A stretch of DNA of 64,000 nt, from contig JANRIL010000015.1 of assembly GCA_033764955.1 (NCBI GenBank), positions 32,001-96,000 of the forward strand. Reading direction: 5' to 3'. This DNA comes from Cyanobacteriota bacterium. Lineage in GTDB: Bacteria; Cyanobacteriota; Cyanobacteriia; Thermostichales; Thermostichaceae. The number at the start of each line of letters is the position of its first letter. Positions within the stretch are counted from its first letter, which is position 1. The position numbers and the translations under genes are program-made. The notes below the pieces were generated by a model. It did not search any database. It was not told the origin of the DNA and worked only from the letters and a program-made list of their open reading frames with translations. Shown here in pieces: positions 1-64,000 of the stretch.

Positions 1-1684
1 AGTCTGTGGCAGCTTTAATCAGGCCATCCAACGATTTGACTACCCCAATGTCTATCGCGGGGTCTATCCCGTCAAAGTCAACCAACAACGCCATTTGGTA
101 GAAGAGGTGGTCAAGCATGGTGCTCCCTTTCAATTTGGGCTAGAGGCAGGATCCAAGCCAGAATTGCTGATTGCTTTGGCCACCCTCAATACCCCTGGGG
201 CACTGTTGATCTGTAATGGCTACAAGGATCGTGACTATATCGAGACCGCCCTCTTGGCGCAACGGCTAGGACGCACCCCGATCATCGTCCTGGAGCGGAT
301 GCATGAGCTAAGCATCGTCTTGGAAGCCGCGCAACGGCTGGGTATTGCCCCGATTTTGGGGGTGCGCGCCAAACTTTCAGCACAGGGGATCGGGCGCTGG
401 GGAACGTCCGCCGGGGATCGTGCCAAGTTTGGACTGACGGCTACCGAAATTCTGGAGGTGGTGGCGCAATTACAGCAGGCCAATATGCTGGATTGCCTGC
501 AACTGCTGCACTATCACATCGGATCCCAGATCTCGACCGTTAGTGTGCATGGGCGGGCGGTGCGGGAGGCCACTCAGCTTTATGTAGAGCTGGTCAACAT
601 GGGCGCACCAATGGGGCATCTGGATATCGGCGGAGGATTGGGCATTGACTATGACGGATCCCAGTCTACGGCGCATACCTCCCAAAGCTATGATCTGCAT
701 GACTATGCCGCCACCGTGGTACAAACGGTCATGACCACCTGCCAATCTCACCAGGTGTTGCCCCCTGTCCTCACCACCGAAAGCGGACGGGCGATCATGT
801 CCCACCAGTCAGTTTTGGTGTTTGATGTCTTGGGGGTCAATTCCAATACCGTAGCTTCCTTGCCCGTGGTGCCCAGCACCGACCAAGACGTGGTTCATCA
901 ACTGCACCAACTTTATTACGAAATCGCTCCCGCTACCCTCACCGCCAACTACCGCCGTGCCATCGAACTCAAAGATAGTGCCCTCCGCCAATTCACCGAT
1001 GGACACCTGAGCCTGCAAGAACGCTCTCGGGTGGAACGGCTGTTTTGGAACTGCTGCGACAAGGTGTGTACGATGGCCTACGAGCAACAGCAGTTGGGTG
1101 AGCATGTGCCCGTGGATCTGGAAGACCTCGACGAGATGTTGGCCAGCACCTACTATTGCAACTTCTCCTTGTTTCAATCGGTACCGGACAGTTGGGCGAT
1201 TGATCAGGTCTTTCCCATCATGCCAATCCACCGCCTCGCCGAAGAACCCAACCAGTGGGGAACTCTAGCCGATCTCACCTGTGATAGCGACGGCAAGATC
1301 AATCGCTTCATTGGAGATCACGGGCAGGTCACTTCGGTCTTGCCGTTGCATGAACTAAATGGGCAGCCTTACCTGTTGGGGGTCTTTTTAGGAGGAGCCT
1401 ATCAGGAAATTTTGGGGGATTTGCACAACCTGTTTGGGGATACGAATGCCGTTCATATCCAGCATCAAGAAGATGGCACCTACCGCGTTTCGCAGGTGGT
1501 GAAGGGGGATACCATGAGCGAGGTCTTGGGGTTTGTTCAATACAACAGCGAAGACTTGGTGGAAAATATTCATCACGCCACCGAAGCCGCCCTCCAGCAG
1601 AAACGGATTAGTCTGACGGAAGCGCGACTCTTGCAAGCTCACTTTGAGGACAATCTCCGCTCCTACACCTACCTGCGCCAATAG
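1..1684 (+). CDS. speA: Biosynthetic arginine decarboxylase (5'-truncated by window edge)
   Basis: YPVKVNQQ PLP-lysine motif upstream of the listed start; GLEAGSKPEL, HIGSQI, DIGGGLG, TCDSDG and GAYQEILGDLHNLFG motifs. Confidence 0.95.
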   Translation, partial: VCGSFNQAIQRFDYPNVYRGVYPVKVNQQRHLVEEVVKHGAPFQFGLEAGSKPELLIALATLNTPGALLICNGYKDRDYIETALLAQRLGRTPIIVLERMHELSIVLEAAQRLGIAPILGVRAKLSAQGIGRWGTSAGDRAKFGLTATEILEVVAQLQQANMLDCLQLLHYHIGSQISTVSVHGRAVREATQLYVELVNMGAPMGHLDIGGGLGIDYDGSQSTAHTSQSYDLHDYAATVVQTVMTTCQSHQVLPPVLTTESGRAIMSHQSVLVFDVLGVNSNTVASLPVVPSTDQDVVHQLHQLYYEIAPATLTANYRRAIELKDSALRQFTDGHLSLQERSRVERLFWNCCDKVCTMAYEQQQLGEHVPVDLEDLDEMLASTYYCNFSLFQSVPDSWAIDQVFPIMPIHRLAEEPNQWGTLADLTCDSDGKINRFIGDHGQVTSVLPLHELNGQPYLLGVFLGGAYQEILGDLHNLFGDTNAVHIQHQEDGTYRVSQVVKGDTMSEVLGFVQYNSEDLVENIHHATEAALQQKRISLTEARLLQAHFEDNLRSYTYLRQ

Positions 1685-1888
1685 CTGACCGAGGGATCCT
1701 GATCACCCCTGAACCGCTCACGATCGGTCGATTGTGGGTGGTTTGGCGCTATTGCTGTCTGTTGGCTTTCTCTCTGAAAACGGATTTTTTGTAAGAATTC
1801 TTTATAATGGGCAAGGTTGGCTTTGGGATCCCCATCACAGGGAGCCGAGTTGACCGGATGGGACTATCCTCTTTCGTGCAGGAAAGCT

Positions 1889-2323
1889 ATGCGTTACTTT
1901 ATGTCAATGGCTCAAGACCCGATCAGCTCCCTGACGTTCTCCCTGTTGGGGGTAACCAGCGATCAGGCTCATGTTGATTTGACCGATGAAAAGTTGATTG
2001 TCAAAGCAGGCAACCTGTTTTCGGAAACCTTTGCCCTCAATCAGTTGGGACGAGCCGAACGCCTCTCCTGGGAATGGTATATGGGTCTAGGGATCCGAAC
2101 CGACTTTCAGGGCAAGGTGGGTATCGTCACTAACTGGGAAAATGTAATCGGGATCCCTTTGTTGAGTAGCCAAACTCTATTTATCCCGATTCTGGGGGCA
2201 TTAGGATTACAGGTTCCCTGTCAACAAATCATCTTTAGTTTGAAGGATGCCGACACCTTTTTAACCAATTTTAATCAAGGTCGTGCCAGCAGCAGTGGCC
2301 CGACTGGCATCGCTATTGATTAA
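1889..2323 (+). CDS. Hypothetical protein (possible PH-like beta fold)
   Basis: Open frame with TATAAT upstream (~1804); start uncertain (1889/1901/1907). Confidence 0.6.
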   Translation: MRYFMSMAQDPISSLTFSLLGVTSDQAHVDLTDEKLIVKAGNLFSETFALNQLGRAERLSWEWYMGLGIRTDFQGKVGIVTNWENVIGIPLLSSQTLFIPILGALGLQVPCQQIIFSLKDADTFLTNFNQGRASSSGPTGIAID

Positions 2324-2447
2324 GGAGGACAACCGTGTTCCTGGTAGAATCGCGGAGCCATCCTTAAATCTGGCCCGATAAAAAACTCACTCCTCTCTGT
2401 TGCCTATTACTTCTGTTCAGCGCTATCGGAATCCTGCCCTTGCATTG

Positions 2448-3776
2448 CTATATATACGGGAAATCCGCAGGGTGAAATTGCAGGGCTTGCCCCCGTGTCG
2501 CTAGGTTGATCCGTCCGGATTGAAAGGCAATCTGTCCTCCCACCAGCGTCAGGCTGGGCCAACCCGTTAACAACCACCCTTCAAACGGACTCCAGCCACA
2601 TTTGGTTAGCAACTCCTCCCGCACCACCGGACGGGATTCCTCTAGGTTGACCAACACCAAGTCGGCATCCCAACCGACCTGAATTTTGCCCTTCTGACGA
2701 ATACCATAGCCGCGAGCGGGAGCTTCACACATCCAGCGCACCACCTGTGGCAACGTACAGCGCCCCGCCTGCATAGCTGTCAGCATGAGAGGGAGAGCCG
2801 TTTCCACCCCCGGCATCCCAGAGGGGGATTGTGGGTAGGGTAAGGCTTTTTCGGTAAGCGTATGAGGGGCATGGTCAGTGGCAATCATATCGATTACCCC
2901 TGTGTGTAATCCTTCCCAAAGTCGTTGGCAGTCCTGGGGATCCCGCAACGGGGGGTTCATCTGCGCCAAAGATCCCAGTTTGGCGTAGTCCTCCGTACTC
3001 AGTAAAAGATGTTGGGGGGTGACTTCGGCGGTCACCCAGGCGGGTTTCTGCTGGGCTAAGCAATCCACTTCGAGAGCGGTGGAGAGGTGAAGGATATGCA
3101 GGCGATGACGATATTGAATGGAGAGGCGTAGGGCTAGCTGAGTGGCTTGCAGAGCCGCTTGATCGTCTTGAATCTGGGAATGCAGGGCGACATCCGACTG
3201 GCCGACCCAAAGGGCTCGCCGTTCCAGGATGCGCGCCTGGGACTCCGCATGAACGGCGATCAACTGGCTGGTATGAGCAAAGATAGTTTCTAAAATGGCA
3301 GGATCCCCCACCAATAAGTCCCCTTGCATGGATCCCATAAAGATCTTGATACCACAGGCTCCCCGAATGGCTTGAAGGGCTGCCAGATTACTGGCGGTGG
3401 CTCCAATAAAAAAACCATAGTTGACCACACACTTGCTGGCGGCGCGCGCCAGTTTATCATCGAGAGTGGCCTGAGAAATGGTCAAGGGATCCGTATTGGG
3501 CATCTCCAAAAAGGAGGTGACTCCCCCACGGGCGCAGGCATGGGATCCCGTTTGCAGGTCTTCTTTATGTTCTTTGCCAGGTTCCCGAAAATGCACCTGC
3601 GGATCGATGACCCCCGGCAATAATACTTGCCCATTAGCCTCGATCACCTCATCCAGGTGGGGAGAATCAACGCGCCGATCGATCTGGCTAATTGTGCCAT
3701 TTTCAATCAACAAGTCTCCCTGGTAAAGGGATCCCTCCGGCAAAAAAATACGGGCGTCACGAATGCAGATTTTCAT
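2448..3776 (-). CDS. pyrC: Dihydroorotase (amidohydrolase family)
   Basis: PGVIDPQVHFREPG, EMPNT, MNPPLR and ATDHAPH motifs. Confidence 0.9.
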   Translation of the reverse strand: MKICIRDARIFLPEGSLYQGDLLIENGTISQIDRRVDSPHLDEVIEANGQVLLPGVIDPQVHFREPGKEHKEDLQTGSHACARGGVTSFLEMPNTDPLTISQATLDDKLARAASKCVVNYGFFIGATASNLAALQAIRGACGIKIFMGSMQGDLLVGDPAILETIFAHTSQLIAVHAESQARILERRALWVGQSDVALHSQIQDDQAALQATQLALRLSIQYRHRLHILHLSTALEVDCLAQQKPAWVTAEVTPQHLLLSTEDYAKLGSLAQMNPPLRDPQDCQRLWEGLHTGVIDMIATDHAPHTLTEKALPYPQSPSGMPGVETALPLMLTAMQAGRCTLPQVVRWMCEAPARGYGIRQKGKIQVGWDADLVLVNLEESRPVVREELLTKCGWSPFEGWLLTGWPSLTLVGGQIAFQSGRINLATRGQALQFHPADFPYI

Positions 3777-3804
3777 AACGTCTCAGACGTAAAGGTTGGG
3801 GGAG

Positions 3805-4338
3805 TCAGGAGGAAGCGGACTGGGCGTGCTGTTGTGCCAATTGATAATAGCGCTCGGCGTGGTGGATCAGATCCTCGGCTTCTGCCTCTGAAACCGCCCG
3901 GATCACTTTGGCCGGGATCCCTACCACCAGAGAGCGGGAGGGCACCGACTGGGTGACCACGGCTCCTGCACCGACGATGCTGCCCCTTCCCACCGTTACC
4001 CCGTTCAAAATAATCGCGCCAATGCCAATCAAGCTGCCCATCTCGACTTGTGCCCCATGAATCACGGCGCGGTGTCCCACCGTCACATGGGCTTCTAGTA
4101 GGGTAGGCTGACCCGGATCCCCGTGCAGGATAGCTCCATCTTGAATATTGCTCTGGAACCCCACCCGAATTTTTTCCACATCCCCCCGCAGCACAGCCCC
4201 ATACCAAATACTCACTCCCGCCTCTAATTCCACCCATCCACACAGGGTCGCATTGGGGGCAATAAAAGCGGCAAGCTGGCGATTGGGCAGGCCATCAGGC
4301 AAAAGAAAAGGCCAAGATGATGTCATGGTAGCGATCAC
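3805..4338 (-). CDS. Gamma carbonic anhydrase family / hexapeptide-repeat protein
   Basis: IWYGAVLRGD, NIQDGAILH, VTVGHRAVIHG left-handed beta-helix signature. Confidence 0.9.
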   Translation of the reverse strand: MIATMTSSWPFLLPDGLPNRQLAAFIAPNATLCGWVELEAGVSIWYGAVLRGDVEKIRVGFQSNIQDGAILHGDPGQPTLLEAHVTVGHRAVIHGAQVEMGSLIGIGAIILNGVTVGRGSIVGAGAVVTQSVPSRSLVVGIPAKVIRAVSEAEAEDLIHHAERYYQLAQQHAQSASS

Positions 4339-4406
4339 GTTCCTGTGGGAGTGGTTCCTTAGGATGGATCGGATGTCGGTGCCATGTCCATATCCAGAGA
4401 ATCCCG

Positions 4407-5621
4407 ATGATCATGCTTGACCCCAGCCTTTATTTTGACCACAGCGCCACTACTCCGCCCCGCTCCGAAGTGATCCAGCGGATGCAGGAGGTGATGCAAA
4501 CCCACTGGGGCAATCCATCCAGCTTACACGGCTGGGGGGAACAGGCAGCCACCGTGCTGGAGATTGCCCGTCAGTCGGTAGCCCAGTTGTTGGGGTGTGA
4601 GCCGGAATCGATTATTTTTACCTCCGGTGGCACGGAGTCCAACAATCTAGCCTTGTTGGGCATCGCCCTTCAGTATGAGCACCCGCAACATCTCGTGATT
4701 TCCAGCATTGAGCATTCCTCCGTCGAAAACGTGGCTCGTCACCTGGCATCGCAGGGTTGGCAGATCAGCCGTCTTCCCGTCAGTCGAGAAGGATTGATCG
4801 ATGTGGGGGATTTGCAAAAGGCTCTCCGCCCCAATACGGCGATGGTTTCTATCCTCTACGGACAAAATGAAATCGGATCCCTCCAGCCGATTGCTCAACT
4901 GGCGGCCTGTTGTCGGGCGGCTGGGATCCCGTTTCACTGTGATGCCGTGCAGGTGGCGGGGCGGATCCCTCTGGCGATGCAGGAGCTACCTGTGGATTTG
5001 CTCTCCCTCTCCGGTCATAAACTCTATGGCCCGCAAGGGGTGGGATCCCTCTACGTGCGACCCGGTTTGCGACTATTGCCCATCCTGCGAGGAGGGGGTC
5101 AGGAGAACGGGATCCGTTCCGGCACCCAACCTCTGCCGGCCATTGCCGGATTGGGGGTTGCGGCGGATTGGGCTAGCCAAGAAGTAGACGGAGAAACCAT
5201 GCGATTACGCGGCCTACAAGCCCAGTTAAGACAAGCCCTGGCCGATTGTCCTGCCCTGATTCCAACGGGACCTCTCGATGGAAAGCACCGCCTGCCCCAC
5301 CATCTCAGCTATTGCGTGGATGGCCTCAGCGGAACCGCGATCGTGCAAGCCATGAATCGATTGGGTATCGGTATTAGCGCCGGATCCGCCTGTAATCGGG
5401 GCAAGCTGATTCCCAGTCGGGTCTTGCTGGCGATGGGGTTTTCTCCCGAACAAGCCCTGGGATCCATCCGCTTGAGCATCGGGCGTACTACCACTCCAGA
5501 AGCCGTAGCGCAAGTAGCTCAAGCGTTGCGGCAAGTGATAGCTCAGCTCCTCAGGGATCCCCCATCGCCATTGGGAGGAGATCGAGTGTTCTCCCTCTTG
5601 CCTGCGGATCTGAGGGTCTGA
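4407..5621 (+). CDS. Cysteine desulfurase (IscS/NifS type, class V aminotransferase)
   Basis: YFDHSATTP, GNPSSLH, FTSGGTES, SGHKLYGP and SAGSAC motifs. Confidence 0.92.
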   Translation: MIMLDPSLYFDHSATTPPRSEVIQRMQEVMQTHWGNPSSLHGWGEQAATVLEIARQSVAQLLGCEPESIIFTSGGTESNNLALLGIALQYEHPQHLVISSIEHSSVENVARHLASQGWQISRLPVSREGLIDVGDLQKALRPNTAMVSILYGQNEIGSLQPIAQLAACCRAAGIPFHCDAVQVAGRIPLAMQELPVDLLSLSGHKLYGPQGVGSLYVRPGLRLLPILRGGGQENGIRSGTQPLPAIAGLGVAADWASQEVDGETMRLRGLQAQLRQALADCPALIPTGPLDGKHRLPHHLSYCVDGLSGTAIVQAMNRLGIGISAGSACNRGKLIPSRVLLAMGFSPEQALGSIRLSIGRTTTPEAVAQVAQALRQVIAQLLRDPPSPLGGDRVFSLLPADLRV

Positions 5622-5623
5622 CC

Positions 5624-6421
5624 CTAACCTCTGCTCTGTTGCCAGCGTTGCCGTTTGGCTTCGTAGAGCAACAATCCTCCTGCCATCGCCAAATTGAGGG
5701 ACTCAACTCCCCCCGCCATCGGGATCCGCACCTGCTGATCGGCCATCTTTAGTAATGCTGGGCTGAGTCCCGCTCCTTCATTGCCCAACAGCAACAAACT
5801 GGGACGGGTAAAATCCACCTGCCAAAAGGGGATCCCGGTTTCATCAGCGCTGGTGGCCAATACCTGAACCTGCTGCTGTTGATAGCTTTCAATCAGTTGG
5901 GGCAAATCGGCGCACACCTGAGGACAAAGACGAAACCATTGGCCAGCCGACGCCCGTAAGACTTTGGGATTTTCGGGATCGACACTATCACGGCTGAGCC
6001 AGATCTGATTGGCTCCGGCGGCTACGGCCACGCGAATCAGGGATCCCAAATTCCCCGGATCCTGAAGGGTTTCTAGCGCTAAGCCCATCGACAAGGGGAG
6101 GGGATCCGGCTGAGGATGGTCACGATGCTGAGCAACCGCCACCACTCCATCGGGGGTCTCGGTTGTGGCTAAAAATCCCAGAACCGCTTCGCTGACAAGC
6201 TGCTGACGGCTGGACTGGGGGATGTCGGCAATCAGGATAGAGCAGCGTTTTGCCCAAGCTGGGGTATAGCAAACCGCCGCTAACGGCCAGTGGGTGGTTA
6301 ACGCCTCCTGCAAGAGATGGGTGCCCTCTACCAAAAATGCTCCCTGCTCCCGCCGTCCCTTCCCCTGCTGCAACTGCCGGAGTTGGCGGATCCATTCATT
6401 TTTGGTGCTGGTCACAATCAT
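5624..6421 (-). CDS. TrmH/SpoU family RNA methyltransferase
   Basis: LQDPGNLGSLIR, GNEGAGL and IPMAGGVESLN SPOUT motifs. Confidence 0.92.
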   Translation of the reverse strand: MIVTSTKNEWIRQLRQLQQGKGRREQGAFLVEGTHLLQEALTTHWPLAAVCYTPAWAKRCSILIADIPQSSRQQLVSEAVLGFLATTETPDGVVAVAQHRDHPQPDPLPLSMGLALETLQDPGNLGSLIRVAVAAGANQIWLSRDSVDPENPKVLRASAGQWFRLCPQVCADLPQLIESYQQQQVQVLATSADETGIPFWQVDFTRPSLLLLGNEGAGLSPALLKMADQQVRIPMAGGVESLNLAMAGGLLLYEAKRQRWQQSRG

Positions 6422-6645
6422 GAAATTGGGCGAATCCTGAATTAAATGGATGTGGGTCAGGGAAAATTTCACTGTTTTTCAAACGATTGTAGGCTGTTTT
6501 TGCCAAAAGGATCGGGGATCTTTCCCCAACCAGGAGACATTATGTTGCGAGAGATTGCGTTCCCTTAAGAGATTTCCTGTTTTATGAGAAGTTGCTCTCA
6601 GCTTGTTACCGTTAATGCAGTAACTTAACCAGAGGATAACCAGCC

Positions 6646-6762
6646 ATGAAAACAGGTACCCCTAAGCATCTCGGACAGTCTATTGAAATGGTATTGCTAC
6701 TCATCATCAGTTGTGCGGCGATGGTGGCTCTCATGGTTTGGCAGAGTGGCTTGCCCCATTAA
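6646..6762 (+). CDS. Putative 38-aa single-pass membrane peptide (below ORF-track cutoff)
   Basis: AGAGGA Shine-Dalgarno at 6631 before ATG 6646; MKTGTPKHLGQSIEMVLLLIISCAAMVALMVWQSGLPH* has a ~18-residue hydrophobic core. Confidence 0.55.
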   Translation: MKTGTPKHLGQSIEMVLLLIISCAAMVALMVWQSGLPH

Positions 6763-6784
6763 AGAAATAGCCTTGATAGCGAGA

Positions 6785-6806
6785 ATAGTCAGTTGTACCG
6801 AACTAT
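6785..6806. promoter_or_regulatory. Inverted repeat, candidate MarR autoregulatory operator
   Basis: ATAGT-cagttgtaccga-ACTAT about 115 bp upstream of the marR-family start. Confidence 0.45.
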
Positions 6807-6921
6807 CACTTGTGGAACACTCCCCAGGCAGGCAATGGATCCCCTTTCATGAGAGTTTTCTCATCCTCCCAGCCGCAACTTGCTAGGATGGAAATGAACA
6901 TAAGTTCCTTGACAAACTCTA

Positions 6922-7416
6922 TTGTCTGAGTTGAGTGCTTCCATCGTGCCGCTTAGCGATCTCCCCCTCCCCAGTGCTGTTGAACCGTGGCGCGAAGTAT
7001 TGGCTCCCCAGAGTTTGGGTTACCGTCTCACTCTCCTCTCTCAGTTAATTCGTCGTCAGCTACAAAATTTGTTGGATGACTATGGCATGACGACCTTTCA
7101 CTGGGTAGTCCTCTGTTGTCTTTGGGAAGAAGACGGAGTAGCCACCTCGGCGATTTGCCAACGCCTGCAACAGTTGGGGGGAACCATGACTGGGGTATTG
7201 GATGGCATGGAAAAACGTGGCTTGATTCGGCGGCAACGGGATCCCCTGGATCGACGGATTTGGCGGGTTTATCTGACGGAGGTGGGAGAAGCCTTGCGAA
7301 CAATTCTGCCTCCCAAAGTCAAACAATTGCGGGAAGAAACCTATGGTTGTCTGCTTCCCGAAGAACAAAAACAGCTTTCCCAATTTGTGGATATTCTGAT
7401 TGCTCATCTCTCGTGA
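6922..7416 (+). CDS. MarR family transcriptional regulator
   Basis: wHTH with MEKRGLIRRQRDPLDRRIWRVYLTEVG signature. Confidence 0.93.
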   Translation: MSELSASIVPLSDLPLPSAVEPWREVLAPQSLGYRLTLLSQLIRRQLQNLLDDYGMTTFHWVVLCCLWEEDGVATSAICQRLQQLGGTMTGVLDGMEKRGLIRRQRDPLDRRIWRVYLTEVGEALRTILPPKVKQLREETYGCLLPEEQKQLSQFVDILIAHLS

Positions 7417-7625
7417 ACGCCATCCAGCGGGGGATCCCAACCATTTGTCCACTTCAACTCTATGTTTGGCGAGAGGCGGTTCCAATTTCCAAATAAACTC
7501 AACCCTAAGTCCACCAACTCATGGTTGATCAAGGGGCGCTGGTTATGCCTGGACTCATATTCTCCAGCTCATATTGCCGACTCATATTACAGTGTTGGTA
7601 ACGACTGTTTTCTTCTACCATCTTC

Positions 7626-8804
7626 ATGAAAGCTCTCACCCTTCTCGGCTCGACAGGTTCTATTGGCACACAAACCTTGGATCTGGTAGCTCAGTATCCC
7701 GACCGATTTCGGGTGGTGGGGTTGACCAGTCACCGGAATGTCGAGCGATTGGCGGAGCAGATTCGTCAGTTTCAACCGCAGATTGTCGGTCTTGGGGATC
7801 CGGCAGGACTGGCGGAGTTACGCCGTTTATTAGCAGGGATCCCCTCTCCCCCTCCCATTGTGGTGGGTTCAGAAGGATTGTGTGAGGTCGCGGCCTTTGG
7901 AGAAGCGGAATTGGTGGTAGGGGGGATTGTGGGTTGCGCGGGGCTATTGCCTACGATTGCGGCGATTCAGGCAGGCAAAGATATTGCTCTGGCCAACAAA
8001 GAGACCCTAGTCGCGGGCGGATCGATTGTCTTACCCTTGGTGGAAAAGCACGCGGTTCACCTCATCCCGGTGGATTCTGAGCATTCGGCTATATTTCAAT
8101 GTTTACAGGGGGTTCCTAACGGCGGACTGCGGCGGATCCTCCTGACGGCTTCTGGTGGCTCCTTTCGAGACTGGCCCGTGGAAAAGCTGAGCGAAGTTAC
8201 CTTGGCGGATGCCCTCAAACACCCCAACTGGGTGATGGGTCGCAAGATCACCATTGACTCCGCCACCCTCATGAACAAAGGACTCGAGGTGATTGAAGCT
8301 CACTGGCTATTTGGTCTCGACTACGACCACATCGACATTGTCATTCACCCCCAGAGCATTATTCATTCTTTGATTGAATTGCAGGACACCTCGGTATTGG
8401 CACAACTGGGCTGGCCCGACATGCATCTACCGATTTTGTATGGGCTGAGTTGGCCGGAACGCTTGCCCACCGCCTGGGATCCCCTTGATCTGGTGAAATT
8501 GGCAACCCTCACCTTCAAAGCCCCCGACCACCGCAAATACCCCTGTATGCAGTTAGCCTATGCCGCCGGACGACAGGGGGGAACGCTGCCAGCCGTGTTA
8601 AATGCTGCCAACGAAGCGATTGTGGAGCTCTTTTTACAAGAACAAATCTCCTTTCAAGATATCCCCCGCCTTTTGGAGTCGGTTTGTGAAGCCCATGATG
8701 TGCTAAATCAACCCAGCCTAGAGGATATTTTGCAGGCGGATGAGTGGGCACGCCATACCGCTCATGCTCTAGCCCGGCGAACTCCTGCTCAGGTCTTGGC
8801 TTAA
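7626..8804 (+). CDS. dxr: 1-deoxy-D-xylulose-5-phosphate reductoisomerase
   Basis: [31 protein letters not shown] and [23 protein letters not shown] motifs. Confidence 0.98.
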
Positions 8805-8851
8805 CGGCTATGGCTGCCTAAGGTTAAAGAGTCTGCCTCTTACCGATCCAC

Positions 8852-9754
8852 CTATGATCCACCGCCGGGGCTAGTAGATGTTTCGGTAGTGCTCGGAGCA
8901 ACTCCTCCCACCACGGGCAGCACAATCCGTTGCCCACCTTCGCTCAAGATCACTTCTTTGCGGCGAGCCGATACCCCCGTCACATCGGCTGACTCATACT
9001 TTTGACCGGGCTGCACCACCGCCGGAATCGCGCCACCCGCCGACACGAGGGCATAGGCGTCTCCATCAATTTGAATCACCCCTGACACCTGCACCGTCTT
9101 GGCGAAGGCTGCCGGATCGGGGGTAGGCTCAGGCAGTTCGCCAGGGAGAATATCGGATCCCACAACATTATCGGGGACGGGGATGGAAGGCAAAGGAGGC
9201 AAAGCATCCGTAGGCACAGGTTCGACAATCTCATTGAGGGGAGCAAAAGGATCCGACCGTCCGGCAGCCCGTTCTGCCCGCTCCGTTTCCGTCTCAATAT
9301 CTGCCGGAGCAATCAAAATGTCTGAAACACTCTGGGTGCTTTCCAACAACGTTTCCCCAACAGCGGGTTCAGGGGCTGTTTGCCCAAAGGCAGGAGCTGC
9401 CGCCAAGGTTTGGTTGGCTTGCGCCAAGGATTTCATGTCTGAGGCGCTACGGGCGAGGGTCTGCTCCATGTCCTGCTGCCACTGGTTGCCCACCCGCTTC
9501 ATGATGATAGGGCTAACTCGACCCTGCGATTCCACCAAGACTTCCGCCTGATCGGCAGCTAACAAGCGGGATCCGATAATTGTGGCTCCTTCGGGCAAAA
9601 GGATCTGCACCGAGGCTTCGGCAGCCGGAACAGGGGCAGTCTCTTGCGCCAAGCTCAGATGAGGAGTCAGTAGGAGCGTGATTGCGGAAGCCACTGCTCC
9701 CAGCAAGGCGCAGGGGATCCATTGGGGGCGAAGTGCGGATTTGAGTATGGACAT
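8852..9754 (-). CDS. Exported hypothetical protein with PilP/GspC-like C-terminal beta domain
   Basis: Signal peptide ending SLA-Q; GRSDPF motif; Pro-rich linker; C-terminal VSGVIQIDGDAYALV...VQPGQ...VTGVS...EVILSEGG pattern. Confidence 0.55.
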   Translation of the reverse strand: MSILKSALRPQWIPCALLGAVASAITLLLTPHLSLAQETAPVPAAEASVQILLPEGATIIGSRLLAADQAEVLVESQGRVSPIIMKRVGNQWQQDMEQTLARSASDMKSLAQANQTLAAAPAFGQTAPEPAVGETLLESTQSVSDILIAPADIETETERAERAAGRSDPFAPLNEIVEPVPTDALPPLPSIPVPDNVVGSDILPGELPEPTPDPAAFAKTVQVSGVIQIDGDAYALVSAGGAIPAVVQPGQKYESADVTGVSARRKEVILSEGGQRIVLPVVGGVAPSTTETSTSPGGGS

Positions 9755-9929
9755 AGCCTATTTTTTGAGCAGTATTACTCCATACCATACCCAAAGAACC
9801 TCTGCCCTGCCACCGTCCGGCGCTGAGTTTGCTCGATTTGGGTTCCGGATCCCAGGCTGTGGGGATGACCTATTCAAGCAGGGGGAGAACCTGTCATAAT
9901 AGAGTGTAAAGTTTCGTAAATAATCTCCT

Positions 9930-10619
9930 ATGGTTTCTCCCACCGCCGATGCCTCTGATGAGTTGAGTGCGCTTGCCGCACAGTTGACCAGTAGTCGTTC
10001 GGCGGATCGGATGGTGGCTTTAGCCAAGCTGCGGCAGGTTCCCAATGAATTGGCTGTGCCCTTGATCCTGACGGTGATCGAGGATGAAAACCTGCAAGTC
10101 CGCTCCCTGGCTGTCTTTGCCCTGGGTGTCAAACCAAGCGAGGTCTCTCTGCCTAAACTGGTGGAGATTTTGACTTCGGATCCCGACTATGGGATCCGTG
10201 CCGATGCCGCCGGGGCACTGGGTTATCTGGGGGATGTACGCGCCCTAGAACCCTTGGTGAGAGCTTTTTATGAGGATGTGGAGTGGCTCGTCCGCTTTAG
10301 TGCCGCCGTGGCGCTGGGCAACCTGCGGGATCCGCGAGCCTTTGATGTCTTGGTAGATGCCCTTGACTCCCCTGATACCTTAATGCATCAAGCCGCCATT
10401 GCCGCCCTAGGCGAAGTAGGGGATCCCCGTTGTTTGCCACAAATCCTTAATTTTGCTCAATCCTCCGATTGGTTGGTTCGGCAACGGCTGGCGCAGGCTC
10501 TGGGCAACTTACCCTCTGACAAAACTCTTGCCGCCCTCAACTACCTGGCCAAGGATCCCCATGACAGCGTGGCGGCGGCGGCGCTTGACTCCCTACGAAA
10601 GCTGCAGGGACACATTTAG
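9930..10619 (+). CDS. PBS lyase HEAT-repeat protein (NblB-like)
   Basis: Repeated VR..AA.ALG HEAT units; DYGIRADAAGALGYL and EWLVRFSAAVALGNL typical of cyanobacterial NblB/CpcE-like proteins. Confidence 0.85.
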   Translation: MVSPTADASDELSALAAQLTSSRSADRMVALAKLRQVPNELAVPLILTVIEDENLQVRSLAVFALGVKPSEVSLPKLVEILTSDPDYGIRADAAGALGYLGDVRALEPLVRAFYEDVEWLVRFSAAVALGNLRDPRAFDVLVDALDSPDTLMHQAAIAALGEVGDPRCLPQILNFAQSSDWLVRQRLAQALGNLPSDKTLAALNYLAKDPHDSVAAAALDSLRKLQGHI

Positions 10620-10644
10620 CCTATGGAAAGTTGAGATAACCCGC

Positions 10645-11208
10645 TTAGGTTACCTTTTGCTCCACCCCAAATCCCACTAAGATGACCTCTTGCAACGGTT
10701 GTCCGCTCTGCGGACGCTGATAGGTGAGGATTTGCCGAATCCGTAGCCGCGGGTTGATCAGGGTAATCGAATCCACCGCCACCATCTGGGTATAAGTGGT
10801 GGTCATGAGCAACCGTAAACCTTCCGGCTCAAAGCGAAAATGTGCCACAATCGGGCGATCTTCCTGATAAGCTCGATCCCTCAGATAGTCTCCCTCTAGG
10901 GATCCCTCAACCTCCCGCTGCGGCAAAAACAGCATATTCAGTTCTTGGGCTACCTCGTCGCCAAACTCAGAAACCGTTTCAAAACCCAAATGAAAGCCCA
11001 ATAAGCCGTTGATCTCCGGTTGAGAAGGATAGTGGTTGTCGTGCAAAACCTTATCTTTGAAGGCCGGCGTTAGGGTGCGAATCGTAAAGGTTGTATGGGA
11101 TCGCTCTACCGTTTGCCGGGGCATGTCGTGGTAAGTGCGCTCTGTTTTCCAACCCCCGATACAGCAATCAAAAAAATAGTGAAATCGATCTAACGCCGCC
11201 GTCATCAC
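10645..11208 (-). CDS. CpcS/CpeS-type phycobiliprotein lyase
   Basis: FF..CIGGWKTERTYH N-terminal motif, YLRDRAY, LRIRQI beta-barrel lyase pattern. Confidence 0.8.
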   Translation of the reverse strand: MMTAALDRFHYFFDCCIGGWKTERTYHDMPRQTVERSHTTFTIRTLTPAFKDKVLHDNHYPSQPEINGLLGFHLGFETVSEFGDEVAQELNMLFLPQREVEGSLEGDYLRDRAYQEDRPIVAHFRFEPEGLRLLMTTTYTQMVAVDSITLINPRLRIRQILTYQRPQSGQPLQEVILVGFGVEQKVT

Positions 11209-11335
11209 CTGAACCTGCCCCAGAACTACGGATCTACCCCAAAGGGATCCCTACCATCTGCTCGTCATATCTGCTCGTCAATGATTCAGTATCTAATGAA
11301 AGGGATGCGGGGAAAAGGGGTTGTGTGGAGCAGCC

Positions 11336-12652
11336 TCAAGAGCGAGATAAAGCCAGCCCGAAGTCAGCCGAGGCATCCCTGAGGAAGTGGAGAGCCGCCA
11401 TAAACTGCGGATCCTGCTCGCTGGCTACCTGCTCATAGCTGAGGGGTTGTTGGGGCAATTCCACAACGAAGTCAGGGTGGATCCCTAATTTATTGATATC
11501 GCGTCCCTGAGGAGTCATGTATTTGGCCGTCGTAATCGCTAATCCTGAGCCATCGGGCAAATCAAACAACGATTGAATCAGCCCCTTGCCAAAGGTTTGG
11601 GTTCCCACCAACACGGCTCGTTTGGCATCCTGGAGGGCACCCGCCAAGACTTCACTGGCACTGGCACTTCCCTGGTTGACCAGCACCACCAAAGGAGCCG
11701 TCGTCAGCACACTGGAATTGGCGCGGATACTATCCTGAATGCCGTTACGATCCGTGACCAAAACAATATCTCCCTCCCCGATCCACATTTGGGCAATCTC
11801 TATGGCCGCCTGCAAGAGTCCGCCGGGGTTATTTCGCAAATCTAAGATATAGCCCGCCACCGGCTGGGCTTCCGCCGCCACAATCGCTTGCTTCACTTCC
11901 TGGGCAGCATTGCCATTAAATTGATTGAGGCGAATGTAGGCGACCGTTTCCCCCGCCCGCCGCCCCGCCACCCACTTGCTGCGTACCGGGTGAATAGAGA
12001 TGGCCGCCCGTAGCAAGCGCACCGACATCTGTCGTTCTCCCCTTTGCAGCCAGAGATCCACCCCCGTACCCGAAGCGCCCCGCATTTTTTCGGCCACCGC
12101 ATCCAAGCTCATCCCTGCCGTGGGTTGCTGGTCAATGGCTACAATTTGATCCCCTGTCAAAATTCCCGCTTGATCGGCTGGACTACCTTCAATCGGACTG
12201 ATCACCATGACTCGCCCCGCCTCATCAATGGCGATTTGCAAACCTACCCCATTTAACTCTCCAGCCGTCGAGGTTTGCAGACTTTGGTAATGCTGCCGAT
12301 CCAGAAAGCGAGTAAAAGGATCCCCCAAGCTGGTCAGCATTCCCTCGATGGCATGATAAGTTGCCTCCCGATCCGGTAAGGGTTGAGCCAGAGCTTTTTG
12401 CCGCACCGACCACCAATTTTGTCCATTAAAGGTGGGATCCACATAGGCGCGATCCACCAATGTCCACGCCGTCGCCAGCAGTTTTTGTTCATCCCCCCAC
12501 TTGAGGCTGGCGGCTTGGGCTTGACAAACCAGTAGATGGAGGCTGAGCCAGCCGATCAACACCCAAACCCCCACCTGCTTGAGGGAAGACCATAGAGGGG
12601 ATCCCGTCCCTGAGCGAGGAGACCAAAACGAATCGCGTGCTCGTCCTTTCAT
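11336..12652 (-). CDS. ctpA: C-terminal processing peptidase (S41A, PDZ domain)
   Basis: LGDPFTRFL, GVGLQI, LDLRNNPGGLL, SASASEVLAGAL, TFGKGLIQ; divergent from petB as is common in cyanobacteria. Confidence 0.92.
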   Translation of the reverse strand: MKGRARDSFWSPRSGTGSPLWSSLKQVGVWVLIGWLSLHLLVCQAQAASLKWGDEQKLLATAWTLVDRAYVDPTFNGQNWWSVRQKALAQPLPDREATYHAIEGMLTSLGDPFTRFLDRQHYQSLQTSTAGELNGVGLQIAIDEAGRVMVISPIEGSPADQAGILTGDQIVAIDQQPTAGMSLDAVAEKMRGASGTGVDLWLQRGERQMSVRLLRAAISIHPVRSKWVAGRRAGETVAYIRLNQFNGNAAQEVKQAIVAAEAQPVAGYILDLRNNPGGLLQAAIEIAQMWIGEGDIVLVTDRNGIQDSIRANSSVLTTAPLVVLVNQGSASASEVLAGALQDAKRAVLVGTQTFGKGLIQSLFDLPDGSGLAITTAKYMTPQGRDINKLGIHPDFVVELPQQPLSYEQVASEQDPQFMAALHFLRDASADFGLALSRS

Positions 12653-12839
12653 GAGTCGTGATTGCCTTATCGTTCAGCAATTGTAAACACAGCTTTGATA
12701 CGTTTCTTTACTTTTTTCGGTCATTGGCCGATTTCTCTGGAAGTTAGCCCCCATTCCTCCTGAGAGAGGCGCAAGGGATCCGGTTTTCTCATGTTAAATT
12801 GCTTAAGAAGAGATAAGTAACTTCAGGATTCGCAGTTTT

Positions 12840-13487
12840 ATGAGCAAGGTTTACGACTGGTTAGACGAGCGGCTAGAAATCACCCCCTTTGTGGATGATG
12901 CCACGGGCAAGTTTATTCCTCCGCATGTCAACATCTTTTATTGTTTGGGTGGCGTGACGCTGGTTTGCTTTCTCATCCAGTTTGCCACGGGCTTTGCCAT
13001 GACCTTTTATTACCGTCCCACTGTCACCGAAGCCTTTGAGTCCGTGAACATGATCATGACGCAGGTCAACTTTGGTTGGCTGCTCCGCTCCATCCATCGG
13101 TGGAGTGCGTCCATGATGGTGCTAGTGATGATTCTTCACACCTTCCGTGTCTATCTAACGGGCGGCTTCAAAAAACCCAGAGAGCTGACTTGGGTAACTG
13201 GAGTTGTCTTGGCGGTGCTGACGGTTTCCTTTGGGGTGACGGGCTACTCCTTGCCCTGGGATCAAGTTGGCTACTGGGCCGTGAAAATTGTCTCTGGGGT
13301 GCCGAGTGCGATTCCTGTTGTGGGCACCACGCTAGTAGAGCTGATTCGCGGTGGGGAAAGTGTAGGGCAAGGAACCCTCACTCGTTTTTATAGCCTGCAC
13401 ACCTTTGTGTTGCCTTGGTTGATTGCTGTATTTATGACTATGCACTTCTTGATGATCCGTCGCCAAGGCATTTCGGGGCCATTGTAA
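12840..13487 (+). CDS. petB: Cytochrome b6
   Basis: [41 protein letters not shown]. Confidence 0.99.
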
Positions 13488-13613
13488 GCGCCGCCAGCCT
13501 AAAATCATCATGGATGCCATAATTCAGAAATCATCAGGATCCTGTTAGGACAAGAGTTTGACGATCTTTTCTTTTATCCATCATTATTAGCAAGTTGCAC
13601 AAGGAGAGTATTC

Positions 13614-14126
13614 ATGGCTGTTTCTAAAGAGGCAATTGCCCGCGAAGCCATTACCCGCAAAGTGGATCTCGACAACCCCAAAGTGGTTGCCAAGCTGAAA
13701 AAGAATATGGGTCACATGACCTACGGTGAACCCGCTTGGCCCAACGATCTCCTGTTTATGTTCCCCGTCGTGATTTTGGGCACGATTGCTATGAATGTGG
13801 CCTTGGCGGTTATGGATCCGGCGGGTGTCGGCGAGGCGGCGGATCCGTTTGCTACTCCCCTCGAAATCCTGCCAGAGTGGTATCTCTACCCTGCTTTTCA
13901 CCTTCTGCGGATTGCTCCTAACAAATTGTTAGGCATCGCCTTGATGTCTGCCATCCCAGCGTTGTTGATGCTGGTGCCCTTTATCGAAAATGTTAATAAG
14001 TTCCAGAATCCCTTGCGTCGTCCGGTGGCCACCACGGTCTTTTTATTCGGAACTCTCGTTACCCTTTATTTGGGGATTGGAGCTACCTTACCGTTGGATA
14101 AGTGGGTGACCTTGGGATTGTTTTAG
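13614..14126 (+). CDS. petD: Cytochrome b6f subunit IV
   Basis: [31 protein letters not shown]; follows petB. Confidence 0.98.
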
Positions 14127-14465
14127 GGTGTTTGGGTTGTTTACCACTGCCTGCCGATCCCTCTCCGAATGCCACTCCTTGAGAGGAGGTATGGAGATTA
14201 AGGGGCATGTATAAACCTATGCGGTGTGGAGGACTTCGCCATGCCGCCTTTCTTACAGCCTGCCATCCATAGGGGATCCCGTCCCACAGAAGCTAATCTT
14301 AAGCTATGCGGAGAGGAATCAGGAGGGCTTTCCCAGATTGACAAGCAGCCAGCTATGATGAGAGGCAGAAGGTAAGGGATAAAAGGAGTGGGTTTTGAAC
14401 CTACATATCCTTGCTCAAAGCTTCAGGGAATTTTTTGGTGTGATACGTGTGAGGAGTGGAAGCCT

Positions 14466-15404
14466 GTGAATTTTGGGCGAGTGCTAACGGCGATGGTGAC
14501 TCCCTTTCAAGATAATGGGGAGGTTCATTATGGGGAGGCCGCTCGTCTAGCCGCCTATTTAGCCGATAACGGCTCCGATGCTCTAGTGGTCTGCGGCACA
14601 ACCGGCGAATCTCCCACCCTGACTTGGGAAGAGGAATACCAGCTTTTTCAGGTGGTGCAGCAGGCGGTAGCGGGCAAAGCCAAGGTGATTGCGGGAACGG
14701 GATCCAATTCCACCCGTGAAGCGATTGCTGCCACCCGCAAGGCAGCTCAACTGGGTTTGGATGGATCCCTGCAAGTTGTTCCCTATTACAACAAACCCTC
14801 TCAATCTGGCCTCTATCAACACTTTAAGGCAATCGCGGAGTCTAGCCCTCTCCCCATCCTCCTCTACAACATTCCTAGCCGCACCGGAGCTAGTTTGCAG
14901 CCAGAGACCGTTGCCCGCCTAGCCGATCTCGATACCATTGTGGCGATCAAGGAAGCCAGTGGTAGCATGGATATAACCTCTCAAATTCGCCGATTGACTC
15001 CCAGCCATTTTGCCATTTACTCTGGGGATGACTCCTTAACCCTACCGATGTTGGCTCTCGGTGCGAGCGGAGTTGTGAGTGTGGCTAGCCACTTGGTGGG
15101 GGCAAAAATGCAGGAGATGATCCAAGCTTTTCAGGCGGGTCGGGTTCAATCTGCTCTTGAGATTCATCTCACCCTCTTACCGTTGTTCAAGGATTTGTTC
15201 ATTGACACGAATCCCATTCCCATCAAATCTGCTTTGCAGATGCAGGGCTGGAAGGTTGGTTCTGTGCGGTTACCGTTGTTCCCTATGGCAGAAGGATTGG
15301 TCAGTCAGTTGCGCTTGACACTGCTGGATGCTGGACTGCTGCCCGTAGATTCCCCTTTGCCTTTAGCCAGCGATGCTGCCCGTAGTTTGAGCGCTCGAGC
15401 ATAA
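14466..15404 (+). CDS. dapA: 4-hydroxy-tetrahydrodipicolinate synthase
   Basis: GTG start after [42 protein letters not shown]. Confidence 0.97.
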
Positions 15405-15804
15405 AGCTATTGGAGTCTAAAACTATCTCACCACTCGCTCTTCTCAGGGCTTGAGCCGATTATCAAGATGGAATCATCAGCATGGAATTAGTTTAATCAG
15501 GATGGATGGTAGTGGGTAGCATGGCAAGTCAATGGCCTGAAGTGGGGATAATCTGGGATCCTGCCGGTAGAAAACTATCCAGAAGCAATCCGTTTGGCGG
15601 GATCCACGGCGATAGGCAGTTAAGCCCTGTGATCAGTCCCTAAGCAAAGTTTTTGTGCCCTGGAGGAGTGAACGGCAACCTGACAGCTTGTCAAGATGGC
15701 TTATCAGAATGTCTTGATGCGTGCTCAGGATCCCTGACTCCGACTCTCGATACCCAGGCCCTGTTGAGGTGTTCGTTATTTTTACGTTGAGGAATCTTAC
15801 CCCT

Positions 15805-17649
15805 ATGTCGATGTCTACTCATCCTGCTCGTCCGTCCAGCAAACCGACTCCAGTCCAACTCATTCCTCTGGGAGGAGAACAGGAAATCGGTAAGAATACC
15901 TGGGCTTTCCGCTACGAGGATGAAATTATCCTGTTGGATGCGGGACTGGCTTTTCCTGATGAGAGTATGCATGGGATCAATATCGTGTTGCCCGATATGA
16001 CCTATGTGAAAGAGAATCGGGACAAAATTCGCGGTATGGTGGTCACCCACGGGCATGAAGACCATATTGGCGGGATCCCCTATCACCTACGGGACTTTGA
16101 GATCCCCGTCATCTATGGCCCTAAGTTGGCGCTCGCCCTCCTGGAGGAAAAGCTGAGGGAAGCTGGCCTACTCCATAAAACCGAACTGCGTACCGTCTCT
16201 CCCCGCCAGGTTGTCCCCCTAGGAAAAAACTTTTTTGTGGAGTTTATCCGCAACACCCACTCCTTTGCTGATAGCTTTACGGTGGCTCTGCATACTCCGG
16301 CGGGGGTCGTCATCCAGACAGGAGACTTCAAGATTGACCACACCCCTGTGGATGGGGAATATTTTGATCTGCAACGGCTGGCGGAACATGGCGAGAAAGG
16401 GGTTCTCTGTTTAATCAGTGACTCCACCAATGCAGAAGTGCCCGGTTATACACCCTCGGAGGCATCAGTTATTCCCGGTCTTAGCAAAGCGATTGGGGCG
16501 GCTAAAGGCAGGGCGATCATCACCACTTTTGCTTCTTCGGTTCACCGCATCAATATCATTCTGCAAATCGCGGAACAGCAGGGTCGAGTCGTCTCCTTGC
16601 TGGGACGTTCGATGATCAACGTCGTGGCTCATGCCCGTCGCCTGGGCTACATTCGCTGCAAAGATGAAACCCTGCAACCCATGCACGTGATCAACCACAT
16701 GAAGGATGCCGATGTGATCATCCTCACCACCGGATCCCAGGGGGAACCCTCCGCGGCTCTAACCCGCATTGCCAATGGCGAACATCCCCAGTTGCAGATC
16801 AAGCGGGGAGATACAGTGATCATTTCCGCTAACCCAATTCCGGGCAATGTCATTCCGGTTTCACGGGTGATCGATAAACTGATGAGTTTGGGTGCTCATG
16901 TTGTCTATGGCAAAGAAAAAGGTATCCATGTCTCCGGGCATGGGGCACAGGAGGAGCAAAAGTTAATGCTGGCGCTGACCAAACCCAAATTCTTTGTGCC
17001 TACCCACGGCGAATATCGCATGTTGGTCAAGCACGCCGAAACCGCCATCAGTATGGGGATGCCTCCCGAAAACATTGTGATTGTCAACAATGGCGATGTG
17101 GTGCAGGTGACTGAAGACAAAATTGCTGTGGTGGATCGGGTGGCTTCTGGCATTCAACTGATCGATGGATCCCACGGGGCTGGTGTGGTTGTGGACAAGG
17201 TTATGCAAGAGCGCCAGCAAATCGCCAAGGAAGGCTTAGTGACTGTCGGCATTACGGTGGATCAGGCGGGCAAACTGGTTTATCAGCCACAGGTGAAAAC
17301 CTTTGGCTTGGCTGGGGATCCCCGTGCCATCTCCGCCAATCTTTTACAGCCAACAATCGAGCGGGTTTTGGCTGCCGAGTGGTCTCACTTTGCCCGTGCT
17401 ATGGAGCGGGGTCATGTGGATATTGACTGGACAGGACTAAAAGATGCTGTCGAGAGAGCAGTACGGCGCGTGGTACGCGAACAAATAGCGGGCAAACCCA
17501 CTGTCGTCTTGATGATGCAATCCCCGCCGGTAACGACTCGCTCCACGGGTGAGACAGAAAAGCAAACGGTTACAGATGAGTTGGTTAAGGAAGTGCAGGC
17601 AGCTACCCGTCAACGCAAACGTCGTTCAGCGGCGGTGGCGGCCTCTTAA
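15805..17649 (+). CDS. rnj: Ribonuclease J
   Basis: PLGGEQEIGKN, THGHEDHIGG, TGDFKID, SDSTNAE, TGSQGEP and HVSGHG beta-CASP motifs. Confidence 0.97.
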   Translation: MSMSTHPARPSSKPTPVQLIPLGGEQEIGKNTWAFRYEDEIILLDAGLAFPDESMHGINIVLPDMTYVKENRDKIRGMVVTHGHEDHIGGIPYHLRDFEIPVIYGPKLALALLEEKLREAGLLHKTELRTVSPRQVVPLGKNFFVEFIRNTHSFADSFTVALHTPAGVVIQTGDFKIDHTPVDGEYFDLQRLAEHGEKGVLCLISDSTNAEVPGYTPSEASVIPGLSKAIGAAKGRAIITTFASSVHRINIILQIAEQQGRVVSLLGRSMINVVAHARRLGYIRCKDETLQPMHVINHMKDADVIILTTGSQGEPSAALTRIANGEHPQLQIKRGDTVIISANPIPGNVIPVSRVIDKLMSLGAHVVYGKEKGIHVSGHGAQEEQKLMLALTKPKFFVPTHGEYRMLVKHAETAISMGMPPENIVIVNNGDVVQVTEDKIAVVDRVASGIQLIDGSHGAGVVVDKVMQERQQIAKEGLVTVGITVDQAGKLVYQPQVKTFGLAGDPRAISANLLQPTIERVLAAEWSHFARAMERGHVDIDWTGLKDAVERAVRRVVREQIAGKPTVVLMMQSPPVTTRSTGETEKQTVTDELVKEVQAATRQRKRRSAAVAAS

Positions 17650-17665
17650 CCTCTGCTTAGCTTAC

Positions 17666-17872
17666 TCGGCGGGAAGCCCCGCACCGTAACCGATAGGGTC
17701 GGTGTCGGGATGATAGCCAGGGTCGGCGTACTCCGCACAATTTGGACTAGCCGACCAACTTTTGCTATGGTGTTTCCAAGTGGGGTTGGGCGTCGCCTCA
17801 CTATAAAACGCGAAGTCCTGAAAAGGATAGAGAAGCCCACACCGTATGTTTGCGGTGATGGGAGTACGTCAC
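17666..17872 (+). mobile_element. Non-autonomous IS200/IS605-family remnant (PATE-like, 207 bp)
   Basis: Preceded by TTAC; left hairpin GAAG-CCCCGCACCG...CGGTGTCGGG; right hairpin GAAG-CCCACACCG...CGGTGATGGG ending GTACGTCAC; no tnpA/tnpB ORF. Confidence 0.75.
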
Positions 17873-18012
17873 GGCAAGAAGGGATCTGTCAAAAATCCTG
17901 AAAACTGCTCACCAGAAGCTCCTTTACTGGTGAGTGGTTGACATTCTGGCAGCAACACTAGGTTCTGTTGATCTTTGTCCTTCAATCAGAAAATACCCCC
18001 AGTTCTAGACTC

Positions 18013-18084
18013 GGATCCCCCTAAATCCCCCTTGAAAAGGGGAATTTTGCATCCAGTTCTCCCCTTCTTTCTTAAGGGGGGATC
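18013..18084. repeat. Cyanobacterial REP-like palindromic dispersed repeat
   Basis: GGATCCCCCTAAATCCCCCTTGAAAAGGGG...CCCCTT...TTAAGGGGGGATC between convergent genes. Confidence 0.6.
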
Positions 18085-18116
18085 TCTCCGGTTGCTTTGT
18101 TAAAGATCAACACGAC

Positions 18117-19049
18117 CTAAAGAGTTGAGGCCAAGTTAATCTGTGCAGAAGGGAGGGCTTGAATGGAGAGGCTGTATTCCAACGTATGGCGGGATCCCTC
18201 TCCCCGCAGATAGCCGGTCACCGGAGCCGCATAGGCAGGGTAAGGGCTGGCACAGAGGGCAATATGACCGTCCGCTACTGCCAACCCTTGGGTGGGATCA
18301 AAACCCCGCCACCCCGCCCCCGGCAGATAAACCTCCCCCCAGGCGTGCAGATGGGGGATAGCGTCGGGATCCGGGGTAGAGGTCACGGCGTAACCACTCA
18401 CAAAACGGGTGGCTAATCCGACCGAGCGACAGACCATCATCCAGAGCAGCGCCAAATCTCGACAGGATCCGGCCTTCTGTTGCCAGGTATATCCAGCCGG
18501 CCAGGGATCCCCCACTTCACGGGTGAGATAACGGCATTCCTGGTAGATGCGCTGATTGAGCAAGGCGAGGAAAGAAACCGTATCCGCTTGGGCTTCGATC
18601 AGCAGGTCTTGCCCCAGAGCCGTGACGGAGGGATCCCCGCTGGAGCAGTAGGGCTGGAGTTGCTGCCATAGGAAGATGGGATAATCGATGGGCAAGCGAG
18701 CCGCCCAGGGATGCAGCAAGAAGTCAAAGGGATTGGAGCGGTGGGTCACCACCTGAGACATCGCTAGGATTTCTAACCTCTCTAGGGGTTGACCAAAGCT
18801 GACCTGGGTGAGCACGTTGCCATCCAAATCCAGGCAGGTGGAGCAGTGATCAGGCTGAGGAGTTAGATTGAGGTGGAAGGACTGCAACGTTTGTTCTGCC
18901 CCCGAACGAGGGTGTAGCCGCAGGGTGTGGGGGGCTAGCTGAACGGGTTGAACATAACGATAACGGGTCAGATGTTGGATCTGATAGATCAGGGAGGAGG
19001 GTTCATTCCCAAAACTTGGTTGCACGGATTCAGAATATTTAGGTTTCAA
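18117..19049 (-). CDS. Transglutaminase-like family protein
   Basis: YQIQHLTRYRY N-domain; GSCRDLA, RFVSGY, HAWGEVYLPGAGWRGFDPT (Cys-His-Asp triad); start uncertain. Confidence 0.9.
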   Translation of the reverse strand: MKPKYSESVQPSFGNEPSSLIYQIQHLTRYRYVQPVQLAPHTLRLHPRSGAEQTLQSFHLNLTPQPDHCSTCLDLDGNVLTQVSFGQPLERLEILAMSQVVTHRSNPFDFLLHPWAARLPIDYPIFLWQQLQPYCSSGDPSVTALGQDLLIEAQADTVSFLALLNQRIYQECRYLTREVGDPWPAGYTWQQKAGSCRDLALLWMMVCRSVGLATRFVSGYAVTSTPDPDAIPHLHAWGEVYLPGAGWRGFDPTQGLAVADGHIALCASPYPAYAAPVTGYLRGEGSRHTLEYSLSIQALPSAQINLASTL

Positions 19050-19287
19050 CTGCTCATCTTCTAACCCAAGCGGTCACAGAATACCAGAGGGATCCCTGCT
19101 CTCTCGGATTTCTCCCAAGCTATCGATGGGACAATTCCTACGCATCTTCTCGATTTCTTCTCGGTTTGCCCCCCCAATTCATCCCCTCGGATCCCTACGC
19201 TAAAGGTAGAAACAAAACCCATCGGTTCCCCAGGAATGACCGCTGTCTACCACCGAATTCATGCGTATTTTGCCAGGAGCTACTGCC

Positions 19288-19641
19288 ATGTCTACCACGC
19301 TTATCAATAGGGGTCTTTCCCTTGTCACCCAAGAAGTCAATCAGATATTGAGCACATATCCTTACTATCCTCATCAGCAATTGTTTGCCAATCCAGAATT
19401 AAAGCAAAAGCTGATTGTCAATATTTTGAATCAAATCCCTGGAAATTATCAGCTCATTTCTGAAGCCATCGAAGCATGGGATTGTTCAGAAGTAATAAGC
19501 ATGGATACACCGGAACGTCGGATTCACATTCAAACCTTGATTCATCGGGGTATTGCTGATCTTTTGCAGGAAAACACCAGTTGGATTGGGCTGCAAGCCC
19601 CCAACTATGGCTTAAACAGTCCCTCCAATTGGTTTGGTTAA
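19288..19641 (+). CDS. Conserved cyanobacterial protein, ComFB-like
   Basis: AGGAG RBS; V..EV..IL..YP..P.Q...ILNQIPGNY pattern resembles the ComFB domain. Confidence 0.55.
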   Translation: MSTTLINRGLSLVTQEVNQILSTYPYYPHQQLFANPELKQKLIVNILNQIPGNYQLISEAIEAWDCSEVISMDTPERRIHIQTLIHRGIADLLQENTSWIGLQAPNYGLNSPSNWFG

Positions 19642-19763
19642 GGGTAGCCCCTAAAATTTTTGAAATTTTTGCTACTGTCTTGGTTTATCCGCTTTGCTCG
19701 GTTTTGTCTCCTTGATTGCCCATCCGATTGCCCCTCATTCAACCCGATTCCATAGGTATCTTT

Positions 19764-20009
19764 ATGTACGACTATGCCCATGAGTTTGCCCTCCTCCATC
19801 CTCAACCCCAGCCTACCCCCCAATTGGAGGAAACGATTTTCAGCGAGTGTATGCAACGATTTGCCGAGCGAGTGGGCTATATTGCCAGCCTAGAGCGGCA
19901 TGGTCGCCTCAGCATGGAGCGTTCTTACCTGGAAATCATGTTTCTTTGGGAACAACTGCAACAGTCACGCATAGATTTGGGCATTTCCTTCCCGTCCAAG
20001 GTGCGCTAA
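19764..20009 (+). CDS. Small conserved cyanobacterial hypothetical protein
   Basis: F...MQRFAERVGYIASLERHGRLS.E.SY.EI..LWEQL pattern typical of a small cyanobacterial family. Confidence 0.7.
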   Translation: MYDYAHEFALLHPQPQPTPQLEETIFSECMQRFAERVGYIASLERHGRLSMERSYLEIMFLWEQLQQSRIDLGISFPSKVR

Positions 20010-20015
20010 CCCGCC

Positions 20016-21341
20016 CTATCGGGATCCCTTGCCCAACCATCGTAAGGATGGTGGAGCCAGATCGTTAGTGGCTGGCTGGCCCAACCCCAGGGTTGAACGC
20101 ACTTCCTGCCGCAGGCGGCTGAGAATGGAGGGGCTTTCTAGACGACTTAACAGATGATTGAGAGCCGCCTTGGGGCTATCTTTCCCCCAGCGACTGCCTT
20201 GCCATAGGTAGGTTTGAGCCGCATTCCTCAGCCAATAGCTTCCTAAGAGAGCCGCGCCCATCCCCAACCCTCCCGTTTCCCACCCCCCCCACCCCATCAG
20301 GGATCCCAGATCCGCTAGTAGGAGCAACCCTAGGCTCCAGGCCAGTTTTTTGCCCAGCGGGTGCAACCCATGCCGAGTCAGGGGCAGGTGATAGAAGCGT
20401 GCCATGCCTATGATCATTCCCAGATCCGCCAGCAAGCCCCACAGCAGATCAAAAGCTAGTGCCGGGGTGAGGGCAATCAATAGCGATTTCGCCACACTCA
20501 GGGGATAGCAGAAAGCGGGGTCAGACTGAAGCGCCAGTTGCTTCCTGAGCATTTGCTCGTTGAGGCGATCCAGTTGCACAAGGGCATTCAGCGCCAAGAG
20601 CGCTTCTCCCTCTTTCTGTACAATTTCTCGCAGCCGTTGCCGCAAGGGATCCAAAATCGGTTGTGGGCGTTCCCATTCGATGGTGACGCGCTGATCCGGC
20701 CAATGCACCCGCACTTTGACGGGTTTGGGGGAAGCGGCTACCAAAACGATCTCCGTCGGTGACACCAATTGCCGTAGGCGAGGACTAGTGATTTGGGCGT
20801 AGATCGCCTGTCGATCCTGATCCGGATACAGGTCAATTTTGTTAAACACCAACAGAATCGGTTTTTGCAGGGTGCGTAACTCCAGGAGAGCTTGGTATTC
20901 CAGTTGGGCAATATCTCCAGCAATAACAAACAAAATCAGATCCGCTTTTTGCGCGACATGCCAAGCCAGTTGTGCGCGGGCTCCTCCATTCACTTCATTC
21001 AAGCCAGGGGTATCCACCAACCGCACCCGCATCGGTCGCTGACCCTCCAGACCGGGATCCCATTTCACCATTCGCGGAATATGGGTAACGCCGTTCAGAG
21101 GGCCAATCGCCAGCAATGGTTTTTCGAGCAGTCCGTTGAGCAAAGCTGATTTACCGCGATTGACCATGCCAAACACCGCCACCGTCAAGGTGCGCTGGGT
21201 CAGTTTTTTTTCAATTCTTTGCAGGGTTTGCCACTCCCGTTGAGCGAGGGCTTGCTGGGAGGCAGGCCAAGTTGCCCAGCGCTGGCTGAGGGCTTGCAAA
21301 ATGTGCAAGGCATGGCGGGAGGGATCCGGCAGGGTAGCCAT
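20016..21341 (-). CDS. Era/HSR1-like GTPase with C-terminal membrane (YcjF-like) region
   Basis: GMVNRGKS (G1), DTPG (G3), NKID (G4); hydrophobic C-terminus. Confidence 0.85.
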   Translation of the reverse strand: MATLPDPSRHALHILQALSQRWATWPASQQALAQREWQTLQRIEKKLTQRTLTVAVFGMVNRGKSALLNGLLEKPLLAIGPLNGVTHIPRMVKWDPGLEGQRPMRVRLVDTPGLNEVNGGARAQLAWHVAQKADLILFVIAGDIAQLEYQALLELRTLQKPILLVFNKIDLYPDQDRQAIYAQITSPRLRQLVSPTEIVLVAASPKPVKVRVHWPDQRVTIEWERPQPILDPLRQRLREIVQKEGEALLALNALVQLDRLNEQMLRKQLALQSDPAFCYPLSVAKSLLIALTPALAFDLLWGLLADLGMIIGMARFYHLPLTRHGLHPLGKKLAWSLGLLLLADLGSLMGWGGWETGGLGMGAALLGSYWLRNAAQTYLWQGSRWGKDSPKAALNHLLSRLESPSILSRLRQEVRSTLGLGQPATNDLAPPSLRWLGKGSR

Positions 21342-21350
21342 GGTGGATCC

Positions 21351-22697
21351 CTAGGGCAAGCGGGAATGCATAACCTGATTCCCATTCCGATCGAGGAGCG
21401 CCCGTTTGGGGCCGTGGATCGGGTCTTCGACCACAATCGTCTGATCGCGACTGGCTCCCAGGGAGACAATAGCAATCGGCACTTCCATCAACTGCGCCAA
21501 AAATTTTAGATAGTGTTGAGCGGCGGCAGGTAGCTCTTGGATGGAACGGCAGTGTTGGGTGGACTGCTGCCAACCGGGCAGGGTTTTGTAGATAGGTTGG
21601 CATTGGGCAAAGCGGCGAGCATCACTGGGGAAATGGTGTAGCTCTTGCCCTTGGCACTGATAAGCCACACACACCTTGATTTCGGCTAACTCGTCCAAAA
21701 CATCCAGCTTGGTGATCGCCAGACAATCCAAACCATTCACCCGCACTGCATAGCGACCGATCACCCCATCAAACCAGCCACAGCGTCGTTGTCGTCCCGT
21801 CGTTGTCCCAAACTCAGCTCCCGTCTGACTAAGATAGCGGCCTGTCTCATCCAGCAATTCCGTCGGAAATGGCCCTTCTCCCACCCGTGTTGTGTAGGCT
21901 TTGGCCACTCCGATCACCCGATCAATGGAGGTAGGGCCAACTCCGGCTCCAATACAAGCCCCCCCAGCAATCGGATGGGAAGAGGTGACATACGGATAGG
22001 TTCCATAGTCTAAGTCCAAGAGGGTGCCTTGTGCCCCCTCAAACAGGATATTTTTGCGTTCTTGAATGGCATTGGTCAGCTTGAGGGCAACATCCGCCAC
22101 ATAAGGGCGTAGGCGTTCGGCGTAGCCCAAATATTGCTGAACGATCTCATCGGTGTTGAGGGGGGGCAGATTATAGAGACGCTCCAGCAAAACGTTTTTG
22201 TAGGGAACCGCCCAGGAGAGTTTTTCTCGCAGATCGTCGGGGTGCATGAGATCAACTAGGCGAATGCCAATCCGCTCGGCTTTGTCGGCGTAGGTGGGGC
22301 CAATGCCGCGTCCTGTCGTGCCAATTTTATAGATACCCTTGCGCTTTTCTTCTGCCAAATCAATGACGCGGTGATAGGGCATGGTAATGTGGGCGGTTTC
22401 GGCAATAAAGAGATTGTGGGTGGAAACCCCCAGGGCGTGCAGTTGGTCGATTTCTCCCAACAATACTTCTGGATCAATCACCGTGCCGCTGGCAATCAGG
22501 CATTGGGTATTGGCATAGAGGATCCCTGAGGGAATCAGATGCAGCTTAAAGGTTTGCGAACCTACCACCACCGTATGTCCGGCGTTGACTCCCCCCTGAT
22601 AGCGAACCACAATATGCGCTTTCTCGCTCAAGAGGTCGGTAATTTTTCCTTTTCCTTCGTCGCCCCACTGAGCGCCGATCACGACAACATTAGCCAA
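21351..22697 (-). CDS. purA: Adenylosuccinate synthetase
   Basis: [39 protein letters not shown] start at 22697. Confidence 0.98.
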
Positions 22698-22964
22698 GCG
22701 TTTCTCCCGACATGCCCAAGGCATTCACGTACTAAAACGATACTTAACCCATACTCAACCCAAATGATCAGCCTACATCCCAGTCATGACCTGTCAGTCA
22801 AGCAAAAAAAACTGCTCCTTCCGGTCGCTGACCCATCCAACTTACTGAAAGATAGGCGGGAGATAGACGGACGTGCTGACACCAGGGATCCCTACGAGAT
22901 GGTAGAGCATGGACTCAGCCTGTTGTATGCTACTGCACAAAGGTCTGGAGCGAAAAGTCTAACG

Positions 22965-23336
22965 ATGCCGATTAGCGATGCCCTACATGTGGCTATAGTC
23001 GTCACCGATCTGGCAGCGGCGGATCACTTTTATGGTCAGGTCTTAGGGATCCCCAAGGTGGCGCGGGATCTCAATTTTCCTGGATCTTGGTATGAGGTGG
23101 GGGGCTTTCAGCTTCACCTGATGGTGGGGGAAGTGGCTCCAGTCGCCTATGCCAACCCCAAATGGGGACGACATCCTCATCTTGCCCTTAGGGTGAGTGA
23201 TTTAGCGGCGATGCAGGATCGGCTAGAGCAGGCGGGATGTTCTGTGCAAAAAAGTGCTTCTGGACGAGCCGCTCTCTTTGTCAAGGATCCCGATGGCTAT
23301 GTGATTGAGCTATCGGCAGTCCACCCATCCACCTAA
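22965..23336 (+). CDS. VOC/glyoxalase family protein
   Basis: LHVAIVVTDL...FYGQVLG, HLALRV, FVKDPDGYVIEL. Confidence 0.9.
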   Translation: MPISDALHVAIVVTDLAAADHFYGQVLGIPKVARDLNFPGSWYEVGGFQLHLMVGEVAPVAYANPKWGRHPHLALRVSDLAAMQDRLEQAGCSVQKSASGRAALFVKDPDGYVIELSAVHPST

Positions 23337-23471
23337 CGGAATCGGGTTCAGATCCGTCGGAATCTGATAGAAATCTTAACGTCTTATCTCGAATGCCCTG
23401 CTTGGGGGGTGACACTCCCCACGGTGTAGACAGATGGGGTATTTCGCAAAAACAGATCAAAGGGATAGGGG

Positions 23472-24248
23472 CTAGACTAGGCGCTCTTGGTTATCGGGGG
23501 GAATATCTTGCCAGCGACCAGAACTGACGGCGCGTAGGGCTTCCGTCAGCGAAAAGGCTCCAGAGTAGAGAGCCTTGCCAACAATCACCCCCGATAACCC
23601 TTGGGGAACTAGCCGCAGTAGGCTGAGCAGATCCGTGAGGCTGGCAATGCCACCGGAGGCGATTACCGGGATCCCTGCCACCTGCAAGACCGCCTGCAAT
23701 TGTTCCAGGTTTGGCCCTTCCAGGGTTCCATCCCGCTGAATATCGGTGTAGATAATGGCGGCGGATCCCATCTGGCTGACTTGCTGGGCTAACTCTGTGG
23801 CCAGAAGCGGTGTTGTTTCCAGCCAACCACGGGTAGCCACCTTGCCCTGACGGGCATCAATGCCCACCACAATTTGTCCAGGATGGCGCTGACATAGCTG
23901 TTGTAGCTCCTGGGGATTTTCGACTGCCATCGTGCCGACAATCACCCGTTCCACCCCTTGATCTAACCACTGTTCAGCACTCCTTACGGAACGAATGCCA
24001 CCCCCCACCTGCACAGAGATAGGGAGAGCTTGCACCATCGCCCGAATCACAGGCCAGTTGGTGGGATCCCCCGTTTTGGCTCCATCTAGATCCACTACGT
24101 GCAGGCGGGTTGCCCCCTCTTGCCACCACCGCCTAGCCTGTTCTACAGGATCTTGGCTGACTACGCTTGCCTGTTGATAATCCCCCTGCCAGAGGCGAAC
24201 GCACTGCCCCCCCAACAAATCAATGGCTGGAATGACCTCAAGTGTCAT
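23472..24248 (-). CDS. hisA: ProFAR isomerase
   Basis: [47 protein letters not shown]. Confidence 0.97.
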
Positions 24249-24319
24249 GAATCGCTCCTCAATACTGATTCAACGTTAGGGGTGCCTGGGAAGAAAGGAT
24301 GGGGAGGACTGGCTTGGCA

Positions 24320-25150
24320 TTATTCGCTAGGGGGCGAAGGGTTGGGCAACCCAGGGATATCGGGCAATCCGAGAGTTTGCCAGATAGAGGCACTGCTGTC
24401 AGGATCCAACACCCGCCATGCCAACAAACCGGATCCCGTCAAGAGACCCAGAGCTACAACAATCATGATGGTATTTTGAATGGTTTTGAGAATAATCAGG
24501 AAGCGGCGTAGCGGTGGAAGCATCGTTCCCTCCACAGATTTAGCCTTAACGGGGGGTTGGTGGGAGGTTGGGGGTGGAGCCGCACGCGGAAAGGGGGCTA
24601 GCCGCAATGACTTAAGGGAGGACGCTGGAATCGGTGGCCCTGGCATGGCCGCCATCGCCTGATGAATACTGTCCGGTCGCTGATGCTGACGGCTCCACTG
24701 GCCTAACTCCGCCACCGAGATGGCCGAGAGGTTGGGGGTTTGTAGCCCTTTCATCCGTTGAACCAAAGAAGGCTCATTGCTGACCACCACCACCAGGGTT
24801 CCTTTTTGTTGTTGCGCTAGGGCATAGGCACATTCGGCAATCGCTTGCTGCAAACGGGCGCGGCGGCTGAGGCTCTGTCTTTGGGGAATTGTGCCTCCCA
24901 CCAGCGCCCCAGACTCCGACACCTGAAACTCACCGCTCGGCCAAAATCGCATAAACTCCCGTGCCAGAACTTCCTGTTCCGGTTCCACAGCCCTTTGGGT
25001 AAGATATTCCATTTCCACCTGCACCGCTTTGGGTAAGACACACTGACCAAAGCGCGCCCATTCTTGCCATTGGGAGGTCTTGCCCGCCAATAGGGCTGTG
25101 GTATCAAAAATGAGCAGAGGACGAATTTCAGCCATGCCGCTAACAGCCAT
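24320..25150 (-). CDS. PIN-fold domain protein with C-terminal transmembrane helix
   Basis: LLIFDTTALL...LPKAVQVEM...VVVVSNE PIN pattern; TM helix IMIVVALGLLTGSGLLAW. Confidence 0.65.
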   Translation of the reverse strand: MAVSGMAEIRPLLIFDTTALLAGKTSQWQEWARFGQCVLPKAVQVEMEYLTQRAVEPEQEVLAREFMRFWPSGEFQVSESGALVGGTIPQRQSLSRRARLQQAIAECAYALAQQQKGTLVVVVSNEPSLVQRMKGLQTPNLSAISVAELGQWSRQHQRPDSIHQAMAAMPGPPIPASSLKSLRLAPFPRAAPPPTSHQPPVKAKSVEGTMLPPLRRFLIILKTIQNTIMIVVALGLLTGSGLLAWRVLDPDSSASIWQTLGLPDIPGLPNPSPPSE

Positions 25151-25255
25151 TCCATCGGCATCGGATCGCGGAGGAACCGCATCGATGCTGATCCCCACAA
25201 TACCGTTAGCCTCAAGCAAATACCAGGGATCCCTAGCTTGCCTCGGCTAACCTGC

Positions 25256-28200
25256 CTACTCAGGGGATTGGGTGGGCAAAAAGCGCTCCTCGATTCCTCG
25301 AATCACGATATAGAGAACGGGCACAATAAACAGACTGAGCAGGGTAGACACCGCCATTCCCCCCAGCACCGCCGTTCCCAACGACTGGCGACTGCCGGAT
25401 CCCGCCCCGGTGGCCACCGCCAGCGGATAGATACCCAAGATGGTGCTGAGGGCGGTCATCAAAATAGCTCGAAAGCGGGTTTCGGCGGCTTGGATCGCCG
25501 CTTTGATGATGGGTAAACCCTCCTGACGCAGTTGGTTGGCAAACTCGACAATCAAAATCGAGTTTTTGCTGGCTAACCCAATCAGCATCACCAACCCCAC
25601 CTGGCAAAAGACATCGTTTTCTAGCCCGCGCAGCAGTTGGAAGGACAACGCTCCCAAAATAGCCAGAGGAACCGCCAACAAAATAATCAGAGGGGTAATG
25701 TAGCTCTCAAATTGGGCCGCCAACACCAAAAAGACGAAGATCAGACCCAAGGCAAAGATAAAACTAGCCTGCCCGCCCGACTCCAATTCCTCCAGCGAGA
25801 TGCCAGTCCACTCATAGCCCATCCCTTGCGGCAATACTTGGCTAGAGAGCTGCTGCATGGCTTGGATAGCTTGACCGCTACTAAAGCCTGGTTGAGCGGT
25901 TCCCTGCAATTGCACGGAACGATAGAGGTTGTAGTGGTTAATAATCTGAGGGCCGCTGCTGGTTTCCGTTTCCACGAGATTGCTGAGGGGAATCATCGAT
26001 CCACTGGTTTGGGAGCGCACATAAAACTTGCCAATATCCTCAGGGTTCGAGCGAAAGTCCTGATCCGCCTGCACATAAACCCGATAGTTTCGGTTAAACA
26101 CATCAAAATTGTTGACGTAGGTTCCCCCCAGGAGGGTTTGTAGGGTATTGAAGACATCGGTGGGTTGCACTCCCAACAACTGGGCTTTATCCCGATCCAC
26201 CGCCACCCGCACCTGCGGATCCCCAGCGCTAAAGCCCGGCGGATTAACCTGTAGCTCAGGCCGTTGGGATCCCACAAAAAATAGGGTTTTGGCGGTTTGT
26301 TCCAAAATATTCAGATCATTCAAGCTGCGATCTTGCAGTTGATAGTCAAACCCACTGGCGGATCCCAGTCCTTGAATGCTGGGTGGCTCAATCGGAATCA
26401 CTAGGGCTTGACTGATCCCACCCAAAAACGGGCCAAATAAACTACCCACAATCGCGGAGGCCGATTGATCGGGGCGAGGTCGCTCGGACCAGGGCTTGAG
26501 GCTGGCAAAAACAAGAGCATTGGCAGGCGAAGCCCCAGCAAAACTGAACCCACCAACCGCTACCGTGTCTTCCACCGATTCGATCCCTTGCAGGATGTCC
26601 GTTGCTTGACCAATCACTTGATCGGTGTAGTTAAGGGAAACCCCCGGCGGCCCTTGAATAAACGTGATCATATAGCCCTGATCTTCAGTTGGGACAAATC
26701 CAGTGGGCACAAGGGTAAACAACCAGTAGGTCAATCCCAAACAACCCACAAATAGCAGAACAATCAAGGCTCTTGCTCGTACCAATCCTCCCAAAATCCA
26801 CTCATAGCCACTGCGTAGCCCTTCAATAAATTGGTTGAGCATTCTCAAAATCCAAACTTGCTGCCCCTCCTGTGGTTTCATAAATAGAGCGGATAAGGCG
26901 GGAGCTAACGTCACGGCGTTAAAAGTAGAAATGCTCACAGAAACGGCAATGGTTAAGGCAAATTGTTGATAGATTTTGCCGCTAGTTCCTGGGAAAAAAG
27001 CCACAGGCAAAAAGAGAGCTAACAAGACCAATGTGGTAGCAATCACTGCCGTAAACACCTCTCGCATTCCCACCAAAGCGGCTTGTACAGGGGGCATCCG
27101 TTCCTCTTGGATATAGCGGGTGATATTTTCTACCACGACGATGGCATCATCCACCACTAATCCTGTAGCGAGAGTCAGTCCAAACATCGTCAATGTGTTG
27201 ATGGAAAACCCCAAGAGTTTGACAAAGGCAAAGGTTCCTAATAGAGAGACAGGAATGGTAATGGCTGGAATGAGGGTAACCCGCCAATCCTGAAGGAAAA
27301 TAAATAGCACTAACACCACTAATCCAATCGATTCCAACAAAGTTTTGATAACTTCTTGAATCGATTCTTCGATAAAGAGGGTAGTGTCATAGGGAATTTT
27401 ATAGGTGAGGCCAGGAGGAAAGCTGCGGGAAAGTTCCTCCATTGTTTGTCGAATGGTACGAGAAATTTCTAAGGCATTGGCTTCGGTGAGTTTGCTCACC
27501 CCAATCCCGACGGCATCAATGCCATTGATGCGAAAGGTGGTGTCATAACTCTGTGCGCCCAGTTCCACCCGTCCAACATCTTTGATCCGCACAATCGAGC
27601 CATCCTGACCGGTTTTGAGAATGATATTTTCAAATTCACTGATCTCCTGGAGACGGCCTTGTGCTAACACATTCAATTGATAGAGCTGATCATTGTCCAC
27701 AGGTGGGCGACCAATCTGTCCAGCAGCCACCTGCACATTTTGTCCTCGCACGGCATCGACGACATCCTGGGCACTGAGGCGCCGACTGGCCAGTTGATCT
27801 GGCTGTAGCCAAATCCGCATGGCATATTTGCGTTCGCCAAAAATTTCCACACTACTCACCCCGCGAATCCGCCTCAGGGCATCCTTGATATAGAGATCTG
27901 CGTAGTTGCTGATGAAAAGGGTATCGTATTCTCCCGCTTCGGAAGACAGGCTGATGAATTGCAGGAATGTGCTGCCACCGGATTTTTGCACACCAATACC
28001 ATTTTGGATGACTTCTTCGGGCAGTTGACTCTGCACCTGAGAAATGCGGTTTTGGACATCAATGGCAGCTTGATCGACATCCCGACTGCTGTCAAAGGTG
28101 ACGACTATTTGACTGGTGCCATCGCTAGTGCTGGTGGAGGCAATGTAGCGCATCCCTTCCACTCCATTGATCTCTTGCTCCAAAACGTTGGTGACAGCGG

Positions 28201-28378
28201 TTTCAACCGTTTGGGCGCTAGCTCCGCTGTAGTTGGCGGTCACCGTCACCGCCGGTGGGGTTACTTCTGGGTAATAGTCAACGGGCAGGAGGGGAATACA
28301 GACGGCTCCGACCAAGACGATGATGATCGAGCAGACTGTGGCAAAAACAGGCCGTCGCACAAAGAAATCGACAAACAT
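25256..28378 (-). CDS. RND efflux transporter permease (AcrB/HAE1 family)
   Basis: FVRRPVFATV, AMRIWL, GLVVDDAIVVVEN, LIGLASKNSILIVEFA, RFRAILMT. Confidence 0.96.
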   Translation of the reverse strand: MFVDFFVRRPVFATVCSIIIVLVGAVCIPLLPVDYYPEVTPPAVTVTANYSGASAQTVETAVTNVLEQEINGVEGMRYIASTSTSDGTSQIVVTFDSSRDVDQAAIDVQNRISQVQSQLPEEVIQNGIGVQKSGGSTFLQFISLSSEAGEYDTLFISNYADLYIKDALRRIRGVSSVEIFGERKYAMRIWLQPDQLASRRLSAQDVVDAVRGQNVQVAAGQIGRPPVDNDQLYQLNVLAQGRLQEISEFENIILKTGQDGSIVRIKDVGRVELGAQSYDTTFRINGIDAVGIGVSKLTEANALEISRTIRQTMEELSRSFPPGLTYKIPYDTTLFIEESIQEVIKTLLESIGLVVLVLFIFLQDWRVTLIPAITIPVSLLGTFAFVKLLGFSINTLTMFGLTLATGLVVDDAIVVVENITRYIQEERMPPVQAALVGMREVFTAVIATTLVLLALFLPVAFFPGTSGKIYQQFALTIAVSVSISTFNAVTLAPALSALFMKPQEGQQVWILRMLNQFIEGLRSGYEWILGGLVRARALIVLLFVGCLGLTYWLFTLVPTGFVPTEDQGYMITFIQGPPGVSLNYTDQVIGQATDILQGIESVEDTVAVGGFSFAGASPANALVFASLKPWSERPRPDQSASAIVGSLFGPFLGGISQALVIPIEPPSIQGLGSASGFDYQLQDRSLNDLNILEQTAKTLFFVGSQRPELQVNPPGFSAGDPQVRVAVDRDKAQLLGVQPTDVFNTLQTLLGGTYVNNFDVFNRNYRVYVQADQDFRSNPEDIGKFYVRSQTSGSMIPLSNLVETETSSGPQIINHYNLYRSVQLQGTAQPGFSSGQAIQAMQQLSSQVLPQGMGYEWTGISLEELESGGQASFIFALGLIFVFLVLAAQFESYITPLIILLAVPLAILGALSFQLLRGLENDVFCQVGLVMLIGLASKNSILIVEFANQLRQEGLPIIKAAIQAAETRFRAILMTALSTILGIYPLAVATGAGSGSRQSLGTAVLGGMAVSTLLSLFIVPVLYIVIRGIEERFLPTQSPE

Positions 28379-28440
28379 AAGCCCACCGAAAAGATTAGGA
28401 GAAAGTCAGTTGAGCAGGGTGAGAATCCAGAGAATTTGGC

Positions 28441-29730
28441 TTATCCTCCTGCCGGAGGAGCTTGTTGTTGCAACATGGCGGCATCGATGATGGGAGCGCC
28501 ATCAAAGATTTTTTGCAGCCCCGATACGACGATCTTTTGTTGTGGTTCTAGTCCGGAGAGGACTTGGTAGTTATTGCCTTGCAGGGATCCCAATTGCACG
28601 GGCTTTTGGGCAGCGATCAGCCCAGGTGGTTGATCGCTGGTAGGAGTCTGCCCATCGGGGGCAGGGGTGGGGGGCGGGGCGGGCTGCACGGTAAAGACGA
28701 AGGTTTGTCCGGCCACGCGAGAAACGGCGGTGAGGGGAATCACCAGGCTGGAGTCCGATTGCCAAACCAGACGCGTGCGGATCAGTTGATCGGGGCGAAG
28801 GGATCCCTGAGCATTGGGATAGGCGGCTTTCACCAGAACTGACTGGGTACTGAGATCAGCTTCGGGAGCAATAAAGGAGATTTGGCTAGTACCGACCACT
28901 TCGTTTTGGTCATCCAAAATTTCGATAGGAGTGCCGATTTGAATTTTGGGGGCGCGGGTGAGTGGAATGTTAATGGAAAGTTCGAGGGATTGCTGTTGAC
29001 TGAGGGTGGTCAAGGTGGTTTGGGGGGTGACATAATTGCCGACTTTCACGGGCACATCCCCTACGATGCCCGCAAAGGGAGCCACCACCTGATAAAACTG
29101 CAACTGCACTTCCTGTTCGACGGCATCCGCTTGTGCCTGTTGTAGATCTCGCTCGGCACGGGCAACGGCTGCTTCCTGCGAACGAATGCGTTCTTCCTGA
29201 GCGGCAAGGGACGCTTCGGCCATCCGTAAATCGCGGGTACTTTGATCGAGGGTATCGCGGGTAATGGCTCCCTCTTCAAACAGGCTGCTATTGCGGGTTT
29301 GTAGATCTTGGTTATACTCCAGGTCGGCCAGTAAGGTCAGGCGATCCGCTTGGGCTGAACTCAAGTCGGCTTTGGCACTGTCCAGATTGGCACGAGCGGC
29401 TTCGATCCCTGCCGTGCGGCTATTGACGGTTGCCTGCTGCTGGGCTGGGTTGATCTGGAAGAGGGGAGTATTGGCGGCAACTGGATCCCCTAGCTGGACA
29501 AAGACTTGCGTGACTTGACCACTCACCTGTGGGTTGATCGCCGCAAACTGCCGCGATCCAACACTGGCGACAAACTCGGAACTGTCTTCGATCATGGCTT
29601 GCCCGACTTCGGCGATTTCTACCGGAGTAGCTTGTGGCTCCTGCTGAGAGGTGGCTTGGAGACCAGTGGCTTGGCACGCGGACAAGGCTAGTGCCATGGT
29701 CATAATCGGTAAAATTTTAGGTAGATGCAT
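28441..29730 (-). CDS. RND periplasmic adaptor (MFP) lipoprotein
   Basis: Lipobox LSAC; PQVSGQV, coiled coil and APFAGIVG; adjacent to the RND permease. Confidence 0.93.
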   Translation of the reverse strand: MHLPKILPIMTMALALSACQATGLQATSQQEPQATPVEIAEVGQAMIEDSSEFVASVGSRQFAAINPQVSGQVTQVFVQLGDPVAANTPLFQINPAQQQATVNSRTAGIEAARANLDSAKADLSSAQADRLTLLADLEYNQDLQTRNSSLFEEGAITRDTLDQSTRDLRMAEASLAAQEERIRSQEAAVARAERDLQQAQADAVEQEVQLQFYQVVAPFAGIVGDVPVKVGNYVTPQTTLTTLSQQQSLELSINIPLTRAPKIQIGTPIEILDDQNEVVGTSQISFIAPEADLSTQSVLVKAAYPNAQGSLRPDQLIRTRLVWQSDSSLVIPLTAVSRVAGQTFVFTVQPAPPPTPAPDGQTPTSDQPPGLIAAQKPVQLGSLQGNNYQVLSGLEPQQKIVVSGLQKIFDGAPIIDAAMLQQQAPPAGG

Positions 29731-30234
29731 AAACCCCCAATGCTGGACTCTTCCTGAGTCGTGGTTGATGAGTGGCTTGCTTAGTGGCGGGTTAATGGCT
29801 GCGGGTATTTCAGCCTATTGCGGAACATATGTATTGTGGCAACTGCCCCTGCAAGCGCAGTAAAAGTGAACCCCTAAACGAATGAGTTGAGTAGTGAATC
29901 GCCTTAGCCGTGATTTTGCTAACCAACCTAATCCCTTTGGATCCCTTAGCCTATACACAATAAAGCTTGACTTTCATAATCTTTCTAAGTCACGATAAAG
30001 GATTCTGAGGTAGTAGTTGGTTTTAAAGGTGGGATCAGCCCCAATACCTTCAACATCCTCTTCGTTCCTGCAACCGAAGGGGATCCCTATGAAAGATGAA
30101 GAGAGGGGATGCTTCAATTCTCTTGAGAGCTAGCCTAATGCCTCTATGCCAATTTTGAATGATATAGACCATCATGGGAGAGAAATGGGAGAGAATAAAG
30201 AAGGAACTGTTCCCAATATGCTGGACAAAAAGTT

Positions 30235-30771
30235 ATGGCAGTGAGGAGGAACCTAAGTAAGGTAGTGGAAAAATTCTTTCAATCACTGCAAGATGACCAG
30301 AGATTTTTGCAAGATCTGCAATGGTTTGTCGGCATTGTCTCTCGCCTCTTAGCCCTGATCATGATTGTGGTCATCCTGGTTATGTTGGTTGATCTCGTTA
30401 TCTTTCTATGGAAAATGATGTTTACTGGCACTAGTTTTCTCTTGGGAACCGTAACAGAGGTATTTGGGGCTTTTTTAAGCATTTTGATTGCCATCGAACT
30501 ATTAGAAAACATTACTGCTTATCTCAAAGAACACACCATTCAAATTAAGTTGGTCATCGTTACCTCCCTGATCGCGGTTGCTCGTAAGATCATTTTGCTG
30601 GATTTTGAAAAAGTCTCAGGCGTAGATCTAATTGGCTTGGGGTTATCGATCGCAGCTCTATCCCTCAGCTACTGGATTGTGCACACTACCCAGCAGCCAA
30701 ACCGGGGATCCCCTAACAACCCTCTGCTACCCAGGGATCCAGAGGGGGTTAGCGGTGAGGAACGTGGATAG
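30235..30771 (+). CDS. PsiE-family membrane protein
   Basis: Four TM segments; LIAIELLENITAYL and SLIAVARKIILLD. Confidence 0.85.
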   Translation: MAVRRNLSKVVEKFFQSLQDDQRFLQDLQWFVGIVSRLLALIMIVVILVMLVDLVIFLWKMMFTGTSFLLGTVTEVFGAFLSILIAIELLENITAYLKEHTIQIKLVIVTSLIAVARKIILLDFEKVSGVDLIGLGLSIAALSLSYWIVHTTQQPNRGSPNNPLLPRDPEGVSGEERG

Positions 30772-30974
30772 CCCTCTGCACAGGATCTAATGTGGGGATT
30801 GAGACAGGGCTGAATCTAAGTATAAATTCCTATCATTTTCCCAAAAATGGAGAGATCCAGAGCTTGACAAAAAAAACTTTTCGATCGCCACAAATTAACT
30901 GGAAATGACTCTTGTTGTTGCGTATAAAGTAAGCGAGATTAGTTATAGCAGGCTTTATATTACCTCCCATATCC

Positions 30975-32828
30975 ATGTCCGCTGTGCGTGGCTCTTCCCC
31001 CCTTGTCGCATGGCTCAGTAGGCTTCAGGCACCTGCTGAGAATATTTTGTTGTTGTTGGCTGCCTTGGTTGGCTTAGGAACCGGTCTGGCGGTTGTCGGA
31101 TTTCGCTACCTGATCGGCTTTTTTCGATATGTATTGCAGGATACTATTATCTTGCCCTTAACCGGGTGGGGCAGTTGGACAATTGCCCTCTTGCCTGCTT
31201 TGGGAGGATTGTTGGTGGGGATCCTGCTATGGTATCGCCCCTTAGCTTCCGCCAACTTGCCCAGTCTATTGGGGGTGGCTCGTCAAGAGCGAGTTCCTAT
31301 CACGCGGATCCCGTTTAAGCTCTTAACGGCAGCGATTTCGCTAGGGGCAGGAGCCTCCCTTGGTCCTGAAGCCCCCAGTGTGGAAAGTGGCGGATTGATT
31401 GGTCTTTGGCTGGGTCAACAGCTTAAGTTTTCCTCGGAGCGAATCAATCTGTTGGTGGGAGCGGGGGCGGCTGCCGGACTGGCCGCCGGATTTAATGCCC
31501 CGATTGCTGGGGTTTTTTTGGCGTTGGAATTAGTGCTAGCCAGTTCGTTCACGACGGCAACCGTGAGTGTAGTGGTTTTGGCGGCTGTCATTTCCTCCTT
31601 GACCGCTCAGGTGGGCTTGGGGGCACAGCCTGCTTTTATGCTGCCTGCCTACACGCAGCCCGCCTTTGTTTTGCCTGCCTACGAAGTGCGGAGCCTCTTG
31701 GAATTGCCCTGTTATCTGGGGCTGGGTTTGTTAGCCAGTTTGGTATCAATTGCCTTTGGTTATTGCCTGAACTGGGGTAAACAACTGTTTCAGGGGCAAC
31801 TTCCCGGATTAGAGGTGATGGGAGGGATCCCGTCCCTCTTCAAACCGATGGTGGGGGGACTAGGTATTGGTCTTTTGGGGTTAGGCTTACCCCTAGGTTT
31901 AGGGGTGGGGTATGAAACCATTGAATCCCTTCTCCAGGCGGTGCCCTTTTCCTTGGGAAGCTTGGCGTTGCTGCTGTTGGGCAAAGTGTTGATGACCGCG
32001 ATTAGTTCCGGCAGTGGCTTTGTCGGGGGGACGTTTGCCCCGGCTCTCTTTTTGGGGGCGGTAGTGGGGGATACCTATGGACAAGTTTTGAATCATTGGC
32101 TGCCCGTTTCCTTGCAGGTGGCTCCGCCTGCCTATGCGATGGTGGGAATGGCAGCCGTTTTAGCGGGCAGTGTGCGCGCTCCCCTCACGGCGGTTTTGCT
32201 GTTGTTTGAGATGACCCGTGATTATCAGATTGTTTTGCCCTTGATGGGAGCGGTGGGGTTGAGTATTTGGGTAAGTGATCGGTTTCATTCTCCTGCCGTT
32301 TATCAATCTGTCAAATCTCCGGCTAGCCATGAACCGATGTTGCCAGCCCTGACGGTTGGGGATGTCATGGTGGAGGCTCGTCTGATTCTGCCCAAAGATA
32401 TGCTGCTGCTGCGAGCTGCCGAAGCAATGAGCCAAAAACGCTGTTATAGCGCCTTGGTGGTGGACGAACAGCAGCGGTTATTTGGCATCCTCACCCTTCA
32501 AGATATCCAGCAAGCCCTGCTCACGGACGATCAACAGGATCGCCATCTTTGGACGGTGGAATCAGTCTGTAGCACCGATGTGTTGATTACCTTCCCCGAT
32601 GAACTGATGTCGATAGCAGCGCAACGCATGAGCCTGCGGGATCTCCATCAACTCCCCGTCGTCAGCCGGGAGGATCCCACGCAGATCTTGGGCTTGTTGC
32701 CGAAGGAACAAATTGCACTGTCAGAGAAATTGCTGGCTACCCGTCAGGCGTATCAGCAGGCGTATCAACATCCCGTGCCCACGATGGTCAAGCCCCTGCC
32801 CACTCATCAACATCTTTTGCTCTCTTGA
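30975..32828 (+). CDS. ClC chloride channel/transporter with CBS domains
   Basis: GASLGPEAP, AAGFNAPIAG, GGTFAP, RAPLTAVLLLFEMT; C-terminal CBS pair. Confidence 0.93.
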   Translation: MSAVRGSSPLVAWLSRLQAPAENILLLLAALVGLGTGLAVVGFRYLIGFFRYVLQDTIILPLTGWGSWTIALLPALGGLLVGILLWYRPLASANLPSLLGVARQERVPITRIPFKLLTAAISLGAGASLGPEAPSVESGGLIGLWLGQQLKFSSERINLLVGAGAAAGLAAGFNAPIAGVFLALELVLASSFTTATVSVVVLAAVISSLTAQVGLGAQPAFMLPAYTQPAFVLPAYEVRSLLELPCYLGLGLLASLVSIAFGYCLNWGKQLFQGQLPGLEVMGGIPSLFKPMVGGLGIGLLGLGLPLGLGVGYETIESLLQAVPFSLGSLALLLLGKVLMTAISSGSGFVGGTFAPALFLGAVVGDTYGQVLNHWLPVSLQVAPPAYAMVGMAAVLAGSVRAPLTAVLLLFEMTRDYQIVLPLMGAVGLSIWVSDRFHSPAVYQSVKSPASHEPMLPALTVGDVMVEARLILPKDMLLLRAAEAMSQKRCYSALVVDEQQRLFGILTLQDIQQALLTDDQQDRHLWTVESVCSTDVLITFPDELMSIAAQRMSLRDLHQLPVVSREDPTQILGLLPKEQIALSEKLLATRQAYQQAYQHPVPTMVKPLPTHQHLLLS

Positions 32829-32839
32829 CCCCTGAAGCC

Positions 32840-33805
32840 ATGCCCGACCCTCCTGTCGGTGACTCCAACCTTGTGATCAGACCTACTAGCCCCCTCTTTC
32901 GTCAACCGTTGCCGATTGCCCATCAGCGCACCTGCCAACATCCCGCCAATCACCTCAATTGCCTAACCGCCAAAGAGTGGGTAAAAGCGCAGGTGGGGGT
33001 TTGGCAGTGTAGCTATGAAAAACGAGATATCCGCAATAAAGATCTGCATCCGGCTACCTTTCCGATTGCTCTAGCCAAGCGGGTGATAGAACTGTTTACC
33101 CATACCGGGGAATTGGTGGTGGATCCTTTTGTGGGCAGTGGCACCACTCTCATCGCTGCCCACGATTTGCGACGCAATGCAGTCGGATTTGATCTGCAAG
33201 CGGCGTATGTCGATCTCTGTGAGAACCGTCTTTTGTCACTCAAAAGTGAGGATTCTTCTCCAGAAAGGGCAGAACAGATCGTCATCCAAGATGATGCACG
33301 AGCTATTTCTCACTATCTCGCCCCTGAAAGTATTGGTCTGATTTGGACTTCTCCCCCCTATGCCAATCTGCTGAATCGGCAGCGCCAAAACAAATCCCGA
33401 CGCAGCCAGGATCGCAAAAATTCTCAGTTGGGCAAAGTCGAGCAATATTCACAAGATCATCGTGATTTAGGAACACTAACGGTAGAGAAATATAGCCATG
33501 AGCTGGGATCCATTTTTGCAGCACTTTTGCCCCTGCTACGCCCCAAGGGACACTGTGTGATTAATGTGCCCGATATGTGGTGGCAAAATCAACGGATTAC
33601 CATTCACATTGCAGTGGTAGAGGAACTGAGAAAACGGGGATTTGAACTGCGTAATATTATCATTTGGGATCGCACCAACATTGTGAATCGCAAAGGAATT
33701 TTTGGTTGGCCTGCCAACTATATTACGATGGGAGTGACCTATGAATATCTTTTAGACTTTTGGCGACCTCCTAATATCGCTCTTTGGCAGGAGGGAATTC
33801 ATTAG
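32840..33805 (+). CDS. Solitary amino-DNA methyltransferase (N4-C/N6-A family)
   Basis: HPATFP, DPFVGSGTT (SAM-binding) and then TSPPY (catalytic); no adjacent endonuclease. Confidence 0.9.
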   Translation: MPDPPVGDSNLVIRPTSPLFRQPLPIAHQRTCQHPANHLNCLTAKEWVKAQVGVWQCSYEKRDIRNKDLHPATFPIALAKRVIELFTHTGELVVDPFVGSGTTLIAAHDLRRNAVGFDLQAAYVDLCENRLLSLKSEDSSPERAEQIVIQDDARAISHYLAPESIGLIWTSPPYANLLNRQRQNKSRRSQDRKNSQLGKVEQYSQDHRDLGTLTVEKYSHELGSIFAALLPLLRPKGHCVINVPDMWWQNQRITIHIAVVEELRKRGFELRNIIIWDRTNIVNRKGIFGWPANYITMGVTYEYLLDFWRPPNIALWQEGIH

Positions 33806-33842
33806 CCTAGACTATATTTTCTCCTGCTTAGTTTGCCTGCCC

Positions 33843-36194
33843 ATGTCAGAATTTTTTGGAGATATTCCTCCCCTGCCCCAGCCTTGGTCAACGCTAGAGG
33901 GGGTGAGCAGGGTAGTGGTGCAAGATCAAGGGATCCGCCTGCCATGTGAAGGGGCGGAGGTAACGGTACACCTGCTGACCAGCCAACTGCTGCATGTGCG
34001 AGTGGTGCCGGATGGTCGGGGAAAGCCACGCCGTTCCTGGGCGGTGGCGCAGATGGATGAAGCGTGGCCGAAAGTGGTCTTTCAAGTGTTGGAGTCTAGC
34101 AGCAGCCTAGAGCTGATCAGCGATACCCTGCGCCTGGAGATTCAATATCATCCCCTGCGGCTGACTTTTTATGATTTGCAAGGGCAAGCGTTTGCAGAAG
34201 ATGCCCCCGTCAGTTGTCGTTGGCGAGCCGATCAGATTCAGGCTAACAAACGGCTTCATCCCGAGGATCGCCTCTATGGGTTAGGCGAACGGACGGGTTT
34301 ATTAAATCAACGGGGCAAGATCTGCACCCACTGGACCTCGGATGTATGGGGCTATGACAACCTGACGGATTCGATGTATCAGGCCATCCCCTTTGTGATG
34401 ATTTTGCGGCCAGGGCTAACCTACGGCCTTTTTCTCAACACCACCCATTGGAGCCGCTTCGATCTGGGATCCAGCCAAACCGATTGCCTGCAAATTACCT
34501 CTCACAGCCGCGAACTGGACTACTACGTTATCTATGGCCCGACTCCCGCCCAAGTTTTAGATGGCTATACCCAAATCACTGGACGGATGCCCCTTCCCCC
34601 CCTCTGGGCACTGGGCTATCAGCAGTGTCGCTGGAGTTATCCCTCGGCGGCGGCTGTGAGCAACCTTGCCCAGGAGTTTCGCCAACGGCAGATCCCCTGC
34701 GATGTCATTTATTTGGATATCGACTATATGCGCGGCTATCGGGTCTTTACTTGGGATCCCCTCCGCTTTCCCGATCCGGCTCAGCTGATTGCCGATCTGA
34801 AGCAGCAGGGGTTTCGGGTGGTGACGATTGTGGATCCCGGAGTGAAATGGGATCCCGAAGCTGGCTATGCCGTATTTGACCAGGGAATTGCCGATCACTG
34901 TTTTCTCTACAAAAAGGATGGACACCTGCTTCATGGCTATGTCTGGCCTGGGAAAACCGTCTTCCCCGATTTTATGAAGGCGCGGGTGCGGCAATGGTGG
35001 GGGAATTGGCAACAGTCCCTGACGGATCTGGGGGTGGCGGGTATTTGGAACGATATGAATGAGCCTGCCCTCAATGATCGGCCATTTGGGGATGGAGGGC
35101 AGTTGGTCAGTTTTCCCCTAGAAACCCCGCAAGGGGAGGGATCCGATCTCAGCGATCATGCCGAAACCCACAATCTCTATGGCCTGATGATGGCACGGGC
35201 GAGTCGAGAGAGTCTCGATCACCATTTGGGAGGTGAGCGCGGCTTTGTCTTAACCCGCTCAGGGTATGCCGGCATCCAACGCTGGTCAGCCGTCTGGACG
35301 GGGGACAACAACTCGCTGTGGGAACACCTGGAAATGTCACTGCCCATGTTGTCCAACTTGAGCTTGTCGGGGGTGAGCTTTGTGGGAGCCGATATTGGCG
35401 GATTTGGTCGCAATGCCTCCCCCGAATTGTTTGCTCGCTGGATGCAGGTCGGCGCTTTGTATCCGCTGATGCGGGGTCATTCCGCCAAGCATACCCACCC
35501 CCATGAACCCTGGCAGTTTGGCTCTGAGGTAGAAAGAATCTGCCAAAAATTTATTCGCCTACGTTACCAGTTGTTGCCCTATCTCTACACCCTCTTTTGG
35601 CAAGCCCGTCAAACGGGATCCCCCATTTGGCGACCCTTACTATATGAATATCCTAACGATCCTCAGACCTATGACCTCTCGGATCAGGTGATGTTAGGGT
35701 CGGCACTCTTGGCGGCTCCCATCCTGCGACCGGGACAAACTCACCGTGCGGTCTATCTGCCGGAGGGATCCTGGTTTGATTGGTGGACGGGAGAGGTTTT
35801 CTTCGGTCCCACCCACCTTTTGGCCGATGCCCCCCTCGATCAGATGCCCCTCTACGCCCGCGCCGGAGCGGTGATTCCGCTTGCCCCGCCTATGCAGCAC
35901 ACGCAGGAACGTCCCTGGGATCCCTTGACCCTGAGAGTCTATGCGGGGAATGGGGACTGGACTTACTACGAGGATGATGGGCATTCTCTGGGCTATCAAT
36001 CGGATATTTGGGCAACCACTCCGATCCGTGTCCGGCAGGAGGGATCCCTAGTGCGGGTCACACTCTACCCACGGCAAGGTTCCTGGCGACCGGATCCCCA
36101 CCGCTTGATCGTGCAGGTGGTGGGCTATGGTGAGCAACAAATTCGGGACGATGGCTCAGCCCAGACGCTGACTTTTCCAGGCCAAGTTCTATAG
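33843..36194 (+). CDS. Glycoside hydrolase family 31 (alpha-glucosidase)
   Basis: YGLGER, ALGYQQCRWSY, LDIDYM, WNDMNEP, WTGDN, GADIGGF. Confidence 0.95.
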   Translation: MSEFFGDIPPLPQPWSTLEGVSRVVVQDQGIRLPCEGAEVTVHLLTSQLLHVRVVPDGRGKPRRSWAVAQMDEAWPKVVFQVLESSSSLELISDTLRLEIQYHPLRLTFYDLQGQAFAEDAPVSCRWRADQIQANKRLHPEDRLYGLGERTGLLNQRGKICTHWTSDVWGYDNLTDSMYQAIPFVMILRPGLTYGLFLNTTHWSRFDLGSSQTDCLQITSHSRELDYYVIYGPTPAQVLDGYTQITGRMPLPPLWALGYQQCRWSYPSAAAVSNLAQEFRQRQIPCDVIYLDIDYMRGYRVFTWDPLRFPDPAQLIADLKQQGFRVVTIVDPGVKWDPEAGYAVFDQGIADHCFLYKKDGHLLHGYVWPGKTVFPDFMKARVRQWWGNWQQSLTDLGVAGIWNDMNEPALNDRPFGDGGQLVSFPLETPQGEGSDLSDHAETHNLYGLMMARASRESLDHHLGGERGFVLTRSGYAGIQRWSAVWTGDNNSLWEHLEMSLPMLSNLSLSGVSFVGADIGGFGRNASPELFARWMQVGALYPLMRGHSAKHTHPHEPWQFGSEVERICQKFIRLRYQLLPYLYTLFWQARQTGSPIWRPLLYEYPNDPQTYDLSDQVMLGSALLAAPILRPGQTHRAVYLPEGSWFDWWTGEVFFGPTHLLADAPLDQMPLYARAGAVIPLAPPMQHTQERPWDPLTLRVYAGNGDWTYYEDDGHSLGYQSDIWATTPIRVRQEGSLVRVTLYPRQGSWRPDPHRLIVQVVGYGEQQIRDDGSAQTLTFPGQVL

Positions 36195-36275
36195 ATTCTC
36201 TGGGGGGATTCGTGGCAAGCCATCGGCTGCTGATTTCCACGGATGATCATCCGCCATCACAAAGGTTAAGGTGGC

Positions 36276-36995
36276 ATGATGAAGTTTTTTTATTGGGTTG
36301 CCCTTGCCTTCTGGTCAGGGCTGGCACCATCTGCTCTGGCTCAACCCTGGCTAGCGGGTTCTGTGGTCTCGGTGGGGGATGGCGACACCCTAAGAGTCCA
36401 AACCACCCAAGGCGCTCTCACTATCCGACTGGCCTGTATTGATGCCCCGGAAACGCAACAGGCTCCCTGGGGATCCCAGTCGGCTCGTCACCTCAAAAAA
36501 CTGCTTCCCATCGGAACCTCAGTCCAGCTTCGGGTGGTAGAGAAAGACCGTTACCATCGCACCGTGGCCGAGGTGTATGAGGGATCCCAGTCAATCAACC
36601 TGCAAATGGTGAAAGAGGGACAGGCGGTGGTTTATGACGACTACCTAGCAGGATGTAGCGATGATCCTGAGGTATGGCTGAAGGCGGAGCAACAGGCTCA
36701 GCAGGCGCAAGCGGGGTTGTGGAAGCAGACTGCTGTCGTCATGCCTTGGGAATTTCGGCGAGCCAGACGCTCCTCAGGGGGGGCAACCCCGCAAGTCCAT
36801 CCGACGGTCTCTCCTCCAGCCCCACCCGTTGTAGAAGCGGGCAACCCCTGTGAACCCAGCTATCCCGATCTGTGTTTAGCCCCTGCTCCCCCCGATCTTG
36901 ATTGCCGAGACATTCCCTATCGGCGATTTCGCGTCCTGCCTCCGGATCCCCACCGCCTAGACGGGGACAAAGATGGAATGGGTTGCGAATCCTAA
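36276..36995 (+). CDS. Secreted thermonuclease (SNase) with C-terminal Ca-binding (Excalibur-like) module
   Basis: Signal peptide; DGDT, IRLACIDAPE, DRYHRTVAEV; C-terminal C...LDC...DPHRLDGDKDGMGCE. Confidence 0.9.
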   Translation: MMKFFYWVALAFWSGLAPSALAQPWLAGSVVSVGDGDTLRVQTTQGALTIRLACIDAPETQQAPWGSQSARHLKKLLPIGTSVQLRVVEKDRYHRTVAEVYEGSQSINLQMVKEGQAVVYDDYLAGCSDDPEVWLKAEQQAQQAQAGLWKQTAVVMPWEFRRARRSSGGATPQVHPTVSPPAPPVVEAGNPCEPSYPDLCLAPAPPDLDCRDIPYRRFRVLPPDPHRLDGDKDGMGCES

Positions 36996-37051
36996 GGGAT
37001 CCCCACCCAACCCAATACCCAGAGGGTTCACCCACGATGAGGGACATCAGC

Positions 37052-37663
37052 CTAGCTGTCTTCGGCTAGCAAGCCATAGATTTCGCGCTTGGCGCGTTGC
37101 AGGATCTGGCGCACTTGAGCAATTTTTTGCTGTTGGCGGGGATGAGCCACCTGGCGCACTGCCCCTTTGAGTTCCTGCATGGTTTCTCGCAGATCCAGCA
37201 ATTCCTCCCTTGGTTCTAGGGATCCCTCCCCCATGAGCAGGGGATCCGGTTCGGCGAGGGTTTGCCGCTCCGCCAAGAGGGCGCGCCCTGCCTCCGTAAC
37301 CTGATAAACCCGTTTCCCCTCCACGATTTCACTACTCAAATATCCCTCTTCCTCCAACATCTGCAAGGTGGGATAAACCGAGCCAGGACTGGGGCGATAA
37401 AACCCGCCGTGACGGGCCTCCAACGCTTTGATCACCTGATAGCCGTGGCGGGGCTGCTCCGCCAACACCCCCAGCAGAATAAATTTGATATCCCCCCGAC
37501 GAACCATGACATCTCGGGGAGCCGGATCCCAACCTGAGCGGCGGCGGGGAGGCAACCCTGCCCAAAAAAGGGGATCCCAGTCCATACCAAACTCAGGGGG
37601 AGGAGGCATCTGACCCAACATAATTTTTACCAAAACACGACTTAATGACAGATCATACGACAT
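37052..37663 (-). CDS. PadR family transcriptional regulator
   Basis: RRGDIKFILL...PRHGYQVIKAL...YRPSPGSVYPTLQMLEEEG; start may be 37621. Confidence 0.92.
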   Translation of the reverse strand: MSYDLSLSRVLVKIMLGQMPPPPEFGMDWDPLFWAGLPPRRRSGWDPAPRDVMVRRGDIKFILLGVLAEQPRHGYQVIKALEARHGGFYRPSPGSVYPTLQMLEEEGYLSSEIVEGKRVYQVTEAGRALLAERQTLAEPDPLLMGEGSLEPREELLDLRETMQELKGAVRQVAHPRQQQKIAQVRQILQRAKREIYGLLAEDS

Positions 37664-37666
37664 GTC

Positions 37667-37678
37667 ACGATATATCGT
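37667..37678. promoter_or_regulatory. Perfect palindrome, candidate PadR operator
   Basis: ACGATATATCGT immediately upstream of padR in the divergent intergenic region. Confidence 0.55.
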
Positions 37679-37782
37679 CTACATTATTCTAACCAATCCC
37701 CGTCTTTATCCCATCCTCCTCTCATATCCCCCTCAGGCTCTCTGCTTAGAACAAGTGCAGAGGCCAATTTCCAGGAAGCGCT

Positions 37783-38316
37783 ATGCCAGTTTATGCACGC
37801 AGGCGGGTGGTAACGATGGGAGTGGGGGCAACAGTCGGATGGTGGGCGTGGCTACAGGGATCTGGTTCGGCCATTTCCCTCGGACAACCCATGCCCGAAT
37901 TTCAAGGGATCCAAGCATGGCTGAATAGCCCCCCTTTGCGGGTCAAGGATCTGCGGGGTCACGTGGTGGCTGTGCAGTTTTGGACACTGGGCTGCATCAA
38001 TTGTCAGCGTACCCTCCCCCACGTCACCCAGCTTGACCGAGACTATCGGGAGCAGGGATTGGTTGTGGTGGGAGTGCATACCCCCGAATTTCCTTACGAG
38101 CGAGATCTGGGCAATATCCGCGCCGCCATCGACCGCTATGGCATCGAGTATGCCGTGGCTGTGGATAATCAATTCAAAACCTGGCAAGCCTATCAAAACC
38201 GCTACTGGCCTCACCTGTTCATCGCCGATCAAAAGGGGCAGATCGCCTTTCACCACATTGGGGAAGGGGCTTACGACGAGATGGAGCAGACGGTGCAAGC
38301 GTTGCTGAAGGGGTGA
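37783..38316 (+). CDS. Thioredoxin-like protein (DipZ C-terminal type)
   Basis: WLNSPPL, FWTLGCINC, GVHTPEF, NRYWP, HIGEGAY; N-terminal RRR plus hydrophobic stretch. Confidence 0.9.
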   Translation: MPVYARRRVVTMGVGATVGWWAWLQGSGSAISLGQPMPEFQGIQAWLNSPPLRVKDLRGHVVAVQFWTLGCINCQRTLPHVTQLDRDYREQGLVVVGVHTPEFPYERDLGNIRAAIDRYGIEYAVAVDNQFKTWQAYQNRYWPHLFIADQKGQIAFHHIGEGAYDEMEQTVQALLKG

Positions 38317-39002
38317 GCACTATGTCACTGTTTGGGTTGGCTTGGCTAGCCGGGATCCTGACCGTTCTCTCCCCCTGTATCTTGCCGATTCTGCCGATTT
38401 TGCTGGGACGCTCCTTGGTCTGTCATCCCTGTGGCCCTCTGGCGTTGGTGGCGGGGCTGGCCACTTCCTTTGCCGTGATGGGATCCCTGCTGGCGGTATC
38501 GGCGGAGTGGTTGGGATCCCTGAGCCATTTGATCCGGCAGGCAGCCATCCTCGGCTTCGTACTGCTGGGCTTAGCTGCTGCCTTGCCGCGAGTCAGTCAA
38601 CCGATTCTGGAACGGGTGGTTCCTCGAGGGTGGAGGCAGCCGATGGCGGGCGCTACGCTGTGGCAGGAGTTTGGCATCGGTATGCAGATGGGCATTGTTT
38701 GGATCCCTTGTGCGGGACCGGTTTTGGGATCCATCTTGACACTGGTGGTGGTCGAGCAGGCGGTCGCCAAAGGGTTTGGGGCGCTCTGGCTGTATGGGCT
38801 GGGGGCAGGGATCCCCATGCTGCTGATTGCCTATGGAGGGCGGGGGTTGAGCCAACGCCTGTCAACGATCTACCCCTATCTCGCCAGGTTGCAACAGGTG
38901 GGGGGAGTGGGGATCGCCTTGACCGGACTTGCCATTCTCTGCGGTTGGGATGTCGCCCTGCAATGGCGCTTAGCCGATTGGTTTCCTCCTTTACCCCTCT
39001 AA
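38313..39002 (+). CDS. CcdA/DsbD transmembrane disulfide transporter
   Basis: LSPCILPILP and WIPCAGPVLG; overlaps the upstream gene (GTGA). Confidence 0.9.
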   Translation: MSTMSLFGLAWLAGILTVLSPCILPILPILLGRSLVCHPCGPLALVAGLATSFAVMGSLLAVSAEWLGSLSHLIRQAAILGFVLLGLAAALPRVSQPILERVVPRGWRQPMAGATLWQEFGIGMQMGIVWIPCAGPVLGSILTLVVVEQAVAKGFGALWLYGLGAGIPMLLIAYGGRGLSQRLSTIYPYLARLQQVGGVGIALTGLAILCGWDVALQWRLADWFPPLPL

Positions 39003-39086
39003 TCGGGATCGGTCGCAATCTCCCCAACCGAAACTATTCCCCCCAATTTTGCGATAGCCTCGTAATGCAATAGCCTCGTCAACAGT

Positions 39087-39986
39087 GTGACTGCTGTTCT
39101 GGAGTATCGCGTGAGATCTGCCCATCCGTCCGGTTCAAACTTTCAGTGGCCCCAACTCTCCTGGTTCCCGTTTTTGGGGGGATCCCTGGTGTTGCTGCTC
39201 TTGTTGGGGGTGTTGCAATGTTTGGTAGTGGTGCCCGCCGGGGCGCGGGTGGTGGTGTTTAACTCCCTGGCGGGTCTGAAACCGCAGCCCTTGGGGGAAG
39301 GCTTGCATCTGCTGTTGCCCGTGATTGAGACCCCTATTTACTACGATGTTCGCACCCAAACCTATACAATGGCCTCCCAACGGTCGGAAGGGTTGGTGGG
39401 AGACGATGCCCTGCGGGTTTTGAGCGCTGATGGACAACAAATCAGCCTGGATGTGTCGGTGCGGTTTCGTCTGGATCCCGATCAAGTGGCTCACCTGCAC
39501 CAAACCATCGGGCAAAACTATATCGACAAAGTGATTCGCCCGGAAGTCCGCACCGTTATGCGCAATGAACTGGCTTTGCACCGAGCGATTGCCGTGTTTT
39601 CCGATGAACGGGAACAAATTCAGGACAACGTGGAGCACCAACTGGCTGAGATCTTTGCTGAGAATGATTTGATTCTGCAAAACGTGCTTCTCAGAAATGT
39701 CCGATTCTCCGAACAATTCCAGACCGCCATCGAACAAAAACAAATTGCCGAACAAGAAAAAGAACGGGAACGCTTTCTCGTAGACAAAGCCCAACTGGAA
39801 AAACAACGCACGATTATCCTGGCGGAAGGAGAAGCCAAAGCCATTCAGTTGCAGGGGGATGCCCTCAAACAAAACCCCGAAGTGGTGCAGCTAGACTATG
39901 TGCGTAAGCTGGCTCCCGGCACCCGCGCCATTCTGAGTAGCCCCGATAGCCTGTCCCGTCCCGCCAAGGGATCCCCTTTCAAATAG
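39087..39986 (+). CDS. Prohibitin/SPFH (band 7) family protein
   Basis: LGEGLH, YDVRTQ, AIEQKQIAEQE, AEGEAKAI. Confidence 0.92.
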   Translation: MTAVLEYRVRSAHPSGSNFQWPQLSWFPFLGGSLVLLLLLGVLQCLVVVPAGARVVVFNSLAGLKPQPLGEGLHLLLPVIETPIYYDVRTQTYTMASQRSEGLVGDDALRVLSADGQQISLDVSVRFRLDPDQVAHLHQTIGQNYIDKVIRPEVRTVMRNELALHRAIAVFSDEREQIQDNVEHQLAEIFAENDLILQNVLLRNVRFSEQFQTAIEQKQIAEQEKERERFLVDKAQLEKQRTIILAEGEAKAIQLQGDALKQNPEVVQLDYVRKLAPGTRAILSSPDSLSRPAKGSPFK

Positions 39987-40036
39987 GTCACATTGGCTCA
40001 GCCGCCTCACCTGGCTCTATTGGGAGCTGTTTCCCC

Positions 40037-40720
40037 ATGTCTCAGCTTGATCACATCCCTGAGCGGATCGCCCACCTGCGTAGCCGGATCCCACCCCACG
40101 TGGAAATCATGGCTGTTAGCAAGGGATATTCTGCCGAACATATTCGCGTTGCCTATCAAGCGGGCATTCGCCACTTTGGAGAAAGCCGAGTTCAAGAGGC
40201 CAGTCTCAAACAAAGCCAAGTCCAAGACCTCGACATCATCTGGCATTTAATCGGGCATCTCCAAACCAACAAAGTGAGCGCGGCTCTCTCCCTGTTTGAT
40301 TGGATTGATAGCGTCGATAGCCTCAAACTGGCGCAACTACTCCACCAACGACTCCTGACCAGCCCCCGTACCCCCCAACTCTGCCTGCAAATGAAGCTGG
40401 CTCCGGATCCCCAAAAATATGGTTGGACGGTTCCCGAATTGCTGCAAACTCTACCCCAACTCATGCCACTGACCCGTCTCTCGATTCGAGGCTTGATGAG
40501 CATTTTGCCCTTGGGCTTAAGCGACCCCCAGATCCTCAGCCTTTTTCAAAAACTTCCCCAATTGGCTAACCACCTCAGATCGATTAACGAAAGCTACTTC
40601 GATATCCAGGTGCTTTCTATGGGCATGTCGGGGGATTATCCGCTAGCCATTGCTGCCGGAGCTAACCTGATTCGCTTGGGTCGTTTCCTATTTGCCGATC
40701 CATTACCTACGCCTGATTAG
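40037..40720 (+). CDS. pipY: PLP homeostasis protein YggS/PipY
   Basis: MAVSK, FGESRVQE, WHLIGHLQTNK, LSMGMSGDY; upstream of sepF-proC. Confidence 0.93.
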   Translation: MSQLDHIPERIAHLRSRIPPHVEIMAVSKGYSAEHIRVAYQAGIRHFGESRVQEASLKQSQVQDLDIIWHLIGHLQTNKVSAALSLFDWIDSVDSLKLAQLLHQRLLTSPRTPQLCLQMKLAPDPQKYGWTVPELLQTLPQLMPLTRLSIRGLMSILPLGLSDPQILSLFQKLPQLANHLRSINESYFDIQVLSMGMSGDYPLAIAAGANLIRLGRFLFADPLPTPD

Positions 40721-41269
40721 CCTACCGAGCATCACCCTATGGATCCTCAAAAAATCGGCCTGGGGGAGGGAAAGCTATGTTATGGCTTGTTGACAAATCG
40801 GCCAGCAAAACCCAGAGGCAGCTTCGTAATTGATCTTAAAAAAACCTAAAGACTTGACCGAGCCACAGGTGCAGAAGTGTGGGTTTTTCGGTGCTTTGCT
40901 ACTGTTTTTGCTAAGAAATTGTGCTTTAGATTACTCAAAATTCTCAAGACAGATAGCGACTTTCGGGGATCGACAGAAATCCAAACTGAGATCGTGACTT
41001 TACCAAAAACTTCCGGTATGATGAGCCGTAATTGACCTGAATTTATTAAACAAACCTAAAGATTCAGATCAAGTGATAAGAGGGTGACAATTTTCCTTGG
41101 CATAGGTAAACTCTACTGGAGTTTGCAAGCTTGAGATCCGTCATGCCAACCTACCTCTTCTCGGTGGGATCCCAAGGTATGACAAACCTCCTCAAGCATA
41201 AGGTGGCAAACCCTGACCAAAACATGCCGTGACTTGAGTGTCGAGTTGATCTTTGTGAGGACATCGCCA

Positions 41270-41935
41270 ATGAGTGGACTGTGGGGTAGAGTGAAGGACT
41301 TTGTGGGTTGGACGGATCCCGTAGATGGCTTAGAAGACTATTCTGAGATGGCGGATCAAGAGGATTATCAATCCCTGTTTGAGCAGAGCAAGCGTCATCC
41401 TCAAGCCTCGCAGGCTGCCATGTCCTCAGAAGGGGCCGAAGAGCCTGCCTCTGATTATGGCCAAGGAATGGGGACTCGCCCACGTCGGCAGCGGTCAACA
41501 GAATGGTCAGAAGCTACGCATCGACGCACAAATCGGGAACGCTCTCTAGGTAACAACATGGCTAGCAATGTTATTGGGTTGCCCAGTGTCAACTCGGCCA
41601 CCAGCGAAGTAGTGGTGATGGATCCCCGCAGCTTTGATGAGATGGCGCAGGTCGTACAAAATCTGCGAGATCGCAAAACGGTGATCATGAACCTCACCCT
41701 GATGGATCCGGCTGATGCCCAGCGCTCCGTTGACTTTGTGGCGGGGGGAACCTACGCCATTGATGGCCACCAAGAGCGGATCGGCGAGAATATCTTTCTG
41801 TTTACGCCCAGCACGGTAGCGGTTACCACCTCCTCTAGCTATGGGGCGCAGCCAACCCAACGCACCATGCCCAGCCCTACCTCCATCTGGTCAGCGGTAG
41901 CCTATGATCCGGTTCATGCTGTTGGTCAGCGCTAA
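41270..41935 (+). CDS. sepF: Cell division protein SepF
   Basis: [50 protein letters not shown]. Confidence 0.95.
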
Positions 41936-41950
41936 CCAAGGCAAACAAGC

Positions 41951-42775
41951 GTGACTTCTCTTTTGGGATCCCTTAGTCTAGCCGTGATTGGTGGTGGCGC
42001 TATGGGGTCAGCTCTCCTGAGAGGGCTGGCCAAGCGCCGCGTCTATCCCCCTGAGGCTGTGGGGGTGAGTGAGCCGGATGAAAGCCGTGCCCAAGCACTA
42101 GGGGAGGAGCTAGGGATCCAGACCCTGCCCAGCAATGTTGAGGCGGCTACAGCCAGAATCATTCTCTTGGCGGTTAAGCCCCAGGTTTTTCCCTTTGTGG
42201 TTAATCAGATTGGTGGCGTACTGTCGGCTGAGCTAGTGATTTCAATGATGGCGGGCATCACGCTTGCAGATTTGGAATCCGCTTTTCCTGGTAAAGGGGT
42301 AGTGCGAACCATGCCCAACACCCCAGCCTTGGTGGGATCCGGTATCACGGCCATCTCCTACGGACACCTCGTTTCCTCCACGCAAGCGGCGGAAGTCGAA
42401 GAACTTTTTCGGGCAGTCGGCTCGGTCATTACTGTAGCCGAGAGTCAGATGGACGCTGTGACTGCTCTCTCTGGTTCTGGCCCTGGCTACTTTGCGGTCA
42501 TTCTAGAAGCCATGATTGATGGGGGGGTGCAGGCGGGCTTGGCACGTTCTGTGGCGACCCAGTTAGCCCTGCAGACGATGTTGGGAACGGCCACCTTGTT
42601 ACAGCAAGAGAATCTCCATCCAGCCCTCCTCAAAGATCGAGTCACCAGCCCAGGGGGCACTACCATCGCTGGGATCACGGTGTTGGAGCAAGCAGGCTTG
42701 CGAGGGATCCTGATCAGTGCCCTACAAGCGGCACAAGAACGATCTCGCCAATTGCGAATCGCTTCCTCCAGTTAG
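41951..42775 (+). CDS. proC: Pyrroline-5-carboxylate reductase
   Basis: IGGGAMG, LAVKPQ, RTMPNTP, TALSGSGP, VTSPGGTT. Confidence 0.97.
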   Translation: MTSLLGSLSLAVIGGGAMGSALLRGLAKRRVYPPEAVGVSEPDESRAQALGEELGIQTLPSNVEAATARIILLAVKPQVFPFVVNQIGGVLSAELVISMMAGITLADLESAFPGKGVVRTMPNTPALVGSGITAISYGHLVSSTQAAEVEELFRAVGSVITVAESQMDAVTALSGSGPGYFAVILEAMIDGGVQAGLARSVATQLALQTMLGTATLLQQENLHPALLKDRVTSPGGTTIAGITVLEQAGLRGILISALQAAQERSRQLRIASSS

Positions 42776-42835
42776 GATCGAGCGATGATCAAAGCTGAAA
42801 AGGTCAAAGCTGAAAAGTTTCTCCTCGGCTTACTG

Positions 42836-43750
42836 TTAGCTGAGAAACTCTAGTAACAGGCGATTGACGGTTTGGGGTGCTTCCTGCTGTGCCCAATGCC
42901 CACATTCAGGGATATATTCTTTGCGAATGGAGTTAGCAAAAAAACTATCCATACCCTCCGTTAATTCACGAGATAGGGCGAAGTCTTCCTCTCCCCAAAT
43001 CAACAGGGTAGGAGCAAAAATCTGCCGCATGGGTTCTAAAAAGAGGCTTTGTAGAGTAGGTAAATTAAATAATTGTCGATAATAATTAATCGCAGAGGTT
43101 AATACTTTGGGTTTGGCTAAAGCAGCTTGATAAATCTTGAGATCTTGACTCGTAAAAGCGCCCTTTCGCACGGATGTATCTTGAAAAATCCGCTTGACCC
43201 AGTCCTGTAGATCCCTTTGCAGTAACCATTCTGGCATATAAGGCACCTGAAAAAATAACATATACCAACTGCGACGAATTTGATCCCAATTGCTGAGAAA
43301 CTCTCGGCGGAAGCAAGCCGGATGGGGGGAATTAAGAACGGCTAGCTTGCGAATTTGTTGGGGGAATAATTGTGCCCAATGCCAAGCAATAGCACCTCCC
43401 CAGTCATGAGCCACCACCGAAGCCGTTTGACAGCCAAAATGGTCTAAAAGCCCTCGAATATCGTTGGTGAGCGTATCCAAGTCATAGCCAGAATCCGGCT
43501 TGTCCGAATCGTTGTAACCCCGCAGATCCGGAGCCACCACCCGAAAGCGGGTGGCGAGGGTGGGCAACTGATACCGCCAGGAATACCAAAACTCAGGAAA
43601 TCCATGCAGGAGGATGACCAAGTCACCCGTGCCCTGTGTCACGTAGTGCAGTTGAATGCCATTGCTCTGGGCATAACCATGTTGCCAGGATCCGATGGTT
43701 GCCTCCAGAATGGTTGTCTCCGGATCCGGTGAAGAGGGGATTTGAGCCAT
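42836..43750 (-). CDS. Alpha/beta hydrolase (epoxide hydrolase-like)
   Basis: LHGFPEFWYSWR, DLRGYN, AHDWGG, GHWAQQE. Confidence 0.92.
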   Translation of the reverse strand: MAQIPSSPDPETTILEATIGSWQHGYAQSNGIQLHYVTQGTGDLVILLHGFPEFWYSWRYQLPTLATRFRVVAPDLRGYNDSDKPDSGYDLDTLTNDIRGLLDHFGCQTASVVAHDWGGAIAWHWAQLFPQQIRKLAVLNSPHPACFRREFLSNWDQIRRSWYMLFFQVPYMPEWLLQRDLQDWVKRIFQDTSVRKGAFTSQDLKIYQAALAKPKVLTSAINYYRQLFNLPTLQSLFLEPMRQIFAPTLLIWGEEDFALSRELTEGMDSFFANSIRKEYIPECGHWAQQEAPQTVNRLLLEFLS

Positions 43751-43904
43751 GAGATATTAACGGAGTCACCAAAAATATTCGTGTTCAAATATACTAACCA
43801 AAGGATGGCGGTTGCGGCTGTGGGTTTGGTTATTGGCTTGCCGATTAAGCTTCTGTCATTGGCATCTGTTTTGCATTAGTCATGTTTGCATTTGTCATTG
43901 AGCT

Positions 43905-44837
43905 GTGATTGCCTCATTTCCCCCACCACTGTCCATAACGATTCTCGGATCCGGAGCTTGGGGATCCACTCTTTATGAGTTGGCAGTAGCGCAGGGGCAT
44001 CGGGTCAGCCTGTGGGGTCGTCGCCGTGGGGATCCCTTGGGGGCAGCGGTGGCCGGAGCGGATCTGATCGTTTCAGCCGTGTCGATGGTTGGGGTGCCGT
44101 CTTTGGTCAACCAATTGCAATCGATGGACATTCCCCCCCAGAGCATTGTAGTCACCACAACCAAAGGGTTAGATGCCGTTAGCCTGATGACCCCCGCCCA
44201 GATCTGGCAACAAGCCTTCCCCAAACAAGCGATAGTGGTGCTGTCTGGCCCCAACCTCTCCAAAGAAATTCAGCAAGGATTACCCACCGCCACCGTTGTA
44301 GCCAGTAGCGTCTCTGCCGCCGCCGTCACGGTGCAACAGGCTTTTTCCTCAGAGCGGTTTCGTGTCTATACCAGCCAGGATCCCTTAGGGGTAGAGCTAG
44401 GGGGAACCCTGAAAAACGTGATTGCCATCGCGGTGGGGGTATGTGATGGATTGCACCTGGGAGCCAATGCCAAAGCAGCTCTCACCACCCGTGGATTGGC
44501 GGAGATCATTCGGATCGGTACTTGCTTGGGAGCCAAGCCCGAAACCTTTAGCGGCTTATCAGGGGTGGGAGATCTGCTAGCCACCTGTCACAGTCCCCTC
44601 AGCCGCAATTATCAAGTGGGCTATGGGTTGGGGCAGGGCAAAAGCCTGGAACAAATTTTGGCCGATTTGGAAGGTACTGCCGAAGGCATCAACACAACCC
44701 GAGTTTTGGTGAGACTGGCTGAGCAGTTCGGGATCCCTGTGCCCATTTCCCAACAGGTTTATGCCGTTTTGCAGGGGGATGTTACCCCTCAGTCCGCCCT
44801 AGAGACCCTGATGGAACGAGCCGTCAAACCCGAATAA
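43905..44837 (+). CDS. gpsA: NAD(P)H-dependent glycerol-3-phosphate dehydrogenase
   Basis: GSGAWG, TTKGL, LSGPNL, GGTLKNVIAIA, GDLLATC..SRN. Confidence 0.95.
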   Translation: MIASFPPPLSITILGSGAWGSTLYELAVAQGHRVSLWGRRRGDPLGAAVAGADLIVSAVSMVGVPSLVNQLQSMDIPPQSIVVTTTKGLDAVSLMTPAQIWQQAFPKQAIVVLSGPNLSKEIQQGLPTATVVASSVSAAAVTVQQAFSSERFRVYTSQDPLGVELGGTLKNVIAIAVGVCDGLHLGANAKAALTTRGLAEIIRIGTCLGAKPETFSGLSGVGDLLATCHSPLSRNYQVGYGLGQGKSLEQILADLEGTAEGINTTRVLVRLAEQFGIPVPISQQVYAVLQGDVTPQSALETLMERAVKPE

Positions 44838-44985
44838 GCTGTGCCAGACTGGCTAGATGTTGAGCCTTTCTGAGATTGAGCGATTTGGCTGAAGTTTTTT
44901 TGTAATAACTCGAATTAAATTAAATCATCCCTCCCATCAGTTGGCTAGCCAACCCAGAGGGAAGCAAACCCTCAGGGCGATTGAG

Positions 44986-45390
44986 ATGGCAACAATCCTA
45001 GTGATCGAGGACGAAAAACCCATTCGCACCTATGTCTCTAAAATCCTTGAGGCAGAGGGTCATGCGGCTATCTGTGCCGAAAATGGTGAGGATGGACTGG
45101 ATCTAGTCAAGCAGTGTCAGCCGGATCTGGTGCTGTGTGATCTGGTCATGCCCAAGCTGAATGGCTATGGTGTTCTGGATGCCTTAAAGCGGGATCAGAA
45201 CACGGCTGGGATCCCTTTTGTTTTTTTGTCTAGCAAATGTTCCGAAGAAGACATTCGCCAAGGAATGGCGATGGGATCCGATGATTATTTGTCAAAACCC
45301 GTCGAAAAAAACAATTTGCTAGCGGCAGTGGCGGCTCAATTGCAGCGCATCACTGCTCCCGGTCAACGTGATGTGGCTTATGCCTCCTGA
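44986..45390 (+). CDS. Single-domain response regulator
   Basis: ILVIEDE, DLVLCDLVMP, DDYLSKP receiver motifs. Confidence 0.92.
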   Translation: MATILVIEDEKPIRTYVSKILEAEGHAAICAENGEDGLDLVKQCQPDLVLCDLVMPKLNGYGVLDALKRDQNTAGIPFVFLSSKCSEEDIRQGMAMGSDDYLSKPVEKNNLLAAVAAQLQRITAPGQRDVAYAS

Positions 45391-45420
45391 AGGGTGGGAC
45401 AGGCGGATTCCATTTCATCG

Positions 45421-46047
45421 CTAATCCTGGCAAGGGCTGCAACTTTCCCCCAGCGTTACCAATTGTTCCCGTAGCGCCGCCAAAGCACGACCGCGATGAC
45501 TGACCTGCCTTTTTTGCTCCACCGACATTTCTGCAAACGTCAATCCCAGGTGGGGATCCCAAAAAATGGGGTCATATCCAAAACCTGCTTCTCCCCGAGG
45601 AGCGGGCAAAATCTCCCCACGGCACCGTCCCTCCGCTAAAGCCATGATTTCTCCGGCAGGATTGCTGAGGGCAATCGCGCAAGCAAACATGGCATGGCGA
45701 TTGATGGATCCCTGCTGGGTTTCGATGGCAGCTAATTCGCTTAAAACCCTGGCAATCCGCTCACCATCACTGGGAGCATAGCGAGCCGAATACACCCCCG
45801 GCGCTCCTTTCAAGGCGACCACGGCTAGCCCTGAATCATCCGCCAAGGCCCAGGATCCGGTGGCTAAAGCCACCCCGCGAGCTTTTAGTTCTGCATTCTC
45901 CCGAAAGGTTTTGCCGGTTTCTTCAATCTCCACATCCGCAGGCTTCAGTTGCAACTGCCAACCCGATGGCGTAGGCAAGCTGGCGAAAAACTCTTGAAAT
46001 TCTCGCAGCTTGCCACGATTGCCACTGGCTAAGATCAAAGGGGTCAT
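45421..46047 (-). CDS. rdgB: dITP/XTP pyrophosphatase (Ham1 family)
   Basis: ASGNRGK, LADDSGL, PGVYSAR, GFGYDPIF, SHRGRA. Confidence 0.96.
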   Translation of the reverse strand: MTPLILASGNRGKLREFQEFFASLPTPSGWQLQLKPADVEIEETGKTFRENAELKARGVALATGSWALADDSGLAVVALKGAPGVYSARYAPSDGERIARVLSELAAIETQQGSINRHAMFACAIALSNPAGEIMALAEGRCRGEILPAPRGEAGFGYDPIFWDPHLGLTFAEMSVEQKRQVSHRGRALAALREQLVTLGESCSPCQD

Positions 46048-46125
46048 GGGTTTTCGGGGTAAGTAAGGGATTTTTTAGCGTTACCATCAGAGTTACTATC
46101 TAGAGACAGTCCAGTCCTGGCAGCC

Positions 46126-47079
46126 ATGAATATTGCCGAGAATATCACGCAACTGATCGGTCGTACTCCATTGGTACAACTGAATCGGATCCCGCAATCA
46201 GAGGGATGTCAGGCACGTATTCTGGTGAAGCTGGAGAGTTTTAACCCTGCTGCTTCCGTCAAAGATCGGATTGCCGTCAGTATGATCGACGCTGCCGAAA
46301 AAGCAGGCAAGATTGTCCCAGGAAAAACAATTTTGGTGGAACCCACCTCCGGCAATACTGGCATTGGATTGGCGATGGCCGCCGCCGCCCGTGGATATCG
46401 TTTGATTATCACGATGCCAGAAACCATGAGTATGGAACGGCGGCTGTTGCTGAAAGCTTATGGGGCTGAGGTGCATCTCGCTAGTGGTTCAGGCGGCATG
46501 GGGGAGGCCATTTGGAAAGCCGAGGAAATCGTGCGGCGGACTCCCGATGCCTATATGTTGGGACAGTTTAGCAATCCAGCTAACCCTCAAATTCATCACG
46601 AAACCACTGGCCCTGAAATTTGGCAAGACACCGAGGGAAAAGTTGATATTTTTGTGGCGGGTGTGGGCACCGGAGGGACAATTACCGGAGTTGGCAGCTA
46701 TCTCAAGCGGCAAAATCCCAACATTCAGATTGTGGCGGTGGAACCTGCAAGTAGCGCGGTTTTGAGTGGGCGGCGTCCGGGATCCCATCGCATTGAAGGG
46801 ATTGGGGCAGGGTTTATTCCTGATGTTTTGCGGCGAGATTTAATTGATCAGGTGATAGCTATTGATGACGAAACCAGTATGGTTTTTAGCCGTCGCCTTG
46901 CCAAAGAAGAAGGGATCCTTTCGGGAATCTCCACCGGAGCTGCCCTAGCTGCTGCCATCGATCTCGGATCCCGCCCTGAAAATGCTCATAAGTGGATTGT
47001 TTTTGTCCAGCCCAGTTTTGGGGAGCGCTATTTGAGTACACCTCTTTTTCGAGATTTAGAAACGATCCCCAACCCATAG
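46126..47079 (+). CDS. cysK: Cysteine synthase A
   Basis: [39 protein letters not shown]. Confidence 0.97.
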
Positions 47080-47101
47080 ATCATCCATCCACTGTAGGGA
47101 G

Positions 47102-47192
47102 TGTTATCGTTGCCCATCACCCGCCGCCGATCAACTCTCGGACTCAACCAGTAACCTTTGAACGGTCGGGTGCATGGGCGTTGTTATACGGC
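47102..47192 (-). other. attC recombination site
   Basis: Minus strand: GCCGTATAAC-AAC-GCCCAT(G)CACCCG(A)CCG...CGGCGGGTGATGGGC-AAC-G|ATAACA; two extrahelical bases and typical spacers. Confidence 0.8.
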
Positions 47193-47216
47193 GTTTACAT
47201 AGTTAACTATCTCGCC

Positions 47217-47624
47217 CTAAACTTTCTCAGTTATTTGCTTCCACAAGCGATCAAAGTCTATTTCATCCCAACACTCCGCAATTTTGCCATCCTGGATTCT
47301 GTAGATAACAATTCCGGTAAACTCTACTTTCCGATTAGTAGGAGAGATACCATGAAATTCTTTTCTATGGGTTCCTCTTGTCGTAACACGAAGTACAACT
47401 CTGTCATTTTCAGCGATCATGTCTTCCACTGAATAATGAGAGTCGGGAAACGCTTCTACGAATGCCAACTCCAATTGCTGAAGCTCGTGAAAATCAATCA
47501 CGCCGTCCCTACTACGCCCAACAAAATCCAAAGAGATATAATCTTCAAAGCCATTGGAAAACCCATTATTGGCATTAGCAATCCAATCTCTTATGAGATT
47601 TCTATTGATCTCTTGATTCGTCAT
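47217..47624 (-). CDS. SnoaL-like ester cyclase / NTF2 family protein
   Basis: AFPD, EDMIAENDRV, GTHRKEFHGISPTNRKV, DGKIAECW. Confidence 0.9.
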   Translation of the reverse strand: MTNQEINRNLIRDWIANANNGFSNGFEDYISLDFVGRSRDGVIDFHELQQLELAFVEAFPDSHYSVEDMIAENDRVVLRVTTRGTHRKEFHGISPTNRKVEFTGIVIYRIQDGKIAECWDEIDFDRLWKQITEKV

Positions 47625-47650
47625 CGGTTCATTCCAATCAAATAAGAAAA

Positions 47651-48097
47651 CTATATTCTAGACGGTTCAACCATTTGAATACCATGCTTCTCAAGAATTG
47701 CAGGCATCTTGGTTAGATCGCCAGGTAAATCTTTGATTTTCTCTGACATTTCAATGAAAAAATCGTCAATTTTACCTCCGACTGCCCATGCAAGAAACTT
47801 GACAGATTGATTGGAATTGTTTTTGTAACCATGGGTTGTTCTAGCAGGCACATACACAAAGTCACCAGGCTTGATCATAAACTCTCCACCATCCAGATAC
47901 ATGATCATTGAGCCTTCTAGCATATAGTAGCTTTCCTCTTCTTTGGCATGAGTATGTGGAGGAACGAAACCGTTTGGAGGAACATCGACAGTCATAACTG
48001 CCATACTATTGAGTGTGTGCGTGGACTTTAATTTGATGCACACCCTATCACTCAAAACTTGTAGGCTTTGACCTTCTTCACCTTTCAGTACCATCAT
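47651..48097 (-). CDS. Cupin domain protein
   Basis: PPHTHAKEEESYYMLEG...PGDFVYVPARTTHGYKN; AGAGG RBS. Confidence 0.9.
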   Translation of the reverse strand: MMVLKGEEGQSLQVLSDRVCIKLKSTHTLNSMAVMTVDVPPNGFVPPHTHAKEEESYYMLEGSMIMYLDGGEFMIKPGDFVYVPARTTHGYKNNSNQSVKFLAWAVGGKIDDFFIEMSEKIKDLPGDLTKMPAILEKHGIQMVEPSRI

Positions 48098-48490
48098 ATT
48101 TTTGTTCCTCTCTGGAGCTAACACATAGAGGTACGTATGAACAGTTCGCTTGGATCTCCGGGTTCAAAAGTTTTGACCGATCTAGCCGTATAACAATCGG
48201 CTGTCCCCTGCCCTGGTTTTTGGCCTGCCGATCAGCAAGGTTTTCCTAGATAGCAGCATCAACGGGTTGACAAGGGGAGTAGTAGAACCAGCTACATTGA
48301 GGGGTTTAACGGCACCTTACGTCAGGGATCCTCGCCCCCAGTTCAGAAAGGGATGTGCTTCTATCAAAGAAAATTTATAGTCATTCCAATTTAATTTGAG
48401 AATCGCAAAGCCTATCACAGCTTGGTTAGAATGACTTGGCTAGTCGCATGCTTATCTGGAATAACGATAAGTAGCGTCGTAATATGTCCT

Positions 48491-49270
48491 TTACAAAAAA
48501 CGAGTCATCTGCACCCGGTAGCGACCCTTTTTGGTCTCCGCCACATCGTCAATTTGTAGGCGTCCCCGACCCCGTATGGTCACCAGATCCTGAGGGTTGA
48601 GGGGATGGCTGGGCTGAGTAACCGTTTTCCAGTTAACCCGCACCTCACCCCGTTCAATTTCTTGTACCATTTTGCTGCGGGACATGCTAAACCCAGCCGA
48701 AGCTAGCGCATCCAGCCGCAGAGAGGCTTCCACAGAGGCAATCGCTTTGGTTTGGGGAGGGCGAATCTTGAGATCCCCCAAGGGGATCCCCTTCACCTTG
48801 ACGGGAACCGAACGCACCTGCGTCAGATGGGTTTGTAGATAGTCGGCAATTTCGGGCAAGACAATCACCTGGGATCCCTGTTCCCCCAAAACCAGCAGAT
48901 CCCCCACCTTATCGCGGACAATGCCTGTCCCCAAGATGGCTCCCAAAAAATCGGGATGGGTGGCTGTATCAAACAAAAAATTGCCCTGGATATTAAGGGC
49001 GGCTAAGGGAATCTGCTCACGACTCGGCAACATCTCGGGACGGGAGATAGCTAGCCGTTGTCGCTCCGCCTGGGCATAGCCTCCCCAAGCCACTGCCCCC
49101 ACTTCCGTCAGTCGTTGAAAACGGCTAAGGGCTTCAGCAATTTCCGGTGGGGATAAAAAATCGGAATAGGTGACTTGCCACGTTTTGAGAGACTGCTCAG
49201 CAAGATCCAATAAGCGAGCCAAGCTTTCTCGATGCTCGGTTCCCTGCAACAGTTCACTTCTGGGTACCAT
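48491..49270 (-). CDS. YlmH/Sll1252-like S4-domain RNA-binding protein
   Basis: SDFLSPPE, GGYAQAERQR, HPDFLGAILG, ASLRLDA, RGRGRL. Confidence 0.9.
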   Translation of the reverse strand: MVPRSELLQGTEHRESLARLLDLAEQSLKTWQVTYSDFLSPPEIAEALSRFQRLTEVGAVAWGGYAQAERQRLAISRPEMLPSREQIPLAALNIQGNFLFDTATHPDFLGAILGTGIVRDKVGDLLVLGEQGSQVIVLPEIADYLQTHLTQVRSVPVKVKGIPLGDLKIRPPQTKAIASVEASLRLDALASAGFSMSRSKMVQEIERGEVRVNWKTVTQPSHPLNPQDLVTIRGRGRLQIDDVAETKKGRYRVQMTRFL

Positions 49271-49344
49271 TCTGCAACCCCATCCTCATCCCCCTGATTG
49301 AAAACTCTACGAATATCTCTTGAGAATATCTCCTGAAAATAGGT

Positions 49345-50493
49345 CTACAATTGACGGTTTTCTAGCATCATCTCGACAAATTGGCGAAATAGGTAGTCGG
49401 CGTCATGAGGGCCAGGGCTAGCTTCAGGATGATATTGCACGGAAAAAATCGGTAATCTGCGGTGGCGAATGCCTGCTACGGTTCGATCATTCAGGTTGAG
49501 GTGGCTGATCTCAATGTCGGGAGCCGTGAGAGAATCCCCATCCACAGCAAATCCATGATTTTGGCTCGTGATTTCTACCTCTTGTCTTATCCCACAGGGA
49601 TGATTAAGGCCACGATGCCCAAATTTCAGCTTAAAGGTTTGGCTGCCCATCGCCAAACTCAAAATTTGATGCCCCAGACAAATGCCAAACATGGGTTTTT
49701 CGGTAGCTAAAAGGTGGCGAACAGTGGCAATCGCCTGCGTCTCTGCTGCCGGATCTCCTGGTCCATTGGAAAGAAAGATACCTTCGGGATCCTCAGCCAA
49801 CACCCTCTCAGGGGTGGCATCCGCAGGCAAAACCGTCACCTGGCAACCATAGCGGGTCAGCCGCCGCAGAATGTTCCGTTTCACACCAAAATCAAGAGCC
49901 ACCACCCGTAAAGGCGGATCCGGCAGAGTAACCGGGATCCCATAATCCCACTCGGCGGCAGAAGGCTCTTGCCAGTCGTAGGCTTGGGGAGTGGTGACCT
50001 GAGAAACCAAACTCAAACCCTGCATAGAGGGGCTAGCTAAAACATGGGAGAGCAACTGCTGAGGATCCAAAATCTCAGTGGAAATTCCCCCATTCATGGC
50101 TCCTTGGGAGCGTAATTGGCGGGTGAGGGCGCGGGTATCAATGCCTGCAATCGCCGGGATCCCGTGCTGTTTGAGATAGTCGCTGAGGCTGTTCGTGGCT
50201 CGCCAAGAGCTGGTATAGCGAGAAACATTGCGGGCAATCACCCCTCTCGCCTGGGGCCGAACAGACTCTTCATCTAGGGAATTGACCCCCGTGTTGCCCA
50301 ATTCTGGGCAGGTGAAGGTAATCAGTTGTCCACAATAGCTGGGATCCGTAATCACCTCTTGATAGCCTGTCATCCCCGTATTAAAAACTACTTCGCCGGT
50401 GGTGGTGCCTGCGGCTCCAAATGACCAGCCTGTATAGCAGCTACCATCGGCCAGAACCAAAAGCGCTGGGGGAAGTTGAGAGGCAAAAGTCAT
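49345..50493 (-). CDS. carA: Carbamoyl-phosphate synthase small subunit
   Basis: [47 protein letters not shown]. Confidence 0.98.
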
Positions 50494-50618
50494 AGGCCGC
50501 TGCCAGATAACAAGAGTGCCCCTATCCTACCGCCAAATCTCCGGCAAGCCCAAACAAGTCGTTCAACCCTAGACAAAACCGTTGATAAAGCTGTTATCAT
50601 AAGAAAGACAAAAAATTA

Positions 50619-50690
50619 GGGACGGTAGCTCAGTGGTAGAGCATTCGGCTTTTAACCGACTGGCCGTGGGTTCGAACCCCACCCGTCCCA
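50619..50690 (+). tRNA. tRNA-Lys (anticodon UUU)
   Basis: GGGACGG/CCGTCCC acceptor stem, AGCTCAGTGGTAGAGC D arm, CTTTTAA anticodon loop, GGTTCGAAC T loop; CCA not encoded. Confidence 0.95.
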
Positions 50691-50811
50691 TCAGCACTTT
50701 GCATGGGTTAGCTTGACTGAATTAACCTAAAGGCAATTGGCGTTGAAATCTGTTCAACTGGAAAGATCCAGACAAGTTGTTGTAGCCAATCCATTTTGGC
50801 CGAAAACGCTC

Positions 50812-51246
50812 TCAAGGTAGAGGAGAAGGGGTGGGATCCGGCAGGATGTAAAGGGTTTCCACTTGTTGTCCGGCAGAGGGCAGAGCTTGAATGGTTCCCT
50901 CCCTGACCTGATAGGTAATTTTTTCCGCCTGCAAGCGATTTTGTTTTTGGGTGATCACCACCTGCCCTTCCAGTTCGATGCGCTGCTCTTGCGTATAGTA
51001 GATAGCCTTTTGCGCCTTTGCTGTCACCTGTTCGGCAGGATAGGAGATAGACACATTGCCTACCGCAATGATCACCCCTGTATTGGCATTTGCCTCCTGC
51101 GAGTCGGCAGTGATTGAGATGGCTCGACTGGGCTGAGCCACCACAGGCTGCCAGTCACTCACTCCCCACCCCATCAAGATACTTATCCCCAGCCCCCAGC
51201 CGGAGAGGGATCCCCTATACCTGGCCTTGCCACTTTTTCGATTCAT
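50812..51246 (-). CDS. LptA/OstA family protein
   Basis: Signal peptide; ITADSQEAN...AVGNV...IELEGQVVITQ...LQAEKITY beta-jellyroll pattern. Confidence 0.85.
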   Translation of the reverse strand: MNRKSGKARYRGSLSGWGLGISILMGWGVSDWQPVVAQPSRAISITADSQEANANTGVIIAVGNVSISYPAEQVTAKAQKAIYYTQEQRIELEGQVVITQKQNRLQAEKITYQVREGTIQALPSAGQQVETLYILPDPTPSPLP

Positions 51247-51485
51247 CGCTCATCACCACACCTTCTGGAGCCAGTTTAGCTTGTGCCAGGGATCCCGCCT
51301 ATGCCCGGATGAAATGGCCATGGTGAGTCCGCCCAGGTAACTAAAGAAGCAATAGGATCAATCCCACCATTCCCCCTGGTGGCGAGACTAGCCTTCTCAG
51401 GACAACGCATGTTTCGGCAATCCTGCTCCTCTCCGTAAAATTTCTTTTGACAATCCCGGAAAAGCTGGATACGATGACCTGAGTT

Positions 51486-51622
51486 CTTTATCCAGAGCAG
51501 ACTGAGGGATCAGGCCCGACGAAGCTGCGGCAACCTAAATCGATCTTCAATTCCTAAAAGAATTCCCATAAGATCCGGTTTTGGTGCCAACTCCTGCGGT
51601 TAGATGGAACCGAAAGATAAGG
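51486..51622 (+). promoter_or_regulatory. SAM-I (S-box) riboswitch aptamer
   Basis: CTTTATCCAGAG...GAGGGA..GGCCCGACGAAG...GGCAACC...GGTGCCAACTCCTGC...GAAAGATAAGG; upstream of metK. Confidence 0.92.
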
Positions 51623-51760
51623 CGAAGTTTTGGATGTTCAACCCACATGGCGTTTGCCAAGCTGGATCTTGATCACGCCCAACTTGGGATATTTATTGAT
51701 ATCGGTTTATCGGTCGTGACCCATGGGATCCCTTTTCCCTCAATGGTTTGGGTGAAGAAC

Positions 51761-51789
51761 CCGCTTTTGATATAAGGCGGAGTTTTTTT
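51761..51789 (+). terminator. Intrinsic terminator of the metK leader
   Basis: CCGCTTT-tgatat-AAGGCGG followed by AGTTTTTTT, directly before the GGAGG RBS. Confidence 0.75.
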
Positions 51790-51803
51790 AGGAGGGTCAA
51801 ACC

Positions 51804-53051
51804 TTGGCTAAGGCGCATCTTTTTTCTTCTGAGTCCGTGACAGAAGGGCATCCTGACAAAATTTGTGATCAACTGTCCGATACGATTTTAGATGCTTTGT
51901 TGACGGAGGATCCCAGCAGTCGGGTGGCGGCGGAGGTGGTCGTGAATACCGGACTGGTAGTGGTGACGGGGGAAATTACTACCCAAGCTCACCTCAACTA
52001 TCCCCAGTTGGTGCGGCAAAAAATTAGTCAGATTGGCTATACCGACGCCAGCAACGGGTTTTCGGCGGATAGCTGTGCGGTGATGATCGCCCTCGATGAA
52101 CAGTCTCCTGATATCGCCCAAGGGGTGAACCAAGCCCTGGAAGGACGGGAAACGCTGGAGGATCCTTTTGATCGAGTGGGGGCAGGCGATCAGGGATTGA
52201 TGTTTGGTTTTGCCTGTAACGAAACGCCGGAGTTGATGCCCTTGCCGATTAGTCTGGCGCATCGGTTGAGTCGGCAGTTAGCTACCGTTCGCAAAAATGG
52301 TACGTTGCCCTATCTGCGCCCGGATGGCAAAACTCAGGTGACGGTCGCCTATGAGGAGGGTCGTCCGGTGGGTATTCACACCCTTTTGATCTCCACCCAA
52401 CATGCCCCCACGATTGGCTCGCTCTCCGAAGATGTGGCGGTACAAAAACAAATTCGCTCCGATCTCTGGGATCTCGTGGTGCAGCCTGTGTTTGCTGATT
52501 TGCCAGTGAAACCCTCCGCCGAGACCCGTTTCTTAACCAATCCCACGGGCAAGTTTGTTATCGGCGGGCCACAGGGGGATGCCGGACTGACCGGACGCAA
52601 AATTATTGTGGATACCTATGGTGGCTATTCGCGGCATGGTGGCGGGGCTTTTTCTGGAAAAGATCCAACGAAAGTAGATCGGAGTGCAGCTTATGCGGCT
52701 CGCTATGTGGCGAAAAATATTGTCGCCGCTGGACTGGCCGAAAAATGTGAGATCCAAGTGAGTTATGCGATTGGCGTAGCCCGACCCATCAATATTTTGG
52801 TAGAAACCTTTGGTACTGGTCGCATCCCTGAGGCGGAGTTACTGGAGCTGATTCATCGGCATTTCGATCTGCGACCTGCCGCTATCCTGGCTCACTTTCA
52901 GTTGCGGGATCTGCCCCGTCTACACGGAGGGCGCTTTTATCAAAACGTAGCCGCCTACGGCCATTTCGGACAAACCCATCTCAATCTCCCCTGGGAGCAA
53001 CTGGATAAGGTGGAGCTTCTCAAAGAGGCAGCGCTAACGACTGTAGGGTGA
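51804..53051 (+). CDS. metK: S-adenosylmethionine synthetase
   Basis: [52 protein letters not shown] start after GGAGG. Confidence 0.98.
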
Positions 53052-53077
53052 AGGTGAGTTTACCTATGGCTTAAAAC

Positions 53078-53105
53078 AGGGATCCCCAGCCGTGAGGGGA
53101 TCCCT
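53078..53105. terminator. Hairpin between convergent genes, built from two GGGATCCC copies
   Basis: AGGGATCCCC-agccgtga-GGGGATCCCT, perfect 10-bp stem. Confidence 0.5.
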
Positions 53106-53119
53106 ACTGGAGAATTGAC

Positions 53120-53575
53120 TCAGTAAATATACACAGCCCCCGCCTCATCAATGTTGAGAACGCGATCCCCCTCCACATCATCCTTGACCGTAACTTGCAC
53201 CTTCAGGCGATTCCCCTCCGCTTGCACGTCATAGCGCAGGGTGATTTCTGAAAAGGGCGGGCGGGTGGGGGTGCTGATGTTGATGTAGGCGGGTAGGGCA
53301 AGCTTTTCGAGGCGGGAGGTTTCTCCCGGTTCCATCTCAACGGGCGCAATTTCTGCACTACTCAAGCCATATTCTAGGGTGGAGCCGGAGAGGTTTTCGA
53401 TCTCGATTTGTAAAGGCTTTTGTGGATTCACGCGAGCCACCGGTTGAAAGAATCCCGGCTGATAGGTGTCTGGGGCGGGCGTTTGGGCTTGACTCGGCAA
53501 GGGCGTGTGCAAGGTGGCATAACCGATACCAAGCAGAACAAAAGCCACGTAGGCAACTGGCAACCGTTGAGCCAT
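53120..53575 (-). CDS. Exported hypothetical protein
   Basis: Signal peptide; YQPGFFQPVARVNP...DRVLNIDEAGAVYIY. Confidence 0.75.
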   Translation of the reverse strand: MAQRLPVAYVAFVLLGIGYATLHTPLPSQAQTPAPDTYQPGFFQPVARVNPQKPLQIEIENLSGSTLEYGLSSAEIAPVEMEPGETSRLEKLALPAYINISTPTRPPFSEITLRYDVQAEGNRLKVQVTVKDDVEGDRVLNIDEAGAVYIY

Positions 53576-53752
53576 GGGATAAAGATTCCTTAACTATTGC
53601 AAGTCTGAGTAGTGCGAATCCAGAGACACAAAAATGACAGGATGATCCGCTCTCAAGCCTACCTGCCTGGGGGCAAGTTGTCATCCCAATCTGCTCCTGA
53701 CAAAGGGATCCTCCGTGCAATAGGCTAAGAAGAGTTAAGCAGGCTTATCACC

Positions 53753-54709
53753 ATGACCGCCATTGAGAGTGGGATCCCTTCCCTGTCTGCGTATGGGCAA
53801 TCGCAGCAGATGCGATGGCGAGGCTGGTCGATTCACTACACCTATCAGCCCACCCTTGCATCTAGCTCCGTGGCGGCTCCTCTGCTCTTGCTGCATGGGT
53901 TTGGAGCTTCGGTAGGTCATTGGCGACACAACATTCAGCCCTTGGCAGTGGATCGTTCGGTTTATGCACTCGATTTGTTAGGGTTTGGGGGCAGTGCTAA
54001 ACCCCGCCTCGACTATACCTGTGATCTCTGGGTGGAGCAGGTGTTTGAGTTTTGGCAAACCCATATTCGGCAGCCCGTCATCTTGGTGGGGCACTCGATT
54101 GGGGGATTGATTGGGGTATTGACGGCGGCTCAACATCCCGACATGCTCAAGGGTTTGTGCCTCATTAGTTGTGCTGATGGCCCCCACCCCGAAGATTTAC
54201 CCCCCCCCCTACAACCCCTTGTGCAAGGGATTTTTTCAGGGATCCTGAATGTTTTAGGATTTCCCCCTACCTATCCCTACTTATTTAACTGGTTACGCCA
54301 AACTGATGTTTTGCGAAGCTGGGTCAAAAATGTTTATAAACAGGATCACGTGGTGGATGATGAATTGATTGAGATCTTTCAGCGACCGGCGTTTGATCCA
54401 GGTGCTGATTACGTTTTTTTGGATGCTCTACGGGCAATTACGATTCGTCCCTTTGGCAATCCCAAACATCTTCTCCCCCACATTAAGACCCCCATTTTAT
54501 TGATTTGGGGGCGAGAAGATCCGGCAGTTCCCAGTTTTTTGGCTGATCAATTCAAACGCTGGCAACCTCGTCTGACGTTGATTAAGCTGCCGGGAGTTGG
54601 CCATTGTGCCCATGATGAACTGCCTGGGTGGGTGAATGCGCTGATTTCCGAATGGTCTGCCGGATTGGAAGTTACCCCCGAACATCTACCTTCCCGCTGG
54701 CTGCGTTAA
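53753..54709 (+). CDS. Alpha/beta hydrolase
   Basis: LHGFGASVGHWR, DLLGFG, GHSIGG, GHCAHDE. Confidence 0.92.
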   Translation: MTAIESGIPSLSAYGQSQQMRWRGWSIHYTYQPTLASSSVAAPLLLLHGFGASVGHWRHNIQPLAVDRSVYALDLLGFGGSAKPRLDYTCDLWVEQVFEFWQTHIRQPVILVGHSIGGLIGVLTAAQHPDMLKGLCLISCADGPHPEDLPPPLQPLVQGIFSGILNVLGFPPTYPYLFNWLRQTDVLRSWVKNVYKQDHVVDDELIEIFQRPAFDPGADYVFLDALRAITIRPFGNPKHLLPHIKTPILLIWGREDPAVPSFLADQFKRWQPRLTLIKLPGVGHCAHDELPGWVNALISEWSAGLEVTPEHLPSRWLR

Positions 54710-54761
54710 TTCCTGGGATACAGCAGTCTAAGATTGGCAGTCCTCCAAAATGCAGAGAAGG

Positions 54762-55052
54762 CTAGTCGAAGGATGCCGGAGGGGCTTCGGATCCGGTCGA
54801 GAGATAGTCCTGAAAAGCGGAGTGGACGGAGGAGAGGGGCAAGCGCAGGCTACAGCTTAGCTTGTTCAGCAATAGCGATTGCAAAGCCGGGGGTTGCTGG
54901 GCAATGCGGCGAAAATGGTGAGTCCACCCCTCGGTAGCACTCATAGGGGGAGGAGGGGATGGGGAGTGGGTGGGTATCTGAAGGTCTGAGGGCGTCATAT
55001 CCACCAGTGCTGATGTAAATAAATATAGCAATTCTTGGCTAACTTCAAACAA
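54762..55052 (-). CDS. Hypothetical protein
   Basis: Open frame diverging from an AT-rich promoter region; no recognisable family. Confidence 0.35.
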   Translation of the reverse strand: MFEVSQELLYLFTSALVDMTPSDLQIPTHSPSPPPPMSATEGWTHHFRRIAQQPPALQSLLLNKLSCSLRLPLSSVHSAFQDYLSTGSEAPPASFD

Positions 55053-55164
55053 TCATAGATATGCGTGGACATGTATGTATGTTTATCAAATCCGGCAACC
55101 TAAATCAAAATAAAGCATTGATAAACTTTTCAATTAGCAAACTTGCCAGCAAAACAATAAAAGC

Positions 55165-55206
55165 GTGATAGACAATACAGTTCTTGTTGCAAAAGGCTTT
55201 TAGGCT
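55165..55206 (+). promoter_or_regulatory. Candidate NtcA class II promoter
   Basis: GTG-atagacaa-TAC, 22 nt, then TAGGCT (TAN3T). Confidence 0.5.
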
Positions 55207-55352
55207 AATTTAGAAACATTTTGCCAGTAAAAACATGACATCTTATCGTGACTTGTATCAGACTCGACATATTCACAGGGATCCCTAATCGATGCTCCTA
55301 AAATCAGTGTAGAGGGTTGGCGAGTGTTCTCTTTTGTGAGGGTAATTAAGAG

Positions 55353-55586
55353 ATGCTTAAGATCATGATGAATAGCAATATGACCCCAGACATGATCCGC
55401 TCATTTTGGTCACTGGTGGCTGAGTTGGGCAAACCGGAGTTGCTGGCGAAGCGAGATGACGACCTTGTGCATGTGATCCTGGATGCCTGCCAACAGGAAC
55501 ACTCCTTGAAGATGATGGATCCTCATCAACTCAATGGCTATATCAGCACCCGTCTCCCTCTGATTCGAGATATGGTGCTTGGCTAA
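55353..55586 (+). CDS. Small conserved cyanobacterial hypothetical protein
   Basis: MTP...R.FWSLV...LL...DDDLV...YISTRLPLIRD pattern. Confidence 0.75.
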   Translation: MLKIMMNSNMTPDMIRSFWSLVAELGKPELLAKRDDDLVHVILDACQQEHSLKMMDPHQLNGYISTRLPLIRDMVLG

Positions 55587-55729
55587 CGGCTAGCCGGACA
55601 GAATCCCTAAGCTGGTTGCAGCGTGTGAAGGGATATTACGCAATTTTACGGCTGGCCTGGGGGACGCGAGGGATCCCGTAACTTTCGCCTATTCTCAAAA
55701 TGTCGCTCTCTATATCGTTCTTTTCGATT

Positions 55730-56065
55730 ATGACTATGCTGCAACTTGCCCAAATCACCCTGTTGGTCTACGCAGGACTTTTGTTGGTTGGTGGAATCAT
55801 TGGCTATACCAAGGCTAAAAGCAAAGTTTCTTTGGCTTCCGGCATCGGGAGCGCCCTCCTAGCTTTAGGGGGATACGGATTATCCTTGGTGCATCCCGCC
55901 TGGGGAATTGGGTTGGCTGGGGGGGTCGCCCTCGGACTGACCAGCATCTTTTTGATGCGTCTACGCAAGACGGGCAAGTTGATGCCGGCAGGGATGATGT
56001 TTGGCTTAAGTTTAGCGATGACGGGCTGGATCAGCTATGTCATGGCTCACTTGGCTGGGCTGTAA
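55730..56065 (+). CDS. TMEM14 family membrane protein
   Basis: YAGLLLVGGIIGY.KAKSKVSL.SG...KTGKLMPAG. Confidence 0.88.
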   Translation: MTMLQLAQITLLVYAGLLLVGGIIGYTKAKSKVSLASGIGSALLALGGYGLSLVHPAWGIGLAGGVALGLTSIFLMRLRKTGKLMPAGMMFGLSLAMTGWISYVMAHLAGL

Positions 56066-56079
56066 AGGGGGTGATGGGG

Positions 56080-56784
56080 CTATTGCAGATAGCCTGACCA
56101 GGTGTTGAGAGCTGGTGGTGAGCCATACCAAGGGCGGCCTCCGCGGCTGGAGTGAAAAATCCCAGGAATCGTCAAGTTGGTTGCCCCATCCAGGTGGGCG
56201 GCGCTGATGGGAGTGATGCCGTCCCCCCAAATATCCCCGACACCGACGGTCAACTGATAGCTGCTGTAGGCCAACCATGACAGCCAGGGTTGAGGGAGGG
56301 ATGTCCAGCGCCATCGGCATCCCAACACGCTCTCCCCGGCTATACAAACATAGGAAATCTCCGGCCAAAAGGCTCCCGGATAGTGATCATTGACAAAATT
56401 GAGGTTCGTCAATGTCCAGCGCTCCTGGCTAGTATGGGGGCTGCCCAGGGTGACCAGACTGGCAATCTGTCTTCGACCCGCCCAAACCTGACCATGATAG
56501 GGAACGGATCCTAAGTAGATGCGGGCAATCCACCCTCCCGCCGAATGCCCCACCAGATTGACTTTCGGGCTAGCAAACTCGGCCTGGGTGGCTGCGATAG
56601 TTGCCTGCAATGCCTGCAAAATGGGAGTCACCGCCCGTCCCCCCAGCGTGGGGATCCAATCCTTGACCCGCAACGGAACCACGCGGCTAGGACAGCCGGA
56701 CTCTTCAAGAGCCTGTTGCAGAGGGAAATAATCACGCGCTCCTGCCAAATATCCCGGCAAAATCACGGTTGGATAGATTGCCAT
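56080..56784 (-). CDS. Lipase/esterase (PGAP1-like alpha/beta fold)
   Basis: GHSAGG nucleophile motif, LVTLGSPH, GDGITP. Confidence 0.85.
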   Translation of the reverse strand: MAIYPTVILPGYLAGARDYFPLQQALEESGCPSRVVPLRVKDWIPTLGGRAVTPILQALQATIAATQAEFASPKVNLVGHSAGGWIARIYLGSVPYHGQVWAGRRQIASLVTLGSPHTSQERWTLTNLNFVNDHYPGAFWPEISYVCIAGESVLGCRWRWTSLPQPWLSWLAYSSYQLTVGVGDIWGDGITPISAAHLDGATNLTIPGIFHSSRGGRPWYGSPPALNTWSGYLQ

Positions 56785-56871
56785 AGTTCTGGATGCGGGG
56801 CTAAGTGAGTTTGCGGCCAAGAGGGAAGGAAAGGGATCCGAGACTTTGAGGGAAGCCGCCAGGGGTAGGCA

Positions 56872-57378
56872 TTATCGGTGGGGATACCAAAACATCCCTT
56901 TGATCCCTTCCGGATCCGCCGTAAACCCCAGCCTCTCATAAAATTCCACCACACCCTGATCGGCAAACAAAGTAATATTACTGATGTCTTGGGTTCGCAG
57001 ATCTCGAATCATCCGATCCACTAACGCTTTCCCTAATCCTTTTCCTTGAAATTGCGGATGTACCACCACATCCCAGAGAGTGGCATTAAAAGCATGGTCA
57101 GAGGTAGCGCGGGCAAACCCGATCAACCGTTTGTAGTTGCCCCGTTGCTGCCACATCGTCACCACCCAAAAGCTGTGTTGCAGCGCTTTTTTCACCTTGT
57201 GGATGGGGCGACGGGACCAACCCACCGCATCGCACAATTCCTCTAGCTCATAGAGATCGAGATCCGCGTCGTTGCTAAAAAAAATGCGCTCTGACTCAGA
57301 AACCACTTCCACCGATTTCTGAGCAGGCTTAGGGGTGGGACTCTCCACAGGATTAAATAACCCTTTCCAAAAACTCAT
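56872..57378 (-). CDS. GNAT N-acetyltransferase (Ycf52-like)
   Basis: [51 protein letters not shown]. Confidence 0.92.
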
Positions 57379-57628
57379 GCCAGAACAATCCACAGGGTGA
57401 AAGGAACCAAAACCATTCTTGACAAGGGGATCATGGGGTGAAAGGGATCCTGCTTGAAACTTAGTATAACCCTGGATAACGGCGGGCTAACGGATTTTTG
57501 TCGCTGAGGCATGGTACTCTTCCGCCCGCCGCCAAGGGGATCCCCCACGGCCTTAAGGAAAGGACTCTTGCGCTGGGTTACCGAAGCTTGGTAGAAGGAT
57601 AGCGTCCTTGATTGGTAGGCAGATAGCT

Positions 57629-58078
57629 GTGGAACGTACCTTTATTGCAATCAAGCCGGATGGTGTGCAACGGCAGTTGATCAGCTCAATTCTCCAGCGG
57701 TTTGAGGCACGTGGCTTTCAACTGGTGGGGATGAAGTTGATGCAGGTGAGCCGTGAACTGGCAGAAACCCACTATGCCGAACATAAAGAACGTCCTTTCT
57801 TCAAAGGATTGGTGGATTTTATTACCTCTGGCCCCGTTGTGGCTATGGTCTGGCAGGGCAAAGGTGTGGTGGCTGCCGCCCGCAAGCTCATTGGCAAAAC
57901 CAACCCCCTCGACTCCGAACCGGGGACGATTCGCGGAGACTTTGGTATTGATATTGGTCGCAACATTATTCACGGTTCCGATGCCGTTGAAACCGCCCAG
58001 CGGGAGATTGCCCTCTGGTTCGATGATGCCGAATTGGTGGACTGGACCGCGGTCACCCATCCCTGGATTTACGAATAG
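57629..58078 (+). CDS. ndk: Nucleoside diphosphate kinase
   Basis: [29 protein letters not shown]. Confidence 0.98.
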
Positions 58079-58485
58079 ATTAGAAATCAATCAACACCCG
58101 ATAGAACCTAGCGAGATACCAACATAGCGACAACCTCTCTCCAGGGATCCCTGATTCATCCTGATGTGTGGTGATGTTACTTTTCACACAACTTCTGAAC
58201 TTTTCGATAAGATGAGGTCAAGGTTGGCCAGGTTGGCTAAAGGGATCCCTGAGCAGAAATCACTGCTGAGGAAGAGCCTCCAAAGGAATCTGTGCTGTCG
58301 TCATTTACTCCTCCCTGTTGTCCATTGTCCTGATTGCCCCTGCTGAAATTGGCTACCCTGCCTGACCAAGACTGGGCTAATTCGCTCGGTTCAGGTCGAA
58401 TTGAGATTGCCTGGTTGAGAGTTGCATGAGTATCGTGATCAATAAGGGAGGATCCTTGAATAACCCATCCTATTTTTTGGATGTC

Positions 58486-59865
58486 ATGGCTGACACCTTG
58501 CCCGAACAGCCAGAACCCGTTCTACAAATCTGGGGACGGCATCCTCTCAAGGGTCACGCTTCCATCAGTGGATCGAAAAACTCGGCCTTAGCCTTGATGG
58601 CCGGAACCCTGCTCAGTTCGGATCCCTGCCGCATCCACAATGTCCCTCGCCTGATGGATATTCAACGCATGGGAGAGATTCTGCAGGCCCTAGGGGTAGA
58701 GGTCTCCCATCAGGGTCATACATTAGACATTAACCCCCGGCATCTGCGCTCCGCTCAGGCTCCCTACGAATTGGTCAGCCAGTTGCGAGCCAGCTTCTTT
58801 ATTACGGGACCACTTCTGGCTCGGTTGGGGGTAGCACGGGTGCCTTTACCGGGGGGATGTGCGATTGGTTCTCGCCCGGTGGATCTGCATGTGCGGGGTC
58901 TCCAGGCTTTGGGGGCGACGGTTCAAATTGATCATGGGGTAGTTCATGCCTACGCCCGCAAGCTAACGGGATCCCGTATTTATCTCGACTATCCCAGCGT
59001 GGGAGCCACTGAAACCCTGATGATGGCGGCAGTGGTGGCGGAAGGGGAAACCATCATCGAAAACGCTGCCCAAGAACCGGAGGTAGCGGATCTGGCGCGG
59101 CTTTGTCAGGCGATGGGAGCCAAAATTCGCGGCGTGGGCACCAACACCCTGATGATTGTGGGGGTTCCCCGCTTACATGGCACTGAATATACGGTCATCC
59201 CCGATCGGGTGGAAGCCAGCACCTTTTTGATTGCCGGAGCCATCACCCGCTCTACCATTACCATTGGTCCGGTTATCCCAGACCATCTGCGGGCTGTCAT
59301 TGCCAAATTGCAGGCGATGGGGCTAGAGATCAGCGAGGTTGCCCCCAACCGTCTTCAGATTGCTCCTAACCCCACCGAGTCCGGCTGGATTTGTCGCGCC
59401 ACTGATATTGAAACGTTACCCTATCCTGGTTTCCCGACGGATGTGCAGGCTCCCATGATGGCGCTGGCAGCACTGGCTGAAGGGGATTGCATTTTGGAAG
59501 AGACCGTTTTTGAAAACCGGATGCACCACGTTCCAGAACTGAATCGGATGGGAGCAGATATCCGACTCAAAAATGGTGTGGCGATTATCCGAGGTGTGCC
59601 GATGTTGTCGGGAGCACCCGTGATGGCTACCGATCTACGGGCTGGCGCTGCTCTGGTCTTGGCTGGGTTAGCTGCCGAAGGATTGACCACGATTCGAGGA
59701 CTGCAACATTTGGATCGGGGCTACGAATCCATTGACCGCAAACTTCAGGAGTTAGGATCCCCGATTCGGCGCGCTCTTTCTACGGATCCCTCCCCCCCGC
59801 GCCCTGGCTCATCTCCCAGTTTGTCTGGTGAAGGGGTAGCCAGTTCTCGCCTGGTTGGTTCATGA
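58486..59865 (+). CDS. murA: UDP-N-acetylglucosamine 1-carboxyvinyltransferase
   Basis: [44 protein letters not shown]. Confidence 0.98.
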
Positions 59866-59937
59866 CATCTGGTAAGCAGCCGAAGCAGTGCTTAAGATAA
59901 AACGTAAGGCACAGGGCAGTAGCGAGGAAAAACCACC

Positions 59938-60711
59938 ATGTCTACACGCAAGGTTATCTACGGCATCTTTGGGCAACGGGCAGGCAGTGTGATTGTTGGG
60001 ACATGGAATTGGCTGTGGGGGATCCCGGTGGAGCAGGGAGGGGCTGGAGCCGTCATGGTTGCCGAAGAGTCCTTGCGTACAATGCAGGAGTCGGTGCAAA
60101 AACTCACCGAAGCGGTGGCAACCCAGGTAGCCTCCTATCAGCGAGCCGAGCAGAAATATCTATTGAAGGTGAAGGAATATCAAAACCTGGAGGGAAAAGC
60201 CAAGCTAGCTATGCAGCAGGGCAACCAAGAAGCGGCTCGCTTAGCCATGTCTCAGGCGCTCCAAATTGAGGCAATCCTGCCTCCCCTCAAAGAAAACGTA
60301 GAAACCGCCGAGCGCTATGTCACAGCGGCCAAAGAACGATTGCTGAGGGAGAAAGAAAAGCTAGCCGCCTATAAGAGCGAACTCAGCAACATGCGGGATA
60401 TTAACGAGGTGAACCAAGCCCTCGAACAGATGACCCGTGTCAATAACAGCTACAACATCGACTCAGCCAAGTCTCAATTTGAAGCAGCCAAGAGCGCAGT
60501 GACCCGCAAACAGCTTAAAACCCAAGCGATGGCGGAGCTGTCTGACAACCCCACCGAAAAGCTGGCCGCTGATCTGGATCGGATGGCGCTAGATGATGAA
60601 GTCTCCCGTCGTTTGAGCCAGCTATCCGGCAACTCGTCCAATCCCTCACCCCTGCCTTTAGCCGATCTGGAAGAATTTCGCCAGATTCCTTCCCGTCCTG
60701 AAGAGCCTTAA
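59938..60711 (+). CDS. PspA/IM30 family protein
   Basis: Long coiled coil with AKLAMQQGNQEAARLAM; C-terminal DDEVSRRL. Confidence 0.8.
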   Translation: MSTRKVIYGIFGQRAGSVIVGTWNWLWGIPVEQGGAGAVMVAEESLRTMQESVQKLTEAVATQVASYQRAEQKYLLKVKEYQNLEGKAKLAMQQGNQEAARLAMSQALQIEAILPPLKENVETAERYVTAAKERLLREKEKLAAYKSELSNMRDINEVNQALEQMTRVNNSYNIDSAKSQFEAAKSAVTRKQLKTQAMAELSDNPTEKLAADLDRMALDDEVSRRLSQLSGNSSNPSPLPLADLEEFRQIPSRPEEP

Positions 60712-60853
60712 GGAGGAGAGGAATAGCGAACGGCTGGCTTCCTTGCTCTCATAGTGATCTCAAGTCAAGGATAATCCCCAACTTTGGGTTAAGTTAGCCA
60801 TTACTTCAGAACGAAACCGTTGTAGGTTGTCTATAAGAAGTGAGGGAGGACAA

Positions 60854-61519
60854 TCATAGCTCATTGAGGCGGGCTATGCTGGCATTAGAGCCAAGTACCA
60901 CCAAAAGATCATCCTGGTTGAGACCATAGTCAGCCGGGGGAGAGACCACTAGTGACTGCCCATGCTTAACCACCAAAACCGTAATGCCAAAGCGGCGGCG
61001 CAGATCTGCTTCGATCAGGGTATGACCCACCATCGACTCAGGCACCTTTAGCTCGGTAATGCTATAGCCCGGTTCTAACTCCAGTTGATCCAGAATGCCT
61101 GGAGCTGTCAACACCTGAGCCAGTCTACGCCCTGCCTCTTGCTCTGGCAAAATAATCCGATCTGCCCCGACTCGATGCAAGATGGACTTTTGCTTTTCGG
61201 TGGAAGCTTTGCAGACCACATTCTTAGCACCCAATGCTTTGAGGGCAACGGTGGTCATCAGATTGCTCTCAAAGTCACTGCCAATTGCCACCACGACCGT
61301 ATCGAAGGAAACAATGTCTACGGCTCGCAGGGCATCTTCATCCGTTGAGTCTAAAGAGACCGCCTGGGTTAACTCATCCGCCATGCGTTGGACAATTTCC
61401 CGGCTGCGATCAATTCCCAAAACGTGAAAGCCGCGCTCCATTAGGGTTGTAGCTAAACTGGATCCAAAACGACCAAGCCCAATGACTGCGAATTCATGAG
61501 CACCACGCTGACGTGCCAT
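60854..61519 (-). CDS. KtrA/TrkA potassium uptake regulatory subunit
   Basis: FAVIGLGRFG, DTVVVAIG, GADRIILPE, TrkA-C domain. Confidence 0.93.
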   Translation of the reverse strand: MARQRGAHEFAVIGLGRFGSSLATTLMERGFHVLGIDRSREIVQRMADELTQAVSLDSTDEDALRAVDIVSFDTVVVAIGSDFESNLMTTVALKALGAKNVVCKASTEKQKSILHRVGADRIILPEQEAGRRLAQVLTAPGILDQLELEPGYSITELKVPESMVGHTLIEADLRRRFGITVLVVKHGQSLVVSPPADYGLNQDDLLVVLGSNASIARLNEL

Positions 61520-61676
61520 TGCCTTGCCTGAAGGTTGAAGATCACCATCGCTTAGAATACCAAAACCCCACCCTCTCTGGTGGTAAGGGTGAACAGGGAT
61601 CCCGATCGCCCATCCGGTTGGTTTTCAGGGATGGAGGAATAAGTAGGGATCCCCACGGAAGAGAGGCAGTACACCC

Positions 61677-63011
61677 TTAGGCTGATTCTGGTTTGGGCAG
61701 GGAGGAGGGATGGACAATCAACTCGCCCGTCGAGCGGCGCTCCACCATCTCAGCCGTAATCAGACAGCGTTTGATGTCCTTACGGGAGGGGGCTTCATAC
61801 ATCACATCCAGCATCAACTCTTCCACAATCGCTCGCAAAGCACGGGCACCAGTTTTGCGTTTATAGGCTTCTTTGGCAATTGCCGTGATGGCGGCTGGCT
61901 CAAACTCTAGCTCAACCCCATCCATCCGCATCAATTTTTGGTGTTGCTTAGTGATGGCATTTTTGGGCTGGGTGAGGATCGCCTCCAGAGCCTCTTCATC
62001 CAAGGGATCCAAGGTGGCAATCACCGGCAGACGTCCCGTAAATTCAGGAATCATGCCATATTTGACCAGATCATCTGGCTCTAGGGACTTGAGGGCATTG
62101 GCTGCCCGCTGTTCCCGTGGCACACTGGCTTCCCCCGTTTGGATAAAGCCCATTGATTTTTTGCCGGTGCGCTGCTCGATCACCTTCTCCAGACCCACAA
62201 AGGCTCCCCCACAAATAAAGAGGATGTTGGAGGTATCGATCTGGATGCAGTCCTGGTAGGGATGTTTGCGTCCGCCTTGGGGGGGGACATTGGCTACGGT
62301 TCCCTCCAACATTTTTAGGAGAGCCTGTTGCACCCCTTCGCCGGAAACATCGCGAGTAATGGAGGGGTTTTCGCTCTTGCGGGCAACTTTGTCAATTTCG
62401 TCAATATAGATGATGCCCCGTTGAGCATCTTCTACATCCAAATCCGCCACTTGCAGAAGGCGCAACAGGATATTTTCCACATCTTCCCCGACATAGCCCG
62501 CTTCCGTCAGGGTGGTAGCATCCGCCACAGCAAAGGGCACGTCTAACATTTTGGCCAGGGTTTCGGCCAGAAGGGTTTTGCCAGAGCCAGTGGGGCCGAT
62601 GATCAAGATGTTGGATTTTTGGATCTCGATGTCATCCTCACTGGTCTGTCCAGCCGCCACCGAATTCAGGCGTTTGTAGTGGTTGTAGACGGCTACCGAC
62701 AAAACCTTTTTGGCCTGTTCTTGGCCGATCACGTATTGGTCTAAATAGTTGAGGATTTCCCGCGGTTTGGGAAGCTGAGCCATGGAGGGCAGGCTGCGAC
62801 CGGATTTTTTGCTGGCGGGTTCGCGGCGGGTGGCAGGGGGGGTGGCGGGCTGACTATGGTTCCCGTCGTAAAGTTCTTCGTCCAGAATTTCATTACACAG
62901 ATCAACGCATTCGTCGCAGATATAGACTCCAGGTCCAGCAATCAGCTTGCGAACTTGCTCTTGCGATTTGCCGCAAAAGGAACACTTCAAATGCGAGTCA
63001 TATTTTGCCAT
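61677..63011 (-). CDS. clpX: ATP-dependent Clp protease ATPase subunit
   Basis: CSFCGK...ICDEC zinc domain, [30 protein letters not shown]. Confidence 0.98.
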
Positions 63012-63247
63012 TGGGGATCCTCGTTGCTGAGACGCTCTGGTCGGAAAGTTTAGTTTTAGGTCTGAGGTTGACGGCTAACTAGGGGAGAGAGGTAGTGGAA
63101 TAACTTACTAGTAGACAATCAAGCCAAGGCAGCGGATCAATAAACTTTGGGCACAGAGGTTTTTTCTTAATCTATCCTACTCGATCTAACATTACCCCCC
63201 TTTTTACCCAAAATAGCCTGGATAACCCAGAGAAAAGGGTTGATTCC

Positions 63248-64000
63248 TTAAGCTTCCCCTTGGCAAACGGGAAACGCAACCGTAAAGGTACTGCCTTGAT
63301 CCGGCTGGGACTCCAGGGTGATTTTGCCCCGCATTGTTTCTACCAAAATTTTGCTGATGGCTAGTCCCAGGCCAATTCCTCCCTCACTGCGGCTACGGGA
63401 ATGGGAGACTCGATAAAAGCGGTCAAAAATATAGGGCTGATGTTCCACCGGGATCCCGATGCCGCGATCCTGAATGTGTAGAAGCGCCCACTCCCCCCTC
63501 GCCTCCAGATGGAGGGTAATCGGATCCTGGGGTTCGGAGTAGCGCATGGCGTTGGTCAGGAGGTTGAGTACAACCTGTTTCAACCGATCCGAGTCCGCCT
63601 TAATCCAAATCGGGGGATCCGTGATCTGAAGGGTGAGGGGGTTGGATCCCAGTTGCTTGGCGAGAGCTGCCACCTCCACCACCCACTCATTCAACAAAAT
63701 TGGCTCCAGTTGGAGGTGAAAGGTACCGGATTCAGCACGCGCCAAATCCAGCAAGTCCTTCAGCATTCGCGCCACCCGTTTGGTCTCTTCTAAAGAAATA
63801 CTTAAACTTTCTGCCTGAATTTCCGTCAGATTGGATCCCCGCCGCAGCGTGCCCTCTAGGTAGCCTTGCACGATGGCTAGGGGGGTTCGCAGTTCGTGGG
63901 AAATGTTGCTGAGCAACTGTTGTTCTTGTTCCCAGGCCATACCGAGTCGGTTCAACATGTCGTTGTAGGCGGAAGCCAGTTGTTTCATCTCACTGGGGGC
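63248..64000 (-). CDS. Sensor histidine kinase (5'-truncated by window edge)
   Basis: SHELRTPL (H box), NLLTNAMRYS, DRGIGI, GGIGLGL. Confidence 0.95.
   Translation of the reverse strand, partial: APSEMKQLASAYNDMLNRLGMAWEQEQQLLSNISHELRTPLAIVQGYLEGTLRRGSNLTEIQAESLSISLEETKRVARMLKDLLDLARAESGTFHLQLEPILLNEWVVEVAALAKQLGSNPLTLQITDPPIWIKADSDRLKQVVLNLLTNAMRYSEPQDPITLHLEARGEWALLHIQDRGIGIPVEHQPYIFDRFYRVSHSRSRSEGGIGLGLAISKILVETMRGKITLESQPDQGSTFTVAFPVCQGEA

Follow-up and report, generated by a model that had tools for sequence, protein, structure and literature searches.

The 1,086 bp from 48193 to 47108, read on the minus strand, form a complete integron gene cassette that consists of a leader, two ORFs and an attC site. 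We consider it probable, at roughly 70%, that an integron integrase (IntI) acting in trans inserted this cassette at a non-canonical GWT site of the chromosome. The anatomy of the cassette, the membership of its attC in the attC family of the genome, two intact IntI genes, the mobility of the cargo between contexts and an unusual G|AT junction were all observed directly. The features of the locus are collected in Table 1, and the window refers to the whole stretch of 64,000 nucleotides that was analysed.

Table 1. Features of the cassette locus, with positions numbered from the first letter of the window.
Feature	Positions	Strand	Basis
cysK, converging on the cassette, stop codon 28 nt from the 3' junction	46126..47079	+	TIGR01139, 446.8 bits, over cut-off
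3' junction: attC G47108, then flank ATAAC (47107-47103)	47103..47108	-	G|AT
attC site, 85 nt: R'' 47192-47183, AAC, L'' arm 47179-47163, loop, L' arm 47126-47112, AAC, G47108	47108..47192	-	Model R1, folding
Whole gene cassette	47108..48193	-	R''/5'-end complementarity, homology with G003:C56, metagenome contig ends, composition
SnoaL-like (NTF2-fold) gene, 135 aa	47217..47624	-	Pfam SnoaL PF07366, 5.9e-29
Cupin gene, 148 aa from ATG 48097 (longest ORF from GTG 48124)	47651..48097	-	Pfam Cupin_2 PF07883, 3.5e-18
5' junction: flank G48194, then cassette TTATACGGC (48193-48185)	48185..48194	-	Exact reverse complement of R'' 47192-47183
Native spacer between cassette and MITE, 179 nt, without attC or attI	48195..48373		Filters-off R1, BLAST; GGATCC at 48326
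MITE of ~95 bp with terminal inverted repeats (TAGTCATTCC...), a neighbour outside the cassette	48374..48470		At least 31 genome copies, 73-96% identity
Sll1252-family photosystem II S4-domain gene, co-oriented with the cassette	48491..49270	-	TIGR03069, 344.4 bits, over cut-off; Pfam YlmH_RBD + S4

Structure of the attC site

The attC assignment rests on a home-made covariance model (R1), which was built from nine other attC sites of this genome with the studied site left out; four of the nine lie in arrays beside the two intI genes. Two of the nine seeds (C11:12921 and C27:112986) were found by their BLAST likeness to the studied attC, so R1 is not fully independent of it. An initial structural scan for an R''/R' complement plus hairpin was noisy, with 851 candidates at the threshold, and served seed choice only. 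Folding the nine sites with RNAalifold gave the classic attC architecture: the R box (7 bp) and the L helix, from which two bases bulge out, are separated by a spacer that stays unpaired, and the loop is variable; 14 of the 23 pairs of the R1 structure carry compensatory changes. R1 matched the window at 47100-47192 on the minus strand with 44.6 bits and an E-value of 1.5e-8, and this was the sole match in the 64-kb window under default filters. In contig numbering the site lies at C28:79100-79192. With the filters off, the next best match in 46000-49500 was a fragment at E 0.37, and nothing else fell below E 0.3. An Rfam search of 46900-48600 returned no family at E up to 1. The closest relatives of the studied attC in the genome are C36:55218-55308, C11:12921 and C27:112986.

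The site begins 25 bases past the stop codon of the SnoaL-like ORF; attC sites are typically ~55-140 nt in size. With three extra bases, R'' reads GCCGTATAAC at 47192-47183 on the minus strand, and its core, GTATAAC (47189-47183), is one position off the inverse-core consensus RYYYAAC, whose partner in the excised circle is a core R' of the form G|TTRRRY. The hairpin arms, GCCCAT-G-CACCCG-A-CCG (47179-47163) and CGG-CGGGTG-ATGGGC (47126-47112), enclose a 36-nt variable loop and pair in helices of 6+6+3 bp, leaving G47173 and A47166 unpaired at positions that are conserved in the nine-site alignment. On the plus strand, which is the bottom strand, the unpaired bases are C and T; in class 1 attC sites, the extrahelical bases are usually G and T. 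Each strand reaches -19.4 kcal/mol on folding (z about -2.5), and in both the same two bases of the R''-side arm stay unpaired. An earlier note on this DNA had described a typical attC with two extrahelical bases, with which the hairpin, the spacers and the R1 score all agree, and the covariance-model check, run with the genome's own sites, came out in its favour.

Boundaries and composition of the cassette

A perfect inverted repeat of 12 nt links the start of the cassette (48185-48196) with its own R'' (47181-47192), and the sequences and coordinates that had been claimed for both are all correct on the minus strand. In a boundary test, the extended R'' (10 nt) of each of 61 attC sites of the genome was taken, and its reverse complement was sought in the 5 kb upstream. 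An exact 10/10 match was found for 14 of the 61 sites, where ~0.3 would be expected by chance, and for the studied attC it lies 1,002 nt upstream. Within arrays, the match falls at the end of the preceding attC, as in the series C28:10738 to 11655 to 13068; the matches of C28:11655 to 13068 and of C12:18165 to 19393 are both 10/10. The 10-mer GTTATACGGC itself occurs eight times on both strands of the 3.8-Mb genome (~7 by chance), and six of these occurrences make up three cassette-start/R'' pairs, the studied cassette included. The 12-nt complementarity follows the rule of true arrays and speaks for the proposed insertion.

The cassette opens with a 96-nt leader that holds a ribosome-binding-type word, GAGAGG, and both ORFs point towards the attC. 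As had been claimed, the cargo is AT-rich and lacks GGATCC: the GC content of the cassette is 0.417 against 0.515 for the genome, and none of the 3.3 GGATCC words expected in 1,086 bp from the genome density (11,709 occurrences, 3.08 per kb) is present (Poisson P 0.035). This absence is weak evidence alone, yet it agrees with the composition of the cassette pool, as the ten cassette arrays (43.5 kb in total) have a GC content of 0.448 and hold GGATCC three times (0.07 per kb). By its sequence features the unit is a genuine cassette, and its attC looks functional.

Flanking genes and surroundings

The cassette lies between two core genes. Of the neighbours named in the earlier note, cysK was borne out by TIGR01139, and the ylmH-like gene can be specified by TIGR03069 as encoding an Sll1252-family S4-domain protein. 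Genes for cytochrome b6 and subunit IV are likewise present in the window, from which the host can be recognised as an oxygenic phototroph.

The locus is, as expected, not a complete integron: neither intI nor attI lies beside the cassette. In 46000-49500, filters-off R1 and BLAST searches detected no second attC, no attI and no intI remnant; nor is there an attI or intI remnant at 48195-48490, where the repeat is the MITE. No likeness of the left flank to the attI of C9 or C38 was detected by BLAST, and the search with TIGR02249 gave no match on the contig of the cassette. The R1 and TIGR02249 searches therefore agree with the earlier statement that no intI or other attC is nearby. The further statement that there is no integron platform holds locally and fails for the genome as a whole, which contains two complete integrons and many arrays.

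Integrons and attC sites elsewhere in the genome

According to the TIGR02249 search (cut-off 265), the genome has two integron integrase genes that are intact, one at C9:19-960 with 463 bits and one at C38:63588-64529 with 451 bits, and four intI fragments, at C36:180-860 (with two stop codons), C4:4-123, C30:655-831 and C38:182627-182934. Both intact genes are on contigs other than that of the cassette, and either product could act in trans, so the suggestion to look for intI elsewhere proved fruitful. Attachment sites of the same subfamily as the studied attC occur inside the arrays of these two integrases (C38:54050, and a half-site at C9:2622). The attI/first-cassette junctions of the two integrons read CCGTATAATACATAG|TT (C9) and CCGTATACTAACTAG|TT (C38). 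Among the 30 genomes of the order searched, 13 have integron integrases over the cut-off.

Genome-wide, R1 found 72 sites with E-values no higher than 1, of which 52 are below 1e-3. When these 52 are grouped with a threshold of 4 kb, they form 33 clusters, 23 of which are single sites, and 19 of the singles are more than 4 kb from a contig end. The studied attC is a cluster of size 1, and an array of four attC sites is found 65 kb away on the same contig.

Junctions and proposed mechanism of insertion

The R' triplet of the 52 attC sites below E 1e-3 is GTT in 49, ATT in one and GAT in two. The GAT pair is made up of the studied site and C36:55218, which closes a cassette with two ORFs that we take to be XisH/XisI-like. 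When the flank base G48194 is joined to the flank bases A47107 and T47106, the resulting G|AT agrees with the minimal GWT criterion of attG sites, and GATAA fits the GWTMW secondary-site consensus, as the earlier note had pointed out. The IntI1 hotspot motif CRGM is absent from +6 to +9 of the studied site, which reads ACTC there. According to passages of the attG preprint, this right-hand motif marks IntI1 attG hotspots in E. coli and not all attG sites.

We propose that a circular cupin/SnoaL-like cassette would have been drawn from the cyanobacterial cassette pool and that the integrase would have been supplied in trans from the C9 or the C38 integron. The folded bottom strand of the cassette attC would then recombine with a double-stranded non-att site 28 nt downstream of cysK, where one strand would be exchanged after the G of a 5'-G|AT-3' triplet and the product resolved by replication. 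Two hybrid junctions would remain, flank-G|TTATACGGC on the left and attC-G|ATAAC on the right, with an R box that is predicted to be unable to pair. Folding is in line with the last step: the circularised bottom strand, in which the claimed R''/R' pair is regenerated, folds to -28.9 kcal/mol with nine of the ten end bases paired, against -19.4 kcal/mol and none of the ten in the genomic form. The notion that the cassette is locked in place thus has indirect support, in that the R box pairs in the circle form and not in the genomic form. On these folding models the damaged R box may now hinder excision, and passages of the attG preprint state that some genome-inserted cassettes can still be excised.

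A search of 30 related genomes with the DNA of 46600-48800 revealed no empty site, and cysK and the S4-domain gene were on different contigs or far apart. No shared neighbours were found by tblastn when nine proteins of the window were compared with nine loci from nine related genomes. Similarly, a scan of metagenomes for the S4-domain protein gave 30 loci with at most 72% identity, and neither cysK nor carA lies beside any of them. As no empty site was found, we infer the insertion, its catalysis by IntI and its occurrence at this exact site in the studied lineage from the junctions. Since the two flanking genes do not adjoin in the relatives and metagenome loci that were searched, the locus may be a point of rearrangement rather than one of simple insertion. 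The G|AT junction can also be read in other ways. One single T-to-A change following an insertion at G|TT would yield an identical junction, and because the closest attC relative, C36:55218, also ends in G|AT, GAT might be a trait of the attC subfamily rather than a target-derived hybrid.

The same cargo in other contexts

A genome of a different genus of the same family (G003) carries six attC sites on one strand of its contig C56. Between the fifth and the sixth lie cupin and SnoaL-like genes with 85% DNA identity to the cargo of the cassette, so that, as anticipated, homologues of the cargo are found in a cassette array. The homology opens at the first bases of the cassette, right after the G that ends the fifth attC; the intact intI genes of this genome are on contigs other than C56. 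The identity of cysK between G003 and the studied genome is 68%, and compared with this the 85% of the cargo points to horizontal movement.

Contigs of two lake/freshwater metagenomes cover 47311-48196; across these 886 positions, they show 50 differences and 2 gaps and thus ~94% identity. Past 48196, these contigs continue with 21 unrelated letters, which on the minus strand end in GTATAATAAGTTG before the start of the cassette, and this left flank has GTATAATA in common with the attI of the studied genome. As the flank is attI-like, the cassette is probably the first in an integron of the same family in those organisms. Separate high-depth metagenome contigs match the attC only, and three of them begin exactly at 47108. 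On the 3' side, the copies of G003 and of the metagenomes diverge within the end of the SnoaL-like gene, which indicates that their attC sites differ from the studied one.

A search of the genome contigs with the cupin protein gave two loci, neither of which has an attC; more distant cupin homologues (58% identity, L038) stand without an adjoining attC. In four sequencing runs, with shares of 0.05-0.07 of the stretch and contigs of other organisms, neither a joint across the cassette nor a circle junction was seen; a circle junction that is absent from the contigs of other organisms is uninformative on excision in the studied genome.

Alternative explanations

The cassette could instead be all that remains of an integron or array that was once larger, or have been rearranged into its present place, with the neighbouring attC or attI deleted or mutated beyond recognition. 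A genome so rich in arrays and intI fragments offers a setting for such decay, the synteny of cysK and the S4-domain gene is not conserved among the relatives searched, a MITE lies 180 nt away, and Cury et al. (PMC4889954) state that orphan attC sites can arise by rearrangement and by decay. We nevertheless hold this to be unlikely, as just 28 nt separate the junction from the stop codon of cysK and GGATCC is present in the 180 nt on the opposite side, where R1 finds no match even with the filters off. In addition, neither integron has an attI that resembles the left flank, and with 49 of 52 sites reading G|TT, a G|AT is not what an array neighbour would be expected to leave. Far less credible is a chance or terminator-type inverted repeat beside two ordinary chromosomal genes, even though the site lies between convergent genes, where such hairpins are common, and the distant cupin homologues (58% identity, L038) are not beside any attC. 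This reading is contradicted by the R1 E-value of 1.5e-8, by a start that complements R'' over 12 nt and by the presence of the same cargo in an array elsewhere and in the metagenome contigs; unpaired bases at conserved positions and a composition foreign to the host also speak against it.

A variant of the insertion reading is that the cassette landed in a preferred, sequence-specific pad and not at a random GWT. The joined flanks resemble a 21-27-nt motif, with the consensus GTTATCGAATTGATGACAGAC, around its internal G|AT; as GTTATCGAATTGATNACAGAC, the motif follows seven attC-like sites in the genome and is itself followed by unrelated DNA. No further copy was detected in the genome when up to 2 mismatches were allowed, and the 29 other genomes of the order yielded none. 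Once joined in silico, the flanks agree with the 27-nt consensus in 17 of its positions, which was equalled by 206 of 200,000 simulated 1,086-bp deletions (P ~1e-3), although the comparison followed a resemblance noticed by eye. Another single cassette, at C1:44901, has the left flank TTATGGAATTG, and the CAGA of the motif at +5 to +8 past the internal G|AT is one base off the CRGM of IntI1 attG hotspots. On the other hand, a position-weight score showed no signal, with 7,084 of 20,000 random windows as good, and this uninformative scoring was replaced by the identity count. Moreover, no unoccupied copy of the motif exists, the attC meets the first G of the motif at the seven loci and not the internal one, and the left flanks of the seven have nothing in common. 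The sequences thus give thin hints of a preferred landing sequence, and a landing of the studied cassette in such a pad seems improbable to us. The broader idea that the genome is a natural record of large-scale cassette escape, with its 23 single attC sites and two live integrases and perhaps guided by the 21-27-nt pad GTTATCGAATTGATNACAGAC, is speculative, and we would give it a small chance. If true, a non-clinical IntI would have a secondary attachment site that is defined by its sequence, in contrast to the near-random GWT targets known for IntI1-3.

Delivery of a single cassette in trans into the core chromosome, as the earlier note had proposed, is supported by the anatomy, the junction, the two intact intI genes and the homologues in an array.

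Relation to known systems

Classical IntI1 secondary-site cases are resistance cassettes on plasmids; unlike these, the studied cargo is metabolic and its target is an intergenic region of the core chromosome. Common to both are a GATAA-type target that fits GWTMW, a single cassette outside an integron and a hybrid, poorly pairing R'. A passage of the review PMC4618277 gives the secondary-site consensus of IntI1 as GWTMW or GNT.

By definition, a SALIN consists of one attC accompanied by a CDS, with intI and further attC sites absent from the surrounding ~4 kb; with one R1 match in the 64-kb window and a cluster size of 1, the locus is a SALIN. It resembles SALINs and attG insertions in having one CDS-bearing cassette and one attC, with neither an att site nor intI nearby. 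It further resembles attG insertions in the crossover at 5'-GWT-3' in double-stranded genomic DNA with the integrase in trans, which for the studied locus we infer; at attG sites, the DNA recombines in double-stranded form and is cut in the bottom strand alone. The attG work concerned IntI1-3 in E. coli, whereas the studied locus would be a natural event in a cyanobacterium with sedentary integrons of its own, and it lacks the CRGM at +6 to +9 of IntI1 attG hotspots. The genome also differs in its 23 single attC sites, as 1,847 of the 2,469 genomes with SALINs in the survey have just one.

As described in passages of PMC4889954 (2016), a CALIN needs at least two attC sites, single sites were discarded as possible false positives, and cyanobacteria are among the phyla with integrons. 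The studied attC is like those of CALINs in belonging to a genome-specific family that is common to resident integrons and CALINs, and differs from the discarded single sites in being validated by its boundaries and by homologues in an array. The SALIN and attG concepts are already published, and the locus is an unusually well-resolved further case. A literature search covering listings and passages found no paper on escaped cassettes in cyanobacteria.

In E. coli, clinical integrases have been shown before to insert cassettes outside integrons, and single attC sites have been tallied without validation in genome surveys. Here, a single site is validated base by base, with both junctions, the source pool and candidate integrases visible together. 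The host is an environmental phototroph whose iterated GGATCC word marks resident versus imported DNA. The picture of integron function is unchanged by the finding; the locus offers a concrete substrate for studying a possible use of attG-type sites by cyanobacterial IntI, a possible freezing of the cassette by G|AT and a possible expression from host promoters.

Cargo genes and their expression

The best solved relative of the cupin is the C-terminal cupin of the Bacillus quercetin 2,3-dioxygenase YxaG (E 2e-22), and among solved structures the SnoaL-like protein is related to hydroxylases and ester cyclases of the SnoaL family, with a best E of 1.4e-19. Judged by family membership alone, this suggests a small pair for tailoring or degrading aromatic compounds. 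A consensus scan, weak in itself with 4 sites against 2.7 expected, gave no minus-strand promoter upstream of the cupin gene, and the counts of a promoter and terminator scan were not above those of shuffled sequences. The S4-domain gene lies upstream in the same orientation as the cassette, so read-through from it is possible; a terminator-like hairpin is located at 48517-48501.

Resident integrons of the host genome

The host genome carries two intact integron integrase genes (intI), on contigs C9 and C38, each accompanied by an attI region and a cassette array. The two attI regions are 78% identical over 270 nt, and both contain the palindrome TTATACGGAAA(A)TTTTCCGTATAA immediately 5' of the first-cassette junction. 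A half-site of this palindrome resembles the R box of the lone cupin/SnoaL-like cassette. In addition to the intact genes, integrase fragments or pseudogenes were found at four places, two of them interrupted by in-frame stop codons. Since several of these fragments lie at contig ends, the assembly is probably broken within integrons.

The hexamer GGATCC is hyper-abundant in the host genome (3.08 per kb), whereas the cassette arrays are nearly devoid of it, with three copies in 43.5 kb (0.07 per kb; C9:1190-6554, C38:54050-63340, C28:10311-14605 and seven others). The scarcity of GGATCC is a sharp compositional marker for imported or pool DNA in this genome.

Features located in the host genome (G000) and in a genome of a different genus of the same family (G003)
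Feature	Location	Remark
attI regions	L009:1150-1195; L010 (C38:63330-63375)	
Integrase fragments/pseudogenes (n=4)	C36:180-860; C4:4-123; C30:655-831; C38:182627-182934	
Second single cassette	L011:15120-16436 = C36:55119-56435	G|AT junction
Motif 3' of attC-like sites	C4:15557; C27:18905; C7:103493; C11:33788; C23:45268; C27:112546; C38:64780	
attC-like site with 21-nt motif	C38:64690-64800	Same orientation as C38 intI, opposite to C38 cassette array
MITE, ~95 bp	window 48374-48470	Terminal inverted repeats TATAGTCATTCC ... GGAATGACTATA
S4-domain gene	window 48491-49270	TIGR03069
Six-attC array (G003)	L030 = C56:3828-12204	

Other cassette and attC-like sites

The attC of the second single cassette is the most similar to that of the cupin/SnoaL-like cassette. 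The two ORFs of this cassette look XisH/XisI-like but had no NCBIfam match. On either side of the cassette lies one copy of a direct repeat of 103 nt (98% identity, 1,214 nt apart), in which the 3'-terminal part of an AraC-type gene is duplicated.

Seven attC-like sites in the host are followed directly by GTTATCGAATTGATNACAGAC(C), a 21-27-nt motif beyond which the DNA is unrelated. No unoccupied copy was found in the host, and the other 29 genomes from this order lack the motif altogether. The G|AT..CAGA inside it is reminiscent of the hotspots described for IntI1 among attG sites, the GWT-type genomic insertion sites. On C38, an attC-like site together with the 21-nt motif lies just downstream of the intI 3' end.

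Related cargo and neighbours of the cassette

The six-attC array of G003 contains the same cargo, and no intI was found on 20 kb of the contig around it. In this copy the two genes are separated by 140 nt; the SnoaL-like gene differs at its 3' end, where it is fused to further sequence ahead of the next attC.

The neighbouring gene that the earlier note had labelled ylmH-like matches at equivalog level (344 bits) the Sll1252 family, whose members are S4-domain proteins of photosystem II electron transport. The MITE beside the cassette has at least 31 copies in the host at 73-96% identity (for example C34:88220-88313 and C38:186384-186625). Several of these copies have attC sites within 3 kb.
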